Shown here: positions 1 through 64,000 of the stretch, one piece after another
Layout of the letters: every line of letters starts with the position of its first letter
Position numbering within the stretch: the stretch's first letter is position 1
Source: Candidatus Saccharimonadales bacterium
Lineage (GTDB): Bacteria; Patescibacteriota; UBA1384; 2-12-FULL-50-11
DNA length: 64,000 bases
Direction of reading: 5' to 3'
Assembly (NCBI GenBank): GCA_035480235.1
Contig: DATIHX010000003.1
Location: 85,514 to 149,513, forward strand
Made by a program: the position numbers and the translations under genes
Notes under the pieces: model-generated
What the model saw: only the letters and a program-made list of their open reading frames with translations
Databases searched by the model: none
What the model was told of the DNA's origin: nothing

Positions 1-1
1 T

Positions 2-160
2 TGGTATACGAATTTTACAACGTCGACAGGCTTAGTATTCGTAATATTCGCTAATAAATTTTTCAACTACCAAAAAGGCGATGGCAAAGTTAGAAAAACG
101 GCGGCACAGTACGGCAAATCGGTCGGTATTCCTAAGGATCAACTGGACTGGAAGGAATAG
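2..160 (+). CDS. 3' end of an ORF entering from upstream of the window (function unknown, partial)
   Basis: The frame is open from base 2 to TAG at 158-160 (…NYQKGDGKVRKTAAQYGKSVGIPKDQLDWKE*). It is too short for the ORF track and I recognise no motif. Confidence 0.25.
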   Translation, partial: WYTNFTTSTGLVFVIFANKFFNYQKGDGKVRKTAAQYGKSVGIPKDQLDWKE

Positions 161-224
161 GCGGACGCAATAGGCGTATTACAACCCGTTGAAGCTGAGC
201 CAGTTTTCCCGTACAATAGACCTA

Positions 225-2321
225 ATGTCAAAACTCACTTCGACCACCATCCCCTTTGGCGAAACTGAACTAAAACTCGAAAGCGGCAAAGTTGCGAAAC
301 AAGCTCAGGGTTCTGTTGTTGTTCGCCACGGCGACGCGGTTCTGCTGGTGACGGTCGGTGTCGCCAAAGCCCCCCGTGAAGGGACGGACTTTTTCCCGCT
401 GACGATCGATTACGAGGAGCGGATGTACGCCGCCGGCAAAATTTCCGGCTCGAAATTCATGAAACGCGAAGGCCGCCCGAGCGAAGAAGCGATTCTCAAG
501 AGCCGGATCGTTGACCGCTCAATTCGCCCGATGTTCCCCAAAGGCTTCCGGCGCGACGTCCAAATTATTATTACGACGCTGGTTTACGACGACGTTCACG
601 ACCCAGCCGTGATGGCCGTGGTCGGTGCCTCGGCCGCCTTGATGCAAACCGACGCTCCGTTTGAAGGCCCGATCGCCGCCGCCCGCGTCGGGATGATCGA
701 TGGCAAGCTAATTTTGAACCCAACTCTCCCCCAACTCCAAGAAAGCACGCTCGACCTATTAGCTTCCGGCACCAAAGACAAAATTACGATGATCGAAGTC
801 GGCGCTCAGGAAGTGCCGGAAGAAAAAATGGCCGAAGCGCTGGAGTTTGCCCAGCAGGCGATCGCCAAAATGCTCGAACCGCAAAAAACGTTTATTAACC
901 CGGCTAAAGAAAAGATCGTTTTTGAAGACCCGGAGCATATCACTGAAATTAAAAAATTCGCTGCCAGCGAGCTGGAAAAAATCGCCGCCGAACCAGACAA
1001 GCAAAAACGCGAAGTGCTGACCGAGGCGTTGCTCGCCAAAGCCAATGTTGAGTTTGCCGAAAAATACGAACCGGGGCTTGTTCAAGAAGCGGTGGACGTT
1101 GGCTTTCTAAAGGCTGTCCGCGCCCTGATAATAGACAAAAAACAGCGGCCCGATGGCCGGAAAATGGACGAGATTCGGCCCTTAAGCATGGAAGTCGGCT
1201 ATCTGCCGCGCGTTCACGGCTCGGCCTTATTTAATCGCGGCGAAACCCAAGCCCTAACTGTCGCTACGCTCGGTGGCCCGGCCGAAGAGCAGTGGATCGA
1301 CACGATGGAAGAGTTCGCCAAGAAGCGCTATATCCATCACTATTTCTTCGCCCCGTTCGCCACCGGTGAAGTCAAACGCCTTGGCGGCGGTAACCGCCGC
1401 GAGATCGGCCACGGCGCCTTGGCCGAAAAGGGCTTAGAGCCGATGATCCCCGCTAAAGAAGCCTTTCCTTATACTATACGGCTGGTGACCGAAACGCTCG
1501 GCTCGAATGGCTCCAGCTCGATGGCGGCGACCTGCGGCTCGACGCTCGCCTTAATGGACGCCGGCGTGCCGATTAAAAAACCGGTCGCGGGCATCGCCAT
1601 GGGCTTAGTTTCGGAATCCGACGACAACTATCAAGTCTTAAGCGACCTCCAGGGCCTAGAAGATTTCGCCGGCGAGATGGACTTCAAAATCGCTGGCACG
1701 CGCGACGGCATTACCGCCATCCAGCTCGACGTCAAAAACAAAGGCCTAACCAAAGCGATGATCGCCACCACCTTCGAGATGGCCAAAATCGGCCGAATGT
1801 TTATTTTGGACGAGATGAAAAAAGTCATCGCTGAACCGCGCAAAGAGCTCTCCCCACTCGCCCCGCGGATTTTGACCTGCCACATCGCTCCCGAAAAAAT
1901 TGGTGAACTGATCGGTCCGGGCGGCAAAAACATTAACCAGCTGATTGACGATCACGGCGGCCGGGAAGTTTTGAACATCGATATCGACGACGACGGCACG
2001 GTCTATATTACTTCTGGTGACGCGGCCGCGGCCGAAGCTGTCAAAACCATTGTTGAAAGCATCGGCATCCCGATTGAGGTCGGCACCGAATTTACTGGCC
2101 CGATCACCGACATCGTTAAAGACCGGAATTCCGGCAAAGAAATCGGCGCCATCGTTCAGCTCACCCCCAACAAAGACGGGATGATTCACGTCTCATCGCT
2201 TGGCACCGGCGGCTTCGTCGAACGGGTTTCTGACGTCGTCAAAGTTGGCGATACCGTCACCGTTAAAGTTAAAGACGTCGACGAAGAGCGCGGCCGAATT
2301 TCGCTCACTCGCATTGGCTAA
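225..2321 (+). CDS. pnp: Polyribonucleotide nucleotidyltransferase (PNPase)
   Basis: About 700 aa with two RNase PH-like halves, then KH and S1 regions (…GPGGKNINQL…, …GAIVQLTPNKDGMIHVS…GDTVTVKVKDVDERGRISLT). I prefer the ATG at 225 (MSKLTSTTIPFGE…) over the TTG at 189 because it matches the canonical N-terminus. Confidence 0.95.
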   Translation: MSKLTSTTIPFGETELKLESGKVAKQAQGSVVVRHGDAVLLVTVGVAKAPREGTDFFPLTIDYEERMYAAGKISGSKFMKREGRPSEEAILKSRIVDRSIRPMFPKGFRRDVQIIITTLVYDDVHDPAVMAVVGASAALMQTDAPFEGPIAAARVGMIDGKLILNPTLPQLQESTLDLLASGTKDKITMIEVGAQEVPEEKMAEALEFAQQAIAKMLEPQKTFINPAKEKIVFEDPEHITEIKKFAASELEKIAAEPDKQKREVLTEALLAKANVEFAEKYEPGLVQEAVDVGFLKAVRALIIDKKQRPDGRKMDEIRPLSMEVGYLPRVHGSALFNRGETQALTVATLGGPAEEQWIDTMEEFAKKRYIHHYFFAPFATGEVKRLGGGNRREIGHGALAEKGLEPMIPAKEAFPYTIRLVTETLGSNGSSSMAATCGSTLALMDAGVPIKKPVAGIAMGLVSESDDNYQVLSDLQGLEDFAGEMDFKIAGTRDGITAIQLDVKNKGLTKAMIATTFEMAKIGRMFILDEMKKVIAEPRKELSPLAPRILTCHIAPEKIGELIGPGGKNINQLIDDHGGREVLNIDIDDDGTVYITSGDAAAAEAVKTIVESIGIPIEVGTEFTGPITDIVKDRNSGKEIGAIVQLTPNKDGMIHVSSLGTGGFVERVSDVVKVGDTVTVKVKDVDEERGRISLTRIG

Positions 2322-2323
2322 AG

Positions 2324-2614
2324 TTACTCTTTGCCTGGGTAGCCCCAGCCGTGCATCTGGTAGTAGCCTTGAGAGAGCTCTTCTGGCATCTCGGGGGCAA
2401 TGTACGTGAAACGGGGCACTTTTTTGCCGTTAACAGTGATCATTCCCTGAAACATCTCGAGAGGGCGAACGGTTAACCTGGGGCCCTTTTTCGGCCCCAA
2501 AGGCACATAAACCATAAAACTTTCTTCAGTTTCCGAGTGCCGGGCCACCCCCAAAACCAGCACCATCAGGCCGGTGTAATGCCGGTAAACCCCGGCTAGA
2601 ATGTCTTTACTCAT
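2324..2614 (-). CDS. DUF1653-family small protein
   Basis: The pattern YRHYTG…VLGVARHSETEE.FMVYVPL is typical of DUF1653. It overlaps the truD stop by 8 nt. Confidence 0.6.
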   Translation of the reverse strand: MSKDILAGVYRHYTGLMVLVLGVARHSETEESFMVYVPLGPKKGPRLTVRPLEMFQGMITVNGKKVPRFTYIAPEMPEELSQGYYQMHGWGYPGKE

Positions 2615-4019
2615 CGCCGACCTCTAAATCCTCCAGCGAGGCTTTGGGAAAAGCCTCTTCGGTTTCGCTAATTGGCGGATAGCCGATGCGTTTCCGGGTA
2701 TCAACGACATTCTGGTTAACCCAATCTGGCACCGGCCGGCCCTGGTAGAGCTGGAAAAGCTCGGCCAAAAAAGTCGTGGCGTAGGCGCCTTTGGTTAAGT
2801 CGAAGTGGAAGATCACTCCCTCATCGACGGCGGTAACCGAATGAACCGTCACCGGCACGCGGGTCGGCACACGGCGCGGTCGGGTATCGCCCAGGAACTT
2901 TAGTAAGGGATGGCGCCAGCGGAGCTCGCCCAACTTTTCGTTTGGCAGATAGTGCTCGTACCAACCAACGCAGGTTGGGTCGAGCTGAGGAATGGTTTCG
3001 TCGATCTGCCCTTTGGCGAGCTGGGCCGACAAAACCGAATTAAAACAATAACTGCCGTAAGCATTAACGGCGAATTTAATTTGATCACCAACCGCTTCCA
3101 GCGCGCCAATGAGGTTGCCCGGTTCTTGGACTAAGACGGCCAGCGCTTTCAGTTCGTTTTGGAAAAAATACGGAAACGCCGAAAACTGCTCGACCATCGC
3201 CGGCCAATCGCCCCAACTAGCGGCGGCTTGGAGGCGATTTTTTTGCAAGGCTCGGCCTTCATGGGGGCTGGCGCCAACTAGCCAAAGCTTAAAAGCCTCG
3301 TCGTACTGACTTTGCAAGATAAACTTCCCGACGTGGTGGGTGAGGAGCCGACTGCCGAAGCGTTGGAGCGAGAAGAAATTAAAAAAGCCCCGATTTTTGA
3401 TTTCGTCCAAGCGGGTTTGCAGGATTTCGTTATTCAGCTCACCGGTCCGGACCAGAATCGTAAAACGGTTGCCGAAAAGTTCACCAATGTTACGCATCCC
3501 TACCCGGTAGTGGGCGTTTTTAATAAATAAATTGGGGATCGAAACTCCCTCCAGCTGTTCGCGGGTGATGCTGTTAACTGATACGCGCTGAGCGGTAATG
3601 GCTTTGCCGTCTTTGAGGCCGCCGTAGGTAATTTGGTTCATCGGCAAATTCAGCGCTTCGGCCAAGCGTTCCAGGGCTTCAAAGGTGCTGAAGCCCTGCT
3701 TGACCAGCTCCACTTCCAGTCGGAGCCTCTTTTCCGGGTCGGTAGGGGCAGGGGCGTCCCAATCTGGTTGACCGAGTGGCCCGGCTTCGACACTGGCGAT
3801 CGCCCCTTTTTCGGTGATTTCTTCAACGATAAAGTCCGAATAATGTAATTTGATGTAACCGTTGCCGGCGGTGATCGGCTGTTGAATAATGCCGATTTTT
3901 TTTAGAAATTCCGGTGTAAATTGCGCCGGCTGCTCAGCCTCGCCAAGGCTAGGATCTTGCTCGGTTAGGGCTTTCAGTTTTGCGCCATCTCGTAAACGGT
4001 CGTGGTAGCTAGCAGCCAT
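2607..4019 (-). CDS. truD: tRNA pseudouridine synthase, TruD/Pus7 family
   Basis: TruD motifs are present: catalytic YGGLKDGKAITAQ (GxKD), FTILVR, NFFSLQRFG, and C-terminal LTKGAYATTFLAEL. Confidence 0.8.
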   Translation of the reverse strand: MAASYHDRLRDGAKLKALTEQDPSLGEAEQPAQFTPEFLKKIGIIQQPITAGNGYIKLHYSDFIVEEITEKGAIASVEAGPLGQPDWDAPAPTDPEKRLRLEVELVKQGFSTFEALERLAEALNLPMNQITYGGLKDGKAITAQRVSVNSITREQLEGVSIPNLFIKNAHYRVGMRNIGELFGNRFTILVRTGELNNEILQTRLDEIKNRGFFNFFSLQRFGSRLLTHHVGKFILQSQYDEAFKLWLVGASPHEGRALQKNRLQAAASWGDWPAMVEQFSAFPYFFQNELKALAVLVQEPGNLIGALEAVGDQIKFAVNAYGSYCFNSVLSAQLAKGQIDETIPQLDPTCVGWYEHYLPNEKLGELRWRHPLLKFLGDTRPRRVPTRVPVTVHSVTAVDEGVIFHFDLTKGAYATTFLAELFQLYQGRPVPDWVNQNVVDTRKRIGYPPISETEEAFPKASLEDLEVGDE

Positions 4020-4140
4020 ATTGAGTAAATTCTACCAGGTTATTGAGTTATCCCCCAACCTGTTAACAGAAGCGTGTGTATACTGCTGCTCCAACACACC
4101 CTTTCTCGAGTGCATTAGCTCGCCAAACCCGTTGGGGCTA

Positions 4141-4178
4141 TTTTTGGTATGAAAAGGGCCCGCCTTTGTGGGCGGGCC
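4141..4178 (-). terminator. Rho-independent terminator of the 4206..4901 gene
   Basis: GGCCCGCC/GGCGGGCC stem (4157-4164 / 4171-4178), followed on the minus strand by CTTTTC…AAAAA. Confidence 0.6.
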
Positions 4179-4205
4179 GGAGTGGGGAGTTGGATTGGAT
4201 CGGTG

Positions 4206-4901
4206 TTAATCGATTGAAAATCCGAGAGATTGCAGGTCGAGGAGCGGGATCGCCGCAATACCCTTCTTGTGAAGGATTGGCAGCTTAACACGTCGAGCAT
4301 TTTTCAGAGATGCCTGGTCCCAGGTGCTGAGCACCAAGTTGCAGCGCCACCAACCACCCTCATCGTTGTCGGGATTTACCCAAAGGTAGATACCAACCAG
4401 AGTATTGTGAGGCAGGCTAACGAGCCCGTTTATCACGGCATCGACGTCCATCGCGCCTTCCCGTTTCGAGTCGAGCGGCTTGTAACGCAGCTCGATTTTC
4501 TTCTTCCATTTCGGAGATGCGCCTTGGGGGGCGTTGTTGATGGCGATGTAGGTGGCCGATTCGTACAGGCCGAAGAGGTCTCTCAACTCGCCAACCGTAA
4601 CGGCGCCACCAGCCAGCTCTTCAATCTGAAAGCCTTCGTCGTGAATTGCCACTCCGCCTTTCGTCATCCGGGCATAGGCTGATGGCTTTGTTCCTTCCGC
4701 GGATTTAACGCGAGTGATCTCTGACCGATCCTTTTCCTGAGGAGCGAACAGTGGGAAGGGCGAGGACATCTGTCCGAGACAGCGTGGGATGTCGCACACA
4801 GTAATAAGAGACACTGGTACGATCTTGTTTTCGGCGAAGAATTGGGAAGCGTTTTGAGACGCATTGTTGGTTTGAATACCGGCCATAAGGCTACTGTTCA
4901 T
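4206..4901 (-). CDS. Hypothetical protein (231 aa, orphan)
   Basis: Long ORF with GGAGGAG 7 nt upstream of the ATG. No recognisable motif. Confidence 0.6.
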   Translation of the reverse strand: MNSSLMAGIQTNNASQNASQFFAENKIVPVSLITVCDIPRCLGQMSSPFPLFAPQEKDRSEITRVKSAEGTKPSAYARMTKGGVAIHDEGFQIEELAGGAVTVGELRDLFGLYESATYIAINNAPQGASPKWKKKIELRYKPLDSKREGAMDVDAVINGLVSLPHNTLVGIYLWVNPDNDEGGWWRCNLVLSTWDQASLKNARRVKLPILHKKGIAAIPLLDLQSLGFSID

Positions 4902-5038
4902 GAATTTCTCCTCCGGGGGCTGCCCGGACCTTGATGTTAAGGTGCTGTCACTATAGCAGCTTTCTCGAGAAATGTCAAGGGTTTTGCGAGCTAAAATATG
5001 GCGGCAAATTGGACGCGGTGATATACCAAAAGTAACGA

Positions 5039-5641
5039 ATGACTAAAGAAGAGGCCCTCAAGCTGGTGGCCCAGCGAATCGCTGAGTGCGAAGCCTGCAA
5101 ATTTTACCCCGGCCAAAATCCAGTCCCAGGCGAAGGCAACCCGGAGGCCGAGATTATGTTTATCGGTGAAGCGCCCGGCAAAAAAGAGAACGAGACCGGC
5201 CGGCCGTTTGTGGGCGCTGCCGGGAAATTTTTGGCCGAGATGCTCAACTCGATCGGCCTGGAGCGCCAAGACGTTTTTATCGCTAACACTTTAAAGTATC
5301 AGCCGCCGGAAAACCGCGATCCGTTGCCCGAAGAAATCGAATACCAAAAACCGTTTTTAATGAAGCAAATCGCCATTATTCGGCCGAAAATAATTTGTTT
5401 TCTGGGCCGTCACGCGCTGGCCGCCGTGATGCCCGACGAAAAGCGCACGATTTCCCAGCTTCATGGCCAGTTACTTGAGGGCCCTTCGACTCGCGAAGGC
5501 TCGCTCAGGGTAAACCAGCACTATTTGCCGCTCTACCACCCAGCAGCAGCCCTCTATAACGGCGGTATGCGGGCCACCCTCCTCGCCGACTTCGCCAAAA
5601 TCCCGGAAATAATGGATAAGATTACGACCAAGAGCACTTGA
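5039..5641 (+). CDS. Uracil-DNA glycosylase, family 4
   Basis: CEACKF…GEGNPEAEIMFIGEAPGKKENETGRPFVGAAGKFL is the family-4 UDG signature (GEAPG … F.G.aG). Confidence 0.85.
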   Translation: MTKEEALKLVAQRIAECEACKFYPGQNPVPGEGNPEAEIMFIGEAPGKKENETGRPFVGAAGKFLAEMLNSIGLERQDVFIANTLKYQPPENRDPLPEEIEYQKPFLMKQIAIIRPKIICFLGRHALAAVMPDEKRTISQLHGQLLEGPSTREGSLRVNQHYLPLYHPAAALYNGGMRATLLADFAKIPEIMDKITTKST

Positions 5642-5757
5642 TTGCTCTTGGGATTAGAGTAGAATTACGGAGTAATTCCTGACCCGTATAGGCAGGTCGT
5701 CGCTTATGCGATAAGGGCCTAGTTCTTGCCTGAATGAACTTGTACATAGGAGGCCGT

Positions 5758-6060
5758 ATGGCAACCAAAGCACCTGAGAAGACGACTCGCAATATAATCA
5801 ATGGTCCCGGAGAACAGGATCTGTCACTTTCCTTCTTTCGAAGGCAAGACGTCAAGTTCGTCATTCATCTAGCAGTAGAGAATGTCAAGGCCGAAGTAAC
5901 CGTGGTCATTGATTCGCTAAAACGGGTAGCGGGCAATCCTCTCCCTTGGATTGAGTTTGAAGCCATCTGGAAGGTCGGTGGCGCCAACCAAGTCGTGACA
6001 GGTACATATTTGTATACGGGTCGACACGGAACGATGACCTTCTCTTCACCTCCAGACTGA
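5758..6060 (+). CDS. Hypothetical small protein (100 aa)
   Basis: AGGAGG lies 5 nt upstream of the ATG at 5758, and the gene is followed by a canonical terminator. No motif recognised. Confidence 0.5.
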   Translation: MATKAPEKTTRNIINGPGEQDLSLSFFRRQDVKFVIHLAVENVKAEVTVVIDSLKRVAGNPLPWIEFEAIWKVGGANQVVTGTYLYTGRHGTMTFSSPPD

Positions 6061-6068
6061 GCTTTCCG

Positions 6069-6092
6069 GGCCGCGCGTTAGCGCGGCCTTTT
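6069..6092 (+). terminator. Rho-independent terminator
   Basis: GGCCGCGC-gtta-GCGCGGCC followed by TTTT. Confidence 0.8.
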
Positions 6093-6099
6093 AATATAA

Positions 6100-6335
6100 A
6101 TAGTTCCTAAAACCGGAGGAGGAGGAGCGGCGAGTGAGCGAGCGTGCACGTCATTTAAGTCCAGAAAATACCAATAGGCAGTGCCAGTTGCCGGTTGACA
6201 GCCGGAGGTTTTCTCCACTTCTCAAAGAGAAGCGTGCCGGGGTACGGGGGTTTGGGGGCCTAGGGGGCGGCGTCGCAATAAGCCCCCTGGCCCCCAAGCG
6301 AACAGCGGCTCAGCCGCTGAAATTATATTCAAGAA
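6100..6335 (+). ncRNA. Candidate structured RNA of unknown class (strand uncertain)
   Basis: ORF-poor 400-nt gap containing four consecutive stable hairpins: 6191-6205, 6218-6232, 6254-6295 (14 bp, one bulge) and 6303-6319. No class-defining motif is confirmed. Confidence 0.3.
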
Positions 6336-6459
6336 CAAACTTCCCAATTGACAATCACTAACTTTTCTGTCATAGTTAACTCACTAATCGCTGCTGATTG
6401 AACTCCCCCTTGAGTCAGCCGCATCAGTATTACAAGAAATTCAGAAAGGAAATTTATCC

Positions 6460-8679
6460 GTGACAAACACAGAAACCCCTGAGCCCTTAAACTCGGCTCC
6501 CAACCCAAAGATTGCTAAAGAAGCAATTGACATTAGCGACGCTGGCTCGGTTTTAAAACCGGTTTTTCAACCTAGGGCCGATCGGCCCGCCCGCGGCCCA
6601 CGTAACCGAAATAACCGACCAAAGTACCGGATGGGCCAGCGCGAGAACGTTTACAACACACCCAAAGACCAGCCGCTCGATATGACACTAACCAAACTAG
6701 CTGGCGGTGAAGCGGGAGTACCGCAAAGAAAATCCGAATATCGAAATCCGAAATCCGAACAACCCACCACACAGTCGCACCAAAGTAACCAAAACCGTCG
6801 GCCTGCTGGACCACCGCGCCATTACGGCGCCCCACCGACTCGCGAACAAGCGGTCGGCCAAGACGTCACCGACACCGAAAAGGCCGTCGACGCCGCTGGC
6901 TCAGCTCGGCCCAAACGCGCCGGTGGCCGGCCGCGTTCGCGTCGCGCCCAACGGCCAACCCCGTTCAAACCGCTGACTACCGCCGGCGAAAACCGCGTTA
7001 TCTCGAGCGCCAACCGCAACACCCTGCGGATTATTCCGCTGGGCGGCTCTGGCGAAACCGGCGACAAAAACATGCTGGTTTTCGAGTACAACAACGACAT
7101 TATCGTCGTTGACGCCGGCATCAAATTCCCGGGCCCAGACATGCCGGGCATCGACTACGTCATCTGCGACACTACTTATTTAGAAGAAAACAAAGCCAAG
7201 ATTAAGGCCTGGATTATTACCCACGGCCACGAAGACCATATCGGCGGCATGCCGTTTATTTGGCCGAAATTCCCGGTACCAATTTACACCGCCCCGCTAA
7301 CGGCCGGCTTTATTAAAGCTAAGTTCGAAGAGCACGGTATTCAGAACGCCGAGTTCCGGATTATTCTGCCCGGCGACCGGGTGCAAATCGGCGAATTTTT
7401 GATCGAGCCGGTTCAGATGACCCACTCGATTCCCGATATTTTGGGGATTGCCTTCACCACCCCAGCGGGGTTGGTTTACCACGCTACCGACTGGAAAGTC
7501 GACCTAACGCCGGCCTTCGGCAAACCAACCGATTTTGACAAGCTGGCCGAACTTTCTAAGCGTGGCGTGCTGGCGATGCTGTCGGACTCCACCGGTGTCT
7601 TGGTGCCCGGCCATACCTTGAGCGAAACGGTCGTCAGCCAAACCCTGGAAGACATTCTGGCCGGCCTCAAGGGCCGCGCCATCGTCACTAGCTTTGCTTC
7701 CCGGATCGACCGAATCCAGCACGTCATCGCCGCTTGTGCCAAAACCGGCCGCAAACTCTTTTTGGCCGGCCGGAGCATGGAGCGCAACGTCAATATCGCC
7801 ATGGAACTGGGTTATTTGAAAGTACCGCAAGGCATCTTAGGCGATATCCGCCAAATTAACAGCCTCCCCGACGACAAAATTGTGGTGATGAGTACCGGCT
7901 CGCAGGGCGAAGAAGGCTCGGCCTTAACCCGGATGGCCTCTGGCGAACACCGCCACGTTCGGATTAAGCCCGGCGATACCGTGGTCCTCTCCAGCTCGAC
8001 CGTCCCGGGCAATGAGAAGGCCGTTGAATTAAGTATCAATAACCTCTACCGGGCCGGTGCCGAAGTCATCACCAAAGCCGAGCTCGACGTTCACTCCACC
8101 GGCCACGGCTCCCGCGAAGAAATTAAACACGTGCTCGACATTGTTAAACCGAAATACCTCATCCCAATTCACGGCGACTACCGCCGCTTTGTAGAGATGC
8201 GCAAATTAGCCGGCGAGCTGGGCATCGCTTCAGACAATGTGCTGATTATCGAAAACGGCCAAGTCATTGAGTTCGCCGCTGGGGCGGGTGTTGGCAAAGT
8301 AACCGATGAAAAAGTGCCGGTCGGCCAAGTGTTGATCGATGGTTCTGGCGTCGGCGACGTTGGCGAGATTGTTTTGCGCGACCGCCAAACCATGGCCAAA
8401 GACGGCGTCTTCTTGGTGATTCTGACGGTCAACCGCAAAACTGGCCAGCTGGTTAGCTCGCCGGACGTCATCTCCCGCGGGTTTGTCTATATGAAAGAAT
8501 CCGAAGAACTGATCGCCGGGGCCCGGGCCTTAGCCAAACGCCTCCACGGCCAAATGACGGCTCGCCGTGGCGTCCGTTGGGACGAATTCAAAAAAGCTTT
8601 GCGCGACGACATTGGCGAGTATCTCTTCCAGAAGACCGAGCGCCAACCCATGGTCATTAGTGCTGTCATCCAAGTCTGA
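6460..8679 (+). CDS. rnj: Ribonuclease J (metallo-beta-lactamase/beta-CASP) with a roughly 187-aa basic low-complexity N-terminal extension
   Basis: LRIIPLGGSGETGDKNM…, the HGHEDHIGG motif, and …HSTGHGSREE… match RNase J. GTG start. Residues 1-187 are rich in R/P/Q/N. Confidence 0.9.
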   Translation: MTNTETPEPLNSAPNPKIAKEAIDISDAGSVLKPVFQPRADRPARGPRNRNNRPKYRMGQRENVYNTPKDQPLDMTLTKLAGGEAGVPQRKSEYRNPKSEQPTTQSHQSNQNRRPAGPPRHYGAPPTREQAVGQDVTDTEKAVDAAGSARPKRAGGRPRSRRAQRPTPFKPLTTAGENRVISSANRNTLRIIPLGGSGETGDKNMLVFEYNNDIIVVDAGIKFPGPDMPGIDYVICDTTYLEENKAKIKAWIITHGHEDHIGGMPFIWPKFPVPIYTAPLTAGFIKAKFEEHGIQNAEFRIILPGDRVQIGEFLIEPVQMTHSIPDILGIAFTTPAGLVYHATDWKVDLTPAFGKPTDFDKLAELSKRGVLAMLSDSTGVLVPGHTLSETVVSQTLEDILAGLKGRAIVTSFASRIDRIQHVIAACAKTGRKLFLAGRSMERNVNIAMELGYLKVPQGILGDIRQINSLPDDKIVVMSTGSQGEEGSALTRMASGEHRHVRIKPGDTVVLSSSTVPGNEKAVELSINNLYRAGAEVITKAELDVHSTGHGSREEIKHVLDIVKPKYLIPIHGDYRRFVEMRKLAGELGIASDNVLIIENGQVIEFAAGAGVGKVTDEKVPVGQVLIDGSGVGDVGEIVLRDRQTMAKDGVFLVILTVNRKTGQLVSSPDVISRGFVYMKESEELIAGARALAKRLHGQMTARRGVRWDEFKKALRDDIGEYLFQKTERQPMVISAVIQV

Positions 8680-8685
8680 GAATAT

Positions 8686-8722
8686 AAAAAAGCCCAGCTC
8701 CAGTTTTTTAAGCTGGGCTGGG
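8686..8722. terminator. Hairpin terminator, copy 1 of a duplicated 35-nt unit
   Basis: AGCCCAGCT-ccagtttttta-AGCTGGGCT lies between the convergent rnj and 8737..9021 genes, with a T-run on the minus strand. Confidence 0.65.
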
Positions 8723-8736
8723 TTGGGTGACGGGCG

Positions 8737-9021
8737 CTACTCAATGTACGGATCGGTGTTCAAGATGGCCCGTGAAAGATTCTCGATCGAATCCAGCCCA
8801 TACTTGCCAGCGAGGGTGAAGAGCTGCTTCTCCAACTGGTCGCGCTGATCTTCCAAGTCGCGGCTGTTGTCGCCGGCCTTGAAGATTTGCCTTAGCCGCT
8901 CATCTTCTTGTAACAGTTCAGCTGCCGCATTGGCGTCGCGACTTCGTTCGTCAAATTTGACGTAGCCGACGGGGGGGATTGAAGGCGGTGTCGCCGGAAC
9001 AGAAGACTGAAACTCTGCCAT
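8737..9021 (-). CDS. Hypothetical small acidic protein (94 aa)
   Basis: GGAGGA lies 5 nt upstream of the ATG (MAEFQSS…). The gene is flanked by the duplicated hairpin. Confidence 0.5.
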   Translation of the reverse strand: MAEFQSSVPATPPSIPPVGYVKFDERSRDANAAAELLQEDERLRQIFKAGDNSRDLEDQRDQLEKQLFTLAGKYGLDSIENLSRAILNTDPYIE

Positions 9022-9093
9022 AATTTCCTCCAGGAACAAACAGTAAAAAAAGCTTAACAAAATACTGATGAACAGTCAAGGGTCAGGTAAAGA

Positions 9094-9127
9094 AAAGCCC
9101 AGCTCCAGTTTTTTAAGCTGGGCTGGG
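9094..9127 (-). terminator. Hairpin terminator, copy 2 of the duplicated 35-nt unit
   Basis: Same sequence as 8687-8722, with TTTTCTTT following on the minus strand. It lies downstream of 9214..9585. Confidence 0.6.
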
Positions 9128-9213
9128 GGTGGGGTCGGGGCTTGAAACCTGGGTTGGCCGGGTGACCGGTGGGATATCGGGTGGCGGCGTTTCCAACCAG
9201 GGGATGTCCTTGG

Positions 9214-9585
9214 TCATGCGCCTGCCGGTTGCTTGGCCTTGAGGGCGCAATCGAAGCTCGCGTTCATGATAGCGAGGAAACCATCCCCATAGGGTATGTA
9301 AGAGATAGCCCGATTAATTTGAAGCAAGATGATGCCCTGATCCCAGTCGATCTCTTTATCTTGGCCATCATCGGTTTTGTTGAGATGAAGGATTGGGCCA
9401 AAATCTTCCAAGGGCCGGCCGCTGGCTTCAACGGCAGCTTTACCGCGAAGCGGCGGGATGTAGGGAGTGTCCCTGCCCTTTTCGGCATAGCTCATCACGA
9501 ATTCTTCAACGCCTTCTGGTGATGAGTCGAGTAGGGTGCTAATAATTCCTCGGTTGTGGCGGTGGTCGCGCAGTGTTTCGCTCAT
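9214..9585 (-). CDS. Hypothetical protein (123 aa)
   Basis: GGAGG lies 9 nt upstream of the ATG (MSETLRD…). No motif recognised. Confidence 0.5.
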   Translation of the reverse strand: MSETLRDHRHNRGIISTLLDSSPEGVEEFVMSYAEKGRDTPYIPPLRGKAAVEASGRPLEDFGPILHLNKTDDGQDKEIDWDQGIILLQINRAISYIPYGDGFLAIMNASFDCALKAKQPAGA

Positions 9586-9716
9586 TGTTTGAGCCTCCAA
9601 AATTTTGATGTACCTAACGGCGGCCGAAACCAGCGTTAGATTGAAATAATTCTAGCCGATTTCGGGCTAGACTTCAATCCCCTGGCAAAAGCCGCCCAGG
9701 TTGGTACAGTAAATGC

Positions 9717-11768
9717 ATGGGTCTTTTTTCAAGGCGGCGGCGCTACGGCTCCCGTCGCAAGAAGCGGGTGCCGACAATTTGGGATAATTTAGTTTGGGCG
9801 GTTGAGCCCGACACCGCTCGGGAAATTATCGCCGTTGTCCTGATTATCTTTGGCGCGCTGTTTGCCCTCGGCCTCTTTCATTTGGCCGGCAATTTCGGCG
9901 AAGTGTTTTTTAAGCTGGCCGGCAATTTGTTCGGCGTTTTGAAATTTGTGGTGCCGTTTGTCTTTTTATACACCGGCATTCGCTTGCTAATCGTCAAATC
10001 CGAAGTCCTTCGGGCCACCAGTGTTATCGGCGTCGTTTTGCTATTTCTCTTAATCCCCGCTCTGTTTAACGCCCAGGGCGGCTCGATCGGTATTGGCGTG
10101 GCTAACGTTTTTACCTCGATTCTCAGTAAAGTCGGCGGCTTTATCGCGCTCTTCGGCGCTACCATCGTCGCCTTGCTGCTGGCCTTTAACGTTTCGCTGC
10201 GCAGTTTGTATGAGCGCTTCCAATTCGGCGGTAAAGAGGGCCAGGGCGTCAAGATTAACGAGAACCCGCGGGTGCCAGTGCGGACTATGAAGCCAGAGCG
10301 CGGCGGTATGGGGACGGCCCTGGTGGCGGGCTCCGAAAACTGGCAGTTCCCGTCGCTGGATTTAATCGACTACTCGTCTTCCACCAAGGCGGAAGCTGGC
10401 GACATCGGCAAAAACGTTGAGGTTATTAAGAAGACTCTCAAAGACTTTGGCGTGGAGGTGGCGATGAGCGAAGTCAACGTCGGCCCAACGCTGACGCAGT
10501 ACACCTTGAAGCCGAGCGAAGGCGTCAAACTGAACACGATTACGGCCCGCTCCAACGATATCGCCCTGGCCCTGGCCGCTCACCCGATTCGGGTCGAAGC
10601 GCCGATTCCCGGCAAGAGCCTGGTTGGTATTGAGGTACCCAACAAAGTGGCAGCGATGGTTAGTTTGCGCGAGGTTTTGGAGGCGCCGGAATACAAAGAC
10701 GTTACATCGAATTTGGCCTTGGCCCTCGGCCGCGACGTCGCCGGCAAAGTGATGGTGGCTGATCTCAAAAAAATGCCGCACTTGCTGATCGCCGGCGCCA
10801 CCGGCAGCGGTAAATCGGTTTGTATGAACGCCATTTTGGTCAATTTATTGTATAAAAACGCGCCGTCGGACTTGCGCTTAATCCTGATCGACCCGAAGCG
10901 CGTCGAATTTGTGGAGTACAACGGCATCCCCCACTTGCTGACTAGCGTGGTGACCGAAACCGACAAGATTATTTCGACGCTGCGCTGGGCCGTCGCCGAG
11001 ATGGAACGCCGCTATCAAACCTTGGCGTCGCACAACAAGCGCAATATCGACGCCTTCAACGAGGCGATCCCGGACGGTGAGCAAAAGATGCCGTACATCG
11101 TGATTGTGATCGACGAATTAGCCGATTTAATGACCCAAGCCGCTAACGAAGTGGAAGCCTCGGTGGTCCGGATCGCCCAGATGGCCCGGGCCGTCGGAAT
11201 GCATTTGATCGTCGCTACCCAACGGCCGAGCGTGGACGTCATTACCGGTCTGATTAAAGCCAACATCCCGGCCCGAATCGCCTTTGCCGTCGCCTCGATG
11301 CCGGATTCGCGGACGATTTTGGACCAAGGCGGCGCCGACAAATTGCTCGGCCGCGGCGACATGCTGTATTTGAACTCCGATCAGCCGCAACCGCGTCGGG
11401 CTCAGGGCGTTTTCCTCAAAGACAAAGAGATTAAAGCCGTTACCGATTGGGTCAAATCCCAAGCCCCACCGGTCTACGACGACACTATCACCACCTACCG
11501 TTCGGCCGGCCACGGCAGCCACAGCGGCCTGGGCACCGGCGGCGACCACGATGGTGGCGGTGACGACGAGCTCTTCAACGACGCCCGCGATTTATGTATT
11601 CAAGCCGGCAAAGCCTCGGCTAGTTTGTTGCAGCGCCGCCTGAAAGTCGGCTACGCCCGCGCCGCTCGTCTCCTTGATCTGCTGGAAGCTGAGGGCATTA
11701 TTGGCCCAGCCGACGGCGCCAAACCCCGCGATGTCCTAGTCGCCCCCGACGACTACCAGGGATCGTAA
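9717..11768 (+). CDS. ftsK: DNA translocase FtsK/SpoIIIE
   Basis: N-terminal TM helices, Walker A GATGSGKS, …IVIDELADLM…, …ATQRPSVDVITG…, and a C-terminal gamma winged-helix (LLQRRLKVGYARAARLLDLLE). Confidence 0.95.
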   Translation: MGLFSRRRRYGSRRKKRVPTIWDNLVWAVEPDTAREIIAVVLIIFGALFALGLFHLAGNFGEVFFKLAGNLFGVLKFVVPFVFLYTGIRLLIVKSEVLRATSVIGVVLLFLLIPALFNAQGGSIGIGVANVFTSILSKVGGFIALFGATIVALLLAFNVSLRSLYERFQFGGKEGQGVKINENPRVPVRTMKPERGGMGTALVAGSENWQFPSLDLIDYSSSTKAEAGDIGKNVEVIKKTLKDFGVEVAMSEVNVGPTLTQYTLKPSEGVKLNTITARSNDIALALAAHPIRVEAPIPGKSLVGIEVPNKVAAMVSLREVLEAPEYKDVTSNLALALGRDVAGKVMVADLKKMPHLLIAGATGSGKSVCMNAILVNLLYKNAPSDLRLILIDPKRVEFVEYNGIPHLLTSVVTETDKIISTLRWAVAEMERRYQTLASHNKRNIDAFNEAIPDGEQKMPYIVIVIDELADLMTQAANEVEASVVRIAQMARAVGMHLIVATQRPSVDVITGLIKANIPARIAFAVASMPDSRTILDQGGADKLLGRGDMLYLNSDQPQPRRAQGVFLKDKEIKAVTDWVKSQAPPVYDDTITTYRSAGHGSHSGLGTGGDHDGGGDDELFNDARDLCIQAGKASASLLQRRLKVGYARAARLLDLLEAEGIIGPADGAKPRDVLVAPDDYQGS

Positions 11769-12560
11769 ATGTCTCATAACCCAGAATTAACCGGCATGGA
11801 GAATTTCTCTTTTTCGGAAGGGGTAATTTCAGCAAGCGAAATAAAGCTATTAAAAGATACCGCTGTGCATTTACTACCCACTCTTCAGGAGTGCATCAGA
11901 CGACGGGAGCAGATTGGGGATCTTAAGATTCACGAGCGTTACCCGGAAATAAAAACTCGCCTGACCGATGCTTACATTAGCCAGCATGGAAGCCAACCAG
12001 TTGGCGAAGCGGCCAGCGCAATTTACGTAGCTACTCAAAACGAAATATACGTCCCACTTGATAACGCACTTTTCCCCTTGGTTGAAGAGATGGAGGTTTA
12101 TCTAGATAGCCTAAATATCTGGAAACATAAGCTAACAACTGTTAATCAAGAAGCTCGCATTGAGAAATTCCCCCAACCAGAGAAATTTGATTCACTTTAT
12201 TATATAACTCCGGAAGGCGTGAGCCTCAGGCTAAAGCGCAGGCTTGTTCGAGACGAGGATGTACATGGGTTAGTTCAGCCCTATATGGAAAAGATATTTT
12301 TCAAAAACTACCAAAGCGAAGAAGTAAAAGAAGTCCCTGAGTTAGGGCTATCGGTTATTGAATACACTACAGCCGGTTTTGCAAAGTTGATGACCGGAAG
12401 CGCTGAGTTAGAGAAATACGAGTTTGCGGCCATTTCTCCACTGGCAGACCAAGAAAATTACCAGCAGCAAGTCACGTTAGATAACGGCAAGATCGTTACG
12501 CCGCCGGGACCTCTGATCGAGCATGGTGGGGATAATATTAACTATCTAAGTTCGCTTTGA
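11769..12560 (+). CDS. Hypothetical protein (263 aa, orphan, lower G+C)
   Basis: The ATG directly abuts the ftsK TAA (TAAATG). It is visibly AT-richer than its neighbours. No motif recognised. Confidence 0.55.
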   Translation: MSHNPELTGMENFSFSEGVISASEIKLLKDTAVHLLPTLQECIRRREQIGDLKIHERYPEIKTRLTDAYISQHGSQPVGEAASAIYVATQNEIYVPLDNALFPLVEEMEVYLDSLNIWKHKLTTVNQEARIEKFPQPEKFDSLYYITPEGVSLRLKRRLVRDEDVHGLVQPYMEKIFFKNYQSEEVKEVPELGLSVIEYTTAGFAKLMTGSAELEKYEFAAISPLADQENYQQQVTLDNGKIVTPPGPLIEHGGDNINYLSSL

Positions 12561-12594
12561 CGCCTCTCCAAAAGCGGTGTAGCGTGGATTCTGC

Positions 12595-13311
12595 ATGACC
12601 GGTTTTGTCACGAAAAAAATTAGCCGGCAACGGAGCCTCGGCGCCAATTTTAAGGCCGCCCGGACCAAGTTGGAGTGGACGCTCGAGCAAGCTGAAGTCG
12701 AAACCAAAATCTGCGCCAAATATTTACAAGCCCTGGAAGACGGCAACTACGCGTTGCTGCCGGCCGAGGCCTACAACATCGGTTATGTCCGGGGTTACGC
12801 CCGCGAGCTCAAACTCGATCAAGAAAAATCGGTCCAGGCCTACCGCGAAGAGCGCTCGCGCGAGCACTTTAGCCCCACCGCCAAACCAACGCTAATTTCG
12901 CCTAACCGGGCTCGCAACAATCACTTTTTCGTTACCCCCAAACTCATCGGTGCCGTCGTCGCCCTGGTTCTTTTTGGCGGCATGGTTACCTACGTCGCAT
13001 TGCAACTTCGAGCTTTCAGCCAGCCGCCGATGTTGGTAATCAGTAACGTGCCATCAGAACTGACTAGCACCAAAGATACGGTCGCTCTTCAGGGAAAGAC
13101 GACGGCTGGGGCAGTGGTCGCCATTAACGCCGAGCCGATTTTAGTGGCCGCCGACGGCAGCTTCAACCAAACCATTTCGCTGGCCCCAGGCGTTAACCAA
13201 ATCACCATCAAGGCGACCAGCCGGGCCCAGCAGGCTAGCCAAAAGACCATCAGCGTGCTTTACAACCAGCAGGGGCTTGCCAGCCTGCCCCAAAGTGGTA
13301 CGAAAGAGTAG
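12595..13311 (+). CDS. Helix-turn-helix membrane protein, RodZ-like
   Basis: N-terminal HTH (LGANFKAARTKLEWTLEQAEVETKICAKYLQALEDGNY…LPAEAYNIGYVRGYA), a single TM helix, and an extracytoplasmic beta-rich C-terminus. Confidence 0.65.
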   Translation: MTGFVTKKISRQRSLGANFKAARTKLEWTLEQAEVETKICAKYLQALEDGNYALLPAEAYNIGYVRGYARELKLDQEKSVQAYREERSREHFSPTAKPTLISPNRARNNHFFVTPKLIGAVVALVLFGGMVTYVALQLRAFSQPPMLVISNVPSELTSTKDTVALQGKTTAGAVVAINAEPILVAADGSFNQTISLAPGVNQITIKATSRAQQASQKTISVLYNQQGLASLPQSGTKE

Positions 13312-13433
13312 CTGGGAAGAAGTTTTCAATTCTCAGTTTCCAGTTTCCAAACAGGGAAATTTGGAAGATTATCTAGTTGCAATTTTGTTCGGTAATTGTA
13401 CGCTTATTATTGAAGCTATAAAGGAGACTAATC

Positions 13434-14519
13434 ATGGCCAAGAAGAAAGACGATACCGACAACTTAAGTAAAGCCGAGAAACAGGCCAATACTTCTGGGC
13501 GCGAGTCGGCCTTGAAGGCGGCGCTCGACCAAATTGAAAAGCAGTTCGGTGCCGGCTCGATTATGCGGATGGGCGAGCAGACCCACTTGAATGTGGAAGT
13601 TATCTCTACCGGCTCGTTGGCGCTCGACGTCGCCCTGGGCGCCGGCGGTTTCCCCCGCGGCCGGATTATCGAAATTTACGGCCCGGAGTCTTCCGGTAAA
13701 ACGTCGCTCGCCCTTTCCGCTATCGCCGCTGCTCAAAAAACCGGTGGCTTAGGCGCCTTGGTGGACGCCGAACACGCCTTCGACCCGCAGTACGCCGCCA
13801 AACTTGGTGTCGACTTAGACCAGCTGCTTATCTCCCAACCCGATACCGGCGAACAAGCCCTGGAGATTGTGGAAACCTTAGTGCGCTCTAACGCCGTGGA
13901 CGTGATTGTGGTGGACTCGGTCGCTGCCCTGGTGCCGCGGGCCGAGATCGAAGGCGAGATGGGCGACAGCATGATGGGTGTGCAAGCTCGGTTAATGAGC
14001 CAAGCCTTGCGCAAACTGACCGGCGCCGTTTCCAAGTCCAAAACCGCCCTCATTTTCATTAACCAAATCCGGATGAAAATCGGCGTGATGTTCGGCAACC
14101 CGGAAACCACCCCCGGCGGTAACGCGCTGAAATTCTACTGTTCGGTTCGCCTGGATATCCGCCGAGCCGAGCAAATTAAAGACGGCGAGACGCCGATCGG
14201 TAACCGCGTTCGGGTAAAAGTGGTTAAAAATAAGATCGCGCCGCCGTTCCGCGTCGCCGAATTTGACTTAATGTTCGACTCCGGTATATCTAAAGAAGGG
14301 GACCTGCTGGAGCTTGGCGCTAAGATGGGCATCATCGAAAAAAGCGGCTCCTGGTTCCAGTACAACGAGATGAAGCTTGGGCAGGGACGGGAGGCTGCCA
14401 AAGCGTTTCTCAAGGGGGACGTGGCCCTGGCCAAAGAACTAGAGGCGAAAATTAGAAGCGGCGAAGCCGCCTCTAACCCTATTGTTGAAACGCCCGAGGA
14501 AACTGACGAGGAAGAATAG
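13434..14519 (+). CDS. recA: Recombinase RecA
   Basis: Canonical RecA sequence: [19 protein letters not shown], …[20 protein letters not shown]…, …[29 protein letters not shown]. Confidence 0.98.
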
Positions 14520-14532
14520 CCTATCGATGATT

Positions 14533-14690
14533 CGCTCCGAAATATTCTTCTCCGCCGATACATCTCTTCGGGCCTGCGCCCTCATCGAACTTGTAGTCGC
14601 CTGGCCACTCCGGCACTATCCTACGGATTAGCGTGCCGGAGACCAGCTGGCTGGCGGCTCACAGGATCGGCGGAGAAGATATTTCTTCGC
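14533..14690. repeat. Inverted-repeat-bounded, roughly 158-nt element in the recA-recX spacer (structured RNA or MITE-like)
   Basis: The 5' arm GCTCCGAAATATTCTTCTCCGCCGAT (14533-14558) pairs with the 3' arm ATCGGCGGAGAAGATATTTCTTCGC (14666-14690). An inner hairpin CTCCGGCAC…GTGCCGGAG is also present. Confidence 0.5.
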
Positions 14691-14714
14691 TGAACTCCGC
14701 AGCAACGTTAGAAA

Positions 14715-15185
14715 ATGAAACCTAAAAACGACCCGCTCAAATACGCGCTTTATCTTTTGGGCAGGCGGGGGCGGACGAAATACGAGCTTAAATCAAAATT
14801 ATTTGAAAAAGGTTACGAGACCGAAGCGATTGAGGCGACGCTGAAGCGGTTGGAAGAGTTGACGCTTTTAGACGACAAAACCTACGCCGAACTCTACGCT
14901 CGCGACAAAGTGGCGATTTACCGGCGCGGCCGGTACCGGATCGGCTTGGAACTCCGCCGGAAAGGCGTCGACAAAGAGCTGGTCGAGGCGGCGGTGGAGA
15001 CGATCGACGAGGCAGACGAGCTGGCGGCGGCCATCAGCTTACTCAAAGGCCGGCAGCGGGCTTGGAAAGATCTCCACGAACGAAAACGTTTCGAGCGCTC
15101 GACTCACCTACTCCAGCGCCGCGGCTTCAGCGGCAAAATTATTCGACAAGCGATCGAAGTCTGGGAGTCGGGCCAAGATTTCTAA
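14715..15185 (+). CDS. recX: Recombination regulator RecX
   Basis: The gene is 156 aa and sits downstream of recA. It has a repeated helical pattern (…YALYLLGRRGRTKYELKSKLFEKGY…IEATLKRLEELTLLDD…YA…). Confidence 0.8.
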   Translation: MKPKNDPLKYALYLLGRRGRTKYELKSKLFEKGYETEAIEATLKRLEELTLLDDKTYAELYARDKVAIYRRGRYRIGLELRRKGVDKELVEAAVETIDEADELAAAISLLKGRQRAWKDLHERKRFERSTHLLQRRGFSGKIIRQAIEVWESGQDF

Positions 15186-15209
15186 AAAAAGCGCGCTCTG
15201 AGAGCGCGC
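15184..15209. terminator. Hairpin terminator between convergent genes
   Basis: A-run followed by GCGCGCTC-tga-GAGCGCGC. On the minus strand the A-run reads as a T-run after the stem. Confidence 0.6.
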
Positions 15210-15215
15210 GTGCCA

Positions 15216-15776
15216 CTAGGGCAAAAGATAGTCGAAGAACAGATTGTAGTGCATTACCGAGTCAGGCTGGACGTCCACAGACAGGTAGTCGGTAACATCG
15301 CGTGGCTCGCTACACCACTCATAGCGAATTGCCATCGGGCTGGTAGTGTACTTGCCGCCGAGCGGTACGCCGTTGCCCAATACAAACCGCCGTTCGTAGG
15401 CGTTAAGCGATTTGAGCATTTTTCGGGCAGCAACTGGTTGGTGGGCGCCGGTCAACGACTGATAGAAGTCGGCGTCGTTATTGCTGCCGTCTGCCCCGTG
15501 TAGCCGTGTTATGAGCGCTTTCGCTCGGCCGTCCCGGACCACAATCAGTGAAACAAGCGGCTCAAACTCTTGTTGGTGAGCCGTCTGCTGGTGGGCTAAG
15601 ACGCCAAGAGTGTGTTCAAGGGCCAGCTTTGGCGGCAACTGGTACGGCAACTTATCGCTAATGTAGCTGTAGTTGGCTGACATAGTTGTCCAGCTCATCA
15701 CGCGGCCCTGTAAGGCCTGACCAACTGCAAAATGGCAAACAAATACTGTTAGTAAAAGAGCAAAAACTTTCATCAC
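15216..15776 (-). CDS. Secreted hypothetical protein
   Basis: N-terminal signal peptide MMKVFALLLTVFVCHFAVGQA. No other motif. Confidence 0.55.
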   Translation of the reverse strand: MMKVFALLLTVFVCHFAVGQALQGRVMSWTTMSANYSYISDKLPYQLPPKLALEHTLGVLAHQQTAHQQEFEPLVSLIVVRDGRAKALITRLHGADGSNNDADFYQSLTGAHQPVAARKMLKSLNAYERRFVLGNGVPLGGKYTTSPMAIRYEWCSEPRDVTDYLSVDVQPDSVMHYNLFFDYLLP

Positions 15777-15834
15777 GCCTCCTTCAGCGGTGAATTACCT
15801 CTAGTTTACAGAATATGTTATAAAGAGTCAAGAG

Positions 15835-16584
15835 ATGAGGCGGCTACTTTCGGCTCGGCAATGGTTGATCTTGGGGATAGCAGTTTTAGTGATCGGCGGC
15901 GGAGTGTTAGTGGCGCGACGCTTGGGCTACCTCCACGCGGCCGGCGTCTTGGCCGGTGATCCGATCACCTGTGACCAGGCGACGGACCAGTGGCTGGTCG
16001 TCCATAAAGATACGTTGGATAGTGTCACCGGCGATGTCTGCGACGAAATCCGGGTTAAGACTCGAGAAAAATTTGCCTTCGCTCACTTTAATGGCCAGTG
16101 GCGCCACTGGCTTGGCTTCTCTGGTACGCTCCTTCGTCACACCCTGGAGGAACAGAAAACAGAAAAAACGGTTGTCACTGGTACCGCCGATGCCAACGGC
16201 AACTGCTCCAAAAACGTCACCACCACCGTAACAAAGTTTCACTACACATCGGTGACCTATAGCGTCAGTGTGGAAAATGGTATATATACTTTCGACCAAG
16301 ACAGTTTCTTGCGCTACCTCCACTTGGCTTACCCAGACATTTCCTCTTCGGCGACGCTAGCCGAGATCGCTAACCTTAAAGGCATTGGTTGGCTCGATAA
16401 TTTGGTTATGACCTACATTGAAAAGTTTATTTATAGCGGCACCGGCATTAATAAATTTAAGTTTGACCCGAGGAAGTTTAGGGATTGCGGCAGCCGAACA
16501 ACTAAAGATAACCCGCTAGTGATTCTCGACCCCAGCAAGTGCCCGTGCAAGCCAAGCGGTGGCGGTGGTAGCACCTCCGGCTAA
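15835..16584 (+). CDS. Membrane-anchored hypothetical protein with a Cys-containing ectodomain
   Basis: N-terminal TM helix (WLILGIAVLVIGGGVLV) and a C-terminal GGGGSTSG tail. Confidence 0.55.
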   Translation: MRRLLSARQWLILGIAVLVIGGGVLVARRLGYLHAAGVLAGDPITCDQATDQWLVVHKDTLDSVTGDVCDEIRVKTREKFAFAHFNGQWRHWLGFSGTLLRHTLEEQKTEKTVVTGTADANGNCSKNVTTTVTKFHYTSVTYSVSVENGIYTFDQDSFLRYLHLAYPDISSSATLAEIANLKGIGWLDNLVMTYIEKFIYSGTGINKFKFDPRKFRDCGSRTTKDNPLVILDPSKCPCKPSGGGGSTSG

Positions 16585-16610
16585 CGAGAACGTCTGCTAC
16601 ACTAAATTAA

Positions 16611-18986
16611 ATGGCCGGAGGAAAAACGAAAGAAGTGGTTTGGTTCGCCGAAGTCACCAAGGACGACATTCCGCTGGTTGGCGGCAAGGGGGCTAACTTA
16701 GGCGAAATGAGCCGCGCTGGTCTGCCGGTGCCGCCAGGCTTTATCGTCACGAGTGCGGCTTACTTTAATTTCGTGAAAGCTAAGGGAATCGACAACTATA
16801 TCCGCAAATGGACGAAAGACTTGGACCCCGAAGATTCCAAGGCACTCAATAAAATCGCTGCCGAACTCCAAAAAGCGATGAAAGAGTTCAAGCTGCCAGA
16901 GGCGCTTGTCAAAGAAATTGAAAAAGCCTACGACGAGATGCATCAAGGACCGGTGGCCGTTCGTTCCTCGGCAACGGCAGAAGATTTACCAGGCAACTCG
17001 TTTGCCGGCCAACAAGCGACATTCTTAAACGTCGAGGGAAAAACCCAGCTAATTAAGGCGATCCGGGAGTGCTGGGCCTCACTCTTTGAGGCCAGAGCGA
17101 TTTACTACCGAACCGTCAACAAGTTCGACCACTTGTCCGTTGGTATCGCTGTGCCGGTGCAGAAAATGGTCCAGAGCGAAGTCTCGGGTATTATGTTTAC
17201 TGTTGATCCGGTTGATTCGGATCTAACGAAAATTGTGATTGATGCCGGTTTGGGGCTGGGTGAAGCGATCGTTTCCGGTTCAGTGACGCCGGACCATTAC
17301 GTTGTGGCCAAAGACGACTTCAAAATTGTTTCGAAAGAAATCGGCGCCCAAGATTGGCAGATCATTCACGACGGCAAAGACAAAAACAAGCACGTCAAAC
17401 TAACTAAAGAACAAAAAGAGGGCCAAAAACTAACCGACGAACAAATAGTCACGCTGGCTAAGCTCGGTAAAAAAGTGGAAGACCACTACAAAAAGCCGCA
17501 AGACACCGAGTGGGCTTTTGAGGGCGGCAGTTTTTACATGGTTCAAGCCAGGCCGGTGACGACCTTGAAGGGCAAATCCGAAACCCTAAATCCTAAATCC
17601 GAAACAAACTCCAATGCTCAAAATCCAAATATCGAAACTGAAGCGGCCGATTTATCTAAGGCCGAGGTGATTGTGACTGGCGCTGGCGCCTCGGTGGGGA
17701 TGAAATCCGGCCCGGTCAAAATTATCCACAAACCCTCAGAAATTGACCAAGTGAAAATTGGCGACGTTTTGGTAACCGAGATGACGAGCCCCGACTACGT
17801 GCCAGCGATGAAACGGGCAGCCGCCATCGTGACGGACACGGGGGGTCGCACCAGCCATGCCTCGATCGTGAGTCGAGAATTGGGTATCCCCTGCGTGGTT
17901 GGCTCTGGCACTGCCACGACCGCGCTGAAAACCGGCCAAATTGTGACCGTCGACGGTACCAGCGGTAAAGTTTACAAAGGCAAAATTGATCCGCCAACTG
18001 GCGGAGCCGGCAATCTTTCAATCCCCACCCAAGCCGTTGTTGGCCGGGCCACCGGCACGCAAGCCGTGATGACGGTGCCGGTCACCGCTACCAAAGTCTA
18101 TTTGAACTTGGCCGAGCCGGATAAAGCCGAGGAGTACGCCCAGCTGCCGGTCGACGGCGTCGGCTTGCTCCGAGCCGAGTTTATTATCGCCGGCATCGGC
18201 GAGCACCCCCGGGCGATGATGGCGGCAGGCCGGGCTAAAGAATACGTTCAAAAACTGGCCGCCGGAATTTCCACGATCGCCCAAGCCTTTCACCCCCGGC
18301 CGGTCGTGTACCGCTTCACCGACTTCAAAAGTAACGAATATAAATCGCTCAAAGGTGGTGACAAGTATGAGCAGCCGGAAAATAACCCGATGATCGGTTT
18401 CCGCGGGGCCTCCCGTTACATCGCTGAACCAGACGAATTTGCCTTGGAAATCGAAGCGATCAAGCGCGTTCGCGACGGCTTGGATCTAAAAAATTTGCAC
18501 GTGATGATCCCCTTTGTTCGAACTGTCGATGAGTTTCTGAAAGTTCGCGATCTGATGCACCGCGACGGCCTCAAGCAAAGCTCGGATTTCAAGCTCTGGA
18601 TTATGTGCGAAGTGCCGTCGGTGGTGCTGGAACTGCAGCGCTACATCGACGAAGGCATCGACGGCGTCTCGATCGGCTCCAACGACTTGACGCAGCTAAC
18701 CCTCGGCATCGATCGCGACTCGATGAAACTCGCCTCAGAATTTGACGAGCGTTACCCGGCTGTTTTGAACTCAATTTTGCACGTCGTCCGGGTTTGCCGG
18801 AAAAACCACGTCACTTGCTCGATCTGCGGCCAAGCGCCCAGCGTTTACCCGGAAATTACCGAAGCGATGGTCCGGGCCGGCACAACCAGCGTTTCCGTCG
18901 CTCCCGACGTCGCTGTTTCCACCCGCAAACTCATCGCCTCAGTTGAGAAAAAAATCCTCCTTGCCAACGCTATCGATAATGGGTAG
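16611..18986 (+). CDS. ppsA: Phosphoenolpyruvate synthase (pyruvate, water dikinase)
   Basis: N-terminal ATP-grasp (VGGKGANLGEM…PVPPGF), phosphohistidine swivel (GGRTSHASIVSRELGIPCVVG), and a C-terminal PEP-utilising TIM barrel (…SIGSNDLTQLTLG…). It carries a low-complexity linker insert. Confidence 0.9.
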   Translation: MAGGKTKEVVWFAEVTKDDIPLVGGKGANLGEMSRAGLPVPPGFIVTSAAYFNFVKAKGIDNYIRKWTKDLDPEDSKALNKIAAELQKAMKEFKLPEALVKEIEKAYDEMHQGPVAVRSSATAEDLPGNSFAGQQATFLNVEGKTQLIKAIRECWASLFEARAIYYRTVNKFDHLSVGIAVPVQKMVQSEVSGIMFTVDPVDSDLTKIVIDAGLGLGEAIVSGSVTPDHYVVAKDDFKIVSKEIGAQDWQIIHDGKDKNKHVKLTKEQKEGQKLTDEQIVTLAKLGKKVEDHYKKPQDTEWAFEGGSFYMVQARPVTTLKGKSETLNPKSETNSNAQNPNIETEAADLSKAEVIVTGAGASVGMKSGPVKIIHKPSEIDQVKIGDVLVTEMTSPDYVPAMKRAAAIVTDTGGRTSHASIVSRELGIPCVVGSGTATTALKTGQIVTVDGTSGKVYKGKIDPPTGGAGNLSIPTQAVVGRATGTQAVMTVPVTATKVYLNLAEPDKAEEYAQLPVDGVGLLRAEFIIAGIGEHPRAMMAAGRAKEYVQKLAAGISTIAQAFHPRPVVYRFTDFKSNEYKSLKGGDKYEQPENNPMIGFRGASRYIAEPDEFALEIEAIKRVRDGLDLKNLHVMIPFVRTVDEFLKVRDLMHRDGLKQSSDFKLWIMCEVPSVVLELQRYIDEGIDGVSIGSNDLTQLTLGIDRDSMKLASEFDERYPAVLNSILHVVRVCRKNHVTCSICGQAPSVYPEITEAMVRAGTTSVSVAPDVAVSTRKLIASVEKKILLANAIDNG

Positions 18987-19290
18987 CGATAAAACTAGGC
19001 TGAATAGCCTTTCTGTAGCTAGTATTATCCTTGCACCCGTTTCCTATTTTATTGGGGTCAACAGTTTGGTTTTTTCATACACAACTTTCCCCTGGAGGAA
19101 TGTACTTGCACCCCTATCTCCGCTTGTGGTGATTGTCCTTGCTGTCACTGCGCTAATTCAGTTAAAAAAACGTGGGGGAAGCGGCTGGTTGCTTGCCAGC
19201 CTTGCGCTTATTTCTGGAATAATTATCTTTTTCTGGTTAGGCTTTGGCTTCATCATCGCGGCTGCCGGCGGCGGTGTTGATAGCTGGTAA
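18979..19290 (+). CDS. Small integral membrane protein
   Basis: The ATG overlaps the ppsA stop. I predict three hydrophobic helices by eye. Confidence 0.45.
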   Translation: MGSDKTRLNSLSVASIILAPVSYFIGVNSLVFSYTTFPWRNVLAPLSPLVVIVLAVTALIQLKKRGGSGWLLASLALISGIIIFFWLGFGFIIAAAGGGVDSW

Positions 19291-19349
19291 AACGGCTAGA
19301 TTTTTCGCTACTTTCTGCTAGAATTTCCTCAAGTGCCCGGAGGTGGCAG

Positions 19350-19661
19350 ATGAAGGTTCTTCAGACTTTTTGGTTAGTAATCAGCGGCATGGTTGCCTGT
19401 TGGCTTTACTCGTTCTTGGCCCTAGCTTTATCATTCGCTATTTTCCGGCTGTGCGGCGCGAATTGGCCCAGCTTTCCGCTGTTGCTGGAACTCACGACCT
19501 TCGCGGTATTTGTTATCGCGGTTTGTGCCTGGGACGACGAGGAAAAAGCGGTCGACTTCCGAGACTGGTGGTTCTATCTTTTGCGCCACCAGCTCCCCCC
19601 GGTCTGGTGTTGGCGGCTGGTGAAATGGCTGGCCAAACGCGCTAAACTCGTGCCTATCTAA
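19350..19661 (+). CDS. Small integral membrane protein
   Basis: GGAGGTG lies 4 nt upstream of the ATG. The protein has hydrophobic helices and W-rich C-terminus. Confidence 0.5.
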   Translation: MKVLQTFWLVISGMVACWLYSFLALALSFAIFRLCGANWPSFPLLLELTTFAVFVIAVCAWDDEEKAVDFRDWWFYLLRHQLPPVWCWRLVKWLAKRAKLVPI

Positions 19662-19669
19662 ACCATGCT

Positions 19670-19697
19670 CCCTCGCCCATTCGGCGAGGGCTTTTTT
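19670..19697 (+). terminator. Rho-independent terminator
   Basis: CCCTCGCC-cattc-GGCGAGGG followed by CTTTTTT. Confidence 0.8.
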
Positions 19698-19735
19698 AAC
19701 GCGTTCTGTCTCAGCCGGCCGGGTTTTGGACGACC

Positions 19736-20176
19736 CTACTTCTCCGGCACAATCCAGCGGAAGGTTTTGGGGTGAACGATGCCGATCTGGCGGAACTTTT
19801 TTAATTTCAACAGATCTTGGTCGAGCGTGATAATTAAATTGGCCTTGGCGGCCACGGCGCATTCTAAAATATGGAGGTCGTTTTTGTCTCTTAACTTAGG
19901 CTCGTAGACCAATTCTATCGGCTTAACTAATTTCGCGATTCGACTGAGCTGCTTGAGTAAAAGAGTCTTTCGTGGGTCCGATAGCATTACTTTGCGCGCC
20001 AGAACCTTTTCTAGCTCCTGGATAATAGCTGGTGAAATAAACAGCTTAAAAGCTTCGCGCTCGGCGTTGAGAAGTAGGTCTTCCGACAGTCCCGTCTGGA
20101 AAGCCGCCGCCACGTAAACGCTCGTGTCAATGACGACGCGTAGCTTTGCGGCCGAAGAGTTTTTCGACGTCATCAT
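19736..20176 (-). CDS. PIN-domain toxin (VapC-like)
   Basis: LRVVIDTSVYVAA… N-terminal acidic motif, …DLHILECAVAAKANLIITLDQDLL… The gene overlaps the upstream RHH gene. Confidence 0.75.
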   Translation of the reverse strand: MMTSKNSSAAKLRVVIDTSVYVAAAFQTGLSEDLLLNAEREAFKLFISPAIIQELEKVLARKVMLSDPRKTLLLKQLSRIAKLVKPIELVYEPKLRDKNDLHILECAVAAKANLIITLDQDLLKLKKFRQIGIVHPKTFRWIVPEK

Positions 20177-20363
20177 CTGTTTCGACACCGAAGCGCTTGG
20201 CGATTTTCTTACCTTCTTCGGTAATTTCCGCCCAATCCGAGGAGAACTGGTATTTTAAGACGGCCTCAGAAACGATTTGGCTTTTTGAGCGCCGTTGTTT
20301 TTTAGCCAGGTCGATAATAGCTTTATTGATTTCAGTAGGGATGGAAACACTAATAACAGTCAT
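20127..20363 (-). CDS. Ribbon-helix-helix (CopG-like) antitoxin
   Basis: MTVISVSIPTEINKAIIDLAKKQRRSKSQIVSEAVLKY matches the RHH pattern. It lies directly upstream of the PIN gene. Confidence 0.7.
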   Translation of the reverse strand: MTVISVSIPTEINKAIIDLAKKQRRSKSQIVSEAVLKYQFSSDWAEITEEGKKIAKRFGVETDDDVEKLFGRKATRRH

Positions 20364-20389
20364 AAATTTATGTTATTAACTTTTAATAA

Positions 20390-20794
20390 CTACGTCAATG
20401 GCCGATCGTGAAACCGGTCGTAGACAACTTGGAGTTTTGGTGGCATTTGGCCGTTATCGGCGACGGCCCGCCAGTACGGCGTAACGTCTTTTTTGCCGTG
20501 CGCTCGTTCGCTTTCGGCGTTTTCAGCCAAAAACCGCAGAAAGATCCCGGTAGTCAGTGGGCAAGTAATGTCGACGTTGTGGCTTTTGGCGTACTCGGCG
20601 CGGATGTCGGTAATTTTTCGCGTTTGGCCATCAGGAATTTGGCGAATAATCGCGTCTAACTCCCGAGCCGACGGAATCACCATCGTGCCGCCCTCCTGGC
20701 CGCCGTTCCAGTTCAAAGGTGCTTCCACGACGTGCGGGTTCTTCGGCGCGCTAGCGTTGTCCAATTTTTCTTGCCAACTTTTGACGGATTTCAC
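20390..20794 (-). CDS. MGMT-family (alkyltransferase-like DNA-binding domain) protein without an obvious catalytic PCHR
   Basis: …DITCPLTTGIFLRFLAENAE…GKKDVTPYWRAV… resembles the short MGMT-family proteins as I remember them. Confidence 0.5.
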   Translation of the reverse strand: MKSVKSWQEKLDNASAPKNPHVVEAPLNWNGGQEGGTMVIPSARELDAIIRQIPDGQTRKITDIRAEYAKSHNVDITCPLTTGIFLRFLAENAESERAHGKKDVTPYWRAVADNGQMPPKLQVVYDRFHDRPLT

Positions 20795-20856
20795 AGCCCC
20801 ATTATAGGTTTTTTATGTCGTAAAAAAAGCCGCCGGGACCAACGGCGGGTAAGGAT

Positions 20857-21051
20857 TTAACTCTTCGGTTGTTGCAGCTTCAGCTCGTCTAGCCGTTGCA
20901 AACACGAATCGCAGTTTTTGATGTGAGCGGCGTGGACATGCAGTCGTTGAGCTTGCTCGGAGAGCTTAGCCCAGTCGAGCAACTGCCGATCCGAAAGCGA
21001 GCAAAGGTTCCGTATGGGTCGTCCGACCTCTTTTAAATGGCCGATGGACAT
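20857..21051 (-). CDS. Hypothetical small protein (64 aa)
   Basis: GGGAGGAAG lies 4 nt upstream of the ATG (MSIGHLKE…). It contains an HxxxC…CxxC-like pattern (HIKNCDSC). Confidence 0.4.
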   Translation of the reverse strand: MSIGHLKEVGRPIRNLCSLSDRQLLDWAKLSEQAQRLHVHAAHIKNCDSCLQRLDELKLQQPKS

Positions 21052-21215
21052 TGTCTTCCTCCCTGAACCATCCCCGAAAAAGCGATGGAAAATAATAGTA
21101 CCAAAAAACCGACTAAAAATCAAGTGTTTTGAGTAATAATTTCATCAATGGAGCAGTAGATAATTTCGGCTTGTGGTGGTAGAGTATCGTCATCGCACAT
21201 TTAGTTGGAGGAGAG

Positions 21216-21851
21216 ATGGAATTAGAGAAAGCGCTCTTTGAAGTTCACCCTGAGCGAGGACTGCCCAACCTGGCCGACTTGCGCTTTTTAGCTCGGCGAG
21301 GCTTGCTGGCTGTGAGGCCTAGCTACCGGACATTGCTTAGCGATCGCAAAATAATAGTCGCTCGCCAAGAGCATCTGGCGATGCCAGTGATTGGGTTTGG
21401 TTGGGACATCGGTGAACCACTTAGCGATAACAAATTAGCCGAAGGTCATCTTCAGCCTCTCGCCGCTTATTATTGCTGCGTTTGCTTCAATGAAGAATCC
21501 CACCGGCGAGCAGACGATTACATGCAGGAGCTTTTTGCTTCGGTGGTCCATGAACTTGTCCATTGGTACTATCTTATTCGCTACGGGTTCGCCTACCGGC
21601 ACCAATTAGCCAGTAGGATTGATTACACAAAGAATGAGTGCCTAATCGAGGAGTACAGTCAGCTAATTGTTGGCAAATTTCCTGAAGACCGGCCGCTGTT
21701 TCTGCGACCGCTGACTGGTCGACGGCCAGACCTCGATGTAGTACGAATCGGGGTTCTGCGAACTCACTACTGCCTACTACCTGAAGGCAGCCTGTCGGCT
21801 GAAGCTCGCGTCGAAGCGCTAGCTTGGCAGAAGCGTCACGAGCTAAGGTAG
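21216..21851 (+). CDS. Hypothetical protein with an HExxH motif (putative metallopeptidase-like)
   Basis: VVHELVHW (HExxH). GGAGGAG SD. A terminator follows. Confidence 0.45.
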   Translation: MELEKALFEVHPERGLPNLADLRFLARRGLLAVRPSYRTLLSDRKIIVARQEHLAMPVIGFGWDIGEPLSDNKLAEGHLQPLAAYYCCVCFNEESHRRADDYMQELFASVVHELVHWYYLIRYGFAYRHQLASRIDYTKNECLIEEYSQLIVGKFPEDRPLFLRPLTGRRPDLDVVRIGVLRTHYCLLPEGSLSAEARVEALAWQKRHELR

Positions 21852-21870
21852 ACTGTTCTCTAAACCCAAA

Positions 21871-21900
21871 GCGGGGCCAAACGGCCCCGCTTTTTCTTTT
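21871..21900 (+). terminator. Rho-independent terminator
   Basis: GCGGGGCC-aaac-GGCCCCGC followed by TTTTTCTTTT. Confidence 0.85.
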
Positions 21901-21975
21901 TACGCCGTCACTAGCCGGCGCTTCTACTCAAACCAGTTTAACTGGTTGGATAAATCTCGTATATAGCAGAAAATC

Positions 21976-22443
21976 TTAACGGGCCAACGTGAAGTAACCG
22001 ATAGTGAACGTGAGGCCGGCCCAGCGGACGTGGATCTTGCCCAAAAAGTGGTTCGGCGAAGTTTGGACCACTTCGTCTACGATGTGGCGGATCCACCACG
22101 AATTGGCCGGCTGGTTGTAGTCAATTTTTAGGGTTTGAATTTTTTTATCACGGACGCCTGGGCCAGTGTAAAATTTGAACGGGTAGAGTTTATTGCCATC
22201 CTTGAAGTTATTGATGCCGGTTTGGGCAGCCAGGTCGAAGGTTTTGCCGGTCCAGCCGCCTTTGTAATTATTAACAACTCCAGTGTAAAAACCGTCCGGC
22301 AGCGGGCTCGGTAAACTACCAGCCGCAAATTGTTTTTGCCGAGCGTCACGCTCAACTTGCATCGTCCGCAGCTCAAAACCCAACAGAACCAGCAAGAAGA
22401 TAACAACGAGGACGGCAACAATAATAAGTACTATTTTAACCAT
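21976..22443 (-). CDS. Membrane-anchored GXWXG/DUF4334-like protein
   Basis: N-terminal TM helix, a GGWTG (GXWXG) motif, and …IDYNQPANSWWIRHIVDEV…HFLGK… resembling DUF4334. Confidence 0.4.
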   Translation of the reverse strand: MVKIVLIIVAVLVVIFLLVLLGFELRTMQVERDARQKQFAAGSLPSPLPDGFYTGVVNNYKGGWTGKTFDLAAQTGINNFKDGNKLYPFKFYTGPGVRDKKIQTLKIDYNQPANSWWIRHIVDEVVQTSPNHFLGKIHVRWAGLTFTIGYFTLAR

Positions 22444-22860
22444 CTACTTAATTAAACTGTAATCGCCGTTAATTACCACCGGCTTCATCGCCACAATTTC
22501 GGTTTTGTAATATGGATTCTCGGGAATTGGGTTATAGAGATATAACTTTTTGTCGAGAATATGTGCGTAACCGATTTCTAAGAAAGTATTACCGCCGATG
22601 TAGTTTTTCTCACCATTTTTCTCGATATTCATTGCCAACACTGCGTCAACATCTTTAAGCCGTTCGCAGTCCTGGCGCATTGCGTCAAGGTTATTCTTTT
22701 GATGTATTTTCAATTCCTCTTTTTCGATGTCGTTTTTACCCAAGAATGTTTCGGTAAATATTGAGACCACAAACGCGTCGTGACCGTGTTCGATCAGCGC
22801 GTTGCGAGCTTCCAGCATTTTTTCGGTGTGTTGCATACTGCCGATAACGCCAATCTTCAT
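22444..22860 (-). CDS. Nucleoside 2-deoxyribosyltransferase-like protein (tentative)
   Basis: Small Rossmann-like protein (MKIGVIGSM… …GGNTFLEIGYA…). The call is tentative and rests on overall pattern only. Confidence 0.3.
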   Translation of the reverse strand: MKIGVIGSMQHTEKMLEARNALIEHGHDAFVVSIFTETFLGKNDIEKEELKIHQKNNLDAMRQDCERLKDVDAVLAMNIEKNGEKNYIGGNTFLEIGYAHILDKKLYLYNPIPENPYYKTEIVAMKPVVINGDYSLIK

Positions 22861-23357
22861 CTACCCACCTCGTACTTACTAATAAATCCTTCGGCAAATG
22901 GCTCATTACTGACGAATTCAAGCTCGCATTCAAAGTCTCCGGCAAAAATGGGGATACCCGTACCAATAATATGCGGAACAACGTAAAAATGAAGTTCGTC
23001 CACGAGACCAAGTTTCATAAAGCTGCTATTAAGGCCTGAGCCACCGATTACTAACGCGGTTTGGTGGCCTTCTTTGGTGAGAAACTCGATGGCTTCGTTT
23101 GGCGAGCCGGCCACAATATAACCTGTTCTAACTTGAATCGGTTGCGAGCTCACCACAACCCGAGTGGCGTTAATCTCGTCAAAAATCTGGGGCTCGATAA
23201 GTTTGTAGGTGTGATGACCGATAATAAAATTCCCGGCTTCAGCGATATCTTTCTTGACGGCGTCCCAACCGGAATCCGGCAGAAAATCTTCGTCGCCGTT
23301 TTCGCGGGCGATAAAGCCGTTGGGCGAGATGGTGGCGTAAAGGATAACCTTCATCAC
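22857..23357 (-). CDS. Dihydrofolate-reductase-like (RibD C-terminal domain) family protein
   Basis: MKVILYATISPNGFIA…, …LVIGGSGLNSSFMKLGLVDELHFYVVPHIIGTG matches the RibD_C/DHFR-like fold pattern. Confidence 0.7.
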   Translation of the reverse strand: MMKVILYATISPNGFIARENGDEDFLPDSGWDAVKKDIAEAGNFIIGHHTYKLIEPQIFDEINATRVVVSSQPIQVRTGYIVAGSPNEAIEFLTKEGHQTALVIGGSGLNSSFMKLGLVDELHFYVVPHIIGTGIPIFAGDFECELEFVSNEPFAEGFISKYEVGR

Positions 23358-23364
23358 TTATTTT

Positions 23365-23392
23365 TACCTAAAAAAAGAACCGCCGGCTAGGC
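23365..23392 (-). repeat. Copy 1 of a repeated terminator/RBS junction
   Basis: TACCTAAAAAAAGAACCGCCGGCTAGGC is 27/28 identical to 24142-24169. Confidence 0.6.
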
Positions 23393-23393
23393 A

Positions 23394-24131
23394 CTAATTT
23401 TCCGACTCTTGATGGGGGGCGTAAAACTCTTCACCCAAACGGAGCTCTTGCGGGTGCTCTCGAATGAACGCCGCGGTCTTGGCTAGCGATTCCTTTGGTA
23501 AGATAACACCAGTTATGAACACGCTAGTATCGTCGTGATGATAACCGTCTTGGTCCTCGAATAATCGGCCGCCAAAACTTTGGCAAAGAGCTTGGGCACG
23601 ACCTAATTTCTGTTGGTAATCGGCAGGAAAAGCCGGCTTAGGCTCCCAATAGTCCCCTTCCATAGGAGCTATATCGTAAACGAGGCAGATCTCCCCCTCC
23701 TTTACCTGTTCCTCAGAGTCAAAGCGATAGCCCTGCACTCGAGGCTTATAGGTTTCTCCTGGCAGAAGGTTTTCAGCGTCAACGTTCCAGTTCCCTCCCG
23801 AAAGATCTTCCGAGGTGAGAATAGAGAATTCTGGTAACCCCAGCTCTTCGAGGGTTCGATCGGTTCGAATTATATCAACTAAAATGTCGTTTCCGGTCCT
23901 GTTGATTTTCGCTCCAACTTCTGTTAAAGAAAGATGAATCTGGTGACGGTCGCCCTCTAATTCTACTAGCTGTTGTTGGGCCTCTAAGTCAGTTGGGTCG
24001 ACATGAAGACGGCGAAAGTTTTTGATTTTTTGATAACTAACCCGGTAGGATTCTAATAGTTTGCTATAGTCTCTAATCGCCCGATCTCGCTCATCCCATT
24101 GTTCGGCCGCAGACGGACCAGATTCTCTCAT
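23394..24131 (-). CDS. Hypothetical protein (245 aa, orphan)
   Basis: Long ORF with no motif recognised. Confidence 0.55.
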   Translation of the reverse strand: MRESGPSAAEQWDERDRAIRDYSKLLESYRVSYQKIKNFRRLHVDPTDLEAQQQLVELEGDRHQIHLSLTEVGAKINRTGNDILVDIIRTDRTLEELGLPEFSILTSEDLSGGNWNVDAENLLPGETYKPRVQGYRFDSEEQVKEGEICLVYDIAPMEGDYWEPKPAFPADYQQKLGRAQALCQSFGGRLFEDQDGYHHDDTSVFITGVILPKESLAKTAAFIREHPQELRLGEEFYAPHQESEN

Positions 24132-24141
24132 AACTTTATTT

Positions 24142-24169
24142 CTACCTAAAAAAAGAACCGCCGACTAGG
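24142..24169 (-). terminator. Copy 2 of the repeated junction, serving as the terminator of msrB
   Basis: On the minus strand: CCGCC-tagtc-GGCGG followed by TTCTTTTTTT, then AGGTAGAAATAA before the next ATG. Confidence 0.6.
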
Positions 24170-24174
24170 CGGAA

Positions 24175-24567
24175 TCACTTTTTCTTAAAATCTAAACTGG
24201 TCGAATTAATACAGTAGCGTAGGCCAGTTTTGTCGCCGGGGCCGTCGTTGAAGACGTGGCCGAGGTGCGAGCCGCAATTGGCGCAGGTTACTTCGGTCCG
24301 GCTCATCCCAAAGGCGCTGTCGGTTTTTAATTCAACGTTGCCTTTACTAATAACGTCGTAAAAACTCGGCCAACCGCTCCCCGACTCGAATTTGGTGTCG
24401 GAGCTAAAGAGCGGCTTGCCGCAGGCGGCACAAGTATATGTGCCGTCTTCGTGGTTATCCACATATTTGTTATCGAACGGCGTGTCGGTACCGCCCTCGC
24501 GCAAAACGTGGTACTGCTCCGGGGTTAGTTCTTTCTTCCAGTCTTCTTCGGTTTTATTTGTTGTCAT
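24175..24567 (-). CDS. msrB: Peptide-methionine (R)-S-oxide reductase MsrB
   Basis: CAACGKPLF…GSGWPSF…[21 protein letters not shown] (two CxxC pairs and the catalytic region). Confidence 0.95.
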
Positions 24568-24596
24568 AATTCGAATATAGCGATATTCAAGAAGAA

Positions 24597-24863
24597 TTAC
24601 TCGTCGTAAAGTTGGCTATGGCTGCCGATAGCCGTAAAAATAATTGCGTTACTTGCCTTCTTGAATACTGCCCTTATATCGCCGCCGATATTTATACTTC
24701 GATAGGCTTTATAGTTGCCGCCTAGCTTGTGGTTTCGTAGACTCGGGTGGCGAGATTGCTCCATAAAAAGCGCTAAACGTGCTTCAAAGAGTTTTTGTTG
24801 CGGAGTTTTTAGCTTGCTAAACTGTTTAAGGAATTGCCGGCTATAGCTAATCTGCCTTGGCAT
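24597..24863 (-). CDS. RelE/ParE-family type II toxin
   Basis: 88 aa. …[29 protein letters not shown]… is the typical RelE/ParE pattern. It overlaps the upstream antitoxin by 17 nt. Confidence 0.7.
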
Positions 24864-25134
24864 TCTTGCGCAAGCTGGCGATCATCGCTTCGGCAGAGTC
24901 GAAAGGTCCTACAATATTGCGCCCGAGTTTAATATCTTCCTCGGTCTCTTTGATGACGGTCTTTAACCATTTAGAAGGTTTGAGCGGCGCGTTAAGCGAG
25001 ATTTCGCGATCACGAACAAACTGATGTAAATTGGCGTTAACAACCGCACTTAGCGACAAACCAAGTTCCTCCGCAATCTTTTGAGCGGCTCTTTTGGTTT
25101 TGGCGTCGACTTTCACATTCAACAAGGTTTTCAT
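24847..25134 (-). CDS. RelB/DinJ-family antitoxin
   Basis: LNVKVDAKTKRAAQKIAEELGLSLSAVVNANLHQFV is a DinJ-like RHH N-terminus. Confidence 0.7.
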   Translation of the reverse strand: MKTLLNVKVDAKTKRAAQKIAEELGLSLSAVVNANLHQFVRDREISLNAPLKPSKWLKTVIKETEEDIKLGRNIVGPFDSAEAMIASLRKNAKAD

Positions 25135-25184
25135 TTACATATAACGTACTTACTATGTACGTATATGTCAATAGAGACCTTGCC

Positions 25185-25565
25185 CTACTTGGCCGCTTTA
25201 ACCATCTGCATCAGGCCAAAAACGTTGCCGTCGGGATCGGCCATGTAGCACCAGATCATCTTGTCTTCTGGGCCCATGTCCATCGTCGCTTTTTCTTTGA
25301 CGATTTTGCCGCCGTTGTCGGTGACGTCTTTCATCGTCACGTCGATGTCTTCGGTCTCAATTGTGTTAATGGTCTTTTCGTTCTCATAACGCTTCATGAT
25401 GCCGCCGAAAATGGCGCCCTCCGAGCGGTCGGCTTCTTTACCAACGATCCAGTAATCGGAGCCGGGCCATTCTTTTATCTCCCAGCCGAGGGCTTTCTGA
25501 TAAAACTCAGACAATTTCTTGGGGTCTTCCGAACCAATTTCGAAGTGAACAACTTTGTTTTTCAT
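25185..25565 (-). CDS. VOC (glyoxalase/bleomycin-resistance) family protein
   Basis: VVHFEIGSEDPKKLSEFYQKALGWEI… …DPDGNVFGLMQ is the VOC pattern. Confidence 0.75.
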   Translation of the reverse strand: MKNKVVHFEIGSEDPKKLSEFYQKALGWEIKEWPGSDYWIVGKEADRSEGAIFGGIMKRYENEKTINTIETEDIDVTMKDVTDNGGKIVKEKATMDMGPEDKMIWCYMADPDGNVFGLMQMVKAAK

Positions 25566-25616
25566 TGAGGAAATTATCCCCTAGGCGAGGGTTGAAGGCA
25601 ATAGAAGATTCCTAGT

Positions 25617-26318
25617 TTAAGAATATTCTCCGTGCAACTCAGTGATGAACTGGTTGAAAAGCGGGTAAGCTTTGTCGAAGAGAGCTTGGTCCCAGTGGTT
25701 GTGCTTAAGCTTTTCTAAAGGTTCAACAATTGGCTTTATCCGGGGGTTGGCAGACGCGTGAAGTGCGGTGTATGAAAATGGATATTTGTTTGTGGCTTGG
25801 TCTAGGTAGTAACAGACGCGGTAAAGCGCCTTACAGTAATAGTAGTGGGCCTGTTCTTGCTTTTCACCTACTGCGCGATAATGGCGATCGTAAATCTCTT
25901 TGAGTTTGAAGGCTACAGCTTCTTGTGGCGTTAGATCCCTTAACGGAAAGTCACTACGAACAAACTTCTGGCCAGCCACGTGCGTCCAGGCTGGAAAGTC
26001 TAGGAGTAATAATCGCGGATGGATTATGCCGCCCATCCAGCTTTTGGGCTTGCCTGTCCGCAGTTCGCTTAAATATAAAACTCTCAAACCAGGGTCGTTA
26101 GCTTCGGGAGTATAGCGTCTAACTATTTCGTCCAGAATGGCAAAGTCTTTTTCATTAGCTTCGTCGCTAATAATGCCCATAATATCTAAATCGCTCTTCG
26201 AAGGGTTGTAATCGACTGTTACCGCTGAGCCCCAGGCGTATAAGGAAAGTAGGCCTTTTGGCCGCCAATCTTGATAAAGCTTCTCGAGTCCCGGGGTAAC
26301 TTTAGGCGCATTAAACAT
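25617..26318 (-). CDS. Nucleotidyltransferase-domain protein (ANT-like)
   Basis: LYAWGSAVT…SDLDIMGII is a minimal NTase GS…DxD motif, followed by a helical C-terminal domain. Confidence 0.5.
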   Translation of the reverse strand: MFNAPKVTPGLEKLYQDWRPKGLLSLYAWGSAVTVDYNPSKSDLDIMGIISDEANEKDFAILDEIVRRYTPEANDPGLRVLYLSELRTGKPKSWMGGIIHPRLLLLDFPAWTHVAGQKFVRSDFPLRDLTPQEAVAFKLKEIYDRHYRAVGEKQEQAHYYYCKALYRVCYYLDQATNKYPFSYTALHASANPRIKPIVEPLEKLKHNHWDQALFDKAYPLFNQFITELHGEYS

Positions 26319-26883
26319 TCTGAACTTCTGAATGGCGGAAACAGCTGACCAGATGATCGTTGACTAAGCCGGCACCTTGCATAAAGGCATAGCAAATTGT
26401 GCTGCCGCAAAATTTGAAGCCGCGTTTTTTCATGTCAGCACTGAGGGTGTCAGATTCTGGTGACGTGGCGCCAATTTCCGAATCCTTAGAGTGGCGATGA
26501 ACGAGCGGCTGACCACCAACGAATTGCCAGAGGTACTTACTGAAACTGCCAAATTCTTTTTGAATTTCTAGAAACTTTTGGGCGTTGGTGATGGTGGCGC
26601 GGATTTTCAATTTGTTGCGGATAATCGCGGCATCTTGCTCTAATTCCCGTATGCGTTCAAGCGCATACAGCGCAATTTTCCCGGGTTCAAAGTTGTCAAA
26701 AGCCTTTCGAAAGCCTTCGCGTTTGTTCAAAACGATTTGCCAACTCAGGCCGGCCTGAAACGTATCTAAGACCACGTATTCAAAAAGTTTTCGGTCATCG
26801 TAACACGGTACGCCCCATTCTTCGTCGTGGTACTTAATCATTAACTCGTTGCTACCCGGCCAGCTGCAGCGTTCTTTAGGCAT
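26311..26883 (-). CDS. tag: DNA-3-methyladenine glycosylase I
   Basis: CSWPGSNELMIKYHDEEWGVP…FEYVVLDTFQAGLSW is the Tag signature. Confidence 0.9.
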   Translation of the reverse strand: MPKERCSWPGSNELMIKYHDEEWGVPCYDDRKLFEYVVLDTFQAGLSWQIVLNKREGFRKAFDNFEPGKIALYALERIRELEQDAAIIRNKLKIRATITNAQKFLEIQKEFGSFSKYLWQFVGGQPLVHRHSKDSEIGATSPESDTLSADMKKRGFKFCGSTICYAFMQGAGLVNDHLVSCFRHSEVQNV

Positions 26884-26948
26884 GTGGGCAGTGTAACAAA
26901 TTAGTTCACCACCTGAAAAATGCGCGCATAACTGGTAGAATTACCGAG

Positions 26949-27908
26949 ATGAAGGGCCAGAATATCTACCAGCAGTTGCCGCGACCGTTTTTTGTTTTGG
27001 CGCCGCTGGACGACGTCACCGACACGGTTTTCCGGCAGATCGTTATTAGGGCCGCGCGGCCGGATTTGATGGTGACCGAGTTCGTCAACGCCGACGGCTT
27101 TTGTTCAAAGGGCCGCGATAAAGTGGCGCAAAAGTTGCGGTTTACCCCGGCCGAGCAGCCGCTAATCGCCCAAATTTGGGGTTTGAAGCCGGAGAACTTT
27201 TACGAAACGGCTAAGGCGGTTAAAGAAATGGGTTTTGTTGGCATCGATCTTAATATGGGCTGCCCCGAGCGCAAAGTCCTCAAGCGCGGCGCCTGTGCGG
27301 CCTTAATTAGCAACCCCAGTTTGGCGGCCGAGATGATCGCGGCGGTGCGCCGAGCCGTCGGCCCGGATTTTCCGGTCAGCGTCAAAACTCGCATCGGTTT
27401 GAAAGAAATTATCACCGAGGAGTGGATCGGCTTTTTGCTGGCCCAAAACCTCGACGCCCTGACTGTTCACCTCCGGACAGCGGCCGAGATGAGCTTGGTC
27501 CCAGCCCACTACGAAGAGTTAGCGAAAGTAGTGGCGCTCCGCAATAAAATTGCGCCGAAAACCGTCATTATTGCTAACGGCGACATCGCTACCACGGCTG
27601 AAGGCCGGGCGCTCGCTAAAAAATATGGTGTTGAGGGCGCGATGATCGGCCGCGGCATTTTTCACAATCCGTTCGTTTTTGCCAAAGATGGCAAAGTGCC
27701 GACCCAACAGGAACTCTTTTCTTTACTGCTCGATCACCTCAATTTGCACGAACAAACCTGGGGCAATGCCAAGACCTACCAACCGCTCAAACGCTTTTTC
27801 AAAATTTACGTCAAAGACTTTGACGGCGCCGCCGCCCTGCGCGATGCCCTCATGAAAACCACCGCTCACCAACAAGCTCGGGAGTTGATTTTGCAAAGTG
27901 TTAGCTGA
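26949..27908 (+). CDS. tRNA-dihydrouridine synthase
   Basis: FVLAPLDDVTDTVFRQI…, …GIDLNMGCP…, …VSVKTRIG… are Dus-family motifs. Confidence 0.85.
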   Translation: MKGQNIYQQLPRPFFVLAPLDDVTDTVFRQIVIRAARPDLMVTEFVNADGFCSKGRDKVAQKLRFTPAEQPLIAQIWGLKPENFYETAKAVKEMGFVGIDLNMGCPERKVLKRGACAALISNPSLAAEMIAAVRRAVGPDFPVSVKTRIGLKEIITEEWIGFLLAQNLDALTVHLRTAAEMSLVPAHYEELAKVVALRNKIAPKTVIIANGDIATTAEGRALAKKYGVEGAMIGRGIFHNPFVFAKDGKVPTQQELFSLLLDHLNLHEQTWGNAKTYQPLKRFFKIYVKDFDGAAALRDALMKTTAHQQARELILQSVS

Positions 27909-27975
27909 GCAAAAGAAGCATAACAACTTCATCGCGCCGTTTTTGAATTAAAAAACCCGCCGAAGCGGGTAGGGT

Positions 27976-28479
27976 TTACGTCGGAACGGCGACGAATTTT
28001 CCGAGAAGGGTCTGGATGAAGTCTAGCTCCTTGTCGAGAACGGTCGGCGGTTGGTCGGCGGCTAATCCGAGGCTGCGGAAGGCATCGCCCACTTTTTTCG
28101 ATCGGCCCAGTTGTTGCTCGGTTATCTCCCAAGAAGCTGCGACCGTCTTAGCCAAATAGGCGTAAGAAGCGATTAGTCCAATAAACGGGTAGGCGCCAAG
28201 GCCGGTTGCGCCCTGGGCGTGAGCTTCTAGCATTTGCCAAAACTCGACAGTCTGTGGCGTGGCCGACTCATTGACAGGGTTACCAGCGATCAGCTCACTC
28301 ATATCGTCGTCGAGAGTTGTCGAGTAAACGCCCAAGTCTGTCCACTGAAAGTTATAACTTCCGCGTTGGGCGTCACGCGACTGGATCAGATACGCCAAAT
28401 GGTGAAAAGCCTCGCGACCGACCGCTAACTTCAATCGTTGGCAGCCAAATAATGAGAAGGTTGACTTGAGGGGGTTCAT
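27976..28479 (-). CDS. Hypothetical protein
   Basis: GGAG lies 6 nt upstream of the ATG (MNPLKST…). No motif recognised. Confidence 0.5.
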   Translation of the reverse strand: MNPLKSTFSLFGCQRLKLAVGREAFHHLAYLIQSRDAQRGSYNFQWTDLGVYSTTLDDDMSELIAGNPVNESATPQTVEFWQMLEAHAQGATGLGAYPFIGLIASYAYLAKTVAASWEITEQQLGRSKKVGDAFRSLGLAADQPPTVLDKELDFIQTLLGKFVAVPT

Positions 28480-28531
28480 TTTTACTCCAAGGTGCGAGAT
28501 TGTCGACAAACTAGCAGAAGCTAGCGTCTAG

Positions 28532-28620
28532 CGGAAGGGGAGGGATTTGAACCCTCGATGCCCTTGCGGGCATACGACATTTCCAATGTCGCGCAATAAG
28601 CCGGGCTATGCGACCCTTCC
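28532..28620 (-). tRNA. tRNA-Ser (anticodon GGA)
   Basis: Cloverleaf read by hand: acceptor GGAAGGG/CCCTTCC, anticodon stem CGACA/TGTCG with loop TTGGAAA, a long variable arm (GCCCGCAAGGGC), T-arm GAGGG-TTCAAAT-CCCTC, and discriminator G. Confidence 0.9.
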
Positions 28621-28665
28621 AGTTCTCTGTATTTTACCCGATTTTTAGGGTAAATTCACCATAGA

Positions 28666-30498
28666 ATGGGCAATGAAGTTGAAGAAGTTAAGGCGCGGGT
28701 AGACTTGGTAGATTTGGTCAGCCAATACGTCACCTTGAAAAAGGCCGGCGCCAACTACAAAGGTAGCTGTCCGTTCCACCAGGAGAAAACGGCCTCGCTG
28801 ATGGTCAGCCCCCAAAAACAGATTTGGAAATGTTTTGGCTGCGGTAAAGGCGGCGATGCGTTCAAATTCGTGATGGAAATTGAGCATTTAGAGTTCGGCG
28901 ACGCGCTTAGAATGCTGGCTCAAAAAGCCGGGGTGACGCTTCAGCCGCGAACAAAAGCCGAACATCAAACCCAGGGACGGAAAGAAAAACTTTACCGGAT
29001 TAATAATTTAGCCAGCCTGGTTTGGCAAAAACTGCTCTGGGAGGGCGAAGCCGGCCAAGCGGCGCTCGGTTATTTAAAAAACCGCCAAATTACCGAACAA
29101 ACCATTAAACTTTTCCGCCTCGGTTGGGCGCCGAAAAACTTAAACTTACGAACATTAATGGCTAAGCACGAAGTAACCGCTGGCGACCTCAGCACCGCCG
29201 GTAACCCAGAAAAGTTTTACGAACGAATAATGTTCCCGATTTTTGACGTGCTGGGTAACGTCATCGCTTTCACCGGCCGAACTCTGGGCGACGGCCAACC
29301 CAAGTACTTAAACTCGCCGGAGACGCCGCTCTACGCCAAAAGCCGGGTTTTGTACGGGCTAAATTTCGCCAAAGCCGGCATTAAAGAAAAGAATTACGTG
29401 GTTTTAGTGGAGGGCCAGATGGATGTAGTGGCCCTGCATCAAGCCGGCGCCACCAACACCGTTGCCAGCTCCGGCACAGCGATTACCGAATCGCAATTAA
29501 TTATTCTGAGCAAATACACCGATAGTTTCTTGCTGGCCTTTGACGCCGACGCCGCCGGCATTAACACTACTAAAAAAGTCATCGAGCTGTGTTTGAAAAA
29601 CGACCTTAACGTTAAAGTGGCCGATTTCGGCGAGTACAAAGACGCCGGCGAACTGCTGGCGAATGACCCGAAAGCCTGGCCCGACAAGGTTAAAACGGCC
29701 GAGGAAGCGGTCGAGTGGTTGCTGCAAAAAGAAATCGCCCAAATTGGCGAGCCGCGGTTTGTGGAAAACAAAAAAGCGCTCATCAAAGCGTTATTGCCGG
29801 TGCTGGCGCTGATTAGTGAACCGACCCGGCTGGACCACTACGTCGCCCGCCTCGGCCAAGCGATGGAGGTGAAGCCGGAAGCGCTTTACGAGTCACTCAA
29901 AAGAGTTAAATCCCAAATCCCTTCGTTGGGAAACTCCACGTTGGAGCGAAGCGAAAAAAATCCCAAATCCCAAACAAACTCCAATACTCAAACCGTCAAT
30001 TCTAAAATAATTCTCACCCCCGAAGAGCAGCTGCTGGCGCTTTTCCTCCATCGCCCCAGCCTGCTGGATAAACACCGCCAAGCTTTTGATGAGATCGTTT
30101 GGCAGAGCGCCGAGGCTGACCGGATTGCCAATGTCATCGGAAGTTGTTACAATGACAAGACTTTGGTGAAAAACTCGGCTCAGTTCTCAGCCCGGGTGAA
30201 AACTACTCTAAACTCACAACTAGATGAGAAAATCTCGTCGAATCCTCAAAATTCCCCCACTCCTGAAGAAAAACTCGACGGTTGGCAGTTTTGGCTTTCC
30301 AGCGCCTGGCCAAACCTCGACGACAACTTAGCCGACGAACTCGTCGCCGAAAAAATCGGCCAATTAGCGACCAAATCATACGAGCACAGCAAAGAAAAAT
30401 TGGCTCAAGCGATTCGGGTCGCCCAAGAAAAAGATGACGGCGCTGAAATCAAAAAACTGATGCAAAAACTCAACCAACTAACCAAACGCTATGACTAA
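28666..30498 (+). CDS. dnaG: DNA primase DnaG
   Basis: Zinc ribbon (CPFHQEKTASLMVSP…WKCFGCGKGGD), a TOPRIM region (VVLVEGQMDVV…AFDADAAG), and a divergent C-terminus carrying the low-complexity insert. Confidence 0.92.
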   Translation: MGNEVEEVKARVDLVDLVSQYVTLKKAGANYKGSCPFHQEKTASLMVSPQKQIWKCFGCGKGGDAFKFVMEIEHLEFGDALRMLAQKAGVTLQPRTKAEHQTQGRKEKLYRINNLASLVWQKLLWEGEAGQAALGYLKNRQITEQTIKLFRLGWAPKNLNLRTLMAKHEVTAGDLSTAGNPEKFYERIMFPIFDVLGNVIAFTGRTLGDGQPKYLNSPETPLYAKSRVLYGLNFAKAGIKEKNYVVLVEGQMDVVALHQAGATNTVASSGTAITESQLIILSKYTDSFLLAFDADAAGINTTKKVIELCLKNDLNVKVADFGEYKDAGELLANDPKAWPDKVKTAEEAVEWLLQKEIAQIGEPRFVENKKALIKALLPVLALISEPTRLDHYVARLGQAMEVKPEALYESLKRVKSQIPSLGNSTLERSEKNPKSQTNSNTQTVNSKIILTPEEQLLALFLHRPSLLDKHRQAFDEIVWQSAEADRIANVIGSCYNDKTLVKNSAQFSARVKTTLNSQLDEKISSNPQNSPTPEEKLDGWQFWLSSAWPNLDDNLADELVAEKIGQLATKSYEHSKEKLAQAIRVAQEKDDGAEIKKLMQKLNQLTKRYD

Positions 30499-30548
30499 AA
30501 AATTATTAATAATCAATACTCAAGTTACAAATAATAACCAATTACTTA

Positions 30549-30569
30549 AATATTCAAATATTGAATATT
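30549..30569. promoter_or_regulatory. Perfect 9-bp inverted repeat upstream of rpoD
   Basis: AATATTCAA-ata-TTGAATATT lies in an AT-rich spacer. It is followed by a direct repeat of TTGCAACTT (30572-30580 and 30586-30594). Confidence 0.4.
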
Positions 30570-30608
30570 ATTTGCAACTTAATTATTGCAACTTGAAAAT
30601 TTCCAAAA

Positions 30609-31733
30609 ATGACTAAAGCCGTCCCTAAAAAAGTCCGCCAAGACGTCGGGTTAGAATTTCCGGATGAATTCATGTACCTCATTCGCAAGGGCCGGGCCCA
30701 CGGCTTCGTCACCTACAAAGAAATCCTCCAAAGCTACCCCGAACCGGAAAACGACGTGGAGATGGTGGATGAATTCATGCGCTACTTGGGCCACATCGGT
30801 GTGGAAATCCGCGAGCCCAAAGCCATGTTGGAGATCCCGGAGGCCAACCCAACCGGCAAAAAGAAAGTCGTGAAAGACGAAGACCTGACGGGTTTGAGCG
30901 AGGATTCGGTGCGGATGTATTTGCGGGAGATCGGCGCTTATCCGCTGCTCTCCGGCGACGAAGAAGTTCGGCTAGCCAAACGGATTGAGCGCGGCGACAA
31001 ATCGGCGAAACGAAAGTTAGCGGAAGCCAACTTGCGGCTGGTAGTCTCGATTGCCAAAAAATACATCGGCCGCGGCCTGACACTTTTAGATCTTATTCAA
31101 GAAGGTAATTTAGGCCTCCACCGGGCAGTGGAAAAGTTTGACCACCGTAAAGGCTTCAAGTTTTCCACCTACGCCACCTGGTGGATCCGCCAAGCCATCA
31201 CCCGGGCGATCGCCGACCAAGCCCGGACGATCCGCATTCCGGTGCACATGGTGGAAACCATTAACCGGTATATGCGCACTCAGCGCGAGCTCCAGCAAGA
31301 ACTGGGCCGCGAGCCGACCCACGACGAACTGGCCAAAAAACTCGGCATCGAGATCGACAAGCTCGAACATATTATGAAAATTTCCCAGGAAACCGTTTCC
31401 TTGGAATCCCCGGTCGGCGAAGACGGCGACTCCACTTTGGGCGAATTCTTGGAAGACAAAATGGCCGCTTCACCAGAAGAACAAGCGATTTACCAGTTGA
31501 TGAAAGGCCACGTCGAGGAATCCTTGTCGGTTTTAACGCCGCGCGAACAGAAGATTTTGCGGATGCGCTTTGGCCTGGATTCCGACGCCGCTACCGGCCG
31601 CACCCACACTTTGGAAGAAGTTGGTAAAGAGTTCGGCGTCACCCGCGAACGGATCCGCCAAATTGAAGCCAAAGCCCTCCAAAAACTAAAAAAACACGAA
31701 GAAGCTTCAAAGCTTAAAGACTACTTGAGTTAA
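30609..31733 (+). CDS. rpoD: RNA polymerase sigma factor RpoD (sigma-70, primary)
   Basis: Region 2 (…[30 protein letters not shown]…) and region 4 (…[24 protein letters not shown]…). The gene lies downstream of dnaG. Confidence 0.95.
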
Positions 31734-31783
31734 ACCCTTCTCTCGTCGCCTCCTTGTGCTACAGTGGGTAGAGATGGAGGGAC

Positions 31784-32110
31784 ATGGCACTACCAAGCCT
31801 TGAAGAAATATTAGAAAAAGACATTTTTGAACTCCTCGGGGTGGAAGGAGCCAGCGACGACCGCAAAAAAGCCTTGCTCGACCAAATGACTCAAACGGTT
31901 GAGCTAAGGGTTGTTAACCGAGTAGCAACAATGCTCAGCGAGAATGACGCCGAAAAATTCCAAGATATCGCCGAAACTGGTGACAGCCAAAAGCTCGTTG
32001 ACTTTCTAGTTGACAAAGAAATTGACCTGCCGCAAATTGTCAGCGAAGAAGCCACTAAGCACCGAGTGGAAGTAGTGGAGCTGGTTAAGCTCGCTGAAGA
32101 GAAGGACTAA
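31784..32110 (+). CDS. Hypothetical small acidic protein (108 aa)
   Basis: Its stop overlaps the start of the next gene (TAATG). No motif confidently recognised. Confidence 0.55.
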   Translation: MALPSLEEILEKDIFELLGVEGASDDRKKALLDQMTQTVELRVVNRVATMLSENDAEKFQDIAETGDSQKLVDFLVDKEIDLPQIVSEEATKHRVEVVELVKLAEEKD

Positions 32111-34992
32111 TGCGCGACGACCGCGCCGAGATGCCGCAACCAGAGGTGACCGGCCCCGAGCCGACGGTATCGACTGACGCTGTTGCGCTGGAAGCGCCGC
32201 CGCTCGCGCCCTTAGTTGAGGCACCCCAACCAACCGAAACAGTTGCTACAACTCCACCGCCAGTTTCCCAACCAGCCCGTCGATTGAATACCCGTGAAAA
32301 ATTTGAGCAAGAACTGGAAACAGTGCGAGCGGCCCTGCCAGACCGGCTGGCAACATCTGAAGCGGAAGTAAAATTCCTGAAGGAGCGTCTAGCTGAAGCG
32401 CCAAATTCGGAAGCTAAAGCGATCGTTCAAAAGGAAATTGATTCGGCTAAAGAGAAGCAAGCAAGTGTATTCCGCGATTACGCCGGTGATATTCTCCACC
32501 GAGCCGAACGCGGCGAAAAAATTACCGAAAACGAGTGGCTAATCGTCGCCCAAGATTACTCGGCCAACGCTGAAAAATCGGCCGGCGCGGAATTTTTTCT
32601 AAAACGACAAGGCTTCGAAACCTTTGAAAAAGGGATGAGAAAAGTTGGCTTAACGACAGCTCGGGGCGAGGCGTTAACAGTTCAATTGGAGAAATCAAAG
32701 GCCCCATCATGGCTCAAAGAGCATATTAATAAAGCCGGCTGGTCAGCGGCCACTTACGCCTTGGCCAGTTGTTTTTTGCCGGTTTCTGCCTTGGCTTTTG
32801 CCAGTAGTATCGGCGGCGGCATTATCGGTCGGTTGGGTGGGGAGTGGCTGCGTGGCCATGAGCTTAGCAAGGTTAGAGGCGAAGGCGATAACAAATATCG
32901 CCTCAATGAAAAAATAATGAACGACGCGCTTAGCCAAATATTTTTAATGAAAACAGAAGCCGAAAAGGCTTTGGCGGCGGCCAAAAATCCGAATGAACGC
33001 GCTCAAGCTCTGGGTAATTTGCTCTCAAAAATAGGGACTGCCGAGATTAAGGATATCGCCACCTATCAAAAAGTTGAGAAAACGGCTGCCAAATGGAAGG
33101 CTATTGGCGGTTTTCTGGGTTCAGTTGGCGTCGGTTCGCTGGTTAACCATTTCTTTGTGACTGGGCATCAGCTTGCGGCGGAAGTGGCTAAAGCCAAGGC
33201 GGAGGGAATTCATATTTTTCACGACGCCGCTGGCGCCCACATCACTGCCGATCCAACGCAAGGGCACGTTGTTAAAGAATCGCTCGATGGTTTCTGGCGG
33301 GCCGTTGTAAACAAAAAAGATCTTGGCGATCTGGCCACTTCGGTTAGTCAACACAGCGCTGGGGTTAATAATTACTTTCACGCCTATCTTGGCGATCACG
33401 TTGGTTTAGTTAGTCAACAAGCTAGATATGGTCAGGAAATGGTTCACGCCTTGGTTCGCGACCTACCAGCAAATTTGGCTCGGCCCGAGGCCGCCCAAGC
33501 GGCCACCGATTCATTCTTAGGCGCTTCGGTTAACAGCGCCATTAACGAATTAGTTCGCCAAACATTTATTAAGTCGACGCTGGTAATGGTTGGTGCGGCG
33601 GCTGTTAGTGAATCAGCTTTTCTGCGCTCCGATACTGCTAAGGTTTCGGCCGAACGGCTGCGGGCGGAGAACCTGCCGTTGATTAATGAACTCGAGGCTG
33701 AAGCCCTGTTTCAGCGTCAAAAAGTCAAGCCCGAAAAAGAGCCCAAGCCCAAAAACGAGCGCGAACGGTTAGAAAAACTCGCTCGCAAACTCCACGTCGA
33801 GTTACCGGAAAGTCCGCACGGTTTCGAAGAGGGTTGGTATAAACAGCCACACTTACTTCAGGATCGATTTACATTAGCAAAATTGCCGCGTTGGCCACTT
33901 ATAGGCTCTGATGGTAAGAATATTGTGGAAAACGGCCAAGAGAAACGTGATGGTGTGGCCGAGGTTGACGTAGATAATAATAAGATTGTCGTCGTTTCAA
34001 AGCGGCTGGACGGCAGCTACGACCATCACACTATGAAAATAGACGATTTTTTACGGACGCATGGCAAGCCAAAGATCGCTACCCCTTCCCAGGCGGCTCC
34101 TACCGAGAGTCGACCCCCCCAAGAACAACCCCGCCGACCTGGCGTGGCCGAACGTCTCGACCAACTCCAGTTTGATAACAACGATATAATGAATGCAGTC
34201 TTGGAGGAAGTGCGCCACGGTACACCACTGGCTGAAGATATTAAAAATGCCCCTACTAGCGCCGCTCTTTCCCAGGGTTTGTACCGGATTGTTCGCACAC
34301 TAGCCGAAGGCTGGGATGGCCTTGACGAAGCGACCCGTCGCGGTAACGCCACCTTTAAGTTTGAGGCAATCCGCGAAGGCGACCGGAACGTCACCGCGAT
34401 CACCCTGTATAATCCAGATAACACCAAGGCGATATTGCGCCTGAAACGGGCTGGCGATGGGTATAGGATTACCCTAGAGGACGCCGATGGGGCCTTACTG
34501 GGCGTTCGTAACGAGCGGCCAATTACCGTTGGCCCAGTGGCGGCTTTCTTGCAAGAATTAACCGAGCGCTTCCAAGCTTTGGACGATATCGCCCCTCCCG
34601 CCCCGCCCGCTCCACCTGTTCCGGCACCAGCTCCAACACCACTGCCGCCTGCTCCAGCTCCTGTGCCGACCCCGCCCGTTCCTGCGCCGAGACCACCGGA
34701 CGTCGAGCCAGACGAACAGAATGAAGAGGAGATTTTTAGCCAGGCCGACTTTGACGAACACGATGCTATTCAGCCAATGGCTGAAATCCCGCCAGCTATT
34801 TGGAGTTTTATCACCCGCAGTTTGCCCGACCCGATCGATCCCGAGTCCGGTCTCATTCGCTACCGTAACGCGGACGTTGCTAATGAAAAAATTACGCTCA
34901 TTAATGCTGCCGGCCGGGAACAGGAATTCCGACTGCCATTTATTCAAGGAATTATCGACCAATTGGAAACCACTGAAGACGAGGAAAGTTAG
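32110..34992 (+). CDS. Large orphan protein (960 aa) with hydrophobic segments and a proline-rich linker
   Basis: Uninterrupted ORF with hydrophobic stretches (…ATYALASCFLPVSALAFASSIGGGIIG…, …AIGGFLGSVGVGSLV…) and PPAPPAPPVPAPAPTPLPPAPAPVPTPPVPAPRPP near the C-terminus. Confidence 0.65.
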   Translation: MRDDRAEMPQPEVTGPEPTVSTDAVALEAPPLAPLVEAPQPTETVATTPPPVSQPARRLNTREKFEQELETVRAALPDRLATSEAEVKFLKERLAEAPNSEAKAIVQKEIDSAKEKQASVFRDYAGDILHRAERGEKITENEWLIVAQDYSANAEKSAGAEFFLKRQGFETFEKGMRKVGLTTARGEALTVQLEKSKAPSWLKEHINKAGWSAATYALASCFLPVSALAFASSIGGGIIGRLGGEWLRGHELSKVRGEGDNKYRLNEKIMNDALSQIFLMKTEAEKALAAAKNPNERAQALGNLLSKIGTAEIKDIATYQKVEKTAAKWKAIGGFLGSVGVGSLVNHFFVTGHQLAAEVAKAKAEGIHIFHDAAGAHITADPTQGHVVKESLDGFWRAVVNKKDLGDLATSVSQHSAGVNNYFHAYLGDHVGLVSQQARYGQEMVHALVRDLPANLARPEAAQAATDSFLGASVNSAINELVRQTFIKSTLVMVGAAAVSESAFLRSDTAKVSAERLRAENLPLINELEAEALFQRQKVKPEKEPKPKNERERLEKLARKLHVELPESPHGFEEGWYKQPHLLQDRFTLAKLPRWPLIGSDGKNIVENGQEKRDGVAEVDVDNNKIVVVSKRLDGSYDHHTMKIDDFLRTHGKPKIATPSQAAPTESRPPQEQPRRPGVAERLDQLQFDNNDIMNAVLEEVRHGTPLAEDIKNAPTSAALSQGLYRIVRTLAEGWDGLDEATRRGNATFKFEAIREGDRNVTAITLYNPDNTKAILRLKRAGDGYRITLEDADGALLGVRNERPITVGPVAAFLQELTERFQALDDIAPPAPPAPPVPAPAPTPLPPAPAPVPTPPVPAPRPPDVEPDEQNEEEIFSQADFDEHDAIQPMAEIPPAIWSFITRSLPDPIDPESGLIRYRNADVANEKITLINAAGREQEFRLPFIQGIIDQLETTEDEES

Positions 34993-35002
34993 GTAAAAAA
35001 AT

Positions 35003-35031
35003 TCCCTACCGTCACGTGGACGGTAGGGTTT
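35003..35031. terminator. Terminator hairpin between convergent genes
   Basis: CCCTACCGTC-acgtg-GACGGTAGGG followed by TTTT, with an A-run upstream. Confidence 0.8.
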
Positions 35032-35047
35032 TAGGTAGCTGGCCGCT

Positions 35048-36043
35048 TTAGTCGCCGGCGGCCTGATCGGCGCCAGGTGCCGCTGCAGCTGGCGCTGGCG
35101 GCTGATGGGCGTAGTTGTTGATCACCACGCCACCAGCCGCCGCGGCTGGGTTCGTTCTGCCGGTTGTCGGCGGCGTTCCCCAGTTGTGATTTTCGTGCGC
35201 ATATCCGGTTACGTTGCCGTTGCCGTCGTAAATGCGGTTAAACATCCCAGCTGAACCATAGTCGCTCTCGGGATCTTTGAACTTCATGGCTGTTCGGACT
35301 GACGCGATATCAACGTCTACGGGGGAGGCGGCACCGTTTGGCCCGCAACCTTGACGATTGCCATTCGGCAGGCAGCCGCGCATTCGCAGGTCGTGCTCCT
35401 TGTTCTGGGCCATCACTTGGATGATGCGCACGATGACGAAATGAAAGAAGCAGTAGAGCAGGGCAACGGCTAAAATTGTGCCGAATACCCATGCTGCGAT
35501 TACCCATCCACTCATAGTATTTTCCTCCGGCCGTTCAGCCGCTTGACCCTGATTGGGGTCGGTCGTGGCCGGCGTGCCGGCAGCTGCCCTCCCGAGGAGG
35601 GGCGACAGAAATCCTTTCAACGCCGCCGAAATGTTGTTCAGCGCTATTTGGGCGGCGATGTGTTGGTCGATATACCCCTTGGCCTTGTAATCGTAGCCAG
35701 CCATCATCCGGTGCGCCGCATTGTCGGCTTTGGGATAATGGTTGACGACTGTAGTCTGGCGGATCACTTTCGTGCCGCCATCCCTGCCGTCTTGGCCATC
35801 GCGACCCGTATCTTCCTTCTCGCCTTTCAGCAATGTTGGGTTGGGCGGCGCGGACTTTTGGCCGGAACCGCCGGCGCCTTGTTGGTCGACGTTGTCGCCA
35901 CCGGTGGTGGCCGTGCCAACACCGTGGTCAACATTGTTTTGGCCCCTGGCTTGGTCGTCGAAGTTGCCGTTGCTTTTGCCGTTCTGACCCATCGCCATGA
36001 CGGCGAAGGCCAGGATGACGACGATTGTCAGAACTTTTTTCAT
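35048..36043 (-). CDS. Secreted/membrane protein, Gly/Asn/Asp-rich, with one central TM helix
   Basis: Signal peptide MKKVLTIVVILAFAVMAMG, a short GXY run (GRDGQDGRDG), a TM helix WVIAAWVFGTILAVALLYCFF, and an Ala/Pro-rich tail. Confidence 0.6.
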   Translation of the reverse strand: MKKVLTIVVILAFAVMAMGQNGKSNGNFDDQARGQNNVDHGVGTATTGGDNVDQQGAGGSGQKSAPPNPTLLKGEKEDTGRDGQDGRDGGTKVIRQTTVVNHYPKADNAAHRMMAGYDYKAKGYIDQHIAAQIALNNISAALKGFLSPLLGRAAAGTPATTDPNQGQAAERPEENTMSGWVIAAWVFGTILAVALLYCFFHFVIVRIIQVMAQNKEHDLRMRGCLPNGNRQGCGPNGAASPVDVDIASVRTAMKFKDPESDYGSAGMFNRIYDGNGNVTGYAHENHNWGTPPTTGRTNPAAAAGGVVINNYAHQPPAPAAAAPGADQAAGD

Positions 36044-36212
36044 ATTTCACCAATCTATTAATCTCCGCGCTGAACCCTAGTATCGGTCCCTCACGTTGTT
36101 GCCGCCATAATAGCATATACTTCCCAATCTGTCAAGGGTTTTTGACCGCAAAACTACCCGGCTCTCGCCGAAATATAATTAACAAATTTCTCTCCACCCA
36201 CCCCAGCCGCCG

Positions 36213-36230
36213 TATACGTTATAACGTATA
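36213..36230. promoter_or_regulatory. Perfect 18-bp palindrome (candidate operator)
   Basis: TATACGTTATAACGTATA. The related half-sites CGTTATAG…CTATAACG occur at 36272-36295. Confidence 0.4.
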
Positions 36231-36375
36231 TTGTGCCTTCTTCACTATTCCTAAATTCTTCTCTCGCTTCTCGTTATAGTCTATAAGCTATAACGTTGAT
36301 TCTTTACGGGTTCGCTAACCAGAAGCACCAGCCAACTGGCTAGTCCGTCCGCCAGAATTACAGGAGAAAACAGGT

Positions 36376-36406
36376 AAAGAAAAAGCCCAGCCCCTTTTCA
36401 GGGCTG
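36376..36406 (-). terminator. Rho-independent terminator of 36424..36738
   Basis: On the minus strand: CAGCCC-tgaaaag-GGGCTG followed by GGCTTTTTCTTT. Confidence 0.65.
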
Positions 36407-36423
36407 AGCAGGCGGTGGGCGGA

Positions 36424-36738
36424 TCAGACGGGAAGGGCGGCTTCGGCTTCGGCCAAGTCTCTGTCAGCAGCTGCAAGCTGGACCCGCAACTCCATATTCT
36501 CCGGATGTTTCCGGAAATCTGAAGATATTTGATCTCTCTTGTGCCGGCAGGCAAAAAACTTGCGAATCTCGTCGCCGGGCATTAAAGCGATTTCCAGGGC
36601 ATCAGCGATCTGCTCGTTTTGTGGAAATTGGCTAGCGGCGTGCTGAAGCCATTTTGCGTCCCATGGCCGTTCGCCCGCCATCATCTTGTCGATAGCATCG
36701 TAAAACGGTGCGGTGGCTCCTGATCCTTTGGCAGACAT
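36424..36738 (-). CDS. Hypothetical protein (104 aa)
   Basis: AGGAGGAAGG lies 4 nt upstream of the ATG (MSAKGSG…). Confidence 0.5.
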   Translation of the reverse strand: MSAKGSGATAPFYDAIDKMMAGERPWDAKWLQHAASQFPQNEQIADALEIALMPGDEIRKFFACRHKRDQISSDFRKHPENMELRVQLAAADRDLAEAEAALPV

Positions 36739-36807
36739 TTTCCTTCCTCCTAAGAAGTGCAATAACTTGCAATAAGCCTAGCAGAGACTGGCTAATAAGT
36801 CAATGGG

Positions 36808-38268
36808 CTACTCTTTGGGTCGCAAGGTCGGAAACGGAATCACTTCCTTAATTGAGTGCTGGTCGGTTAAAACCATCACCATTCGCTCGATGCCCATCCC
36901 CCAGCCCGATGTCGGCGGCATGCCGAATTTCAGGGCTTCAATAAAGTTTTCATCCAAGGTCATCGCTTCGTCCCAGCCGGCCTTGCCGAGTTTCATCTGC
37001 TCGCGCAGGCGTTGTTCTTGGTCAAGCGGGTCGTTCAGTTCAGTGTAGGCCTTGAGTAGCTCAAACCCACCAGCGGCGATCAGTTGGAATTGTTCGGCGA
37101 TCGTCTCGTCGTCCCGACCCTTTTTGGCTAGTGGCTGTAAGGCGATCGGGTAATCAATTACAAACGTCGGCTGGATAATCTTCGGCCGGGAAACTTTTTT
37201 GAATAATTCATCAACAAGCTCGCTCCAGACTGTAATGTCTTGGCCTTCAAAGGTAATTTTTTTCGCTTTGACGGCTTTATCCAATTTCTCAAACGTATTT
37301 TCTTTGGCGATGTCGATGCCGCAGTCGTCTTTAATAACATCGGCATACTTTTTAACGGCGAAATCGCCCGCAAAGTTTATTTTTTGCTCTTGATAAGTAA
37401 TTTCCAGCGACCCGCAAACTTTTTTGACCAATTCTTGAACCAAGTCCTGGGTGGCTTTCATAAAACCGCGGTAATCTTGGTAGGCCCAGTAGGCTTCGAC
37501 CGAATAAAATTCTGGGTTATGCATATGCGAGAGGCCTTCGTTGCGGAAACTCGGGCCGATCTCGAAAACCCGGTTGAAGCCGCCGGCGACAAGGCGCTTT
37601 AAGTAAAGTTCCGGCGCGATCCGCAGGTAAAAGTCGGCATCCAGGGCGTTGTAATGGGTAACGAACGGTTTGGCGGTAGCGCCGCCAGGAATCGGCTGCA
37701 AGATCGGGGTGTGCACTTCCATAAAGCCGTGGCGGATGAAAAATGCTCGGATAATTTCCACCACTTGCGCGCGCGTCTCGATAATTTTCTTGGCCTCGGG
37801 GTTAATCTTGAAATCGAGCGCCCGCTGGCGATAACGGCTTTCCACATCGGTTAGGCCGTGCCAAGCGTCCGGGATTGGTAGTAAGGACTTGGCCAGCAGC
37901 TCATACGATGCAGCTTTCAACGATAACTCCCCAGCTTTGGTGGTGAATAATTCGCCGCTGGCCCAGAGGTAGTCACCGACGTCCAGGAGTTTTAGTAGTT
38001 CGTAATTTTTCTCACCGACGTCTTCCTGTTTGAAGTAAACTTGGAGTTTTTGATCGTCGTCCACCAAATCGAAGAAAGTACTTTTGCCGTGTTCGCGAAT
38101 GGCTTTAACGCGACCAACGGTTGCGGCTGGTTTGCCCTCTTTCAAACCTCGCACTTCGGCGATGACCAAATGCTCCGGCGTTGTGTTGGGGTACGGGTTA
38201 ATGCCGAGCTTCTTCAGCTCTGCCAGTTTTTCCAACCGAATTTCTTTCTCGCTTTTGTTCTCCGCCAT
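36808..38268 (-). CDS. lysS: Lysine--tRNA ligase, class II
   Basis: An OB anticodon-binding N-terminus plus class II motifs (…FMEVHTPILQPIPGGATAKPF…, …FRNEGLSHMHNPEF…, …GMPPTSGWGMGIERMVM…). Confidence 0.95.
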   Translation of the reverse strand: MAENKSEKEIRLEKLAELKKLGINPYPNTTPEHLVIAEVRGLKEGKPAATVGRVKAIREHGKSTFFDLVDDDQKLQVYFKQEDVGEKNYELLKLLDVGDYLWASGELFTTKAGELSLKAASYELLAKSLLPIPDAWHGLTDVESRYRQRALDFKINPEAKKIIETRAQVVEIIRAFFIRHGFMEVHTPILQPIPGGATAKPFVTHYNALDADFYLRIAPELYLKRLVAGGFNRVFEIGPSFRNEGLSHMHNPEFYSVEAYWAYQDYRGFMKATQDLVQELVKKVCGSLEITYQEQKINFAGDFAVKKYADVIKDDCGIDIAKENTFEKLDKAVKAKKITFEGQDITVWSELVDELFKKVSRPKIIQPTFVIDYPIALQPLAKKGRDDETIAEQFQLIAAGGFELLKAYTELNDPLDQEQRLREQMKLGKAGWDEAMTLDENFIEALKFGMPPTSGWGMGIERMVMVLTDQHSIKEVIPFPTLRPKE

Positions 38269-38366
38269 CTTTAGTAGATTCTACCAAACCTGAAGGGCGG
38301 TGGCCAATTGATTGACAACAAGCGATATTATTCATATAATACCGGCGAGTGTGGAGGTACTTTAGA

Positions 38367-38741
38367 ATGGTTTATAGACCTTTTGTTGTCATTGTCCAGG
38401 AAGGGGCATTTGCTGTTTTCGCGCACAACTCACTGCCTGAATCGCTGAAGTCGGAAGAGACCCTCCGCGTCAATTTGGAAAAGCTGTTCCCGCTGATATT
38501 TAGGACTGAGGAATGTGCGCTACGACCGGAAGAGCATCCCATCTTTGTTGTAGGGGTTAAATACAACAAAGTGCTGATCGAAGCGGTCTGGGTTACAGAA
38601 ACCATAACCGCTGATCGGTATGTCATGGAGTCCGCTTTCTTCGACGCGGAGAGCGGTGAACATTCGTCTGGTATGTCTGACGAGTTTGAAAAGTTGGACT
38701 ACGAATTCTCCTTCTTCGGCAGCGAAGAGCTTGCCCCCTGA
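38367..38741 (+). CDS. Hypothetical protein (124 aa)
   Basis: GGAGG lies 9 nt upstream of the ATG at 38367. A terminator follows. Confidence 0.45.
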   Translation: MVYRPFVVIVQEGAFAVFAHNSLPESLKSEETLRVNLEKLFPLIFRTEECALRPEEHPIFVVGVKYNKVLIEAVWVTETITADRYVMESAFFDAESGEHSSGMSDEFEKLDYEFSFFGSEELAP

Positions 38742-38748
38742 AGGCTAC

Positions 38749-38777
38749 GGCCGCGCTGAAAAGCGCGGCCTTTCTTT
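38749..38777 (+). terminator. Rho-independent terminator
   Basis: GGCCGCGC-tgaaaa-GCGCGGCC followed by TTTCTTT. Confidence 0.75.
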
Positions 38778-39849
38778 AATCTAACAAACTGTTTTGGCTT
38801 TTGTCGTCCAGGACGTGCTGGTTATCGATTTGATCCATCACCCGGCCGAGCTGGCGGTGGCGGGTGGAAGAAACCACTTGAAACTGTTTACTGGTGGAGT
38901 CCAGCCGGCTGCCAAGCGTATCCAGTTCTTCGCTAAATTTGCCGTACTCTTGGCGGAATTTTTGAACGAGCTGGATGATCGAATGAATATTCGTCTGAAG
39001 CTTAAAGTTGGAGTGGGCTTGTTTGACCAGGCGCAGCAGCGCCACAAACGAGTACGGGCCGGCCAAAATAACCTTTTTGTTCATCGCCTCTTCCCAAATG
39101 TCGTTGAAGTGCTCGTAGATGAAGCTGAAAATCATCTCGTTGGGGATGAAAGCGACGGCGAAATCGACGGTATTATCGTCCGGGTTGACGTAGCCGCGGG
39201 TGCTAATTTGTTTAATTTTCTCCCGGACGTCGCGCTGAAATTGGTCGAAATGCCGCTTTTTCTCTTCGGGATCCTTGGCTTCGGTGTATTTTTGCAAATT
39301 CTGGTACGGGAATTTGACGTCGATATTAACTTTGGTTTGGTCGGGTAAGACCAGCGTGAAATCGGGTCGGCCGTCGCCGCCGGCGGTTTGGACGAAATAA
39401 TCGTGGTTAATGACAAACCCGGCCATCTTTAGCAGGTCTTCGGCGATCCGTTCGCCGAACTGACCGCGGGTTTGGTTGTTGGAGAGGATGTTTTTCAACT
39501 CGTCGGTCGAGCCGCGCAAGTCTGAGGCTAATTGTTTGTGGGTTTCCAGCTCTTTGCGCAGCGCCGAGAAATTGGAGATCCGGTCTTCGTCGCTTTTCCG
39601 TAAATTCCGGTCGGTTTCTTTGAGTTGCAGGCGGATTTCGTCAACCAGGGTTTTGATGGCGTCTTTTTTACCCTCCAGATCAACCTTAATTACCTCTTTT
39701 TCGGCGCCGAGTTTTTCTTTAGCGGCGGCCAAAATTTCTTCGCCAATGGCTTTCAAATGGTCCTGCACGTTCATCCGCCGGTGCATCAAAAAATAGGTAA
39801 TGCCGGCCCCTAAAATCACCCCGCCGGCCAAAAAGTAAGCTGGTTGCAT
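38776..39849 (-). CDS. rmuC: DNA recombination protein RmuC
   Basis: N-terminal TM helix, a long coiled coil, and an RmuC nuclease-like C-terminus (…RPDFTLVLPDQTKVNIDVKFP… …VAFIPNEMIFSF…). Confidence 0.8.
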   Translation of the reverse strand: MQPAYFLAGGVILGAGITYFLMHRRMNVQDHLKAIGEEILAAAKEKLGAEKEVIKVDLEGKKDAIKTLVDEIRLQLKETDRNLRKSDEDRISNFSALRKELETHKQLASDLRGSTDELKNILSNNQTRGQFGERIAEDLLKMAGFVINHDYFVQTAGGDGRPDFTLVLPDQTKVNIDVKFPYQNLQKYTEAKDPEEKKRHFDQFQRDVREKIKQISTRGYVNPDDNTVDFAVAFIPNEMIFSFIYEHFNDIWEEAMNKKVILAGPYSFVALLRLVKQAHSNFKLQTNIHSIIQLVQKFRQEYGKFSEELDTLGSRLDSTSKQFQVVSSTRHRQLGRVMDQIDNQHVLDDKSQNSLLD

Positions 39850-39920
39850 TGTGCCCCTATCTTAGCGGAAACTAGCCGTTTCGTCACCGGCGATCAGGTT
39901 GGCTGATACCGAAAGGGCCG

Positions 39921-39948
39921 TTGACATCTTGACTTTTGGGGCTAAATA
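39921..39948 (+). promoter_or_regulatory. Sigma-70-like promoter candidate
   Basis: TTGACA-16 nt-TAAATA lies upstream of 40006..40332. Confidence 0.4.
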
Positions 39949-40005
39949 GGCGATAGTTGGTAAGCCTTATAAAAATCCAAGAGGGATGATAGGAGTACAT
40001 ATATT

Positions 40006-40332
40006 ATGGCTAAAAGGCTTGTGACGCTGTTGTCGCAGAAGCGTGACGGGGAGTTGGCATACGAAGAAGCGATTCGCAACTGTTGCGATCGGGGGGGTTA
40101 CGATCTGGTTGCTTGTGTTGCCGTTATAGATGGTAACGAGCCCATTGTACGTATCCACGAAGCGAGCGGCCAAGTCGAACACGAGGCAACTGGCTATCGA
40201 AATGCCGCCGAAATGTTGCTGGAGCATCGGACTAGTCCGCTGTCAGCAACCGCCAACCATCTGCCACGAAGGCCAATCAGACAGCCGCTATCGCCGCTTC
40301 AACAAGCCGGGGAGCTTGTAGGGGCGACCTAA
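40006..40332 (+). CDS. Hypothetical protein (108 aa)
   Basis: The ORF has a promoter candidate upstream and a terminator downstream. No motif recognised. Confidence 0.45.
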   Translation: MAKRLVTLLSQKRDGELAYEEAIRNCCDRGGYDLVACVAVIDGNEPIVRIHEASGQVEHEATGYRNAAEMLLEHRTSPLSATANHLPRRPIRQPLSPLQQAGELVGAT

Positions 40333-40344
40333 AGCATTCCAAAA

Positions 40345-40375
40345 AACCCGCGTCTGGTCCGCGGGTTTCTTTTTT
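40345..40375. terminator. Bidirectional rho-independent terminator
   Basis: AACCCGCG-tctggtc-CGCGGGTT, flanked by an A-run and a T-run. Confidence 0.8.
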
Positions 40376-40387
40376 GTCCTAAAACTG

Positions 40388-40609
40388 CTATTTCCGGCGC
40401 AGCAAACCCAGCTCGAGCTGGATGTAACCGAGCGCCATGATAATCAAGCCGCCCATTACTTTAGCCGATGGCTCGTTCATAATCGTCAACTGTTGCGACG
40501 AATTAATTAACCAACCCAGCGCCCCGAAGACAAAAATGATGATGCCCAAAAAGATGAACAGCATCGCCACGCCCATGAAACTTTTACTCTCGCGTTGTCC
40601 AAAAAACAT
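40388..40609 (-). CDS. Small membrane protein (73 aa, two TM helices)
   Basis: Hydrophobic helices (VAMLFIFLGIIIFVFGALGWLI and VMGGLIIMALGYIQLELG). Confidence 0.5.
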   Translation of the reverse strand: MFFGQRESKSFMGVAMLFIFLGIIIFVFGALGWLINSSQQLTIMNEPSAKVMGGLIIMALGYIQLELGLLRRK

Positions 40610-40697
40610 TCCCCTCCTTTAGCCCGGGCAACTAGCCCAGTTTTTATTACTTACTTCTAGCCTAGAAGCATTTTTAGCGCCTCGCAAGCCCCTTTTG

Positions 40698-40727
40698 TTG
40701 ACAGCTATCAAATACGAAAAGTATGAT
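40698..40727 (+). promoter_or_regulatory. Sigma-70-like promoter candidate (possible leaderless transcript)
   Basis: TTGACA-18 nt-TATGAT. The -10 box ends 7 nt before the ATG at 40735. Confidence 0.35.
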
Positions 40728-40734
40728 ATGGCTC

Positions 40735-41490
40735 ATGGACGGTATTATCTCCGTAAAAAACTTGGTCAAAAACTACGACCAGGTGGCAGCAGTCGACGAT
40801 ATTTCGTTTCAGGTGCAGGAAGGGGAAATCTTCGGTCTGCTTGGCCCTAACGGCGCCGGCAAAACGACGACGCTCGAGATGATCGAGACGCTCCGCCAGC
40901 CAACCAGCGGCCTCATTACTATTGACGGCATCGACGCTGCCCAAAACCCCCAAGAAATTAAACGGCGGATCGGTATTCAACTGCAATCGAGCGGCTTTTA
41001 TCCTGGTCTCAATCTGGTAGAACTCTTAGAGATGTTTGCCATTATGTACGGCGTCACGGTTGACCCGGCCAAAATGCTGGAGGAATTTCAGCTCAAAGAC
41101 AAAGCCAAGGCGTTCTACGACAAAATGAGCGGCGGTCAAAAGCAGCGTTTTTCGCTCTGTACCACCCTCATTAACCAGCCGCGGATTATTTTCCTCGACG
41201 AGCCAACCACCGGTTTGGATCCGCAAGCTCGGGTCAATCTGTGGGGCGTTATTCAAGAGATTAAGAAAAAAGGGGTGACAGTAGTAATTACCACCCACTA
41301 TATGGACGAAGCCGAGCAGCTTTGCGATCGGCTGGCGATTATGGATCACGGCAAAATCATTAGCGAAGGGACGCCGGTCGAGTTAATTGACCAACTTTTG
41401 AAATCTGGTTTTCAACGCCACACCGAAGTGCGGGCAGCCACCCTAGAAGATGTTTTTCTGAATTTAACGGGAAGGAGAATTCGTGAGTAA
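40735..41490 (+). CDS. ABC transporter ATP-binding protein (ABC-2/DrrA-like)
   Basis: Walker A GPNGAGKTT, signature MSGGQKQR, and Walker B IIFLDEPTTGLD. The start at 40735 (MDGIISVKNL) is preferred over 40723. Confidence 0.9.
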   Translation: MDGIISVKNLVKNYDQVAAVDDISFQVQEGEIFGLLGPNGAGKTTTLEMIETLRQPTSGLITIDGIDAAQNPQEIKRRIGIQLQSSGFYPGLNLVELLEMFAIMYGVTVDPAKMLEEFQLKDKAKAFYDKMSGGQKQRFSLCTTLINQPRIIFLDEPTTGLDPQARVNLWGVIQEIKKKGVTVVITTHYMDEAEQLCDRLAIMDHGKIISEGTPVELIDQLLKSGFQRHTEVRAATLEDVFLNLTGRRIRE

Positions 41491-42616
41491 TATCGCGCCG
41501 CCTAATAACAACGAATCACGCTTTAATCAGGCGCCCAGCCAGCTGCTAATCGCCTGGGGCTTAACCAAATACGCGCTGAAGGCGACGCTCCGCAATCGCT
41601 CCAGCTTAGTCTTTAGCCTGATTTTCCCATTGGTTTTCGTGGCAATTTTCGGCTCGATCGGCAACGGCGGCGGTAAAATTTCGCTCGGTGTTCTGGATAG
41701 CCTCAATAAAAATCAACCAATCTACGCGGCGATCCAAACGATTGCCAGCCAAAGCAATGCGCCGGTCAAAATCGTCAGCGACTCGGAAGCTAACCTCAAA
41801 ACCCAACTTAACCAAAGCAAAATCGGCGCCATTTTAGAGCCGGGAGCGAGCGCTACTTCGCTGAAGGTTGTCACTTCTACCGCTAACCCGCAAGGCGGCG
41901 CTTCGGCCCAGACTTTTTTGAACGGAATATTGAGCCAGTTGAACTTACGAGCCGCCGGGGTAACAAAACCAACATTCACCGTGATAAACCAAGACGTGGC
42001 TGGCAGACAATACCGCTACATTGATTTCGCCTTGCCCGGCCAAATCGGCTTCTCACTTATCTCGATCGCCACCTTTGGTATCGCCTTCCCGCTGATTACG
42101 TTGCGCAAAACCTTGGTTTTAAAGCGGATTTTCGCCACCGCTGCCAAACCGATTACTTTTGTGGTCTCGCAGTGCTTGGCCCGGTCGGTGCAGGCGATGC
42201 TCCAGGCGGCCGTCATTTTGGGTGTTGGCATTTGGGGCTTCCACTTTACCTTGGCCCACGGCTGGGTGACGGGGGTTGAGCTCTTCGTCTTGTCGTTCTT
42301 GGCGGTGCTAGCCTTCCTGGGTTTTGGAATTTTGATCGGCAATATTGCTCGAGACGAGCAAAGCCTGCCAATCGCCATCAACCTTTTCAACCTGCCGCAG
42401 ATATTGCTGGCCGGCGTCTTCTTCCCCATCGACACGCTGCCCCACTGGGTGCAAGTGATCGGCAATAATTTGCCGCTCGCCTACTTAACCACCGCTTTGC
42501 GGAAAGTCGCTAACGACGGCGCCTCGCTCGTTACCGTTTGGCCGTATATTTTGGGGATCGTCGCTTGGGGCGTGGCGGCGTATCTTATCGCCAGCCGGAT
42601 TTTCAAAAGCGAGTAA
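41483..42616 (+). CDS. ABC-2 type transporter permease
   Basis: One N-terminal TM helix, a large loop, then five or six C-terminal TM helices. It overlaps the ATPase gene by 8 nt. Confidence 0.8.
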   Translation: MSNIAPPNNNESRFNQAPSQLLIAWGLTKYALKATLRNRSSLVFSLIFPLVFVAIFGSIGNGGGKISLGVLDSLNKNQPIYAAIQTIASQSNAPVKIVSDSEANLKTQLNQSKIGAILEPGASATSLKVVTSTANPQGGASAQTFLNGILSQLNLRAAGVTKPTFTVINQDVAGRQYRYIDFALPGQIGFSLISIATFGIAFPLITLRKTLVLKRIFATAAKPITFVVSQCLARSVQAMLQAAVILGVGIWGFHFTLAHGWVTGVELFVLSFLAVLAFLGFGILIGNIARDEQSLPIAINLFNLPQILLAGVFFPIDTLPHWVQVIGNNLPLAYLTTALRKVANDGASLVTVWPYILGIVAWGVAAYLIASRIFKSE

Positions 42617-42645
42617 AAAAAGCCCGATCTTTTCGGGCTAAAAAG
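42615..42645. terminator. Bidirectional hairpin terminator
   Basis: AGCCCG-atctttt-CGGGCT flanked by A-runs. Confidence 0.6.
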
Positions 42646-42994
42646 TAGTTTTGACCAGCCGCCAGATCAGGAAGGTTTTGTAAAATTTCCTGATTATCAA
42701 GCGCGAATCGGTACAGCCGAAGACTTGATACCCGACGTAGATAAACTCGTTATTGGCCGGCGACGGCGTCTGAAGTGATCCAAGCAAATCTTCGCCACCA
42801 TAGCGGATATCAGCCGTGGCAACGCCCATGCAAATCCTAAGATAGCGCGCGGCGACGGCTAGTGCGTGCCGAGCCGAGCGGTAGCTGTGCCACTCCACAT
42901 AACGGCCGAGCTCGTAATCCCAAAACGTCAGGGTGTAGCGAGTAATCGGCAGATTTTTTTCGTAGTCTTCAAGCTGTTGGTCCAATCCGACCAC
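42638..42994 (-). CDS. Hypothetical protein (118 aa)
   Basis: ORF only. No motif recognised. Confidence 0.4.
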   Translation of the reverse strand: MVGLDQQLEDYEKNLPITRYTLTFWDYELGRYVEWHSYRSARHALAVAARYLRICMGVATADIRYGGEDLLGSLQTPSPANNEFIYVGYQVFGCTDSRLIIRKFYKTFLIWRLVKTTF

Positions 42995-43041
42995 CTCCTG
43001 TGCAAACTGTCAGCCAGTGTAACAAGGCTAAGCGCCGATGT

Positions 43042-43626
43042 CTAGATGGATGCTTTTTTGCTCTGCCAAGCCGCCAAACCAAAGCCGGCGCTGGCAGCAA
43101 CAAAACCAAGTATCCAGGCGAGTAGGACGGTTTGGTCAAGGGCTCGCTCGCGTTTTTCGGTCTCTTCCAGACTCCGGGCAGCTAAAACATAGCCGTGGTT
43201 TTCACCATGGTAGTAATTCACTACGGCAGCAAAACGTAATTTTGGTTCGGGCTGCCAAGTGAAATGGGCGGTGCCGCGACTTTTAGCAAAGGCGAAAACG
43301 CCAGCCGGCAGTTTCGGCAGATGATTATTAATTTGGCCGACCGCTGCCAGGTTTTGGACGCCGGGCAAGCAGAAATTAACGGCGTTGCCCTGCTCGTCGA
43401 AAACGTCCACAAACGGCGCCTGGGTAGTAGCGATGTCGGTGGGCTCGAAATGGTTGCAACTCACCACGGCGTTTTTCAGTTGGTTGCCCAAATCTTCGGC
43501 CAGTTGGATTTGCGGGTCGTTGGCTGTTTGCCGGTAATTTTGTTGAACGGTTAGGTCCACCAGCATCGCCCCGCCGGTGATGAGCACCATCGCCGTCAGC
43601 CAGAGCCAGAAAAAGCTTTTAATCAT
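43042..43626 (-). CDS. Membrane-anchored hypothetical protein (N- and C-terminal TM helices)
   Basis: Hydrophobic segments FFWLWLTAMVLITGGAMLV and VLLAWILGFVAASAGFGLAAW. Confidence 0.5.
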   Translation of the reverse strand: MIKSFFWLWLTAMVLITGGAMLVDLTVQQNYRQTANDPQIQLAEDLGNQLKNAVVSCNHFEPTDIATTQAPFVDVFDEQGNAVNFCLPGVQNLAAVGQINNHLPKLPAGVFAFAKSRGTAHFTWQPEPKLRFAAVVNYYHGENHGYVLAARSLEETEKRERALDQTVLLAWILGFVAASAGFGLAAWQSKKASI

Positions 43627-43682
43627 AGGTTACTTATACTAAAAAACCCGGCCTTTGTCAGCCGAGTTTTTTAGTTCGCCGG

Positions 43683-43922
43683 TTATTTTGATTCGGGTTT
43701 TGTGACCAAAAGGTAAATCAGCGGGAAGATACCAGCGGTGTTGATCACCAGCAGTAATGTGAACCAGATGGGCTGCTTCAACATGGCGGCCCGCCAGAGG
43801 GCTAAGCCTTTCAAGACTACGTCAACAATCAGGAAAAGACCAACGAGCAGGGACAAGGTTTCAACTCGCCCGCTACCGCTGCCGGCCCAAACACCAAAAA
43901 TCGGGTAGCCGTGCAAGAACAT
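43683..43922 (-). CDS. Small membrane protein (DUF5652-like, tentative)
   Basis: Two TM helices. The pattern …LKGLALWRAA…KQPIWFTLLLVINTAGIFPLIYL is typical of small CPR membrane proteins. Confidence 0.5.
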   Translation of the reverse strand: MFLHGYPIFGVWAGSGSGRVETLSLLVGLFLIVDVVLKGLALWRAAMLKQPIWFTLLLVINTAGIFPLIYLLVTKPESK

Positions 43923-43924
43923 GT

Positions 43925-44266
43925 TTAGGCCGCGTCGGCCATCGGGGCAGCGCCACCATCAGCGTGGTCGGTGTGCTCTTTGCGCGGGCGGGCAAAGTCA
44001 ACGGCGATTTTGCGGCCGTCAACGTCGCTACCGTTCAGTTCTTGAGCGCATTTTTGGGCCATCTCGGCGTCGGCTAACGTTACAAAACCATAGCCTTTAC
44101 TTCTAGGGCCGAACCGACCGTTTTTATCCATGACGATAACGGCGTCGGTGACGCTGTTTTCGCCAGCTACTTTTTCAAACATCGCCTTTAAATCGGCGTC
44201 GGTCATCGCAAACGGCAAATTGCCCACGAACAACCGGTTGTTTTCTACGTTTGTATTCTCTTCCAT
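43925..44266 (-). CDS. RNA-binding protein with an RRM domain
   Basis: RNP-2 LFVGNLPF and RNP-1 KGYGFVTL. Confidence 0.85.
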   Translation of the reverse strand: MEENTNVENNRLFVGNLPFAMTDADLKAMFEKVAGENSVTDAVIVMDKNGRFGPRSKGYGFVTLADAEMAQKCAQELNGSDVDGRKIAVDFARPRKEHTDHADGGAAPMADAA

Positions 44267-44411
44267 GCTTCCTGACAAACCTTTCTTTCCTTAGCCTATA
44301 CTTCGTACGTGAGTGAGTTCGAATCTCCCTCAGACTTGAGAATAGTGTAGCAGAGGCGTCAAGCGCTTGCCAAGAGTTTTAACTGGAGTATGGTGAGGAA
44401 AAGGAGGTTTG

Positions 44412-44552
44412 ATGGAAGATAAGAAAATGTGTGATTGTTCGGGTTGCGCGGTTCACGAAGAGAACGCTGGTCCGGAAGCGATGTGCACTTGCCCGGTTGG
44501 CGAGAAGGAGTGCAATTGCGATATGTGCCTGCCCAAACGGGCGGCCGCTTAA
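44412..44552 (+). CDS. Small cysteine-rich protein (46 aa, 8 Cys), metallothionein-like; not in the supplied ORF track
   Basis: AAGGAGGT lies 4 nt upstream of the ATG. The sequence is MEDKKMCDCSGCAVHEENAGPEAMCTCPVGEKECNCDMCLPKRAAA, with CxCxxC twice plus CxC. Confidence 0.55.
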   Translation: MEDKKMCDCSGCAVHEENAGPEAMCTCPVGEKECNCDMCLPKRAAA

Positions 44553-44566
44553 GTAATTTGTTCAAC

Positions 44567-44583
44567 TCCCCTACAATAGGGGA
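44567..44583 (+). promoter_or_regulatory. Hairpin abutting the GT4 start codon
   Basis: TCCCCTA-caa-TAGGGGA ends one base before the ATG at 44584 and contains the only SD-like purines (GGGGA). Confidence 0.4.
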
Positions 44584-45765
44584 ATGCGGATTATCCTTGG
44601 TACGATGTCGTACCCACCCCAGGTTTCTGGGGTGGCCGTGTTTGTGCGCCAACTCAGTGAGTTTTTGGCTGAAGCCGGCCACGAAGTCCATATCGTCGCG
44701 CCAGCCAACCAGTTAAAAAGCTTCACCGAGCGGCGAGGAGAAATTATTATCCATCGTTTGCGAGCGTGGCAGAATCCGCTACGACGGGGTTTTTATATCC
44801 CGCTTTTTGTTAAGAAACAGGCCGAAGCCTTAATTCGGGAGATTCAGCCCGACGTCATTCACGTTAACGATCCGTTGGCGATGAGCCGGTACCTGCAACG
44901 AGCTGGCCGAAAAATCGGTGTGCCAACGGTGGTATCGAACCACTTTTTAATGGATTACATCTTGGCCTATTTCCCGAAATTTCTCCGCCGGCTGCTTGCC
45001 CATTACCTAAGAAATTGGATGAATTATTTTTACAACGAATGTGATGTGGTGGTAGCGCCGAGCCAATCGGCGGTCGAGGCGTTGAAACGGCTGGGTACCA
45101 CGGCGCCGCTGGTAGCGCTCTCCAACGGTGTCGACCTCCACCGCTTTTTTGTCTATTCGCCTTTGGAAGAAATTCGGGCGAAGTTCAGCATCCCCCACCG
45201 GCCGATTGTTTTATACGTCGGCCGAGTTGACCCGGATAAATCGGTTAACGTGCTCATCCAGGCTTTCCAGCAACTGCTCGCTCGCCGGCCGGCCCAACTA
45301 GTGTTGGTGGGCGGCGGCACTAAGGCCGCCGCGATAATGAAAGATGCCCGCCAGCGGTTGGGCGAATTTGTGACGTTTACCGGTCCGGTTGCCCACGAGT
45401 CCGAAGATTTAGTGGCGTTGTACCAGCTTTGCGATATTTTTTGCATGCCGTCATCGATTGAGACCCAAAGCATTAGTACGCTGGAAGCCATGGCTGCCGG
45501 TAAGCCGATAGTGGCCGCTGACGGCGGTGCTTTGCCTGAACTGGTTCAGAATCATCAGAATGGCCTCTTATTTGCCCCAGGCGACGCGATGGCGCTGGGG
45601 GCACTCTTAGAGGAAGTGCTGGCTAATCCGGCCGAACAAGAGCACTTTGGGGCGGTCAGTTTAGAGCGGATCGCTCATCACGAGCTGGAACGAAGCCTCG
45701 GTTTGTATGTTACACTCTACCTTGAATGCCGCGAAAAATCGTTGTTGGAACCGTTATCGCCGTAA
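44584..45765 (+). CDS. Glycosyltransferase family 4 (GT-B)
   Basis: N-terminus MRIILGTMSYPPQVSGVAVFV…, C-terminal …PSSIETQSISTLEAMAAGKPIVAADGGALPELV… (EX7E region). Confidence 0.85.
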   Translation: MRIILGTMSYPPQVSGVAVFVRQLSEFLAEAGHEVHIVAPANQLKSFTERRGEIIIHRLRAWQNPLRRGFYIPLFVKKQAEALIREIQPDVIHVNDPLAMSRYLQRAGRKIGVPTVVSNHFLMDYILAYFPKFLRRLLAHYLRNWMNYFYNECDVVVAPSQSAVEALKRLGTTAPLVALSNGVDLHRFFVYSPLEEIRAKFSIPHRPIVLYVGRVDPDKSVNVLIQAFQQLLARRPAQLVLVGGGTKAAAIMKDARQRLGEFVTFTGPVAHESEDLVALYQLCDIFCMPSSIETQSISTLEAMAAGKPIVAADGGALPELVQNHQNGLLFAPGDAMALGALLEEVLANPAEQEHFGAVSLERIAHHELERSLGLYVTLYLECREKSLLEPLSP

Positions 45766-46523
45766 TCATTGGGTTGGCTCTAGGCTTCTCCTATTACGTC
45801 AGCCAAATTAACGCCTTGCCGCAATCCAGCTATTCAATTTTCGACCCGCTTCCTTCGCCAACACCCGCTGACCGAATTCTGGTGGTGGCGCCGCACCAAG
45901 ACGACGAGACGATCGGCGTCGGCGGTTATATCATCGAAGCCGTTCGAGCCGGCGCCACGGTGGAGGTGATTTTTGCCACTAACGGCAATAAACATGGCTT
46001 GAAACTGGCGCGCGAAAATGAGGCGGAAAATGCCTTAAAAACGCTCGGTGTGCCAAAAGCCAGAATTATTTTTGACAACTTTCCGGACGGCGATTTGAGT
46101 AGCCAAAAAAGTTTTCGGCCGGAAATAAAAAGCCAAATTGACGTCTACCGCCCGACCAAAGTCTTTACTACCTTGCCAGAAGATCTTCACCCCGATCACG
46201 CCGCCTGCGGCCAAGCGGTGGCGGCGATTGTTAAGGAGGAGCCTGGCGCTTTCACACCGGAATTTTTCCTGGTTCATTACCATCGTTACCCGCGGCCGAT
46301 CGGTGACGACGCCTCTAATTCCTACCTGCTACCGCCGCCAGCGCTTCTCAAAAGTAACTACGATTGGCAAGTCAGCCCGCTAACGGCGGCTGAGCAGAAC
46401 CAAAAAAATCAGGCCTTGAAACAGTACAAGACCCAAACGTCGGACATTAACCCGGTCTTAAAACAACTCGTCCTGTCGTTCGACCAAAAAAACGAACTCT
46501 TCGCCACCCCCGAATCGCCATGA
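45726..46523 (+). CDS. PIG-L/LmbE-family N-acetylglucosaminyl deacetylase, membrane-anchored
   Basis: N-terminal TM helix, then VVAPHQDDETIGVGG (the PIG-L signature) and …HPDH…. Confidence 0.8.
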   Translation: MPRKIVVGTVIAVIIGLALGFSYYVSQINALPQSSYSIFDPLPSPTPADRILVVAPHQDDETIGVGGYIIEAVRAGATVEVIFATNGNKHGLKLARENEAENALKTLGVPKARIIFDNFPDGDLSSQKSFRPEIKSQIDVYRPTKVFTTLPEDLHPDHAACGQAVAAIVKEEPGAFTPEFFLVHYHRYPRPIGDDASNSYLLPPPALLKSNYDWQVSPLTAAEQNQKNQALKQYKTQTSDINPVLKQLVLSFDQKNELFATPESP

Positions 46524-47125
46524 GCTTCCATGGCTTCGGTTTCTTTTTTCATCTGATCGCCCGCTTTGGTTTGCCGAGTATTTTTATCTCCCATGTTATT
46601 GAAAATATCGGCATTCCGTTTCCCACCGAAGGCGCGTTTTTGGTCAGCCAGCGGTTAATCGAAACGGGCCGCTACAGCTTTTGGTTCATGTACGCTTTTA
46701 TGGTCTTGGCCCAGGTGACCGGCGCAGTGTTGGCCTACTTTTTGGGCCGGGAAATTGATGGCTGGCTGAGCGCCCGCTTGAAAAACCACGAGGGCTACCA
46801 AAAAGCTCATGCGGCGATGCACCGATGGTATGAAAAATTTGGGTCGGTCACCGTGCTGGCGACGCGGCTGATCGGTTACGTTCGGCCCTGGTCATCGCTC
46901 GTTGCCGGCGCGGCCGAGTTTCCGTTTTGGCCGTTTTTACTCTGGACCGTTGTTGGCTCGGCCCTGTTCGTCTACCCAACGATGAAACTAACTTCGGTCG
47001 TCTTCTTGCTCTGGCGCCGTTCGCCGCTATTGCACTTACTCATCAGTCTCGCCTTTCTGCTCAGCTTCGGCGCCTTGCTTATTTACGGCGTCGTCCGTCG
47101 CCGGATGAAGAAATCCAACAAATAA
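46520..47125 (+). CDS. DedA/SNARE-associated family membrane protein
   Basis: Polytopic protein of about 200 aa. …ENIGIPFPTEGAFLV… is a DedA-like N-terminal motif. It has a 4-nt overlap with the upstream gene. Confidence 0.55.
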   Translation: MSFHGFGFFFHLIARFGLPSIFISHVIENIGIPFPTEGAFLVSQRLIETGRYSFWFMYAFMVLAQVTGAVLAYFLGREIDGWLSARLKNHEGYQKAHAAMHRWYEKFGSVTVLATRLIGYVRPWSSLVAGAAEFPFWPFLLWTVVGSALFVYPTMKLTSVVFLLWRRSPLLHLLISLAFLLSFGALLIYGVVRRRMKKSNK

Positions 47126-47184
47126 TTTAGTTGCTAAAAAGTTTTATATCTTTTAGACTCGGGCCAGTACCTTAGGAGAAAATA

Positions 47185-47778
47185 ATGGCCGAAAAGATTG
47201 ACTGCCGAAGTTGGCTTAACCGGCCGACTGAGCTAGCTGACAAAGAATCTATTTATGAGGCATATAACGCCGATCGTTTTGGTAATGCTATGCGGCGCTG
47301 GAACAGCGTCGAGGAATTCTTGGCATCAGATTATCAAGATCCCGTGGTTATGCGCTACCAGCTTCGGCCGGGCCGGCTTTTCCCCCTTTACGGAGCTATC
47401 ATTACTCGCGATCAAGTCGAGGCGATGGCGGCGGAATGGCGAAAGTTGGGGGCAGATCCAGCACTGATTCGCTTAAATGAAGGAGTTGGCTCGGTCGTCT
47501 TTCAGGGCGAATTGATGCGGGATCACCTCTTCCTATCACTTCGCTATAGCTTGGTGGACAAGCCGATGCGTTTGGCCTTAGAAGAGGCCGAACAATACGC
47601 TTGCGGTTTGCAGGCTAAGCATCTGCTAGAGCGTTACCTCTGCCCAAACAGCCTGGCCGATCTTTGGGAATTGTTTGATCGTTACGACGACGCAATTATC
47701 GAATTCTCAACGTTCACAAGCGATGTCGGCCTCTGTCCGCGCCGAAACACTATCATGTGGGAAGTTCGGCGCAATTAA
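47185..47778 (+). CDS. Hypothetical protein (197 aa)
   Basis: AGGAG SD. No motif recognised. Confidence 0.5.
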   Translation: MAEKIDCRSWLNRPTELADKESIYEAYNADRFGNAMRRWNSVEEFLASDYQDPVVMRYQLRPGRLFPLYGAIITRDQVEAMAAEWRKLGADPALIRLNEGVGSVVFQGELMRDHLFLSLRYSLVDKPMRLALEEAEQYACGLQAKHLLERYLCPNSLADLWELFDRYDDAIIEFSTFTSDVGLCPRRNTIMWEVRRN

Positions 47779-47844
47779 CCTGGCTGCCAAACTCTTGGCA
47801 GCTTTTTCTTGACAGAAATAAATATGATTCGTATGATTTAATTA

Positions 47845-48090
47845 ATGTTTCATAAACACTTTTTTGGTTCGACGACGGTGGGTGAACGCGGGCAAGTAGT
47901 GATCCCGGCTGAGGCCCGAGAAAAATTTAATATCAAAGCCGGCGAAAAAATGTTGGTTTTCGGCGCGCCGCACGGCGAGGCGATTGTCATCGTCAAAGCC
48001 GAAAAGTTCAAAGTAAAGTTTGATACGATGTTAGCTGATATGCGCGAATTTAGTGAAGCCGTCCAAAAAGACGAACCGACTAAATCATAA
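47845..48090 (+). CDS. AbrB/MazE/SpoVT-family DNA-binding protein
   Basis: TVGERGQVVIPAEAREKFNIKAGEKMLVF is a swapped-hairpin (AbrB) motif. Confidence 0.75.
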   Translation: MFHKHFFGSTTVGERGQVVIPAEAREKFNIKAGEKMLVFGAPHGEAIVIVKAEKFKVKFDTMLADMREFSEAVQKDEPTKS

Positions 48091-48112
48091 TTTTTTAGTT
48101 TCAGGAGGATCC

Positions 48113-49813
48113 ATGCCCGACAACACAACTGCTGCCACCACTACTTTTATCCCCACCGCCACCGCCACCGAAACCGCTAAACCGGCTAATTTCAAAAAAT
48201 GGGGGACACTGGTGGTTCTAAGCCTGGCGCTGGCCATTATCATTATCGACACCACTATTTTGAACGTCTCGCTCGGCACGATTATCCGCGAGTTCAAAAC
48301 AACAATTCAAAACATCCAATGGGTGATCACTGCCTACTCTCTTACCTTGGCGGCGCTGACGATTACCGGCGGCCGACTGGGTGATTTTTTCGGGCGCAAA
48401 AGAATGTTCATGCTCGGCGCCATCATTTTTGCTATCGGCTCAACTATTACTTCGTTTTCCCACAACGTCCCGACGATGATTTGGGGCGAAGCGATTATCG
48501 AAGGCATCGGCGCGGCCTTGATGATGCCAGCCACCGCCTCGCTCTTAGTGACCACTTTTAAAGGCCGCGAACGGGCGATCGCTTTTGGTGTTTGGGGCGG
48601 TATCGCCGCCGCTTCCTCGGCCGTCGGGCCGGTCCTGGGCGGTTGGCTAACCACCCACTACTCCTGGCGCTGGGCGTTTCGGGTTAATATTTTTGTGGCG
48701 CTGTTGCTGTTAGTTGGCTCCATTATTATTGCTGAGGCCCGCGACAGCGCTGAAAAACCCCAGCTCGATTGGCTCGGCGTTTTCTTATCGGCGACGGGCT
48801 TGCTGGCTCTAGTGTTCGGCATCATCGAGGCTTCCCAGTACGGCTGGTGGCTGGCCAAACAAACCTTTGTCGCCTTCGGCAGCACCGTTAGCTTTGGCCA
48901 CTTGTCGGTGACGGTGCCGGCCTTACTCCTCGGCGCAATCCTCCTAACTCTGTTTGTTTGGTGGGAAGCGACCGCCGAAAAAAACGGCCGGACGCCGCTC
49001 GTTTCGCTGGAGCTTTTCAAAAACCGTCAGTTTATTTCCGGCGCCGTCACCACTGCCGTGATGATGCTGGGGATGAGCGGCCTGATTTTTTCGCTGCCGG
49101 TTTTCTTGCAATCGGTTCGGCAGCTTGACGCCTTCCACACCGGCCTGGCGCTGTTGCCGTTGTCGTTTGCCGTCATGATTGTGGCGCCGCTGGCCGCCGC
49201 CCTCAGCCACCGTTTCAACCCGAAATATTTAATTCAGGCTGGTTTAGTTTTGAACGGCCTGGGCTACTTAGTGATGAACCGGATGATAAATGTGGACGCC
49301 ACCGTCGCCACTTTTGCGCCGGGCTTAGTTTTGTTTGGCGCTGGCATGGGTTTGGTAATGAGCCAAATTAACAACCTGACGCTCTCGGCCGTTTCGGTGC
49401 AAGAGGCCGGCGAAGCCAGCGGCGTTAACAACACCTTGCGCCAACTCGGCTCCACTTTGGGCTCGGCCATTATTGGCTCGGTCTTACTAACGGCGCTGGC
49501 CACTAACTTAGTGGGCGGCGTGGCTAAAAGCCAAAAGATTCCGACGGCGTTAAAGCCAGCGATTAGCCAGCAAGTGGCGACCCAAACCTCCAACGTCGAA
49601 TTCTCCGGCGGCGCCCAAATTTCCGGCTCGTCTTCGCCAGCCATCCGCCAAGAAATCGTCGCCATTAGCCACCAAGCGACCGTTGACGCTAATAAGAAAA
49701 CCCTGGCCTTCGGTGTGCTCTTCTCACTTCTTGGCCTACTAGTTTCCATCTCGCTGCCAAAGATCAAAAACGAACACGTTGAACGCGAAGAGTCGGCTGC
49801 GACCGGGCATTAA
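48113..49813 (+). CDS. MFS transporter, DHA2 (EmrB/QacA-like, about 14 TMS)
   Basis: AGGAGGA lies 4 nt upstream of the ATG at 48113. …LTITGGRLGDFFGRKRMF… is MFS motif A, and there are many TM helices. Confidence 0.85.
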   Translation: MPDNTTAATTTFIPTATATETAKPANFKKWGTLVVLSLALAIIIIDTTILNVSLGTIIREFKTTIQNIQWVITAYSLTLAALTITGGRLGDFFGRKRMFMLGAIIFAIGSTITSFSHNVPTMIWGEAIIEGIGAALMMPATASLLVTTFKGRERAIAFGVWGGIAAASSAVGPVLGGWLTTHYSWRWAFRVNIFVALLLLVGSIIIAEARDSAEKPQLDWLGVFLSATGLLALVFGIIEASQYGWWLAKQTFVAFGSTVSFGHLSVTVPALLLGAILLTLFVWWEATAEKNGRTPLVSLELFKNRQFISGAVTTAVMMLGMSGLIFSLPVFLQSVRQLDAFHTGLALLPLSFAVMIVAPLAAALSHRFNPKYLIQAGLVLNGLGYLVMNRMINVDATVATFAPGLVLFGAGMGLVMSQINNLTLSAVSVQEAGEASGVNNTLRQLGSTLGSAIIGSVLLTALATNLVGGVAKSQKIPTALKPAISQQVATQTSNVEFSGGAQISGSSSPAIRQEIVAISHQATVDANKKTLAFGVLFSLLGLLVSISLPKIKNEHVEREESAATGH

Positions 49814-49849
49814 AAAAACCGCCCAGCGTTGCTGAGCGGCGAAGGGATT

Positions 49850-50500
49850 TTAGGAAGGACGGCGCATGATTGCGGCGGCTTGGGCGTCGTCGCCTTCGAT
49901 TTCGGGTCGAGCTGCTAAGGCGGCTCGGAGATCACCCGCCTCTTGCCAGAGCTTCTGAATGTGTGGGCTGTTGAGCCAGATTTTCTCGTCGGCCTGCAGT
50001 AAACCGAGTTGCTCGGCCGCGATCGCTTCGAGCTCTCGGAACTCAGCCAATAAGTCCGTCTCGTATTCCGGCGTTTCCTTCAGGCCTTGCTGGACTTTCT
50101 CTAGCCGGTCTTGGGCGTCGGCGATCTGACTCGAGTAAGGCGTACCGCCGATTTCGATCAGAAATTGCTGGAAATCGTTTTCAGCTAGATCGAGCCAGTA
50201 TCGATCTCGGTAGTAGAGCTTTGGTACGAAGCCGGGGAAGAGTCGGTCAATTTCGTCATTGATATGGACGGCTTTTCGTAGCCACCACGGACTTTGAAAT
50301 AGGTACCAAACCCCTAAGCCAAAGACCGTGAATGCAATTGCAGTTATTGGCGCTTTCGGCATTAGTGACTTCGTCACAAAAATCGAAAAGAAGCTGCTCA
50401 TTAGCAGTACGATGCCGATCCAATGGCATCGATAGCAGCGCTTAAGCAATGGAGATCTTTTACGAATGAGTGCAACGAGTTGACGGGCTTTTTGTTCCAT
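49850..50500 (-). CDS. Hypothetical membrane protein (216 aa)
   Basis: Two TM helices near the N-terminus and a helical acidic C-terminus. Confidence 0.5.
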   Translation of the reverse strand: MEQKARQLVALIRKRSPLLKRCYRCHWIGIVLLMSSFFSIFVTKSLMPKAPITAIAFTVFGLGVWYLFQSPWWLRKAVHINDEIDRLFPGFVPKLYYRDRYWLDLAENDFQQFLIEIGGTPYSSQIADAQDRLEKVQQGLKETPEYETDLLAEFRELEAIAAEQLGLLQADEKIWLNSPHIQKLWQEAGDLRAALAARPEIEGDDAQAAAIMRRPS

Positions 50501-50632
50501 ATTCCAAACACCTCTTTGTTAAGAAACTTGAGGCGACTATAGCATTAAAACGTCCGAAAGTCAAGGTCTAGGTGGTAGAATTCTTGATATTTTCTCAGTG
50601 ATTTTTCAGCTTAAACCTGCTAAAGTGCGCTT

Positions 50633-51307
50633 ATGCGTGTGTTACTCGTAGAAGACGAACCGAAACTCCGGCTGGCTTTGAAAAAAGGCCTGGAGCAAGA
50701 AAATTTTGCTGTTGACGGCGAAGAAACGGCCGAAGGCGGTTTGGGGATGGCGATGACCCAAGACTACGACGTTATTATTTTGGACCGGATGCTACCCGGC
50801 GGTTTAGACGGGCTGGAAGTGGTCAAACGGCTTCGCGCCAAAGGCCAAAAAGTGCCGGTGATTTTTTTAACGGCTCGCGACGAAGTGAAAGACCGGGTGG
50901 AAGGCTTGTCGGCCGGCGCGGACGATTACTTAGTTAAGCCGTTCGCGTTCGAAGAGTTGTTGGCGCGCGTTCGAGCGCTGCTGCGCCGGCCGCCGCAGGG
51001 TGGCGAAACAGTTCTGCGCTGCGCCGACCTGACGCTCGACCCAATTGGCTTCACCGTTGAACGAGCCGGCAAACCAATCGAGTTAACGAGTAAAGAGTTC
51101 GCGCTACTCGAATATCTCCTCCGCCATACCGGCCGGGTCCTGGGTAAGGACAATATTATTCAACACGTTTGGGATTATGACGCCGATATTTTGCCCAATA
51201 CCGTTGAAGTTTACATGGGCTATTTGCGCCAAAAAATCGACAAACCGTTCAAAACCAAACTACTCCACACTCGCCACGGCTTTGGCTATTATGTGGGCCT
51301 CAAGTAA
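50633..51307 (+). CDS. Response regulator, OmpR/PhoB family
   Basis: Receiver domain (MRVLLVEDE…DVIILDRMLPG…) plus a winged-helix trans_reg_C domain (…LTSKEFALLEYL…VEVYMGYLRQKID). Confidence 0.92.
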   Translation: MRVLLVEDEPKLRLALKKGLEQENFAVDGEETAEGGLGMAMTQDYDVIILDRMLPGGLDGLEVVKRLRAKGQKVPVIFLTARDEVKDRVEGLSAGADDYLVKPFAFEELLARVRALLRRPPQGGETVLRCADLTLDPIGFTVERAGKPIELTSKEFALLEYLLRHTGRVLGKDNIIQHVWDYDADILPNTVEVYMGYLRQKIDKPFKTKLLHTRHGFGYYVGLK

Positions 51308-52317
51308 TGTTCCGCTCGGCCACAATTCGTTTAACTGGTCTTTACCTCGCCATCTTGGCAGTTATTTGTTTGTTTTTCAGCCTGAATCTTTACCGGGTGG
51401 GCGTTGGCGAACTGACCACCGGCCTTAATCGTCAAGCCGTTTCCTATCGGCAGCTGCCTGGCATCAGCAGTCTCTTTAGCGACGACGATTTAGTGCAAAT
51501 TCGCCAAAATCAACTCGACCACGGCCGCCGCGATATCGTCTTAGAGCTGATTTATCTTAATATCGCCCTACTGAGTTTGGGCGGCGTCGGCAGTTACTAT
51601 TTGGCCCGGCGAACCTTGCAGCCGATCGAAGATGCCCACCTCGCCCAGAGCCGCTTTACCAGCGACGCTTCGCACGAACTCCGGACGCCGCTGGCCACGA
51701 TGCAAGCCGAAATTGAAGTGGCGCTGCGGAGCAAAAACCTGACGGCGACCGAAGCGAAAAAACTCCTCGGCAGTAACTTGGAGGAATTGACCAAATTGAC
51801 TGGCCTGGTCACCGGCCTCCTGCACTTGGCCCGTCAAAACGGTCTTAAAGATTTGCAACCGGTCGAGCTAAAGATGGTATTGGCGCAAGTGGTTAAAAGT
51901 TACGAGCGCCAAGCCAAGCAAAAGAATATCGCGCTAAAGATCAAAAGCGCCAAGTCGCTCATTATCAGCGGTGACCAAGCGGCGCTTACTCAATTAGTGG
52001 GGCTACTCGTTGATAACGCGCTCAAATACAGCCCGCCTAAAAGCGAAGTGATTATTAGTCTCACCAAAGAAAACGACGACGCAATTATTACCGTGGCTGA
52101 TCACGGCCAAGGCATTGGTCCGGCCGACTTGCCAAAAATCTTCGACCGCTTTTATCGGGCCGACTCGTCGCGTCACAAGGGTCTAGAAGTTGGCGGCTAC
52201 GGCTTGGGATTATCAATCGCTAAAAATTTAGCCAAGCTTCACGGCGGGGAAATTGAGGCGACTAGTAAGATCAGCCAGGGTTCGGTTTTCATTGTTAAGC
52301 TGCCGATTAAGCCTTAA
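51307..52317 (+). CDS. Sensor histidine kinase (HisKA/HATPase_c)
   Basis: Two TM helices, H-box FTSDASHELRTPLA, N-box LLVDNALKY, and G-boxes DHGQGI / GGYGLGLSI. It has a 1-nt overlap with the response regulator gene. Confidence 0.92.
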   Translation: MFRSATIRLTGLYLAILAVICLFFSLNLYRVGVGELTTGLNRQAVSYRQLPGISSLFSDDDLVQIRQNQLDHGRRDIVLELIYLNIALLSLGGVGSYYLARRTLQPIEDAHLAQSRFTSDASHELRTPLATMQAEIEVALRSKNLTATEAKKLLGSNLEELTKLTGLVTGLLHLARQNGLKDLQPVELKMVLAQVVKSYERQAKQKNIALKIKSAKSLIISGDQAALTQLVGLLVDNALKYSPPKSEVIISLTKENDDAIITVADHGQGIGPADLPKIFDRFYRADSSRHKGLEVGGYGLGLSIAKNLAKLHGGEIEATSKISQGSVFIVKLPIKP

Positions 52318-52351
52318 GTCTTTCCTCAGTTTTTGTTTCTATCCTAAAGTC

Positions 52352-52843
52352 ATGGAAAATCAAAACTCAACCGAATTGAAAGAGCAGACAGAAAAAAGTA
52401 ATGACAAGCCAGCTTTCGATCGTAGCTATCACCGTCGCTATTTAGTCTTGCCAATCGCGCTCGGTATTATTCTGCTGGTAATTTTCGTTTTGATGATCGG
52501 CGCCGTTGCTAACCATCGCGGCAAGGCGGTAGTTACTCGCCAAGAATTTAGTGCTGGCCGGATGATGGCAATGAGCGGTCAAAAGTTTGATAACAGCAAC
52601 GTTGCCTCTCCGATGATCGGTCGTCGCGGCCTGATTGGTGCCATCAGCAAGATTGACGGCAATACCCTTACTCTTCACACCGCCACCAGCGATCAAGCTG
52701 TGGTTGTTTCAGCGACGACCTCGTTTTACAAAGCCGGCGCGATCGCTAAACAAAGTGATCTAGCGGTTGGCCAGGCAATTAGTGTCCGCGGCCTGCCTAA
52801 CTCGAGCGGCCAAATCGCTGCTACCAAAATCACAATATATTAA
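52352..52843 (+). CDS. Membrane-anchored protein with a beta-rich C-terminal domain (DUF5666-like, tentative)
   Basis: ATG at 52352, one TM helix, and …GAISKIDGNTLTLHTA…VVVSATTSFYKAG…GQAISVRG…. Confidence 0.5.
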   Translation: MENQNSTELKEQTEKSNDKPAFDRSYHRRYLVLPIALGIILLVIFVLMIGAVANHRGKAVVTRQEFSAGRMMAMSGQKFDNSNVASPMIGRRGLIGAISKIDGNTLTLHTATSDQAVVVSATTSFYKAGAIAKQSDLAVGQAISVRGLPNSSGQIAATKITIY

Positions 52844-52850
52844 CATCCGG

Positions 52851-54374
52851 TCACTCGCTGTAGCCGGGGAAGTAGTCGGTCACGACTTGCTTTTTCGGCA
52901 GCCCGAGGCTCGCCAAAACTTGCTCAGCGGCCTGAACCATCGGTTGTGGCCCGGAGACGTAAAACGTCCGTTGACGATAATCGGGAATCGTCCGGCAAAC
53001 CAGCTCTTTACTAATTAACCCGACCTCGCCCGGCCAATCGGCTGGCAGAGCCGCCGAATCGGTCAGCGTATAAATTGTTTTCAAGCCTTTCGACTCAGCT
53101 TGACGAAACAAATCGGCGAAAACTATATCATTAACCCGCTTGTTGCTAAACAATTGAACGACATCACGTTGGGTCTGGGTGTCCACCAATTCTTTAGCGA
53201 AGGCGCGAAACGGTGCAACGCCAACGCCACCAGCGATAAAAGCTAGCTTCTTTTCGGTATTTTTCGGCAGCACAAAATCACCAAAGAGTGAGCCGGCGGC
53301 CACCAAATGATTTTTGGGCATTAGTTGTAGCGTCTGCTTGTAAGAGCTGGCCGATGTTGGAAATTTGACCAAAAGTTGGAGACTTGACTCGGTTGGCGAC
53401 GAGGCGATCGTGAAGTACCGGCGGTTACCTCGCCCGTCAACTGGTGAATGTGGGAGTGTCCATTCTAAATATTGACCGGAGCGAAACCGGAAACCGACCG
53501 GCTTGTTGAAATAAAACAGCCAAGTGTCGCGGGTCAGTTGCCGTTTTTCCAGCAGCTGAAGATCGAATTGCAGTCGGGTCTTTATGACGGCGCTAACCAG
53601 GTTACCGGCCGTCAAAGCCAATTCCGGCGTTAAGCTCAGCGGTAAAAAATGAAGCTGCGGGGTCGCGTAAAGAACAGCAACTAAGCCGGCGTACCAATTC
53701 TGGCCGGCCCGACTCGTCGGTAGCGTTCGCGGTTCGGTTAACATCACCAGCGCGAAAAAGAATAGCGCCGAATTGGTGGCGGCGAACCACAGGGTGTGGA
53801 CAAAGCTCAAGGGGTGGCCGGCGACCAAGCTGGCAGCCATCACTAAAACTGTGTAAACGCCCAAAAACCACCAAACTAAGTGGGTTCGGTTGAGTTTGCG
53901 CTGGAGTAGTAAACCGCCGAGCAATACCGGCATAACCAAGTAAATATTTCCCACCCACCAGGTGGCGGCGTGTTCCGGCGAGAGCAAGCCGATCATCGCG
54001 ATGGCCGCCGCGGCCGGATTGAAGATGTGAGTTTTCTCAACAGTTAAAAAATATTTCGTTGCCATCGCCACGACGCTGGCGAAGATTGCCACTGGTAAAC
54101 CGGCAGTGGTCGCCGGTACTAAGAGGGCGATAATCAGCCCCGTAATCAGGGCCGATTCGGTGTTGGTGGCAGCCCCAAAGAGCCGGGCCAAGAGCCAGTT
54201 GGCGGCGTAACCGGCGCTGACCGCGCCAATGGCGTTAATGGCGATCGTTATTGGTTGGTAGTGAAGTAAACCGACCATCGCCAAGCCGATCGCCGTCACC
54301 AGCAAAAAAATTAGGTAGTAAACCGTCAGCCGGTACATCGTGACGGCGTTCAAGAAGCGGTCGATTATCTTCAT
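52851..54374 (-). CDS. Fusion protein: RnfD/NqrB-like polytopic membrane domain plus an FNR-type FAD/NAD(P)-binding reductase
   Basis: N-terminal half: …THIFNPAAAA… and …FFFALVMLTEPRTLPTS (RnfD/NqrB-like). C-terminal half: RRYFTIASSP (RxYS/T), FIAGGVGVAPF, and FYVSGPQPMV. Confidence 0.7.
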   Translation of the reverse strand: MKIIDRFLNAVTMYRLTVYYLIFLLVTAIGLAMVGLLHYQPITIAINAIGAVSAGYAANWLLARLFGAATNTESALITGLIIALLVPATTAGLPVAIFASVVAMATKYFLTVEKTHIFNPAAAAIAMIGLLSPEHAATWWVGNIYLVMPVLLGGLLLQRKLNRTHLVWWFLGVYTVLVMAASLVAGHPLSFVHTLWFAATNSALFFFALVMLTEPRTLPTSRAGQNWYAGLVAVLYATPQLHFLPLSLTPELALTAGNLVSAVIKTRLQFDLQLLEKRQLTRDTWLFYFNKPVGFRFRSGQYLEWTLPHSPVDGRGNRRYFTIASSPTESSLQLLVKFPTSASSYKQTLQLMPKNHLVAAGSLFGDFVLPKNTEKKLAFIAGGVGVAPFRAFAKELVDTQTQRDVVQLFSNKRVNDIVFADLFRQAESKGLKTIYTLTDSAALPADWPGEVGLISKELVCRTIPDYRQRTFYVSGPQPMVQAAEQVLASLGLPKKQVVTDYFPGYSE

Positions 54375-55129
54375 GCGGTACTTGTTTGTAAAACCAAGCG
54401 GTCAAAGCCGCTGGTTAAGCGAGCTCGGCCGCTCGCTAAAACGGCGTAAGCCTCAAAGCCGGGAAGCTTTTCAATAAATGCCAGGCCGCCTTCGCCCATT
54501 GCAAAGGCGGCGGTTGCCATCCGATCGGCTTCGTAAACATTGGGCCCGATGACGGTTAAGCTTGCCACATTTTCCAGGTTTTGGCCGCTGACTGGGTCGT
54601 AAATGTGAGCGCCTTGCACATAATTGCCGCTGGTGGCGACTCCGGCGTTCGTTAACGCAAGAGTTTTGATAATTTCTGAAGGGTTGAATGGGTTACGAAT
54701 ACCGTAGCGCCACGTTCGTCCGGGTTGGGCGACGCCGCTCACCTGAATATCGCCGGCGATTTCGACGGTAAAATTCCGGTAACCCTTGGTTTGTAAGAGT
54801 TTGGCGCCCTGCCAAATCGCCCAACCCTTGACGAGGCCGGAGGGGTCAATTTGGCCGTCCGGTCGAGTGATATTAAAGAAGCCGTCGGTTTCCGTCTGGG
54901 TCTGTTCGCAGAGCGCCAAAACAGTTTTCAGCGCTTCGCTCAACTGTTCAGGTTTCAATTCGCCACGATTGAGTTGCGACAGTTCGCTGGTCTTCTTGAA
55001 TGGACTGAACCGCTGGTCGATCGTTTGCCAGAGTCGGAAAATTGCAGCGACATCACTCTGGCGGACAGACTGTTCAGCTACCTGAATGATCCCGGTCATC
55101 CCCATCGTCTCGAAGCGGCGTCTAACCAT
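54371..55129 (-). CDS. apbE: FAD:protein FMN transferase (ApbE family)
   Basis: DPSGLVKGWA, VATSGNY, HIYDPVSG and EADRMATAAF are ApbE motifs. No obvious signal peptide. Confidence 0.8.
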   Translation of the reverse strand: MVRRRFETMGMTGIIQVAEQSVRQSDVAAIFRLWQTIDQRFSPFKKTSELSQLNRGELKPEQLSEALKTVLALCEQTQTETDGFFNITRPDGQIDPSGLVKGWAIWQGAKLLQTKGYRNFTVEIAGDIQVSGVAQPGRTWRYGIRNPFNPSEIIKTLALTNAGVATSGNYVQGAHIYDPVSGQNLENVASLTVIGPNVYEADRMATAAFAMGEGGLAFIEKLPGFEAYAVLASGRARLTSGFDRLVLQTSTA

Positions 55130-55609
55130 CTAGATCGCCTGGCTGAGGGCCGAGCCGAGCGACTGAATGAAGGCGCCGGAAGTGGCCGAGGCGCCAGTGA
55201 CGCCATCGACATTGGCGCTTTGGGCCTGAATTGCTTCTTCTTTTAAGAGTGGCATCGCTTGGCTATTGATGCGGTCTGACGTGCCGTTGTCGCTCGGATG
55301 ATCCAGGAAGATGACGTCGGTGATTTTTCCACCAGTAATTACCACCTCCACTTGGACGTTGCCGTAAAAAGCGTCGGCGCTGATGCCGGTATAGCGACCA
55401 TTTTTGTAGCGGCCGGTCGGGGTAGTTACTGCTGGCGGGGAAGTAACAATCGATGTTGGCGAGCTGCTGGTTGGCACCGGTTGGTTACTGACAGCGGAGT
55501 TAGCCGGTAAGCCAACGATTGGATTAGCTGCTTCCGGGTGACGGTCGCGCCACCAAACCAAGGCAAAAAAGACCGCCAAAATGAAGGTAATCTGGCTGTA
55601 TTTCCTCAT
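55130..55609 (-). CDS. Membrane-anchored FMN-binding domain protein (predicted flavinylation substrate)
   Basis: N-terminal TM helix, a Ser/Pro/Thr linker, and an FMN_bind-like core with VDGVTGASATS (Dxx[ST]GA[ST]) encoded at 55188-55210. Confidence 0.75.
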   Translation of the reverse strand: MRKYSQITFILAVFFALVWWRDRHPEAANPIVGLPANSAVSNQPVPTSSSPTSIVTSPPAVTTPTGRYKNGRYTGISADAFYGNVQVEVVITGGKITDVIFLDHPSDNGTSDRINSQAMPLLKEEAIQAQSANVDGVTGASATSGAFIQSLGSALSQAI

Positions 55610-55665
55610 ATCTTAATTTCATGATATGGCTCAATCTTGAAAATTAACTGAAAAAGACTTGAAAA

Positions 55666-55842
55666 TTACCCGTCACTTTTTTTGCCGATGACGAAGCCGG
55701 CCCAGATGCCCAGTAAGCCGCCAATCGCCGCCGTTACCTGGCTGGCTAGGCTAAAGATGTTGCCGCCCCAGAGCTCCGGCGCCAAAGCGCCGAGCGTCGA
55801 GCCGACGAAAAGTCCGAGCCAAACCCAAGTTTTCAGCGACAT
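55666..55842 (-). CDS. Small membrane protein (58 aa); not in the supplied ORF track
   Basis: MSLKTWVWLGLFVGSTLGALAPELWGGNIFSLASQVTAAIGGLLGIWAGFVIGKKSDG has two Gly-rich helices. It explains the spurious N-terminal extension of ORF 55682. Confidence 0.45.
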   Translation of the reverse strand: MSLKTWVWLGLFVGSTLGALAPELWGGNIFSLASQVTAAIGGLLGIWAGFVIGKKSDG

Positions 55843-55909
55843 TAATTCTACCCTACCACATTACCCTGTTCACTGGAGTAGAACTGGTTTATACTGGCAA
55901 AGAATAAAA

Positions 55910-56863
55910 ATGCCTAAACTGCCGATTGTTTTTGTCCAGATCCCCTGCTTAAACGAAGAGCGAACGCTACCACTGGTGCTAAAGGGCGTCCCGAAAAAAA
56001 TCCCCGGCGTCGGTAGTGTGGAAATATTAATTATCGACGACGGTTCAAGTGATCGGACAATCGCCGTCGCCAAAAAACTCGGGGTCAAGCATTTCGTTTA
56101 CCATCGGCGTAACCAAGGGTTGGCCCGGTCGTTTCACGACGGCGTTAGTTACGCTCTCGAACATGGCGCCGATATCGTGGTGAATACCGATGGCGACAAC
56201 CAATACCCCCAAGAAAAGATCGGCGAATTAGTCGCCCCGATTTTGGCTGGGCGAGCCGACGTCGTCATCGGAGACCGACAAACCCAACGCATTAAACATT
56301 TTTCGCGAGGAAAAAAGTTCTTCCAACGTTTCGGCAGCCGGATTGTTAGCGCCGCCGCCGGCGTCACCGTGCCGGATGCGGTCAGCGGTTTTCGGGCCTA
56401 CTCGCGCGAAGCCTTACTCCAAATTAACACCATCACCCGCTTTAGTTACACCACTGAAACGATTATTCAGGCCGGCCACAAAAGGCTGTCGATTGCCAGC
56501 GTGCCGATCAAAACCAATAAAAAAACTCGAGAATCACGTCTTTTCAAATCGACCTTCGAGCATATTAGCAAGTCAGCCACCACGATTGTCCGCTCGACGA
56601 TCATGTACCGGCCGTACGCCCTTTTTGGGACGCTGGGAGGAGTGCTGCTGATCGCTGGCCTGGTGCCGTTCATCTATTACCTGGTCCTCTACTTTTTGGG
56701 TCACCAAAACGGCCACCTCCATTCGTTGACGCTGGGCGCGGTTCTCTTAATCAGCGCCCTTTTGTCGCTAGTTTTAGGAGTTCTGGCCGACTTAATTCGG
56801 ATCAATCGGATTTTACTGGAAGACTTACTTGAGCGGGTTAAAGCCAATCAGATTAAGAACTAA
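55910..56863 (+). CDS. Glycosyltransferase family 2, polyprenol-phosphate glycosyltransferase type (GtrB/ArnC/DPM1-like)
   Basis: …IIDDGSSDRT…, …NTDGDNQYP… (DxD), and two C-terminal TM helices. The ATG at 55910 is preferred. Confidence 0.85.
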   Translation: MPKLPIVFVQIPCLNEERTLPLVLKGVPKKIPGVGSVEILIIDDGSSDRTIAVAKKLGVKHFVYHRRNQGLARSFHDGVSYALEHGADIVVNTDGDNQYPQEKIGELVAPILAGRADVVIGDRQTQRIKHFSRGKKFFQRFGSRIVSAAAGVTVPDAVSGFRAYSREALLQINTITRFSYTTETIIQAGHKRLSIASVPIKTNKKTRESRLFKSTFEHISKSATTIVRSTIMYRPYALFGTLGGVLLIAGLVPFIYYLVLYFLGHQNGHLHSLTLGAVLLISALLSLVLGVLADLIRINRILLEDLLERVKANQIKN

Positions 56864-58354
56864 CTACCTTGCTTTGACGGTTAATCGCTCGATCAGGAAC
56901 GGCTTGATGATTGCTTGGGCTGTTTGGTTGGCCCTCACTGCCGCGCTTTTTGGCCACCACCACGACGGATTAGTCGAACTCATATAATTAATGACGCCGC
57001 CGCCTTGCAGTAACAGCAAAATCACCACCAGCGCCAGCCCCGCTTGCCAGTGCCGCTTTTTGACCGCCTCGGTGATTGCCCAACCCAGCAGCAGTAAGAG
57101 CGCTGGGAAAATTGGGAAAAGATAACGGGCCTGGATAGCGGTGTATTGTTGGAGGCCGTGGTACTCGGCAAAATTTAACAGCCAGAGCGCGGCCACATCG
57201 GTGCCCACCACCACTAGTAGTAAACTGAAATGCGGCCGGCGAGCGGCCAGCCGCCGCCCGAAAACCAGCAGCGCTACCAACCCACCGCTAAAAATAAGGC
57301 CAGCGGTAATTTCCGGCAACAAAAAAGCGCTGCCGGTAGCGTAATCTTGGCGAATCACAAAAAACGGCTGTTGCCACATCCGCCAGGCCCAAACGCCGGT
57401 GAATTTCAGCGGGTTACCGTTAAAACCGGTAGTTTTTTGGGCGGCGTAGTGGAAATTCCGGGCCCACGGCCCGTAATCCAGGCACGGGTCGGTGCCGATC
57501 ACCCTACCACAATCGGGTACCAGCTCGTGGTATCGGGCCACATTGTAGCCGTAGCGTTCAATAAACAATCCGCCACTAAGAATAAGCGCAGTAATCAGCA
57601 ACATTTTGACGGGCAAAGCAATTTTCGTCCAACTGTTTTTGAGTGATTTTGCTAAAGTCCGCCGTTGTCGCCACCACTGGGCACCGAGATAAATTGCTAG
57701 CCCAGCCATAATTGGTAGAAAAGTGTATTTTACTAAACTGGTCAGGAGCGCTAAGATGATCAGCCAAAGCAGTTTAGCTGCGTCAACCCGGACAGCCTTC
57801 AAAGCATTGGCGACTTGGGCTGTTAACAAAAGGCTCAAAGCGGTCAGTGGGAAAAGTAAATTGTCGTAGTTAATCTGCCCGGCCAAGAAGGGGATTTGCG
57901 GTAAAAGTATTAACACTACTAGGACGACGTTGCCGAGCGCCCCGCTCACCCCAAGGCAACGAAAAACTTTTTTCCACAACGCTAAACCACTGGCAAAGAG
58001 GAAGACGTTAACTATGCGCAAGGCCACGATTTGATCGGCCGTGTTTTTAGTAATTACTTCAATCAACCGATATAAAAAGCTCAGAAGATAATGAAATAAA
58101 TAGGACGGGTAGCGGGTGACGTCGCCAAGAATACTCGCCCCGGCCGGTTCGTGGCGGAAAAAAGGGCTCAGTTGATGGCTGTAGAGCTGAATTAGGCCGA
58201 AGTGGTAATTCTCGTCGAAAGCCATCGGATAGCGGGCCGAGAAGGCGATCCAGAGCGCTTCGATCACAAACGCGGTGATTATCAGTCGATAAAAAAAGTC
58301 GGCCGCCAATATGCCACGCCACCGTTCGCTCCAGCTCCTCATCTTACTACCCAT
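56864..58354 (-). CDS. GT-C fold membrane glycosyltransferase (ArnT/PMT-like)
   Basis: At least 11 predicted TM helices, and a first-loop acidic motif AFDENYH typical of GT-C enzymes. Confidence 0.55.
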   Translation of the reverse strand: MGSKMRSWSERWRGILAADFFYRLIITAFVIEALWIAFSARYPMAFDENYHFGLIQLYSHQLSPFFRHEPAGASILGDVTRYPSYLFHYLLSFLYRLIEVITKNTADQIVALRIVNVFLFASGLALWKKVFRCLGVSGALGNVVLVVLILLPQIPFLAGQINYDNLLFPLTALSLLLTAQVANALKAVRVDAAKLLWLIILALLTSLVKYTFLPIMAGLAIYLGAQWWRQRRTLAKSLKNSWTKIALPVKMLLITALILSGGLFIERYGYNVARYHELVPDCGRVIGTDPCLDYGPWARNFHYAAQKTTGFNGNPLKFTGVWAWRMWQQPFFVIRQDYATGSAFLLPEITAGLIFSGGLVALLVFGRRLAARRPHFSLLLVVVGTDVAALWLLNFAEYHGLQQYTAIQARYLFPIFPALLLLLGWAITEAVKKRHWQAGLALVVILLLLQGGGVINYMSSTNPSWWWPKSAAVRANQTAQAIIKPFLIERLTVKAR

Positions 58355-58371
58355 ACTATATAATTCTAACT

Positions 58372-59283
58372 GTGAAAAACTTCATAAAAAACCGTCGGGT
58401 GCGGGTGGTCTTAGTTGTCAGCATTTTGCTGGCCACGACGCTGGTCTTTGTCCGCTTCTTTTTAACCCACCCCGAGTACTGGGCCACGCTCACCGGCGTC
58501 TCGGTCGCCACCGTCGGCTGGATCGTTTTATTAAACCTGGTTGGTTTAACTATTTTGGTAGCGATAAACGCTTGCTTGCTGCGCTTCTGCGGCGTCAAGT
58601 TGGGGTTTTTAGAGCAGTTTCAACTGACCAGCTACTCGGCGATCGCCAACTTTTTCGGGCCGTTGCAAAGCGGGCCGGGCGTCCGGGCGGTTTATTTGAA
58701 AACCAAATACGGCGTTCGGCTACGTGACTACTCGCTGGCGGCCGCCCTTTACTACGCTGTTTTCGCCGTGTTGAGCGCTGTTCTGCTGTTCGGTTTTTCC
58801 CAGCCCTGGTGGCAAGCGCTGCTCCTGGTGGCAGCGGTCGGCGCGGTTGTTGTTGGTGTTATCCGTCGGTATAGCCGGGGCGCCGGTTCGGCCGCAACCG
58901 GCTGGCACTTTGACGCTGCGGCTTTTGGCGTCCTGGTAATTCTAACGGCGCTCCAGCTGGTAGTTATCGCCCTCTGGTATTTCGTCGAATTGAAAGCGGT
59001 AGCGCCGGCTGTCACTCTTCGTCAAGCGCTGATTTATTCGGGCGCCGCTAACTTCGCCTTATTTGTCTCTTTAACGCCGGACGCCATCGGTTTTCGGGAA
59101 GCTTTTTTAATTTTTTCGGCCCGCCTTCACGGCCTGGCGACCGCGGCGATTATCAGTGCCAATCTGCTGGACCGGGCCGTTTACGCCGCTTTTTTGGGCG
59201 GTGTCTTTTTAGTACTCTTGGTTACCCACGCCACCCGTCGCTTCAAAGGTTTCCCAAAGCCCGCCCCAGCCGCCCAGCAATAA
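58372..59283 (+). CDS. Polytopic membrane protein, UPF0104/lysyl-PG-synthase-TM-like (flippase-like, tentative)
   Basis: About eight TM helices. Its glycosylation-cluster context fits. The call is tentative. Confidence 0.4.
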   Translation: MKNFIKNRRVRVVLVVSILLATTLVFVRFFLTHPEYWATLTGVSVATVGWIVLLNLVGLTILVAINACLLRFCGVKLGFLEQFQLTSYSAIANFFGPLQSGPGVRAVYLKTKYGVRLRDYSLAAALYYAVFAVLSAVLLFGFSQPWWQALLLVAAVGAVVVGVIRRYSRGAGSAATGWHFDAAAFGVLVILTALQLVVIALWYFVELKAVAPAVTLRQALIYSGAANFALFVSLTPDAIGFREAFLIFSARLHGLATAAIISANLLDRAVYAAFLGGVFLVLLVTHATRRFKGFPKPAPAAQQ

Positions 59284-60370
59284 TTTTGGTGGCAAATTTC
59301 TGCTCAAAAAGCTGACGGCCGTTTGCGCCGATTTTCATTAGTTCGCTCGGGTGGGCCGCTGCCCAGCTGATAGTTGCCGCCAGCGCCGCGGCGTCGCCTT
59401 GTGGCACGACCAGCGCGTTTTGTTTATCGCTAAAATCGTTCGATGCCCGGTTTTGGCCGACCACCGTTGGCCTCCCGCAGGCTAAAAATTGATAGGCTTT
59501 GCCGGTCACCACCATTTGCGCTTGCAGCGTATCGCCGAACGGCCCGGCCAAGCAGAGCGCACTTTGCTTGATAGCTTCGGGTAGTTCGTCAAACGGAATC
59601 CACTTTTTATACTCGACGTTAGCACCTTTACTTTTCGCGGCTCCGATTTTTTCGGCCGCTTTCGGCCCGCCGCCAACCAGTAAAAAAACCACCCCTTTAT
59701 CGCTTAAGAGCGATAACGCCGCTTGGAGCACAACGTCCAAACCGTGGAGCGGCAGCATACTGCCGTAATATAAAACCTGAAATATAGTAGATCGCTTTTC
59801 CCCTCCGTCGCCACTCTTCCCATACGTCATATCCGATGTATGAGAATTTCGGCCAGGAAATTTTTTGGCAATTATTGGCTGGAAAACGGTTTCATCGGTG
59901 CCGACGGGAAGTGCTAGGTATTTTTCTAATGGCACGTTACTGCGTTGGGAGGAGTATTGGGCGTGGGCGGGTGTGTCGGCCAGAATGAGCCGGCATTTTT
60001 TTAGCTGCCGGCCGTACCATGAGTTTAGTAACTTCGCCGCCCAACTGTTTTTGGAAAGTTTTTTGTGCTCGTCCACTACCCATTCGGTCAGATTAATAAA
60101 CTCATCAAAAATCACCGGCGTTTTACCGGCGACGAGTAGCAAAAACGGCAAAATTTCGTAACCGCGGAATGTTAACAAAAATACGTCCGGCTTTTCTTGG
60201 CGCTTAACAATAATTATTTTCCGGATCACTTCAAAGTAGCGACCCAAACCTTTTTTGGAATTTTTAACAATAATCGTTTCCACGCCCGGCAACTGCTTCA
60301 GTGCTGAACGCAACACTCGGGCCCGAACGTAATCGGGCTGTCCGTAACAAGTAATAACGGCAATTTTCAC
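59243..60370 (-). CDS. Glycosyltransferase (GT-B, family 1/4-like)
   Basis: MKIAVITCYG… N-terminus and a C-terminal …VGGGPKAAE… …CLAGPFG… pattern. It is convergent with, and overlaps, the upstream gene. Confidence 0.65.
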   Translation of the reverse strand: MKIAVITCYGQPDYVRARVLRSALKQLPGVETIIVKNSKKGLGRYFEVIRKIIIVKRQEKPDVFLLTFRGYEILPFLLLVAGKTPVIFDEFINLTEWVVDEHKKLSKNSWAAKLLNSWYGRQLKKCRLILADTPAHAQYSSQRSNVPLEKYLALPVGTDETVFQPIIAKKFPGRNSHTSDMTYGKSGDGGEKRSTIFQVLYYGSMLPLHGLDVVLQAALSLLSDKGVVFLLVGGGPKAAEKIGAAKSKGANVEYKKWIPFDELPEAIKQSALCLAGPFGDTLQAQMVVTGKAYQFLACGRPTVVGQNRASNDFSDKQNALVVPQGDAAALAATISWAAAHPSELMKIGANGRQLFEQKFATKIIAGRLGRALGNL

Positions 60371-60395
60371 TTTTATATTCTACCCGGCGAGAGGT

Positions 60396-61517
60396 TTAAT
60401 TACAGCTGGCAGAGGCACTGGCAGTCGCGTAACCGTCGCCGGCTGAGGCGCTGGCCGAGGCGGAACAAGTGAGAGTTTGGTAGGTGGTAATAGTTGTCGT
60501 TTTCACGACCCGTCGAGTAACTTTTTTCTTTGGCTTAATTGGCTGGTTGGCAATTAATGGAGTGGCGGTCGCCGAGCCGCTATTTTTTTGATTCGGGCCA
60601 GCAGAGTTTTGAGTGACGGGTTTATTTTGAGCAGCTGGTTGGTTGCCAGCTGGTGCACGGGTGCTGCCGGGAATCTGATTAGCGCCATTAGTCGCCGGGG
60701 GCTGGTTAACGGCCGGCGGTTTTTTGAACGGCAATTTTTGGCCGGACAGGGCCATGACAGCGTAGGCGGTATTCAAATAGTTAGCAGCGCTGCTTTGCAG
60801 CCAAAAGCCGCCGTTTTGTTCTTGACCAAATAAATAATTTCGGACGGCTGATGGGTCTTGGCCGAGCGCGTTCTGGGCGATCATCGCCCAGGCCGCGGTG
60901 GCGACGTTGGAAACTTGGCCGGGCAAAACGGCAAAGCCGCCATCGGCGTTGTGGCAGTAGGTCAAAAAAGTAGCGGCGTCGTTGAGTGTACTGGTGGGTT
61001 GATTAGTGGCCAGCCGTAAAGCCCAAATCGCGGCCGAAGTAATATCGCCGTCGCCGCTCCCGCCGGTGCTAAAGCCGAAACTGCCGTCGGTACGCTGGCT
61101 AGCAGCGATAGTGGTAAAAACGCCCTGACGCCCGGCCAGCCAATTTGGGTCAGCGCCCGCCACCGCTAAAACTCCAAATATGTCGTCGTTAATTAAACTG
61201 GGCGAGCCGAATTGGTCGTTTTGGTAAGCCGCTTCAATCTGACTGATTTCATTTTGATCGGTTGCGCCCTGAGCGGCTCGGGCCAGAGCGTTGCGTTCCA
61301 AACTCAGTAGCGACGAAGCGTCCGGCGCGCTGGGATCGGTGCTAATGCCGTTTTCTCCTAAACCGATCGCCGCCCAGTCGCGGTTGCCAGCGCCCTGGCC
61401 GGAGTAATTAGTTTGCAAATAGTTAATGGCCGATCCCAAAGGGCTAGCGGCTCGAGTTGTGAGGACCGGCCAGATTAAAGCCGCCGCCAGTAGGCCAACA
61501 AAAACTCGCTTCCACAT
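60396..61517 (-). CDS. Secreted alpha/alpha-toroid (prenyltransferase/squalene-cyclase-repeat-like) protein with a low-complexity tail
   Basis: Signal peptide, then repeated units: …RTDGSFGF…SAAIWAL…, …NADGGFAV…ATAAWAMIA…, …EQNGGFWL…NTAYAVMAL… These are followed by a Q/N/P-rich linker and C-SASASASAGDGYATASASAS-C-N. Confidence 0.5.
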   Translation of the reverse strand: MWKRVFVGLLAAALIWPVLTTRAASPLGSAINYLQTNYSGQGAGNRDWAAIGLGENGISTDPSAPDASSLLSLERNALARAAQGATDQNEISQIEAAYQNDQFGSPSLINDDIFGVLAVAGADPNWLAGRQGVFTTIAASQRTDGSFGFSTGGSGDGDITSAAIWALRLATNQPTSTLNDAATFLTYCHNADGGFAVLPGQVSNVATAAWAMIAQNALGQDPSAVRNYLFGQEQNGGFWLQSSAANYLNTAYAVMALSGQKLPFKKPPAVNQPPATNGANQIPGSTRAPAGNQPAAQNKPVTQNSAGPNQKNSGSATATPLIANQPIKPKKKVTRRVVKTTTITTYQTLTCSASASASAGDGYATASASASCN

Positions 61518-61538
61518 CTTTCGTATATACCGAGAATT

Positions 61539-61567
61539 AAAAAAAAGAGCAAGGTAGAACCTTGCTC
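61539..61567 (-). terminator. Rho-independent terminator of 61572..62102
   Basis: On the minus strand: GAGCAAGG-ttcta-CCTTGCTC followed by TTTTTTTT. Confidence 0.85.
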
Positions 61568-61571
61568 GGAG

Positions 61572-62102
61572 CTAGCGCCGATGCCGATTGCTGGCATAGG
61601 CATTGAAGGGTTGATGGAATTGCCCCTCAAAAGCCGCGGAGAACGGAACGAGCGCCAGATCCTTTTGCAGCATCGGCGTAGTTGGGCTTTGCATCCAGGT
61701 AATGACGTCGCCGTTGGTCACGGTGTCGTGGTCAGCGGCGTCGGCGCCGTTCGGGCCTTGGCCAAACAGCGGCTGGTCGTTAACTTCGTACGTCAGGCCG
61801 ATACCCGGATCAACGGTTTTGCCGTTATAGGTAATGGTGGTGACGAATTCACCGTTATCGTGCTGGTCGCCGTTGGCCCAGTAACCGTTGCGTCGACTGG
61901 CTTCGAAAACAGTCCCGTCGCCATCAACCGGAATTCTGACAAATTGGAGAATGTCGCTGCCAGCCCCACCGCCACCACAGCCGACTTCCGCCGAAACCAC
62001 CAGCGAGATAACGCCGGCTTGCAAGAGACGAACAGCAAAGATACCGGAGCCAGCGTAAGCGCTCGTGATGGCCAGGAATTGCCGCCGAGATATTTTTTCC
62101 AT
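61572..62102 (-). CDS. Tat-signal secreted protein, DUF4430 (transcobalamin-like C-terminal domain)-like (tentative)
   Basis: Twin-arginine motif SRRQFL plus a hydrophobic region. …LTYEVNDQP…GADAADHDTVTNGDVITWMQ resembles the DUF4430 end motif as I remember it. Confidence 0.4.
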   Translation of the reverse strand: MEKISRRQFLAITSAYAGSGIFAVRLLQAGVISLVVSAEVGCGGGGAGSDILQFVRIPVDGDGTVFEASRRNGYWANGDQHDNGEFVTTITYNGKTVDPGIGLTYEVNDQPLFGQGPNGADAADHDTVTNGDVITWMQSPTTPMLQKDLALVPFSAAFEGQFHQPFNAYASNRHRR

Positions 62103-62216
62103 GTAACGTGCGTTACCTCCTTGTAAGGTTGTTCTGTTATTGTAAACAATTTTAGCGGCGAGGCAACTGGCCGCCGAGTTCCTGAAAGGCAGTTTTCTTG
62201 GTAAGATGAAAAACTA

Positions 62217-62936
62217 ATGGTCGCGCTGATCGCTTTAATTACCGCTTCGGCCACGCTGCTCGGCGGGCTTTTCGCGCTGAAATACCGCGATAAACTTCAT
62301 TTAATTTTGGCTTACAGCGCCGGCGCGGTGATCGGCGTCGCCTTTTTCGATTTATTACCAGAATCGTTTGATTTAGCCGCCGGCCGTTTCGGGGCGCTAA
62401 CCGTCACAAGTTTAGTTGCTCTCGGGTTCATTATTTACACGGTTTTAAGCCACGCTTTAGCTTTTCACGTTCACGCCGACGAAGACGGTGAGCATAATCA
62501 CGCCGAAGGCGAACTGGGCGCCGGTAGTTTATCGATCCACAGTTTTTTGGACGGCTTGGGTATTGGCTTGGCTTTCAAAGTCTCACCGGCGATCGGTATT
62601 GTGATAGCGCTCGGCGTTATTGCCCATGATTTTTCTGACGGCCTGAATACCGTCACCATGATTTTGAAAGATAACGGTAATCGAATCCAGGCCTTGCGAT
62701 GGCTCTTGGTGGACGCCGCCGCGCCGATTATCGGCATTATAGTTGCTTCGTTTGTTCACGTCAGCGACTCAACCCTCGGCCTTGTCTTGGCCGTGTTTGC
62801 CGGTTTCTTCTTCTTTATCGGTGCCTCAGATTTGCTGCCGGAATCGCGCCACCATCACCCGAAATTCTGGACGGTTTTGCTGACGGTGGCCGGCATGGCC
62901 ACTATTTATCTCGCGATTCGGCTGGCTAACTTTTAA
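62217..62936 (+). CDS. ZIP-family divalent metal transporter (ZupT-like)
   Basis: …HSFLDGLGIGLAF…, …IAHDFSDGL…, and a His/Asp/Glu-rich loop (HVHADEDGEHNHAEGE). Confidence 0.85.
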   Translation: MVALIALITASATLLGGLFALKYRDKLHLILAYSAGAVIGVAFFDLLPESFDLAAGRFGALTVTSLVALGFIIYTVLSHALAFHVHADEDGEHNHAEGELGAGSLSIHSFLDGLGIGLAFKVSPAIGIVIALGVIAHDFSDGLNTVTMILKDNGNRIQALRWLLVDAAAPIIGIIVASFVHVSDSTLGLVLAVFAGFFFFIGASDLLPESRHHHPKFWTVLLTVAGMATIYLAIRLANF

Positions 62937-64000
62937 ATCAGCGACCAAATCGCCGCCACGCCAGCGGCCAGCATCAAGAGCGTGATCGCCCAACCGAAAT
63001 AGGTGGTGAATGGTCGGTTAACCCGCTCACCCATAATTCGCGAATTTTTACTCATCAGAACGATCAGCAGTAGGACGACTGGGGCGATGACGCCGTTGGC
63101 GACGGCCGAATAAATCAGGGCCTTAATCGGGTCGAGGCCAACAAAGTTCAACAACAGTCCAACCGCCATGGCAATAATAATCACCCCATAAAAGGCGTGA
63201 GCTTGTTTGAGCGGCCGATACAGGCCCTCCCGCCAACGGAAACTTTCACTGATCGCGTACGACGCCGAGCCGGCTAAAACCGGAATCGCTAATAAACCGG
63301 TGCCGATGATGCCGATGGCGAACAAGAAATACGTCCAATTACCGGCGAACGGCCGGAGCGCTTCGGCGGCTTGAGCGGCCGAGGTAATGTTGGTAATCCC
63401 ATGGGTGAACAAAACAGCGGCGCAGGCGGCGATAATGAAAAACATCACCACGTTGGACAGTAGCATCCCGCTCCAGACGTCGGTCCGCATATTGGTAATT
63501 TCTTGATCGGTCGTCACGCGACGCTCTTTAAGTGTGGTTTTGCCGCTCAGTATTTCTTCCTCCACCTCTTGGCTGGTTTGCCAGAAAAATAAATACGGCG
63601 AGATGGTCGTGCCTAAAATGCCGCAAATTAAAAACAGCTGGCCGCGGCTGAAAGTGAGGCTTGGCAACACCGCGTGAACGGCCACTTGCCGCCAATCGAG
63701 ATGGGCTAGTAAGGCCGAGGCGACGTAAGCCAGTAAAATCAGCGCCAGCCACTTCAAGTATTTGGCGTAGCGGGCGTAGGAAGTGAAAATTTGCAGTGCC
63801 AAACTGACGGCGGCAAAGCCGACTACCAGCCAACTGAAATTCAACCACGGCGCCAGCAGTTGCGTGCCTTTGGCCATTGCCCCCAAATCGGCGCCGATGT
63901 TAAAAGCGTTAGCGGCAAAAAGCAAGGTTGTCGTGATGTAGAGCACCGAGCGGGGGAAGTGGGCCCGGATGTTGGCCGCCAGTCCCCGGCCGGTTACTAA
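62933..64000 (-). CDS. mntH: NRAMP-family divalent metal transporter (5' end beyond the window)
   Basis: …AANAFNIGADLGAMA… and about nine TM helices. The frame stays open to base 64000 (…LVTGRGLAANIRAHFPRSVLYI…), so the M at 63946 is internal (GTG). Confidence 0.8.
   Translation of the reverse strand, partial: LVTGRGLAANIRAHFPRSVLYITTTLLFAANAFNIGADLGAMAKGTQLLAPWLNFSWLVVGFAAVSLALQIFTSYARYAKYLKWLALILLAYVASALLAHLDWRQVAVHAVLPSLTFSRGQLFLICGILGTTISPYLFFWQTSQEVEEEILSGKTTLKERRVTTDQEITNMRTDVWSGMLLSNVVMFFIIAACAAVLFTHGITNITSAAQAAEALRPFAGNWTYFLFAIGIIGTGLLAIPVLAGSASYAISESFRWREGLYRPLKQAHAFYGVIIIAMAVGLLLNFVGLDPIKALIYSAVANGVIAPVVLLLIVLMSKNSRIMGERVNRPFTTYFGWAITLLMLAAGVAAIWSLI

Follow-up and report, generated by a model that had tools for sequence, protein, structure and literature searches.

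The repeated segments in the genes for RNase J (rnj), PEP synthase (ppsA) and primase (dnaG) of the window, the 64-kb stretch of DNA analyzed here, which comes from an ultra-small (CPR) bacterium, are tandem heptanucleotide repeats (AAATCCG or AAATCCC, unit AAATCCN) placed in frame in protein linkers and tails. We consider it rather likely that they are simple sequence repeats (SSRs) of disordered linkers and tails, which were made by slippage and copied between genes. A sequence-only reading of the same DNA had taken them for an in-frame module spreading through essential genes. Each of the sequences it quoted is present in the window where it had been placed, and its identification of the three genes was confirmed by Pfam, but the housekeeping role of these genes is incidental; what the sites have in common is a disordered, mutation-tolerant linker.

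Four heptamer arrays in rnj, ppsA and dnaG

Each of the four arrays is contained in an ORF whose identity Pfam supports, and in each the C-rich strand is the sense strand. Arrays were called with TRF, since a search by G-free composition was overwhelmed by the AT-rich DNA of CPR genomes. Head-to-tail 7-nt copies, the criterion for an SSR, were found in all three genes. The first array (6730..6759, + strand) is located in rnj (6460..8679, +) and consists of 4.3 copies of AAATCCG (TRF period 7, score 44; AAATCCG AATATCG AAATCCG AAATCCG AAC..), read as KSEYRNPKSE. RNase J has the Pfam domains RNase_J_b_CASP, RNase_J_C and Lactamase_B, with the metallo-beta-lactamase fold starting at about residue 203, and the module (residues 90-100) falls within a disordered N-terminal extension that varies from ~60 to 190 aa among relatives. 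The second array (17574..17639, +) is located in ppsA (16611..18986, +) and encodes KSETLNPKSETNSNAQNPNIET. It begins with 4.4 copies of AAATCCG at 17574-17604 (TRF period 7, score 41) and continues in degenerate units, the whole reading AAATCCG AAACCCT AAATCCT AAATCCG AAAC-AAACTCC AATGCTC AAAATCC AAATATCG AAAC. The corresponding residues, 322-344, lie between domains, in inter-domain linker 1 (Pfam PPDK_N, 21-327; PEP-utilizers, the mobile domain, 384-452; PEP-utilizers_C, 481-779).

Both remaining arrays, the third and the fourth, belong to dnaG (28666..30498, +; Pfam DNAG_N, Toprim and the zinc finger Zn_ribbon_DnaG) and lie in the linker that precedes its C-terminal domain. The third comprises two units, AAATCCCAAATCCC (29908..29921, +), read as KSQIP, and is directly followed on its 3′ side by the partly complementary TTCGTTGGGA. 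The fourth (29958..29992, +) has the sequence AAATCCC AAATCCC AAAC-AAACTCC AATACTC AAA, of which TRF called 29958-29974 as 2.4 copies with period 7. One type of DNA word is thus read in two different frames within dnaG. AlphaFold gave pLDDT values below 50 over PpsA 321-348 and DnaG 420-446, in agreement with the disordered loops that had been anticipated. The only Rfam match in the window was a tRNA at 28532-28620, with none on the arrays. An ATG in AAACTCCAATGCTC was considered as an internal start codon and rejected as out of frame.

The fourth array forms a pair with part of the second. The 35-mers at 17588-17622 (+) in ppsA (AAATCCTAAATCCGAAACAAACTCCAATGCTCAAA) and 29958-29992 in dnaG (AAATCCCAAATCCCAAACAAACTCCAATACTCAAA) are identical at 32 of 35 positions (91%) and have a common reading frame (AAT CCN AAA TCC), encoding NPKSETNSNAQ and NPKSQTNSNTQ, respectively, which reproduces the earlier hand alignment. 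This pair (repeat family D13 in the window) gave 2 matches where shuffles predicted 0.00, and four copies of the heptamer pair motif AAATCCNAAATCC are present (6744, 17588, 29908, and 29958) vs. 0.03 expected. A related piece shared by rnj (6731-6746, AATCCGAATATCGAAA) and ppsA (17622-17637, AATCCAAATATCGAAA) had also been reported. Its similarity stands (15/16; 2 matches vs. 0.02 expected), but the two copies are read in differing frames (SEYR in rnj, NPNIE in ppsA), a point that the earlier account lacked.

Nucleotide conservation beyond that of independently evolved linkers had been claimed for these segments, with codon bias as the explanation to be controlled for. When both peptides of the ppsA/dnaG pair were held fixed and their codons resampled from the window's usage, 30 or more identical bases out of 33 were obtained with P = 5.7e-4. 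Codon bias is therefore excluded as an explanation of the match, and the claim holds: the likeness of the two segments is at the DNA level. The modules also contain codons that are rare in the window (Ser TCC 13%, Thr ACA 10%, Pro CCT 8%).

Period-7 arrays in orthologous linkers and in other genomes

We surveyed repeat periods by running TRF on 1.2 Mb of related CPR loci and on shuffles that preserved local composition (60-nt blocks). At scores of at least 40 there were 26 period-7 arrays, vs. 0.0 in the shuffles. At scores of at least 50, period 7 was represented by 12 arrays (vs. 0), period 14 by 8, period 15 by 5 and any other period by at most 2. Among the short tandem repeats of related CPR DNA, those of period 7 strongly predominate, and loci from other phyla had 53 period-7 arrays, again vs. 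0.0 in shuffles. Among 72 ppsA genes, arrays with periods of 7, 14 or 21 were found 11 times in linker 1, 3 times in linker 2 and twice in the remaining 85% of its length, while the counts for other periods divisible by three were 1, 0 and 14. Units vary by lineage (AAATCAA, AAAGAGC, AAAGCAA, AAGTCAA, and others). Heptamer arrays are thus found repeatedly at one site, this PpsA linker, and their units differ from lineage to lineage.

The array sites of RNase J, DnaG and PpsA correspond to hypervariable linkers in orthologues, and none of the PpsA orthologues lacks a linker of comparable length at this site. In L001, the closest sequence-related orthologue, the PpsA linker is homologous, diverged and of equal length; the ppsA gene has 76% nucleotide identity overall and 48% at third positions, and 28 positions of the 35-mer are kept. 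Similarity between orthologues fades gradually with no sharp edges, and no terminal repeats or target duplications were evident when the copies and the DNA around them were inspected. These alignments contradict the proposal of a discrete in-frame insertion with sharp boundaries. Among the relatives found, none is near enough to reveal changes of unit number in the window's own arrays: the nearest, L121 (ppsA nucleotide identity 81%), has none of these arrays, and L001 has the same length. The DnaG linker of the window is longer than those of L121 and L122, both its closest orthologues, by exactly 7 aa (21 nt).

At the peptide level, the PpsA linkers of P0018 and P0020 (75-76% amino acid identity) are near-identical to that of the window. 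Considering these linker peptides and the 28/35 positions kept in L001, the ppsA array seems to be of greater age than microsatellites usually are, and its apparent age would call for continuing homogenization or for a constraint that we cannot name. Codons of the AAATCCG/AAACAAATTCC type in P0018 and P0020 would indicate persistence or exchange of the DNA itself, and unrelated codons would indicate selection on the peptide.

Proposed origin of the arrays and probable copying between genes

We propose that strand slippage in a 7-nt register would create and remodel the arrays. Within a gene, slippage by one unit would knock out a housekeeping enzyme, so that a net change could persist only in steps of 21 nt (7 aa, or three units). 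The surviving orientation would be the one in which the mRNA is the G-free, A-rich strand, as the three frames of this strand give K, S, E, N, P, T and Q, which suit linkers, and those of the opposite strand give G, F, W, L and D. The arrays of one genome could then template one another by ectopic repair or gene conversion over short homology, so that one unit type would reach several genes. The 91%-identical 35-mer of ppsA and dnaG was probably produced by such templating, more likely from ppsA to dnaG than the reverse, as orthologues share the ppsA array. No function of the arrays beyond that of a flexible spacer is implied.

Evidence for copying comes from other genomes. The relatives L157 and L159, compared with each other only, are distinguished in an NTP-transferase loop by an indel of exactly 21 nt (3 x 7). 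The extra units, AAAGAGC AAAGAGT AAAGAGC, are part of a 24-mer that is identical, including a variant unit, to the ppsA array of the same genome, 2.2 kb away, which points to copying between loci. In L122, the same two genes, ppsA and dnaG, share another unit (AACTRGN), with 23 of 29 positions identical. More generally, units are shared more among arrays within a locus than between loci (permutation P ~0.01, in a test that includes the ascertained window pair and hairpin arm pairs). Gene conversion, which had been suggested for the window, is made plausible by the exact parallel in L157/L159, but the object converted would be a tandem repeat rather than a discrete module.

Alternatively, the arrays may have arisen independently in place, with no copying between genes, from a narrow bacterial heptamer vocabulary (AAA, three pyrimidines and N) of mutational or functional origin. 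AAATCC-type units are among the most recurrent in CPR loci, and a genome scan for the AAATCCN-type pattern returned at least 119 loci in many phyla, vs. ~13 expected, the excess on genome contigs being measured against uniform-random sequence only. In viral contigs the pattern had 4 matches and two composition-matched control heptamer patterns had 0 and 4, all small numbers. The irregular 11-mer AAACAAAYTCC recurs across several phyla. Moreover, intergenic arrays of two unrelated Verrucomicrobia agree with the dnaG 35-mer at 33/35 positions, more than ppsA does, although the pattern used to pre-select these arrays out of 596 Gb fixes 20 positions; a restricted A3-Y3-N vocabulary can by itself give high identity. 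At the positions left unconstrained, however, the window pair agrees at 12/15, vs. 11/15 for its best comparison with six unrelated members of equal architecture, and among the matches listed a value of 0.8 is reached by only 14 of 573 pairs of unrelated members whose gaps measure 5-12 nt (the gap-5 architecture of the window pair is found in 6 of the 122 members listed). In addition, four arrays of one unit occur in the 64 kb of the window, vs. about one strict AAATCCN array per 100-150 kb in the other 1.1 Mb of CPR DNA (our count from the match list), and the 24-mer of L157/L159 has its variant unit in two genes. We therefore regard independent origin as unlikely.

A small in-frame mobile element, of which the window copies would be single arms lodged in tolerant loops, seems more doubtful still. 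Rickettsia palindromic elements, which such an element would resemble along with MITEs and IVS hairpins, are ~100-150 bp long, palindromic, with defined ends, and are inserted in frame in genes, as well as in RNA genes and between genes. Like them, the window arrays are repeated DNA that conserved proteins tolerate, in frame, in their exposed surface regions. Several features of the AAATCCN family elsewhere fit this explanation. A complementary G/T-rich arm lies within 250 nt of 33 of the 122 members among the matches listed, vs. 3 of 120 controls; 63% of the members listed lie between genes and show no preference for either orientation relative to them, as would be expected of selfish DNA; some genomes carry several copies; and in a Saccharibacterium one member lengthens helix 45 of the 23S rRNA by ~65 bp. 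By hand comparison, the unit architecture of the ppsA array equals that of an intergenic hairpin arm in the Brennerbacteria locus L034.

The window copies themselves, however, are tandem arrays of 14-66 nt that lack a second arm and defined ends. A pattern search of both strands found + copies only, with no complementary arm near ppsA or rnj, and the dnaG copy forms stems of only 5-6 bp. The gradual fading of similarity, the lack of terminal repeats or target duplications on inspection, and the linkers of similar length in all orthologues, where empty sites would show sharp boundaries, also argue against an element, and no association with a transposase was seen. The ppsA site holds differing heptamer units by lineage, which implies local generation rather than one element. 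Rfam searches of 20 family loci gave rRNA, tRNA and introns, with no overlap with the arrays except for the 23S rRNA of L065. For the intergenic members, a terminator or promoter role was rejected, as convergent, divergent and tandem contexts (~12/13/40) are those of random intergenic DNA, and telomere-like contamination was rejected because ordinary bacterial contigs, some of them from isolate genomes, surround the arrays.

Convergence at the protein level, by selection for flexible linkers rich in N, K, S, P and E combined with codon bias, is hardly credible: every copy does encode hydrophilic, disorder-favoring residues in a linker, but the codon control and the use of rare codons oppose it, identical DNA words are read in differing frames (the rnj/ppsA 16-mer and the dnaG arrays), and a 7-nt periodicity is no property of a peptide.

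Related repeats and significance for linker evolution

Slippage-prone heptamer tracts associated with genes are also found in phase-variable contingency loci, which switch expression on and off, as do the 7-bp repeats that control HMW1A of Haemophilus influenzae. The window arrays bear no sign of such a switching role. They are heptanucleotide tandem repeats, whose over-representation in bacteria has been described before (PMC4692102, PMC4679880). As summarized from Mrazek et al. 2007 in those two sources, most bacterial genomes have more heptamers than any other class of long SSR, with polymerase slippage as the proposed cause. The arrays described here share with the prokaryotic heptanucleotide SSRs summarized there the 7-nt tandem unit, the predominance of period 7 over other non-triplet periods, the variation of units by lineage and the proposed cause. 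According to the same summaries, coding regions mostly hold units in multiples of three (PMC4692102, PMC4679880); the arrays reported here differ from the surveyed SSRs in being in frame in housekeeping genes, in recurring in one linker in many lineages and in having units common to different genes of a genome.

Two known heptamer families are close in sequence or distribution. AAATCCC is the reverse complement of GGGATTT, which is near GGGAATC of Xanthomonas and GGGGATT of the Nostoc repeats GGGGA(T/C)T (PMC4692102). Those repeats likewise have heterogeneous units and occasionally form inverted pairs, and they vary in length between relatives, as does the NTP-transferase loop of L157/L159, but they are intergenic, can form G-quadruplexes (at least 4 G-tracts) and have been studied as regulators (PMC4692102), whereas the window arrays are coding. 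For a G-quadruplex at least 4 runs of at least 3 G/C, spaced by short loops, are required, and each window array has at most 2 CCC units, those of ppsA and rnj being mostly TCCG or TCCT. The TAACTGA direct repeats of Beggiatoaceae, cyanobacteria and Bacteroidetes, for which no transfer mechanism is known, provide another case of one heptamer in distant phyla and occasionally lie in an ORF, where three units encode the 7-aa LSVISYQ (PMC4679880). They are mostly located just 5′ of start codons, their ORF cases are hypothetical proteins rather than linkers of conserved enzymes, and copying between loci was not shown for them (PMC4679880). Literature searches with the repeat sequence strings and STRR terms returned no relevant match.

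A broader reading, which we put forward tentatively, is that heptamer microsatellites, copied between unrelated genes, recurrently rewrite surface loops and inter-domain linkers of conserved enzymes in CPR bacteria and perhaps beyond, giving each genome its own "linker dialect." The dialects would possibly be AAATCCN in the window, AACTRGN in L122 and AAAGAGC in L157/L159, and one and the same process might also make the intergenic hairpins and rRNA helix extensions of other phyla. If true, protein linkers would evolve by a DNA-level engine that turns a 7-nt unit, read in three frames, into a 7-aa repeat. The origin proposed for the arrays would provide a concrete mutational source of the hypervariable linkers of multidomain enzymes, which are usually treated as drifting peptide and would instead be microsatellite DNA limited by reading frame and strand only. 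It would also account for near-identical DNA in unrelated proteins of one genome with no need for horizontal transfer or a mobile element. Annotators and phylogeneticists would be cautioned that array segments are not homologous characters, and length markers that change in 21-nt steps may help to follow uncultured CPR populations. Should copying between loci prove general, housekeeping genes would be subject to concerted evolution on a small scale.

Heptamer arrays in rnj, ppsA and dnaG

The segments shared by the RNase J, PEP synthase and primase genes (rnj, ppsA and dnaG, gene identities that Pfam confirmed) are a heptanucleotide microsatellite in linker-coding DNA, and the finding is real. 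On re-reading the sequence, the ppsA 35-mer at 17588-17622 and the dnaG 35-mer at 29958-29992 are identical at 32 of 35 positions, as a sequence-only reading had reported. The pair corresponds to repeat family D13 (91%, the top identity among the window families of about 35 nt listed), and shuffles are expected to give 0.00 such matches. AAATCCNAAATCC occurs four times in the window (0.03 expected) and the 16-mer common to rnj and ppsA, AATCCNAATATCGAAA, twice (0.02 expected), in DNA with a G+C content of 52%. The genome belongs to the CPR (Patescibacteria), near the Berkelbacteria. Tandem Repeats Finder (TRF) detected period-7 arrays of one common unit type in all three genes: 4.3 copies of AAATCCG in rnj (6730-6759), 4.4 copies of AAATCCG in ppsA (17574-17604) and 2.4 copies of AAATCCC in dnaG (29958-29974), where a two-unit array, AAATCCCAAATCCC, also lies at 29908. 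The ppsA segment can be parsed as AAATCCG AAACCCT AAATCCT AAATCCG AAAC-AAACTCC AATGCTC AAAATCC AAATATCG, and the sense strand is the G-free strand in all window arrays. Because three heptamers equal 21 nt, or 7 aa (KSETLNP, KSETNSN and so on in ppsA), an array passes through all three frames in turn, and one DNA word therefore has different translations between copies: AATCCNAATATCGAAA reads SEYR in rnj and NPNIE in ppsA, while in dnaG AAATCCCAAATCC reads KSQIP at 29908 and NPKS at 29958.

When the two 35-mer peptides were held fixed and their codons redrawn at the frequencies found in 49 ORFs of the window, at least 30 of 33 bases were identical in 0.057% of 200,000 trials (mean 22.9), which rules out codon bias as the cause and leaves the relation at the DNA level standing. 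Codons in the modules include minority choices (Ser TCC 13%, Thr ACA 10%, Asn AAT 37%, Pro CCT 8%).

Two other repeats were seen in the window. Immediately after rnj, a small ORF region lies between two 52-nt copies at 8683-8734 and 9088-9139 (87% identical; TAWAR AAAAGCCCAGCTCCAGTTTTTTAAGCTGGGCTGGG...) that resemble paired terminator hairpins, and 35-nt intergenic copies at 23358-23392 and 24136-24170 (94% identical; TTATTTNTACCTAAAAAAAGAACCGCCGRCTAGGC) bracket an ORF at 23394-24131.

Hypervariable linkers in related CPR bacteria

The sequence-only reading was right that DNA is shared between genes, but its discrete insertion module with sharp edges gives way to the microsatellite, as linkers at the PpsA site were hypervariable in all orthologues compared. 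The linker between the ATP-grasp and mobile domains, about 25-35 aa long, was hypervariable in 34 of 34 orthologues and likewise in 80 further loci. In the related CPR locus L001 (PpsA 87% identical in amino acids), it equals the window's in length and is recognisably homologous, and 28 of 35 positions of the ppsA 35-mer are kept in a gene with 76.3% nucleotide identity (48% at third positions). In L121, whose ppsA is closer than that of L001 (81% nucleotide identity), linker similarity is erased (16/35), and two further orthologues, P0018 and P0020 (75-76% amino acid identity), have PpsA linker peptides near-identical to the window's. The module is missing in the two closest DnaG orthologues, those of L121 and L122 (both 77% amino acid identity by BLAST; 81% and 77% in alignment), and the window DnaG linker is exactly 7 aa longer than in either. 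The RNase J array lies inside an N-terminal extension of variable length (about 60 to 190 aa in the relatives); the extension in locus L124 contains AAATCCCAAATCC (NPKS) at another position than the window's. Disorder of the segment, which had been anticipated, is predicted by AlphaFold, with pLDDT below 50 and no secondary structure at PpsA 321-348 and DnaG 420-446, and also at PpsA 462-489 and DnaG 521-528. The last of these is a second variable DnaG insertion, KISSNPQNSPTPEEK (30236-30265), whose DNA is G-poor and of similar flavour (AATCCTCAAAATTCCCCCACTCC); most orthologues lack it, and the P0122 version is much longer.

An extra 400-500 aa, with intein or homing-endonuclease domains (Pfam PF14890, PF14528, PF05204), is present in several PpsA orthologues from CPR genomes (P0060, P0067, P0071-P0075) and in one DnaG orthologue (P0211). 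Here mobile sequence has truly inserted in frame into ppsA or dnaG, and these insertions have no relation to the heptamer arrays.

TRF was run over 1.2 Mb of CPR DNA (the window, L001, L121, L122 and L123-L202) and over shuffles preserving local composition. At scores of at least 40, there were 26 arrays of period 7 (0.0 in shuffles) and 31 of period 14 (6.6 in shuffles), with 27 or fewer real arrays at other periods; at scores of at least 50, there were 12 (0) and 8 (0.2), respectively, with 5 at period 15 and 2 or fewer at the remaining periods. Within 72 non-redundant ppsA genes, arrays of period 7, 14 or 21 numbered 11 in linker 1 (the inter-domain linker that holds the window array), 3 in linker 2 and 2 in the other 85% of the gene, the corresponding counts for other 3n periods being 1, 0 and 14. 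The units vary by lineage (AAATCAA, AAAGAGC, AAAGCAA, AAGTCAA, AAAGTTC, AATTAAA, AAAAGAA, GTGGGAA). These differing units, together with the clustering in linker 1, indicate that the PpsA linker was repeatedly rebuilt by heptamer arrays, which argues for local generation over one inserted element. The DnaG linkers of L122 and L124 also have period-7 or period-14 arrays at the window-equivalent site.

An AAATCC/AAATTC-type array stands directly upstream of the ppsA start codon in 4 of 80 CPR loci (L126:9880-9925, L138:7658-7690, L152:1259-1335, L193:2601-2664); that of L193 forms a long hairpin, and in this locus a second array lies just downstream of ppsA.

AAATCC-type arrays across phyla

Scanning 185,579 species genomes for AAATCCNAAATCC-N(1-12)-AAACTCCA gave at least 119 loci, against about 13 for uniform random sequence by our own rough estimate. 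The matches listed come from Verrucomicrobiota, Planctomycetota, Chloroflexota, Bacteroidota, Cyanobacteria, Acidobacteriota, several CPR phyla and archaea, isolates included; 63% of them are intergenic, without orientation bias relative to genes, and their flanks hold additional A3-Y3-N heptamers (AAA, three pyrimidines and N). Among these listed matches, complementary words occur downstream only (GGATTT 17 versus 2.2 expected, GGAGTTT 8 versus 0.4), and a strongly complementary arm lies within 250 nt in 33 of 122 family members versus 3 of 120 controls. Hairpin arms in the matches listed (L002-L120) are almost always ordered with the C-rich arm 5′ and the G/T-rich arm 3′, on either strand, a polarity that is not a product of the search pattern. 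In a Saccharibacteria 23S rRNA (L065), an AAATCC-type copy forms the 5′ arm of a hairpin extending helix 45. Away from the matches, other arrays scoring at least 50 in the matched genomes numbered 30 at period 7, 11 at period 14 and 9 at period 15, with 6 or fewer at every further period.

The L065 stem-loop (L065:3340-3480, minus strand; about 130 nt, -45.9 kcal/mol, z = -5.4) pairs a 5′ arm, AAATTCTAAATCCGAAATCCTAAACTCCAAACAAATTCCAAATCTC..., in the vocabulary of the ppsA linker with a G/U-rich 3′ complement, and the gene also holds two group I introns (Rfam). Two Verrucomicrobia loci (L012:4764-4796, L057:1105-1137) have an identical 41-nt AAATCC-type array, which precedes orthologous methylthiotransferase-like genes by 32 nt and has diverged flanks. 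In L057 the adjoining gene takes its C-terminal tail (..NSKSQISNPK) from the complementary arm.

These wider-family findings agree with published work, according to which heptanucleotides rank first in abundance among the long SSRs of most bacterial genomes (PMC4692102, PMC4679880). The reverse complement of the window's AAATCCC closely resembles the Xanthomonas GGGAATC and Nostoc GGGGATT repeats, and TAACTGA repeats are likewise common to distant phyla (PMC4692102, PMC4679880).

Probable copying between genes

The ppsA and dnaG 35-mers may have originated independently from a favoured heptamer vocabulary. Two Verrucomicrobia arrays agree with the dnaG 35-mer at 33/35, which shows that such identity can come from a restricted vocabulary, although these arrays were pre-selected by searching 596 Gb with a pattern fixing 20 positions. 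Taking the family as the null (pairs from different loci, equal gap length of 5-12 nt, unconstrained positions only), the 12/15 of the window pair was reached by 14 of 573 family pairs among the matches listed. The gap-5 architecture was present in only 6 of the 122 family members among those matches, and the best score of either window copy against these six was 11/15; moreover, four arrays of one unit in 64 kb are several-fold denser than in other CPR DNA. Given this comparison and the local array density, we consider copying within the genome the somewhat more probable origin of the two 35-mers.

The close relatives L159 and L157 have NTP-transferase genes (Pfam) with 95% identity and a single loop indel of exactly 21 nt, or three heptamers, between them (L159:13190-13243, L157:13173-13200). 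The extra sequence in L159, AAAGAGC AAAGAGT AAAGAGC, differs from the local units (AAAGATC, AAAAAGC) and together with its flank forms a 24-mer that recurs unchanged, with the variant T unit, in L159's own ppsA linker array 2.2 kb upstream (L159:10928-10961). In L122 a different unit is common to the linkers of ppsA and dnaG (GGAACTAGCAACTGGCAACTCGGTACTAG versus GGAACTGGGAACTAGAAACTTGGGACTAG, 23/29). Units were shared (distance 1 or less) by 22% of within-locus pairs versus 10% between loci (permutation P ~0.01), in a test that took in the ascertained window and some hairpin arm pairs.

The L122 DnaG linker array (11307-11336; GGAACTG GGAACTA GAAACTT GGGACTA), whose match to its own ppsA linker is the one just described, is followed about 20 nt later by its inverted complement (11354-11380; ACCAGTA CCCAGTC ACCAGTA CCTAGTA), a potential hairpin entirely within coding DNA. 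Another short module, K(A/S)NPPAGG(P/Q)(S/T)S, was found in different genomes, in the DnaG linker of L121 (dnaG, L121:9157-11052) and the RNase J tail of L124 (rnj, L124:1069-1110), with DNA matching at 21/27 (AATCCGCCCGCCGGCGGACCAAGTTCC versus AACCCACCTGCCGGCGGACAAACTTCC).

The mechanism we propose would combine slippage in a 7-nt register, with selection keeping net 21-nt changes, and ectopic templating of one array by another. A strand filter may also act, in which the A-rich, G-free sense strand would encode K/S/E/N/P/T/Q and its complement G/F/W/L/D. In the literature searched, the recurrent building of enzyme linkers by heptamer arrays and the occurrence of common units in different genes appear to be undescribed.

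Follow-up and report, generated by a model that had tools for sequence, protein, structure and literature searches.

What do two adjoining genes downstream of rpoD in a Candidatus Saccharimonadales bacterium encode, and on which side of the membrane does their larger product work? About half of the genes of ultra-small episymbionts lack an assigned function, and in the stretch of DNA analysed here (the window, 64,000 nucleotides) a first-pass annotation had singled out this pair as an orphan operon of completely unassigned coding sequence, with the larger protein a candidate for an envelope protein involved in host interaction. The unit and its immediate signals are as follows.

31757-31765, plus strand: extended -10-like motif TGCTACAGT, candidate promoter of the pair itself (sequence reading)
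31776-31781, plus strand: Shine-Dalgarno-like GGAGGG, separated by 2 nt from the start codon of the small gene (sequence reading)
31784-32110, plus strand: small gene, 108 aa (open reading frame)
32108-32112, plus strand: TAATG stop/start overlap, read as translational coupling (sequence reading)
32110-34992, plus strand: large gene, 960 aa (open reading frame)
35004-35028, both strands: predicted bidirectional terminator hairpin, also serving the convergent downstream gene
35048-36043, minus strand: conserved neighbour encoding a 331-aa protein, a possible third component

The two reading frames overlap, as had been described, by a single base which is common to the TAA of the small gene (32108-32110) and the ATG of the large gene (32110-32112). 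Tight coupling of the two genes was also found elsewhere: measured at eight loci, the gap is -1 to +3 nt, and in the remaining neighbourhoods it is 1-10 nt, based on called-gene coordinates. The TGCTACAGT motif is placed within the 50-nt spacer between rpoD and the small gene, and a motif of the same TGnTAnnnT type occurs about 7-30 nt 5' of the start codon in loci L003, L004, L013, L014, L011 and L001, and may act as a promoter for the pair; the GGAGGG sequence recurs in L004, L011 and L014. The interval from rpoD to the small gene lacks a predicted terminator, and read-through from rpoD is therefore also possible. At the far end, the strong terminator reported earlier was located as a hairpin with a 10-bp stem, carrying seven G-C pairs, and a 5-nt loop, but it is bidirectional, and the minus strand has the stronger T-run (seven T, versus four on the plus strand). 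The pair has its own promoter-like motif and terminator and would form an autonomous unit.

The small gene proved not to be an orphan. Its product matches the Pfam family DUF5663 (PF18908) with 23.8 bits and E = 6.8e-5, just above the curated gathering cut-off of 23.7 which places it in the family, and residues 18-89 align with profile positions 5-76, covering 72 of the 84 positions. The NCBI name for the protein is also DUF5663, and all 12 homologues sharing 60-75% identity with it (12/12) are annotated as PF18908. The protein is acidic (pI 4.4), carries neither a signal peptide nor a hydrophobic segment, and is presumed to be cytoplasmic and helical. DUF5663 is catalogued in Pfam without a function or a structure, and no mention of it was found in the searchable literature library.

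The large gene also belongs to a family. An exhaustive phmmer search of 1.84 billion representatives yielded 28 family representatives including the window protein, that is 27 other clusters, with homologues extending from E = 1e-185 down to 1e-4, and neither the orphan status of the operon nor the description of its coding sequence as completely unassigned can be maintained. The first-pass annotation had proposed examining the co-occurrence of the two families, and each of the 14 distinct neighbourhoods covered (the window and 13 others) proved to have a DUF5663 gene upstream of the large one, no more than 10 nt away; two of these neighbourhoods, those of P0040 (E = 8e-5) and P0036, are at the limit of family detection. 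The pair was intact in every related neighbourhood examined, with none of the loss or decay that the annotation had named as counting against it. It constitutes a conserved module of a narrow Saccharimonadales/Patescibacteria group in which the two genes always co-occur, and an obligate pairing of this kind, between DUF5663 and a large Gly-zipper membrane protein, seems to be previously undescribed.

In the window the neighbours of the pair are dnaG, rpoD, lysS and rmuC, and the pair follows dnaG-rpoD, after a spacer of 39-144 nt, both there and in six other loci (L001, L003, L004, L011, L013 and L014). A different gene replaces rpoD immediately 5' of the pair in four neighbourhoods (L007, L012, L018 and the P0036 contig), with rpoD nevertheless nearby on the last of these. 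The convergent 331-aa neighbour has, besides a signal peptide and a single transmembrane helix, a short G-x-y stretch resembling collagen and a tail with the motif D-I-A-x-x-R-x-A-M. Its homologues are placed in the same way, convergent to the pair, in L001, L004, L009, L011, L013 and L014, while in the distant locus L012 a homologue lies directly upstream of DUF5663; it is missing from the PP2C-type loci L007 and L010. Identity to the window proteins amounts to 82-91% for rpoD, 66-80% for lysS, 39-75% for DUF5663 and 27-40% for the large protein, a pattern which would fit a partner under constraint that binds a conserved module of a scaffold otherwise plastic; the rapid divergence of the large protein would suit an exposed protein equally well.

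The large protein can be divided, along the plus strand, into the following regions.

32110-34992, plus strand: whole protein, with the N-terminal membrane module conserved and the C-terminal modules varying by lineage
32110-32283, plus strand: residues 1-58, Pro/Glu-rich and poorly conserved N-terminus, predicted to be disordered
32284-32724, plus strand: residues 59-205, conserved helical region (pLDDT 82-96)
32734-32829, plus strand: residues 209-240, segment 1, bilobed uncharged Gly-rich hairpin
33100-33165, plus strand: residues 331-352, segment 2, hydrophobic Gly-zipper helix predicted to cross the membrane from inside to outside
33205-33321, plus strand: residues 366-404, small beta-meander whose His/Asp motif is conserved
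33565-33624, plus strand: residues 486-505, segment 3, weaker hydrophobic helix predicted to cross the membrane from outside to inside
33646-33720, plus strand: residues 513-537, conserved helix joining the membrane module to the C-terminal modules
33757-34074, plus strand: residues 550-655, beta-rich domain present in about a dozen family members (pLDDT 75-91)
34171-34587, plus strand: residues 688-826, alpha/beta domain (pLDDT 73-91)
34588-34698, plus strand: residues 827-863, Pro-Ala/Val spacer IAPPAPP...APRPP, 57% Pro
34699-34992, plus strand: residues 864-960, acidic small alpha/beta C-terminal domain, and stop codon

Most of the structural description given earlier was borne out. The Pro/Glu-rich N-terminus (residues 1-58) contains 22% Pro and has a net charge of -5, with pLDDT values of 32-44 and a variable sequence in alignments. 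The coiled-coil-like segments correspond to two long antiparallel helices predicted at residues 59-96 and 100-133 (pLDDT >90), followed by shorter helices and a small beta-hairpin, and the region carries invariant or near-invariant residues G135, D149, S157, A158, G168 and F169. The three hydrophobic Gly-rich stretches peak at residues 221, 332 and 487, the poly(Pro-Ala/Val) linker falls at about 34.59-34.70 kb as reported, and the acidic C-terminal domain of approximately 95 residues, with a net charge of -19 and pLDDT of 83-92, is predicted to be folded and is conserved in P0015-P0017. In relatives, Pro-rich linkers of other sequence occupy the place of the spacer, and it was the spacer of the window protein that made E2 acetyltransferase linkers appear, spuriously, among the PDB matches.

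Conservation within the family extends over residues ~85-655. Among 20 members segment 1, with the family consensus SGGxSxAxxGxIxLLGGPVSWAxxxxGxAGGAxGRL, averages 33 residues of which none is charged and about 10 are Gly, and it is flanked on both sides by K/R-rich sequence (3.4 and 4.2 per 15 residues); P224, G236, G237 and R241 are invariant or near-invariant, and pLDDT is <50. For segment 2, in which G334 and G337 are conserved, the K/R count in the same 20 members is 5.0 on the N side versus 1.6 on the C side, and for segment 3, which contains charged residues and ends with a conserved Glu (Kyte-Doolittle 1.35), it is 1.2 on the N flank versus 3.7 on the C flank. Between these two helices, within the predicted outside loop (residues 353-485), lies the four-stranded beta-meander (pLDDT about 75) with the motif G-[IV]-R-I-x-H-D...H-x-T-x-D...G-H-x-V...D-G-x-W-R, in which H386 is invariant and G366, D372, V388, D393, W396 and D404 are nearly invariant; some relatives carry DxDxDG instead, and the meander may conceivably bind metal. 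The linking helix carries the motif S-x-E-R-L-R-x-D/E-N-x-P-L-I-x-x-L-E-A-E-A. The beta-rich domain which follows is directly common to P0015-18, P0023, P0027, P0028, P0031 and P0033, and is linked to P0030/P0032 via P0023/P0031, whereas the alpha/beta domain at residues 688-826, lacking a Pfam match, occurs only in the closest relatives (P0015-P0018).

The hydrophobic segments are Gly/Ala-rich, their positions are conserved in the family, and AF2 confidence falls exactly at all three while remaining high on either side. Since these uncharged Gly-rich segments are conserved, the membrane association assigned earlier is plausible, but their Kyte-Doolittle values of 1.35-1.77 are borderline. No N-terminal signal peptide was found in the large protein. 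The flank charges across 20 family members are consistent with both termini lying inside, with about 135 residues outside, and because cytoplasmic-type domains are fused to relatives of the protein as well, we infer an N-in/C-in protein residing mostly inside the cell.

These fusions result from the exchange, between lineages, of the part of the protein beyond residue ~655. P0021 carries PP2C at residues 623-839 after the same conserved module, P0025 has a PP2C match at 666-770 with a sub-threshold SpoIIE match at 846-876, and the distant relative P0035 carries GrpE (PF01025) at residues 1290-1451. Both PP2C and GrpE are established cytoplasmic families. Pfam scans of ~31 family proteins found them in only three. 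They reveal the location of the C-terminus in these relatives and not the activity of the window protein, in which PP2C (PF00481 / PF13672) gave no match even at E <= 1 and Pfam detected no GrpE; when profiles of the window-type C-terminus and of the relatives bearing PP2C were compared, the probability was 0.2%. The family resembles membrane-anchored PP2C proteins of the SpoIIE, RsbU and PstP type in placing a cytoplasmic output domain after a membrane module, PP2C in P0021 and P0025, but the window protein has no PP2C, the membrane modules are unrelated in sequence and those proteins lack a DUF5663 partner.

Searches with the large protein against Pfam, NCBIfam, PHROG, PADLOC and PDB sequences, and by Foldseek against the PDB and a viral library, gave no identifying match. 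The earlier statement that no catalytic motif was recognised agrees with this, since the protein matches none of the known catalytic families or folds, nor was there the confident homology to a known family that the annotation had considered as evidence against its view. PADLOC defence models gave no match at E <= 0.1 for either protein or for the 331-aa neighbour, the best viral fold matches reached E values of 2.5e-3 to 5e-3 with TM below 0.1, and tblastn produced no match in phage records and none in viral contigs. A phage tail tape-measure protein with an upstream chaperone was rejected, given the lack of a PHROG match and the neighbours dnaG, rpoD, lysS and rmuC.

The explanation that we favour, tentatively, is that the pair consists of a membrane-anchored, mostly cytoplasmic modular scaffold and an obligate small cytoplasmic partner, the function being predicted. 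Translational coupling would keep synthesis of the DUF5663 protein matched to that of the large protein, to whose conserved N-terminal module the small protein would most likely bind, either as a permanent subunit or as a chaperone; physical interaction of the two proteins and a role in scaffolding or signalling are predicted. The disordered N-terminus and the helical hairpin would sit inside the cell, the Gly-zipper re-entrant hairpin would dip into the membrane from the inside, and two transmembrane helices would bracket the ~135-residue outside loop bearing the His/Asp beta-meander. The conserved linking helix would then lead into a string of cytoplasmic modules exchanged between lineages, represented in the window by three small domains without a fold match, the acidic last one preceded by the rigid Pro-rich spacer. 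As the exchangeable modules include PP2C and GrpE in relatives, the conserved module would therefore be a membrane holder, keeping differing cytoplasmic activities at the membrane, and the outside loop might regulate them.

It is unlikely that the protein is instead an episymbiont envelope or surface protein with its C-terminal region, Pro spacer and acidic domain directed outwards and contacting the host. The very fast divergence relative to the housekeeping neighbours, the lineage-specific C-terminal modules and the adjoining conserved gene for a signal-peptide-bearing, collagen-like membrane protein would all suit it, and the combination of a rigid Pro-rich spacer with a small end domain is one that envelope-spanning proteins, TonB among them, and wall-spanning regions typically show. 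Nevertheless, the lack of a signal peptide, the flank charges placing the C-terminus inside and the presence of PP2C and GrpE at the equivalent position in relatives argue against it, and against the host-interaction role first proposed, as do a DUF5663 partner without an export signal and a stable housekeeping neighbourhood. Like TonB and ZipA, the window protein has a Pro-rich spacer (here 37 residues, 57% Pro) leading to a small folded domain (here ~97 residues) at the very C-terminus, but its anchor is mid-protein and its tail is predicted to be cytoplasmic rather than periplasmic. Pfam detected neither TonB_C nor ZipA_C, and a TonB-like transducer was rejected on the missing TonB_C match and the hydrophilic N-terminus.

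Rather doubtful, too, is a soluble or peripheral cytoplasmic coiled-coil organiser, acting for example in division or on the nucleoid, in which the Gly-rich segments would be glycine zippers for oligomerisation or packing. Marginal hydrophobicity and richness in Gly/Ala of the segments, the long helices that make up much of the protein, the housekeeping context and the cytoplasmic fusion domains are compatible with such an organiser. It accords poorly with the run of 33 consecutive uncharged residues between basic flanks in 20 of 20 members, with flank charges obeying the positive-inside rule, and with segments that AF2 leaves unpacked (pLDDT <50).

It seems improbable that the large protein is a translocated effector, kept competent for secretion by DUF5663 as dedicated chaperone, inserting its hairpin in a host membrane in the manner of Inc proteins or alpha-pore-forming toxins and carrying effector domains at its variable C-termini. 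A small acidic partner directly upstream every time, a conserved N-terminal helical module preceding a varying C-terminus, and a bilobed hydrophobic hairpin flanked by long helices would be expected of an effector, and L012 has TraG/TrwB-like ATPases within 1 kb. Long helices flanking a bilobed, uncharged, Gly-rich hairpin are also found in ClyA/XaxAB, chlamydial Inc and C19orf12 hairpin proteins, and one relative shows a weak C19orf12 match (E = 7e-4), but the window protein is of two to three times their size, with extra domains. XaxB and PaxB are among the top Foldseek rows, but at non-significant values (E 0.7-1.0, TM 0.09-0.16), and a ClyA/XaxAB-type pore-forming fold was rejected. Moreover, secretion genes are absent near the pair in the window and most loci, no immunity-like gene follows it, GrpE is not an effector-type domain, the stable synteny beside rpoD and lysS is unlike that of effector islands, and there were no phage, plasmid or defence-system matches for the pair. 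The resemblance to LXG proteins with Lap partners, or to chaperone-effector pairs, concerns layout only: gene order, size and acidity of the partner, a conserved N-terminus and a polymorphic C-terminus are shared, but the window pair lacks an LXG/WXG match, an immunity gene and a toxin domain and lies in stable housekeeping synteny. LXG, WXG or toxin Pfam families were detected neither in the window protein nor in the 22 relatives scanned alongside; a type VII LXG or polymorphic toxin was rejected, the downstream gene encoding a convergent conserved membrane protein.

A membrane-anchored regulator of the primary sigma factor, with DUF5663 as a small acidic binder of sigma or RNA polymerase, would account for the position directly after rpoD in the window and six loci, and for rpoD on the P0036 contig, and PP2C in two relatives recalls partner switching, but it is very improbable, as the pair stays together away from rpoD in L007/L008, L012 and L018 and is preceded by a promoter-like motif of its own, searches revealed neither a STAS domain nor an anti-sigma kinase or sigma-binding family, and within one clade linkage may reflect nothing more than inheritance of the gene order.

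Building on the favoured membrane-anchored scaffold, a bolder and improbable extension is that DUF5663, the Gly-zipper protein and the collagen-like type I membrane neighbour form an undescribed Patescibacteria-specific transmembrane machine. The collagen-like surface stalk and the ~135-residue His/Asp loop would sense contact or envelope state, the membrane module would pass the signal on to the interchangeable modules in the cytoplasm (a phosphatase, a chaperone cofactor or other domains), and DUF5663 would serve as universal adaptor. If DUF5663 genes precede such partners throughout the radiation, beyond the reach of single-sequence detection, the system would be widespread and would have escaped annotation.

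The practical value of these results is modest for now, the role of the pair being only predicted. Attention shifts from a host adhesin to a cytoplasmic, membrane-proximal role and to binding between DUF5663 and the large protein, and the family offers a testable topology in which the PP2C and GrpE swaps indicate the membrane side of the business end. An apparent orphan has become a defined family, and DUF5663 gains its first concrete genomic association through an obligate partner. Conserved multi-gene modules of this kind provide the most tractable entry to the unassigned gene fraction of ultra-small episymbionts.

The DUF5663 gene and the large gene directly 3' of it constitute the conserved unit at this locus. 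They are adjacent, in that order, in all 14 distinct neighbourhoods inspected, the window included. Measurement in eight loci puts the junction at -1 to +3 nt, and called-gene coordinates give 1–10 nt for the remainder. The pairing persists at the edge of detection, for the large-protein homologues P0035 (E = 5e-12), P0036 and P0040 (E = 8e-5). Most loci carry the order dnaG, rpoD, DUF5663, large gene and a convergent collagen-like gene, with lysS slightly beyond; in loci L007/L008, L012 and L018, and on the P0036 contig, another gene lies immediately upstream and the pair is still together. In the window the features are as follows.

31784–32110, plus strand: small-protein gene, ATG start, 108 aa
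32110–34992, plus strand: large-protein gene, ATG start, 960 aa
35004–35028: hairpin of 10 pairs, 7 of them G-C, beginning 12 nt past the large-gene stop
35048–36043, minus strand: collagen-like gene encoding a signal peptide, a short G-x-y stretch, one transmembrane segment and, in its tail, a semi-conserved DIAxxRxAM motif

The one-base overlap of the two reading frames proposed in the first-pass annotation is read directly from the sequence, the TAA stop and ATG start sharing TAATG at 32108–32112. The strong terminator placed after them needs qualification: the hairpin is present, but it is bidirectional with the longer T-run on the minus strand, and the end of the convergent gene lies 20 nt further right. 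An extended -10-like motif, TGCTACAGT (general form TGnTAnnnT), occurs at 31757–31765 in the short spacer between rpoD and the DUF5663 gene and is kept in the corresponding spacers of six related loci (L001, L003, L004, L011, L013 and L014), about 7–30 nt before the DUF5663 start codon. Since the spacer holds this conserved motif and a GGAGGG ribosome-binding site, a promoter belonging to the pair itself is probable at this point behind rpoD; read-through from rpoD may also occur, because no terminator is predicted between rpoD and the DUF5663 gene.

In DNA of 52% G+C chance does not produce a 2.9-kb ORF, and intact homologues elsewhere confirm that the large ORF is a real gene. Pfam places the small protein in DUF5663 (PF18908), with a score barely over the curated cut-off, and 12 close homologues have 60–75% identity to it. 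On each contig looked up, a large ORF of 929–1208 aa follows the DUF5663 homologue directly, with 30–40% identity to the large protein of the window (E from 3e-43 down to 0). Exhaustive phmmer against 1.84 billion cluster representatives yielded 28 proteins at E ≤ 1e-3, query included, 22 of them at E ≤ 1e-10; few further loci came from scanning collections of genomes and metagenomes. A word-index prefilter search had returned the large protein alone, the homologues having come from synteny and phmmer; that result is an artefact, likely of low-complexity Pro/Ala/Gly words, and is not evidence of orphan status. The description of the operon as an orphan was thus mistaken for both genes. The large-protein family is hence real but small, and its members are confined to Patescibacteria-type metagenomic bins. 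Neither gene has a paralogue elsewhere in the window.

Identities to the window are 82–91% for rpoD, 66–80% for lysS, 59–69% for dnaG, 39–75% for DUF5663 and 27–40% for the large protein. By this measure DUF5663 is under roughly the constraint seen in housekeeping enzymes, and the large protein is fast-diverging. At L018, the most distant locus, a second ORF of 119 aa (4154–4513) lies just 5' of the DUF5663 gene and shows no similarity to DUF5663 by BLAST. The distant GrpE-fusion locus L012 carries, at 11606–14119 and 16315–16755 and no more than a few kb downstream of the pair, two TraG/TrwB-like coupling-ATPase genes (DUF8128 plus TraG-D_C) and a gene for a sigma-70 region-4 protein; the window has nothing comparable near the pair.

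The anatomy of the large protein was derived from alignments and from two AlphaFold2 models, whose input alignments comprised 23 and 20 search-derived sequences. All give a consistent picture; the models have a mean pLDDT of 69 and a sharp division between confident and unconfident parts. By residue it is organised as follows.

1–58: Pro/Glu-rich, variable, disordered N-terminus
59–205: confident helical region (pLDDT 82–96), two long antiparallel helices with several near-invariant residues
209–240 (segment 1): bilobed hairpin, family consensus SGGxSxAxxGxIxLLGGPVSWAxxxxGxAGGAxGRL
241–330: confident helices
331–352 (segment 2): Gly-zipper helix closely preceded by five K/R and followed by few
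353–485: loop that includes a beta-meander of four strands bearing a conserved His/Asp motif
486–505 (segment 3): weaker hydrophobic helix whose flanking K/R lie chiefly on its C-terminal side
513–537: conserved helix SxERLRxDNxPLIxxLEAEA
550–655: beta-rich domain common to about a dozen members
688–826: alpha/beta domain of the window protein and its four nearest relatives, P0015–P0018
827–863 (nt 34588–34698): spacer of 57% Pro
864–960: folded C-terminal domain with a net charge of -19

The compositional features noted earlier are all present, namely the Pro/Glu N-terminus, helices (59–133), the Pro spacer and the acidic C-terminal domain, as are the three Gly-rich hydrophobic stretches, which peak near residues 221, 332 and 487. 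Across 20 members the segment 1 hairpin averages 33 residues with no charged residue, about 10 Gly and basic flanks on both sides. Within the loop, which also holds an indel-prone stretch, H386 of the beta-meander is invariant and some relatives carry a DxDxDG motif instead. Past residue about 655 the members differ in sequence: the Pro-rich spacer and acidic end domain are common to the window protein and P0015–P0017, PP2C occurs in P0021 and P0025, a complete GrpE domain in P0035, and the remaining members carry unrelated sequence. A degenerate PP2C in the C-terminus of the window protein was rejected on domain comparison within the family. Internal repeats among its three C-terminal domains were also rejected.

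We tentatively favour, ahead of any other single reading, a membrane-anchored modular scaffold with DUF5663 as its partner. The conserved N-terminal module would insert into the membrane and expose a small loop, DUF5663 would bind to it in stoichiometric amounts as a partner or would act as its assembly chaperone, and the exchangeable cytoplasmic C-terminal modules would thereby be kept at the membrane and perhaps regulated there. The flank charges satisfy the positive-inside rule if segment 1 is a hairpin re-entrant from the cytoplasm, segment 2 runs in-to-out and segment 3 out-to-in, with both termini cytoplasmic. In agreement with this arrangement, the large protein lacks a signal peptide, DUF5663 carries no export signal, and PP2C and GrpE, both cytoplasmic families, occupy the C-terminal position in relatives. 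AlphaFold confidence is lost exactly at the three segments, as would fit elements left unpacked by a soluble fold. This predicted topology of a re-entrant hairpin and two spans is not secure because the hydrophobicity of the segments is borderline (Kyte-Doolittle 1.35–1.77).

The first-pass annotation had proposed a surface protein for host interaction. Such a role would accord with the fast divergence of the large protein; this reading, unlikely in our estimate, is not favoured over the membrane-anchored scaffold. A cytoplasmic scaffold outside the membrane, for which the borderline segments leave room, is also rather improbable. We likewise doubt a secreted effector that inserts its hairpin with DUF5663 as chaperone, a reading that would account for the hairpin and the constant partner. 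A regulator linked to the sigma factor is suggested by the usual place beside rpoD and is very improbable, the pair holding together behind other genes. A share of the probability is reserved for explanations outside those listed.

Comparison with known families left the large protein without an assignment in Pfam, NCBIfam, PHROGs and PADLOC, and no weak family recurred when 20 core sequences were scanned against Pfam at relaxed thresholds. Against the PDB, sequence and profile searches matched its low-complexity linker only, and Foldseek with full-length and core models against the PDB and a viral library returned nothing at E ≤ 1e-3, the top entries being generic long-helix proteins with TM-scores < 0.2 (XaxB, PaxB, IpaD, apolipoprotein A-IV and a tape-measure protein). 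Its layout resembles that of membrane-anchored PP2C phosphatases, TonB/ZipA (anchor, Pro-spacer, end domain), LXG/Lap systems (small partner with polymorphic large protein) and hydrophobic-hairpin helical proteins, but every membership test that was run came out negative. By the searches run it appears unrelated to any described family. A phage, plasmid or other mobile origin was rejected: phage and plasmid records gave no tblastn match, and viral contigs contained no relative. The searchable literature makes no mention of DUF5663.

The fast-evolving collagen-like gene accompanies the pair in most loci, which makes its product a candidate third component. Six loci have a homologue in the corresponding position, and in L012 one lies directly upstream of DUF5663 on the same strand.

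L001, 11328–12347: collagen-like homologue
L004, 7098–8165: collagen-like homologue
L009, 3298–4260: collagen-like homologue
L011, 4583–5536: collagen-like homologue
L013, 10397–11374: collagen-like homologue
L014, 9561–10628: collagen-like homologue
L012, 4984–5562: collagen-like homologue

The gene is missing from the PP2C-type loci, where another protein, about 430 aa long and of no known family, takes its place (L007, 8966–10276; L010, 4543–5832; the two copies 40% identical, E = 2e-108). Between the collagen-like gene and lysS, the window carries a small ORF (36424–36762, minus strand, about 104–112 aa) that has counterparts in the equivalent place in L011 (E = 6e-6) and L014 (E = 2e-4) and whose sole family match is a weak TPR_20 hit. 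A structured RNA at the locus was rejected, the sole Rfam gathering-score match in the 64-kb window being a tRNA gene just upstream of dnaG (28532–28620, minus strand).

Lineage-specific uncharacterised families are common in these genomes. The original observation was largely correct. The pair is a real, conserved and uncharacterised module, and, given its strict DUF5663 pairing and the C-terminal swaps that occur naturally, topology and interaction work on it would be reasonable.

Follow-up and report, generated by a model that had tools for sequence, protein, structure and literature searches.

Upstream of a GT4-family glycosyltransferase gene in a Candidatus Saccharimonadales genome lies a frame of 46 codons, eight of them for cysteine, and behind it an inverted repeat that runs up to the glycosyltransferase start. 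The arrangement raises the question of whether the frame encodes a protein with a role of its own or whether, as the original prediction suggested, its translation is coupled to the expression of the genes that follow. The window considered here is the whole stretch of 64,000 nucleotides that was analysed. We favour, at a probability of about 0.5, an autonomous, metallothionein-like microprotein gene led by a Shine–Dalgarno (SD) sequence and served by its own promoter, standing beside a leaderless GT4 gene, the hairpin between the two being no switch of a ribosome-binding site. The features of the locus are collected in Table 1.

Table 1. Features of the small-ORF locus, in window coordinates
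Feature	Coordinates	Strand	Basis and remarks
RRM-domain RNA-binding protein gene	43925..44266	-	Pfam RRM_1; divergent
Small-ORF promoter-like element	44367..44394	+	Consensus scan; -35 TTGCCA 44367-44372, 16-nt spacer, -10 TATGGT 44389-44394
Shine–Dalgarno sequence AAGGAGGT	44401..44408	+	Read in the sequence; 3 nt to ATG
Cys8His1 microprotein gene, 46 aa	44412..44552	+	Translation, orthologues and paralogues, codon-position conservation, dN/dS
Inverted repeat TCCCCTA-CAA-TAGGGGA	44567..44583	+	In the 31-nt spacer; overlaps the GT4 -10-like box
-10-like hexamer TACAAT	44572..44577	+	6 nt before the GT4 ATG; putative leaderless promoter
GT4-family glycosyltransferase gene, 393 aa	44584..45765	+	Pfam Glyco_transf_4, Glycos_transf_1
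PIG-L/LmbE-family deacetylase gene, 265 aa	45726..46523	+	Pfam PIG-L, E 8e-26; overlaps the GT4 end by 40 nt
DedA/VTT-domain membrane protein gene, 201 aa	46520..47125	+	Pfam VTT_dom; start overlaps the PIG-L stop (ATGA)

The small ORF and its relatives

Translation of the small ORF, whose coordinates include the stop codon, gives MEDKKMCDCSGCAVHEENAGPEAMCTCPVGEKECNCDMCLPKRAAA, and reproduces exactly the frame, the eight cysteines and the motif layout that had been predicted: C7xC9xxC12, C25xC27 and C34xC36xxC39. Cysteine makes up 17% of the 46 residues, and the relatives described below contain 8–10 cysteines in 44–46 residues. The protein is acidic (9 Asp/Glu versus 5 Lys/Arg) and would yield the tryptic peptide MCDCSGCAVHEENAGPEAMCTCPVGEK; Phe, Trp and Tyr are missing from five of the six family sequences, the window protein included, and the sixth (L088a) has one Trp. 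The frame had been called unlisted, which holds for an ORF list cut by length; at a minimum of 30 residues, however, it is listed as 44409..44552 with a TTG start and 47 residues, and NCBI annotates it as hypothetical protein VLE93_00735 of a Candidatus Saccharimonadales MAG. The two longer frames that overlap it (44435..44716 on the plus strand and 44359..44691 on the minus strand) had been judged spurious, and neither has a counterpart of at least 40 residues in the closest relative, L001.

The SD octamer occurs exactly twice in the window, both strands counted, the second copy (62122, minus strand) likewise lying ahead of a real start codon. It is thus among the best SD sequences of the window, as predicted, but its spacing to the ATG had been given as 4 nt, which is the distance from its GGAGG core and not from its end. 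The octamer is invariant in the window, L001, L037 and L038, at 3–7 nt from the ATG. An alignment of the four genomes shows CTTG of the -35 element and TA of the -10 element as invariant columns, with 6–7 nt between the end of the -10 element and AAGGAGGT in each. The small ORF would accordingly be transcribed from a conserved promoter of its own, and with transcription predicted to start near 44401, the mRNA would begin with the SD sequence.

Orthologues of the small ORF were located in four related metagenomic genomes (L001, L037, L038 and L036), those without a gene call being found through synteny. At these loci a divergent RRM gene is followed by the small ORF, GT4, PIG-L and DedA genes in the same order. 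The L001 protein is 80% identical to that of the window; the uncalled orthologues, between the RRM and GT4 genes, have 45 (L037) and 44 (L038) residues or are partial (L036). Of the four syntenic orthologues, three therefore have no gene call, and the same holds, as far as protein databases show, for two tandem paralogues at a further locus, L088, where GT4 is missing. The known family comprises seven sequences, all derived from metagenomes.

Among six family sequences with identities down to 33%, the invariant residues are Glu2, the eight cysteines and one histidine (H15), giving the motif C-x-C-x(2,3)-C-x2-H-x(5,9)-C-x-C-x(3,6)-C-x-C-x2-C. Both TGT and TGC are used in each of the eight Cys columns. 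Distant pairs are identical at 0.47–0.72 of codon positions 1 and 2 versus 0.28–0.43 of position 3, and the indels among orthologues are multiples of three only. The small ORF was read as coding because of its syntenic orthologues, its invariant Cys, His and Glu2 residues, this codon-position pattern and the frame-keeping indels. Conservation of the frame and the Cys spacing in relatives and a dN/dS comparison had been named as checks on the original prediction; frame, Cys spacing, histidine and SD sequence are kept in orthologues at syntenic loci, even at 39% identity, as well as in the two non-syntenic paralogues, dN/dS between the window and L001 is 0.32, and the metallothionein-like Cys pattern that had been pointed out is preserved by selection across the six sequences. 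On this comparative evidence, the 46-residue ORF is a genuine gene, conserved but mostly unannotated, in a small Saccharimonadales clade whose bacteria are ultra-small.

The family is nearly invisible to protein databases because most of its members were never called as genes. Only the protein itself and one relative of 80% identity came out of a word-indexed search of 5.8 billion proteins, whether the query was the single sequence or a profile, and HMMER run in full against 1.84 billion protein representatives gave no more. Such searches report a family of uncalled microproteins as a near-orphan, which exposes a gap left by gene calling. In Pfam, the window protein matched nothing at E ≤ 1, nor did any of the six members at E ≤ 10; NCBIfam had no match to the 46-residue protein at E ≤ 10, and PDB sequence and six-sequence profile searches gave neither a metallothionein nor any significant match. 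The sole family hint, to the plant EC metallothionein PF02068, came from one paralogue at an insignificant E = 0.24. Scanning genome contigs with GT4 returned relatives at 31% identity or less, of no use for synteny. A degenerate DNA pattern scan of metagenome contigs gave at least 120 matches, mostly due to chance, the true locus among the matches listed being L088. Two other kinds of Cys-rich mini-ORF, not recognised by the family HMM, also stand among the pattern matches listed.

Putative metal ligands and possible partners of the microprotein

The protein combines low mass with a high Cys content (within the range of about 15–30% used as an operational mark of metallothioneins), CxC, CxxC and CxCxxC motifs and few or no aromatic residues. 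Its best reading is that of a new metallothionein-like family with nine putative metal ligands (Cys8His). The cytoplasmic product would fold around a metal–thiolate cluster bound by the eight cysteines and His15 in the order CxCxxC..H..CxC..CxCxxC; nine ligands would most likely hold a three-metal Zn(II) cluster, or else a Cu(I) cluster, as in metallothionein domains, and the role of the microprotein would then be to buffer or donate metal in the manner of a metallothionein. An AlphaFold model computed without metal from a two-sequence alignment reached a pLDDT of 61 and a pTM of 0.35, with no confident fold; such a low-confidence apo model is compatible with a metal-dependent fold but is no evidence for one.

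By 2020, SmtA and MymT were the only bacterial metallothioneins whose function had been studied (PMC7387436). The BmtA/SmtA family (PF02069; Synechococcus SmtA and Pseudomonas PflQ2 MT) consists likewise of small, cytoplasmic, Cys-rich proteins of 44–56 residues, with Cys and His ligands (~9–11 in total), CxC motifs and no signal peptide, and for PflQ2 MT a Zn3Cys9His cluster is documented (PMC7387436). The microprotein differs from that family in its Cys spacing (CxCxxC-H-CxC-CxCxxC), it matches neither PF02069 nor any PDB chain even by profile, and its divergent neighbour encodes an RRM protein instead of an SmtB-type repressor. The mycobacterial Cu(I) metallothionein MymT is similar in being a lineage-restricted bacterial microprotein of ~50 residues with CxC-type motifs and a histidine (PMC7387436), whereas no search revealed homology between the two. 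A likeness of another kind is found in the C-terminal half of the microprotein, CxC-x(3,6)-CxCxxC, and in its nine-ligand count, which recall fungal Cu-metallothioneins, the mammalian metallothionein β-domain and the plant EC metallothionein PF02068. The fungal proteins and the mammalian domain have CxC...CxC...CxCxxC arrangements with 7–9 cysteines and form M3Cys9 or Cu6 clusters. This is a likeness of pattern only, without statistical support, and the His ligand and the acidic N terminus (MEE/MED) are specific to the microprotein family.

Few bacterial metallothioneins are known, and none has to our knowledge been described for the candidate phyla radiation (CPR), whose members get by on a minimal metabolism and lack obvious metal-buffering thiols; MymT was itself overlooked by annotation until it was sought. 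Literature searches returned nothing on metallothioneins or Cys-rich small proteins in Saccharibacteria or Patescibacteria. The Saccharimonadales Cys8His microprotein, conserved and to all appearances strongly expressed, is a concrete candidate for a CPR metallothionein. The more far-reaching proposal, that it founds an unrecognised Zn3/Cu–thiolate family specific to Saccharimonadales or the CPR, invisible to gene callers and perhaps serving these reduced cells as a metal buffer or metallochaperone, appears fairly improbable.

Genes of metal homeostasis do not adjoin the small ORF at any locus: SmtB/ArsR, CsoR, CopZ and heavy-metal transporters or P-type ATPases were all missing. The only hint of metal homeostasis is a cupredoxin gene that adjoins GT4 in L042 (upstream) and in L041 (on the opposite strand), both loci being without the small ORF. 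If the more far-reaching proposal is true, the adjoining LmbE-type deacetylase, a Zn-dependent enzyme of a cationic-glycolipid pathway, may receive Zn from the microprotein; or else, given the cupredoxin gene beside GT4 in these two loci, the microprotein may have taken over a copper-handling role.

The same nine ligands could also belong to a zinc knuckle that binds a partner, either a nucleic acid or a protein such as the RRM protein, and does not buffer metal, a possibility that we consider unlikely although it deserves some weight. The ligand count equals that of structural Zn3Cys9-type clusters, which occur in CXC and pre-SET domains. The RRM gene is present, divergently oriented, in all four full-length syntenic loci, and its promoter-like element from the promoter scan (TTGGCA at 44373–44368, TACACT ending at 44344) overlaps the -35 element of the small ORF at the palindromic CTTGCCAAG. 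The L088 paralogues, however, have no adjoining RRM gene, the excess of acidic residues argues against nucleic-acid binding, and no Pfam zinc-finger or CXC match was found.

The spacer hairpin and the GT4 start

The inverted repeat between the small ORF and GT4 is present at the position and with the sequence first described. Its arms (44567–44573 and 44577–44583) form 7 bp around a 3-nt loop with 100% complementarity, and it ends one base before the GT4 ATG at 44584. Counting perfect stems of 7 bp or more that enclose 3–8 nt, the window contains 78 hairpins, from which ~0.018 would be expected in a 31-nt spacer; a chance origin is unlikely, though not overwhelmingly so. In L001 the corresponding position has a hairpin of 6 bp in which one pair is compensated. 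In L037 and L038, different GC-rich hairpins lie 6–8 nt past the stop codon, upstream of the -10-like box.

The original prediction held that this hairpin occludes the ribosome-binding site of GT4. An occluded site would be an SD sequence about 5–10 nt from the start codon within the stem, whereas the only purine run here, GGGGA (44579–44583), touches the ATG. It cannot act as an SD sequence because its spacing to the ATG is 0 nt, and the orthologues have AAGCCA, TTACG or AAGGC at its position. Together with the different location of the hairpins in L037 and L038 and the conservation of the TACAAT box, this speaks against the occlusion claim.

GT4 is most probably leaderless and transcribed from its own promoter, because a TACAAT-type box is conserved ahead of it and genes of this class are common in the window. 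It has the sequence features of the class, a -10-like TANNNT about 6–9 nt before the ATG and no SD sequence, and a TANNNT ending 4–10 nt before the GT4 ATG is found in 10 of 12 orthologous or related loci. Across the window, a TANNNT ends 6–9 nt before the start of 22 of 57 genes, versus 10 and 3 at control offsets, and an SD core precedes the start of 12 of the 57. The proposed -35 element of GT4 is weak (TTAAGT, 3/6), and no GT4 promoter emerged from the consensus scan. On this reading, the GT4 mRNA would start at the ATG itself from the TACAAT box. Literature searches returned nothing on leaderless genes in Saccharibacteria. Most genes of this genome have no SD sequence but a -10 box immediately ahead of the ATG, so that purines close to a start codon are not to be read as ribosome-binding sites in its annotation.

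The hairpin itself probably belongs to the small-ORF transcript, as a terminator-like structure at its 3' end; neither a U-tract nor a terminator/antiterminator pair is found at the small-ORF locus. The hairpin would there serve as a terminator or stabiliser, and not as a switch that hides a ribosome-binding site of GT4.

Translational coupling, as originally suggested for the small ORF and the GT4–LmbE–DedA genes, would require a single transcript in which the hairpin masks the GT4 start until ribosomes on the small ORF open it, GT4 perhaps reporting cysteine or metal status. We regard it as quite improbable. The hairpin is real and has its counterpart in L001, the GT4 start codon is predicted to pair locally, with differing partners, in the window, L001, L036 and L037, and the small-ORF stop is always 30–42 nt from the GT4 ATG in the five syntenic loci. 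Because of this constant proximity, co-transcription and re-initiation are still conceivable. Against coupling, there is no functional SD sequence to hide and a leaderless-type box is conserved in the spacer. A ribosome terminating at 44550–44552 would, from the known ribosome footprint, reach only to about 44565, the foot of the stem, and the hairpins of L037 and L038 lie 14–20 nt upstream of the ATG. In a pairing test on four sequences, 68% of cells were paired versus 59 ± 5% in shuffles, which is not significant (46 of 500 shuffles as high), and fold z-scores were only -0.9 to -2.1, with +0.1 for L038. Seven relatives, moreover, have the GT4–PIG-L–DedA trio but no small ORF.

The neighbouring operon and other roles of the peptide

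Since the trio is found without the small ORF in those seven relatives and the ORF without GT4 in L088, the two units appear to be independent. The microprotein gene, confined to a narrow Saccharimonadales clade, would thus be no obligatory part of the neighbouring GT4–PIG-L–DedA operon, which appears to be of a membrane aminoglycolipid type.

The three downstream genes were confirmed by Pfam as the GT4, LmbE and DedA genes first named. The best NCBIfam matches of GT4 are GlcNAc-PG synthase (GlcN_PG_synth, 133 bits against a cut-off of 480), MGlcDAG synthase and BshA (112 bits against 273.7), all far below their cut-offs, with the lipid glycosyltransferases scoring higher than BshA. PIG-L matches BshB1 at 64.6 bits (cut-off 182.5) and begins with a hydrophobic segment, MPRKIVVGTVIAVIIGLALGF; the DedA/VTT protein has weak DedA and UptA matches.

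These enzymes adjoin the peptide in five loci, and it could in principle be their substrate or precursor, through glycocin-like S-glycosylation by GT4, through another modification, or as the thiol of a BshA/BshB-like pathway, to which the weak best matches of GT4 and PIG-L partly point. We consider a Cys-rich peptide substrate unlikely, and strongly so. The bacillithiol matches fall far under the curated cut-offs, and the N-terminal membrane segment of PIG-L, followed by a DedA membrane protein, suggests a lipid substrate. The peptide has no leader/core architecture and no protease, exporter or radical-SAM enzyme nearby. As for SCIFF or ranthipeptide membership, NCBIfam gives no match to SCIFF or to any other family at E ≤ 10, and no syntenic locus contains a radical-SAM gene. 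In L088 the paralogues stand apart from any GT4 gene, and the trio is conserved where the peptide is missing.

Least probable of all is that the frame is kept for regulation, as an upstream ORF for a leader peptide, or as a structured non-coding RNA, the peptide itself being functionless: the window and L001 differ unusually little at synonymous sites (dS 0.37 versus 1.0–1.5 in neighbouring genes, binomial P ~0.002) and nucleotide identity is 85.5% in the ORF versus 71–74% in the flanks (73.8% in the upstream intergenic region), but the Cys/His spacing is kept at 33–44% identity with third positions near random, stand-alone tandem paralogues exist (L088), the fold of the putative mRNA is no more stable than that of shuffled sequences (z = +0.24), Rfam gives no match (best E 2.5), and neither a U-tract nor a terminator/antiterminator pair is present. 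For the favoured reading the low dS is an oddity, pointing to some extra constraint at the nucleotide level. A tRNA or tRNA-like element considered for the RRM-side intergenic region was rejected, ARAGORN finding none there and a T-arm-like motif not being kept in L037 and L038.

Closest to the GT4–PIG-L–DedA genes, though not to the microprotein, is the gpgSDF operon for GlcN-phosphatidylglycerol in Pseudomonas aeruginosa, with hexSDF of Clostridioides difficile (PMC12713373), which the trio appears to resemble in operon logic only. Neither known operon has an upstream Cys-rich ORF; the window deacetylase is of the PIG-L/LmbE family and not COG3233, and the membrane protein is DedA/VTT and not COG0392, so that both lie outside the GpgD and GpgF families, and GT4 scores under the equivalog cut-off. 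The likeness lies in the order of a GT4 synthase, a deacetylase and a membrane protein (a candidate flippase), and in GlcNAc-PG synthase being the best NCBIfam match of GT4.

Cys8His microproteins in Saccharimonadales

The small ORF of the window (ATG at 44412) belongs to a small, lineage-restricted family of Cys8His microproteins in Saccharimonadales that is mostly missed by gene callers and that would add a new family to a functional kind already known. The 46-residue frame and the perfect hairpin beside the ATG of the downstream GT4 glycosyltransferase gene read as claimed in the original prediction. Its Shine–Dalgarno (SD) sequence, AAGGAGGT, is likewise present, at 3 nt from the ATG and not the 4 nt given there, and the two longer overlapping ORFs that it judged to look spurious are both absent from L001, the contig of the closest relative. 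The exact octamer has only one other copy in the window, on either strand, and that copy too stands before a real gene.

Coordinates of features in the window and in related or metagenomic contigs
Feature	Coordinates	Strand	Remark
SD AAGGAGGT	44401–44408	+	Read in the sequence
Small ORF, 46 codons	44412–44552	+	TAA 44550–44552; product MEDKKMCDCSGCAVHEENAGPEAMCTCPVGEKECNCDMCLPKRAAA
Inverted repeat TCCCCTA-CAA-TAGGGGA	44567–44583		Perfect, 7 bp; final base directly precedes GT4 ATG
TACAAT box	44572–44577		6 nt before GT4 ATG
GT4 glycosyltransferase	From 44584	+	393 aa
PIG-L/LmbE deacetylase, then DedA/VTT membrane protein	After GT4	+	Both overlap their preceding gene
RRM-domain RNA-binding protein	43925–44266	-	Upstream of small ORF
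T-arm-like tRNA motif GTGAGTTCGAATCTC(C/A)C	44310–44330	-	RRM gene 5′ region
197-aa protein	47185–47778	+	Directly after DedA gene
Second AAGGAGGT	62122	-	Precedes the 176-aa ORF
176-aa ORF	61572–62102	-	Twin-arginine-like N-terminus MEKISRRQFLAITSAYAGSG
Overlapping ORF, slightly longer	61581–62126	+	Probably spurious
Box-bearing genes (examples)	2607–4019; 36808–38268; 56864–58354; 59243–60370	-	TANNNT box
Box-bearing gene (example)	26949	+	TANNNT box
L001 small ORF	3399–3539
L088 paralogues	1920–2060; 2085–2222		24 nt apart
L043 mini-ORF MEESSDNCHCECHLGGAVSCPTCKKNHHEVCKCEDC	980–1087		36 aa, 8 Cys
L058 mini-ORF MEDAKKCDCGCKVEDGMCDGCGCEQSECTCKDC	419–517		33 aa, 9 Cys
L041 cupredoxin	2025–2408	-	Opposite strand relative to GT4
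L042 cupredoxin	2016–2423	+	Upstream of GT4
L042 RVT_1 and bAvd	1–1265

The product already has an NCBI entry, as a hypothetical protein from a Candidatus Saccharimonadales MAG. A search of 5.8 billion proteins returned only this product and one 80%-identical relative of 46 residues; scanning 1.84 billion representatives in full with HMMER revealed no further relatives, nor did a profile search. The orphan appearance in protein databases is a gene-calling artefact. Contigs encoding ever more distant GT4 orthologues were fetched with GT4 as the anchor, and the small ORF has the divergent RRM gene on one side and GT4 on the other in L001 (GT4 identity 81%; 46 aa), L037 (64%; 45 aa, MEEAMNKCECGMMCDCHADGAGEGAMCTCTPETCHCQMCAAKRQG) and L038 (57%; 44 aa, MEENMKCDCANCQKHTVGAHMPCNCDKADKTCDCAMCNEAPTAA), while L036 (74%), cut off upstream at the contig edge, retains the C-terminus only; it is called as a gene in L001 and in none of the other three. 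The called GT4 start in L001 (3593) is probably wrong, since translation from an in-frame ATG at 3572 begins MRVIISTMSY, in agreement with the N-terminus MR[IV][ILV]I conserved in all orthologues.

Scanning metagenomes for a degenerate DNA pattern yielded, among the matches listed, one further locus, L088, with two tandem paralogues, neither adjoining any GT4. The flanking genes there are on the opposite strand, a gene for a secreted CAP-domain protein is nearby, and the second paralogue is preceded by an AAGGAG SD. Also among the matches listed are two unannotated Cys-rich mini-ORFs that the family HMM does not recognise: MEESSDNCHCECHLGGAVSCPTCKKNHHEVCKCEDC, identical on at least six metagenome contigs (L043, L044, L046, L086, L097 and L127) and with variants of one substitution each on L149 and L151, and MEDAKKCDCGCKVEDGMCDGCGCEQSECTCKDC.

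Sequence identity with the window protein is as low as 33% among six full-length microprotein sequences, and Glu2, eight cysteines and His15 are invariant. Both TGT and TGC are used in 8/8 cysteine columns, length differences are whole codons, and distant pairs are 0.47–0.72 identical at codon positions 1 and 2 versus 0.28–0.43 at position 3; dN/dS against L001 is 0.32. The folding energy of the putative mRNA is ordinary (z = +0.24), and an Rfam search gave no match. The small ORF is a gene, and the retention of frame and cysteine spacing in relatives, the check that the original prediction had called for, supports the proposal of a real metallothionein-like gene. Its dS against L001 is 0.37; values for six genes nearby are given as 1.0–1.5 (binomial P about 0.002) and also as 1.0–3.0, and the flanking DNA is 71–74% identical; the low dS points to nucleotide-level constraint on the small ORF.

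A predicted metal-cluster protein

The window microprotein is acidic, contains 17% cysteine and no aromatic residues, and lacks a signal peptide. The family pattern is C-x-C-x(2,3)-C-x2-H-x(5,9)-C-x-C-x(3,6)-C-x-C-x2-C. Nine invariant putative ligands in 46 residues are what a three-metal thiolate cluster requires, and Zn3Cys9 clusters are found in the metallothionein beta-domain, CXC domains and pre-SET domains. A Zn3Cys9His cluster is documented in a Pseudomonas metallothionein (PMC7387436). By operational standards the microprotein qualifies as a putative metallothionein, with metal binding predicted. It matches no known family (no hit to PF02069, SmtA/BmtA, or to the PDB, even by profile), the weak hint of a plant EC metallothionein (E = 0.24) comes from one paralogue and no other, the AlphaFold apo model is of low confidence (pLDDT 61), and no metal regulator or heavy-metal transporter gene is adjacent. 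Given the pattern, the nine ligands, the absent family match, the low-confidence model and the neighbours, the best reading, at roughly even odds, is a metallothionein-like metal-cluster protein, with a structural Zn-knuckle binding a partner as the main alternative.

A cupredoxin (type-1 copper) gene adjoins GT4–PIG-L in two distant relatives without the Cys-rich ORF, L041 and L042, an arrangement that may be fortuitous or may hint at a link to copper.

Promoter-like boxes and the hairpin

In the four-genome alignment (window, L001, L037 and L038) the SD AAGGAGGT is invariant, 3–7 nt from the ATG, and conserved columns mark a −35 (CTTG; TTGCCA, TTGCCA, TTGTCA, TTGTTC) and a −10 (TA; TATGGT, TAATGT, TATACT, TATAAC). 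Because in each of the four genomes the −10 ends 6–7 nt upstream of the SD, the mRNA would begin at the SD itself. Through the palindrome CTTGCCAAG, the −35 overlaps its counterpart in a promoter-like site of the divergent RRM gene. The T-arm-like motif in the RRM-gene leader is common to the window and L001 and absent from L037 and L038; ARAGORN finds no tRNA in this region, and the 79-nt leader folds poorly (z = +1.9).

Among 57 long ORFs in the window, a TANNNT box, in many cases resembling TGGTAGAAT, ends 6–9 nt before the start of 22, versus 10 and 3 at control offsets; an SD core precedes only 12 of the 57. Such a box just before the start is the expected signature of leaderless mRNAs, in which the genome appears to be rich; no description of such richness was found in the literature on Saccharibacteria.

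The hairpin had been proposed to hide the GT4 ribosome-binding site and so to couple GT4–LmbE–DedA expression to small-ORF translation. The purine run GGGGA touches the GT4 ATG and therefore cannot be its SD. Of 12 orthologous loci, 10 have a TANNNT box that ends 4–10 nt upstream of the GT4 ATG (TACAAT in L001 and L038, TATGAT in L039 and L040, TATAAT in L041, TAAAAT in L037, L042 and L164, TATTCT in L165), and a leaderless GT4 mRNA would exclude the hairpin altogether. Beside the GT4 ATG the hairpin is kept in L001 only (6 bp, one compensated pair); L037 and L038 have different GC-rich hairpins, 6–8 nt downstream of the small-ORF stop and upstream of the −10-like box. Counts of paired positions in the four sequences do not reach significance. 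Taken together, these points leave the hidden ribosome-binding site, and with it the coupling model, unsupported. Re-initiation across the spacer, constant at 30–42 nt, is an improbable route to coupling. Perfect hairpins of this size occur at 1.2 per kb, with about 0.018 expected in the spacer. The common denominator across loci, a hairpin shortly 3′ of the small-ORF stop codon, fits a putative terminator or stabiliser of the small transcript, without a U-tract.

The GT4 neighbourhood

GT4–PIG-L(–DedA) is widespread, and seven loci with GT4 identity of 54% or less (L039–L042 and L163–L165) have no Cys-rich ORF. Since the ORF in turn occurs without GT4 in L088, the small ORF and the GT4 trio do not make up a single system; they are neighbours within one clade. 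By analogy, GT4, a membrane-anchored deacetylase and a candidate flippase look like an aminoglycolipid-like module, resembling gpgSDF and hexSDF in operon logic (PMC12713373), although the D and F components of those systems belong to other families than the window's deacetylase and DedA/VTT protein. NCBIfam scores of the GT4–PIG-L–DedA proteins are all far below cut-offs, and a thiol-pathway role for GT4 and PIG-L, to which weaker BshA and BshB matches point, is barely alive.

The 197-residue protein encoded after DedA has no Pfam or NCBIfam match, and its place is occupied by a MazE antitoxin gene in L001 and L037. On the Saccharimonadales contig L042, a reverse transcriptase (RVT_1) gene adjoins one for a bAvd accessory protein, a pairing that is the signature of a putative diversity-generating retroelement.
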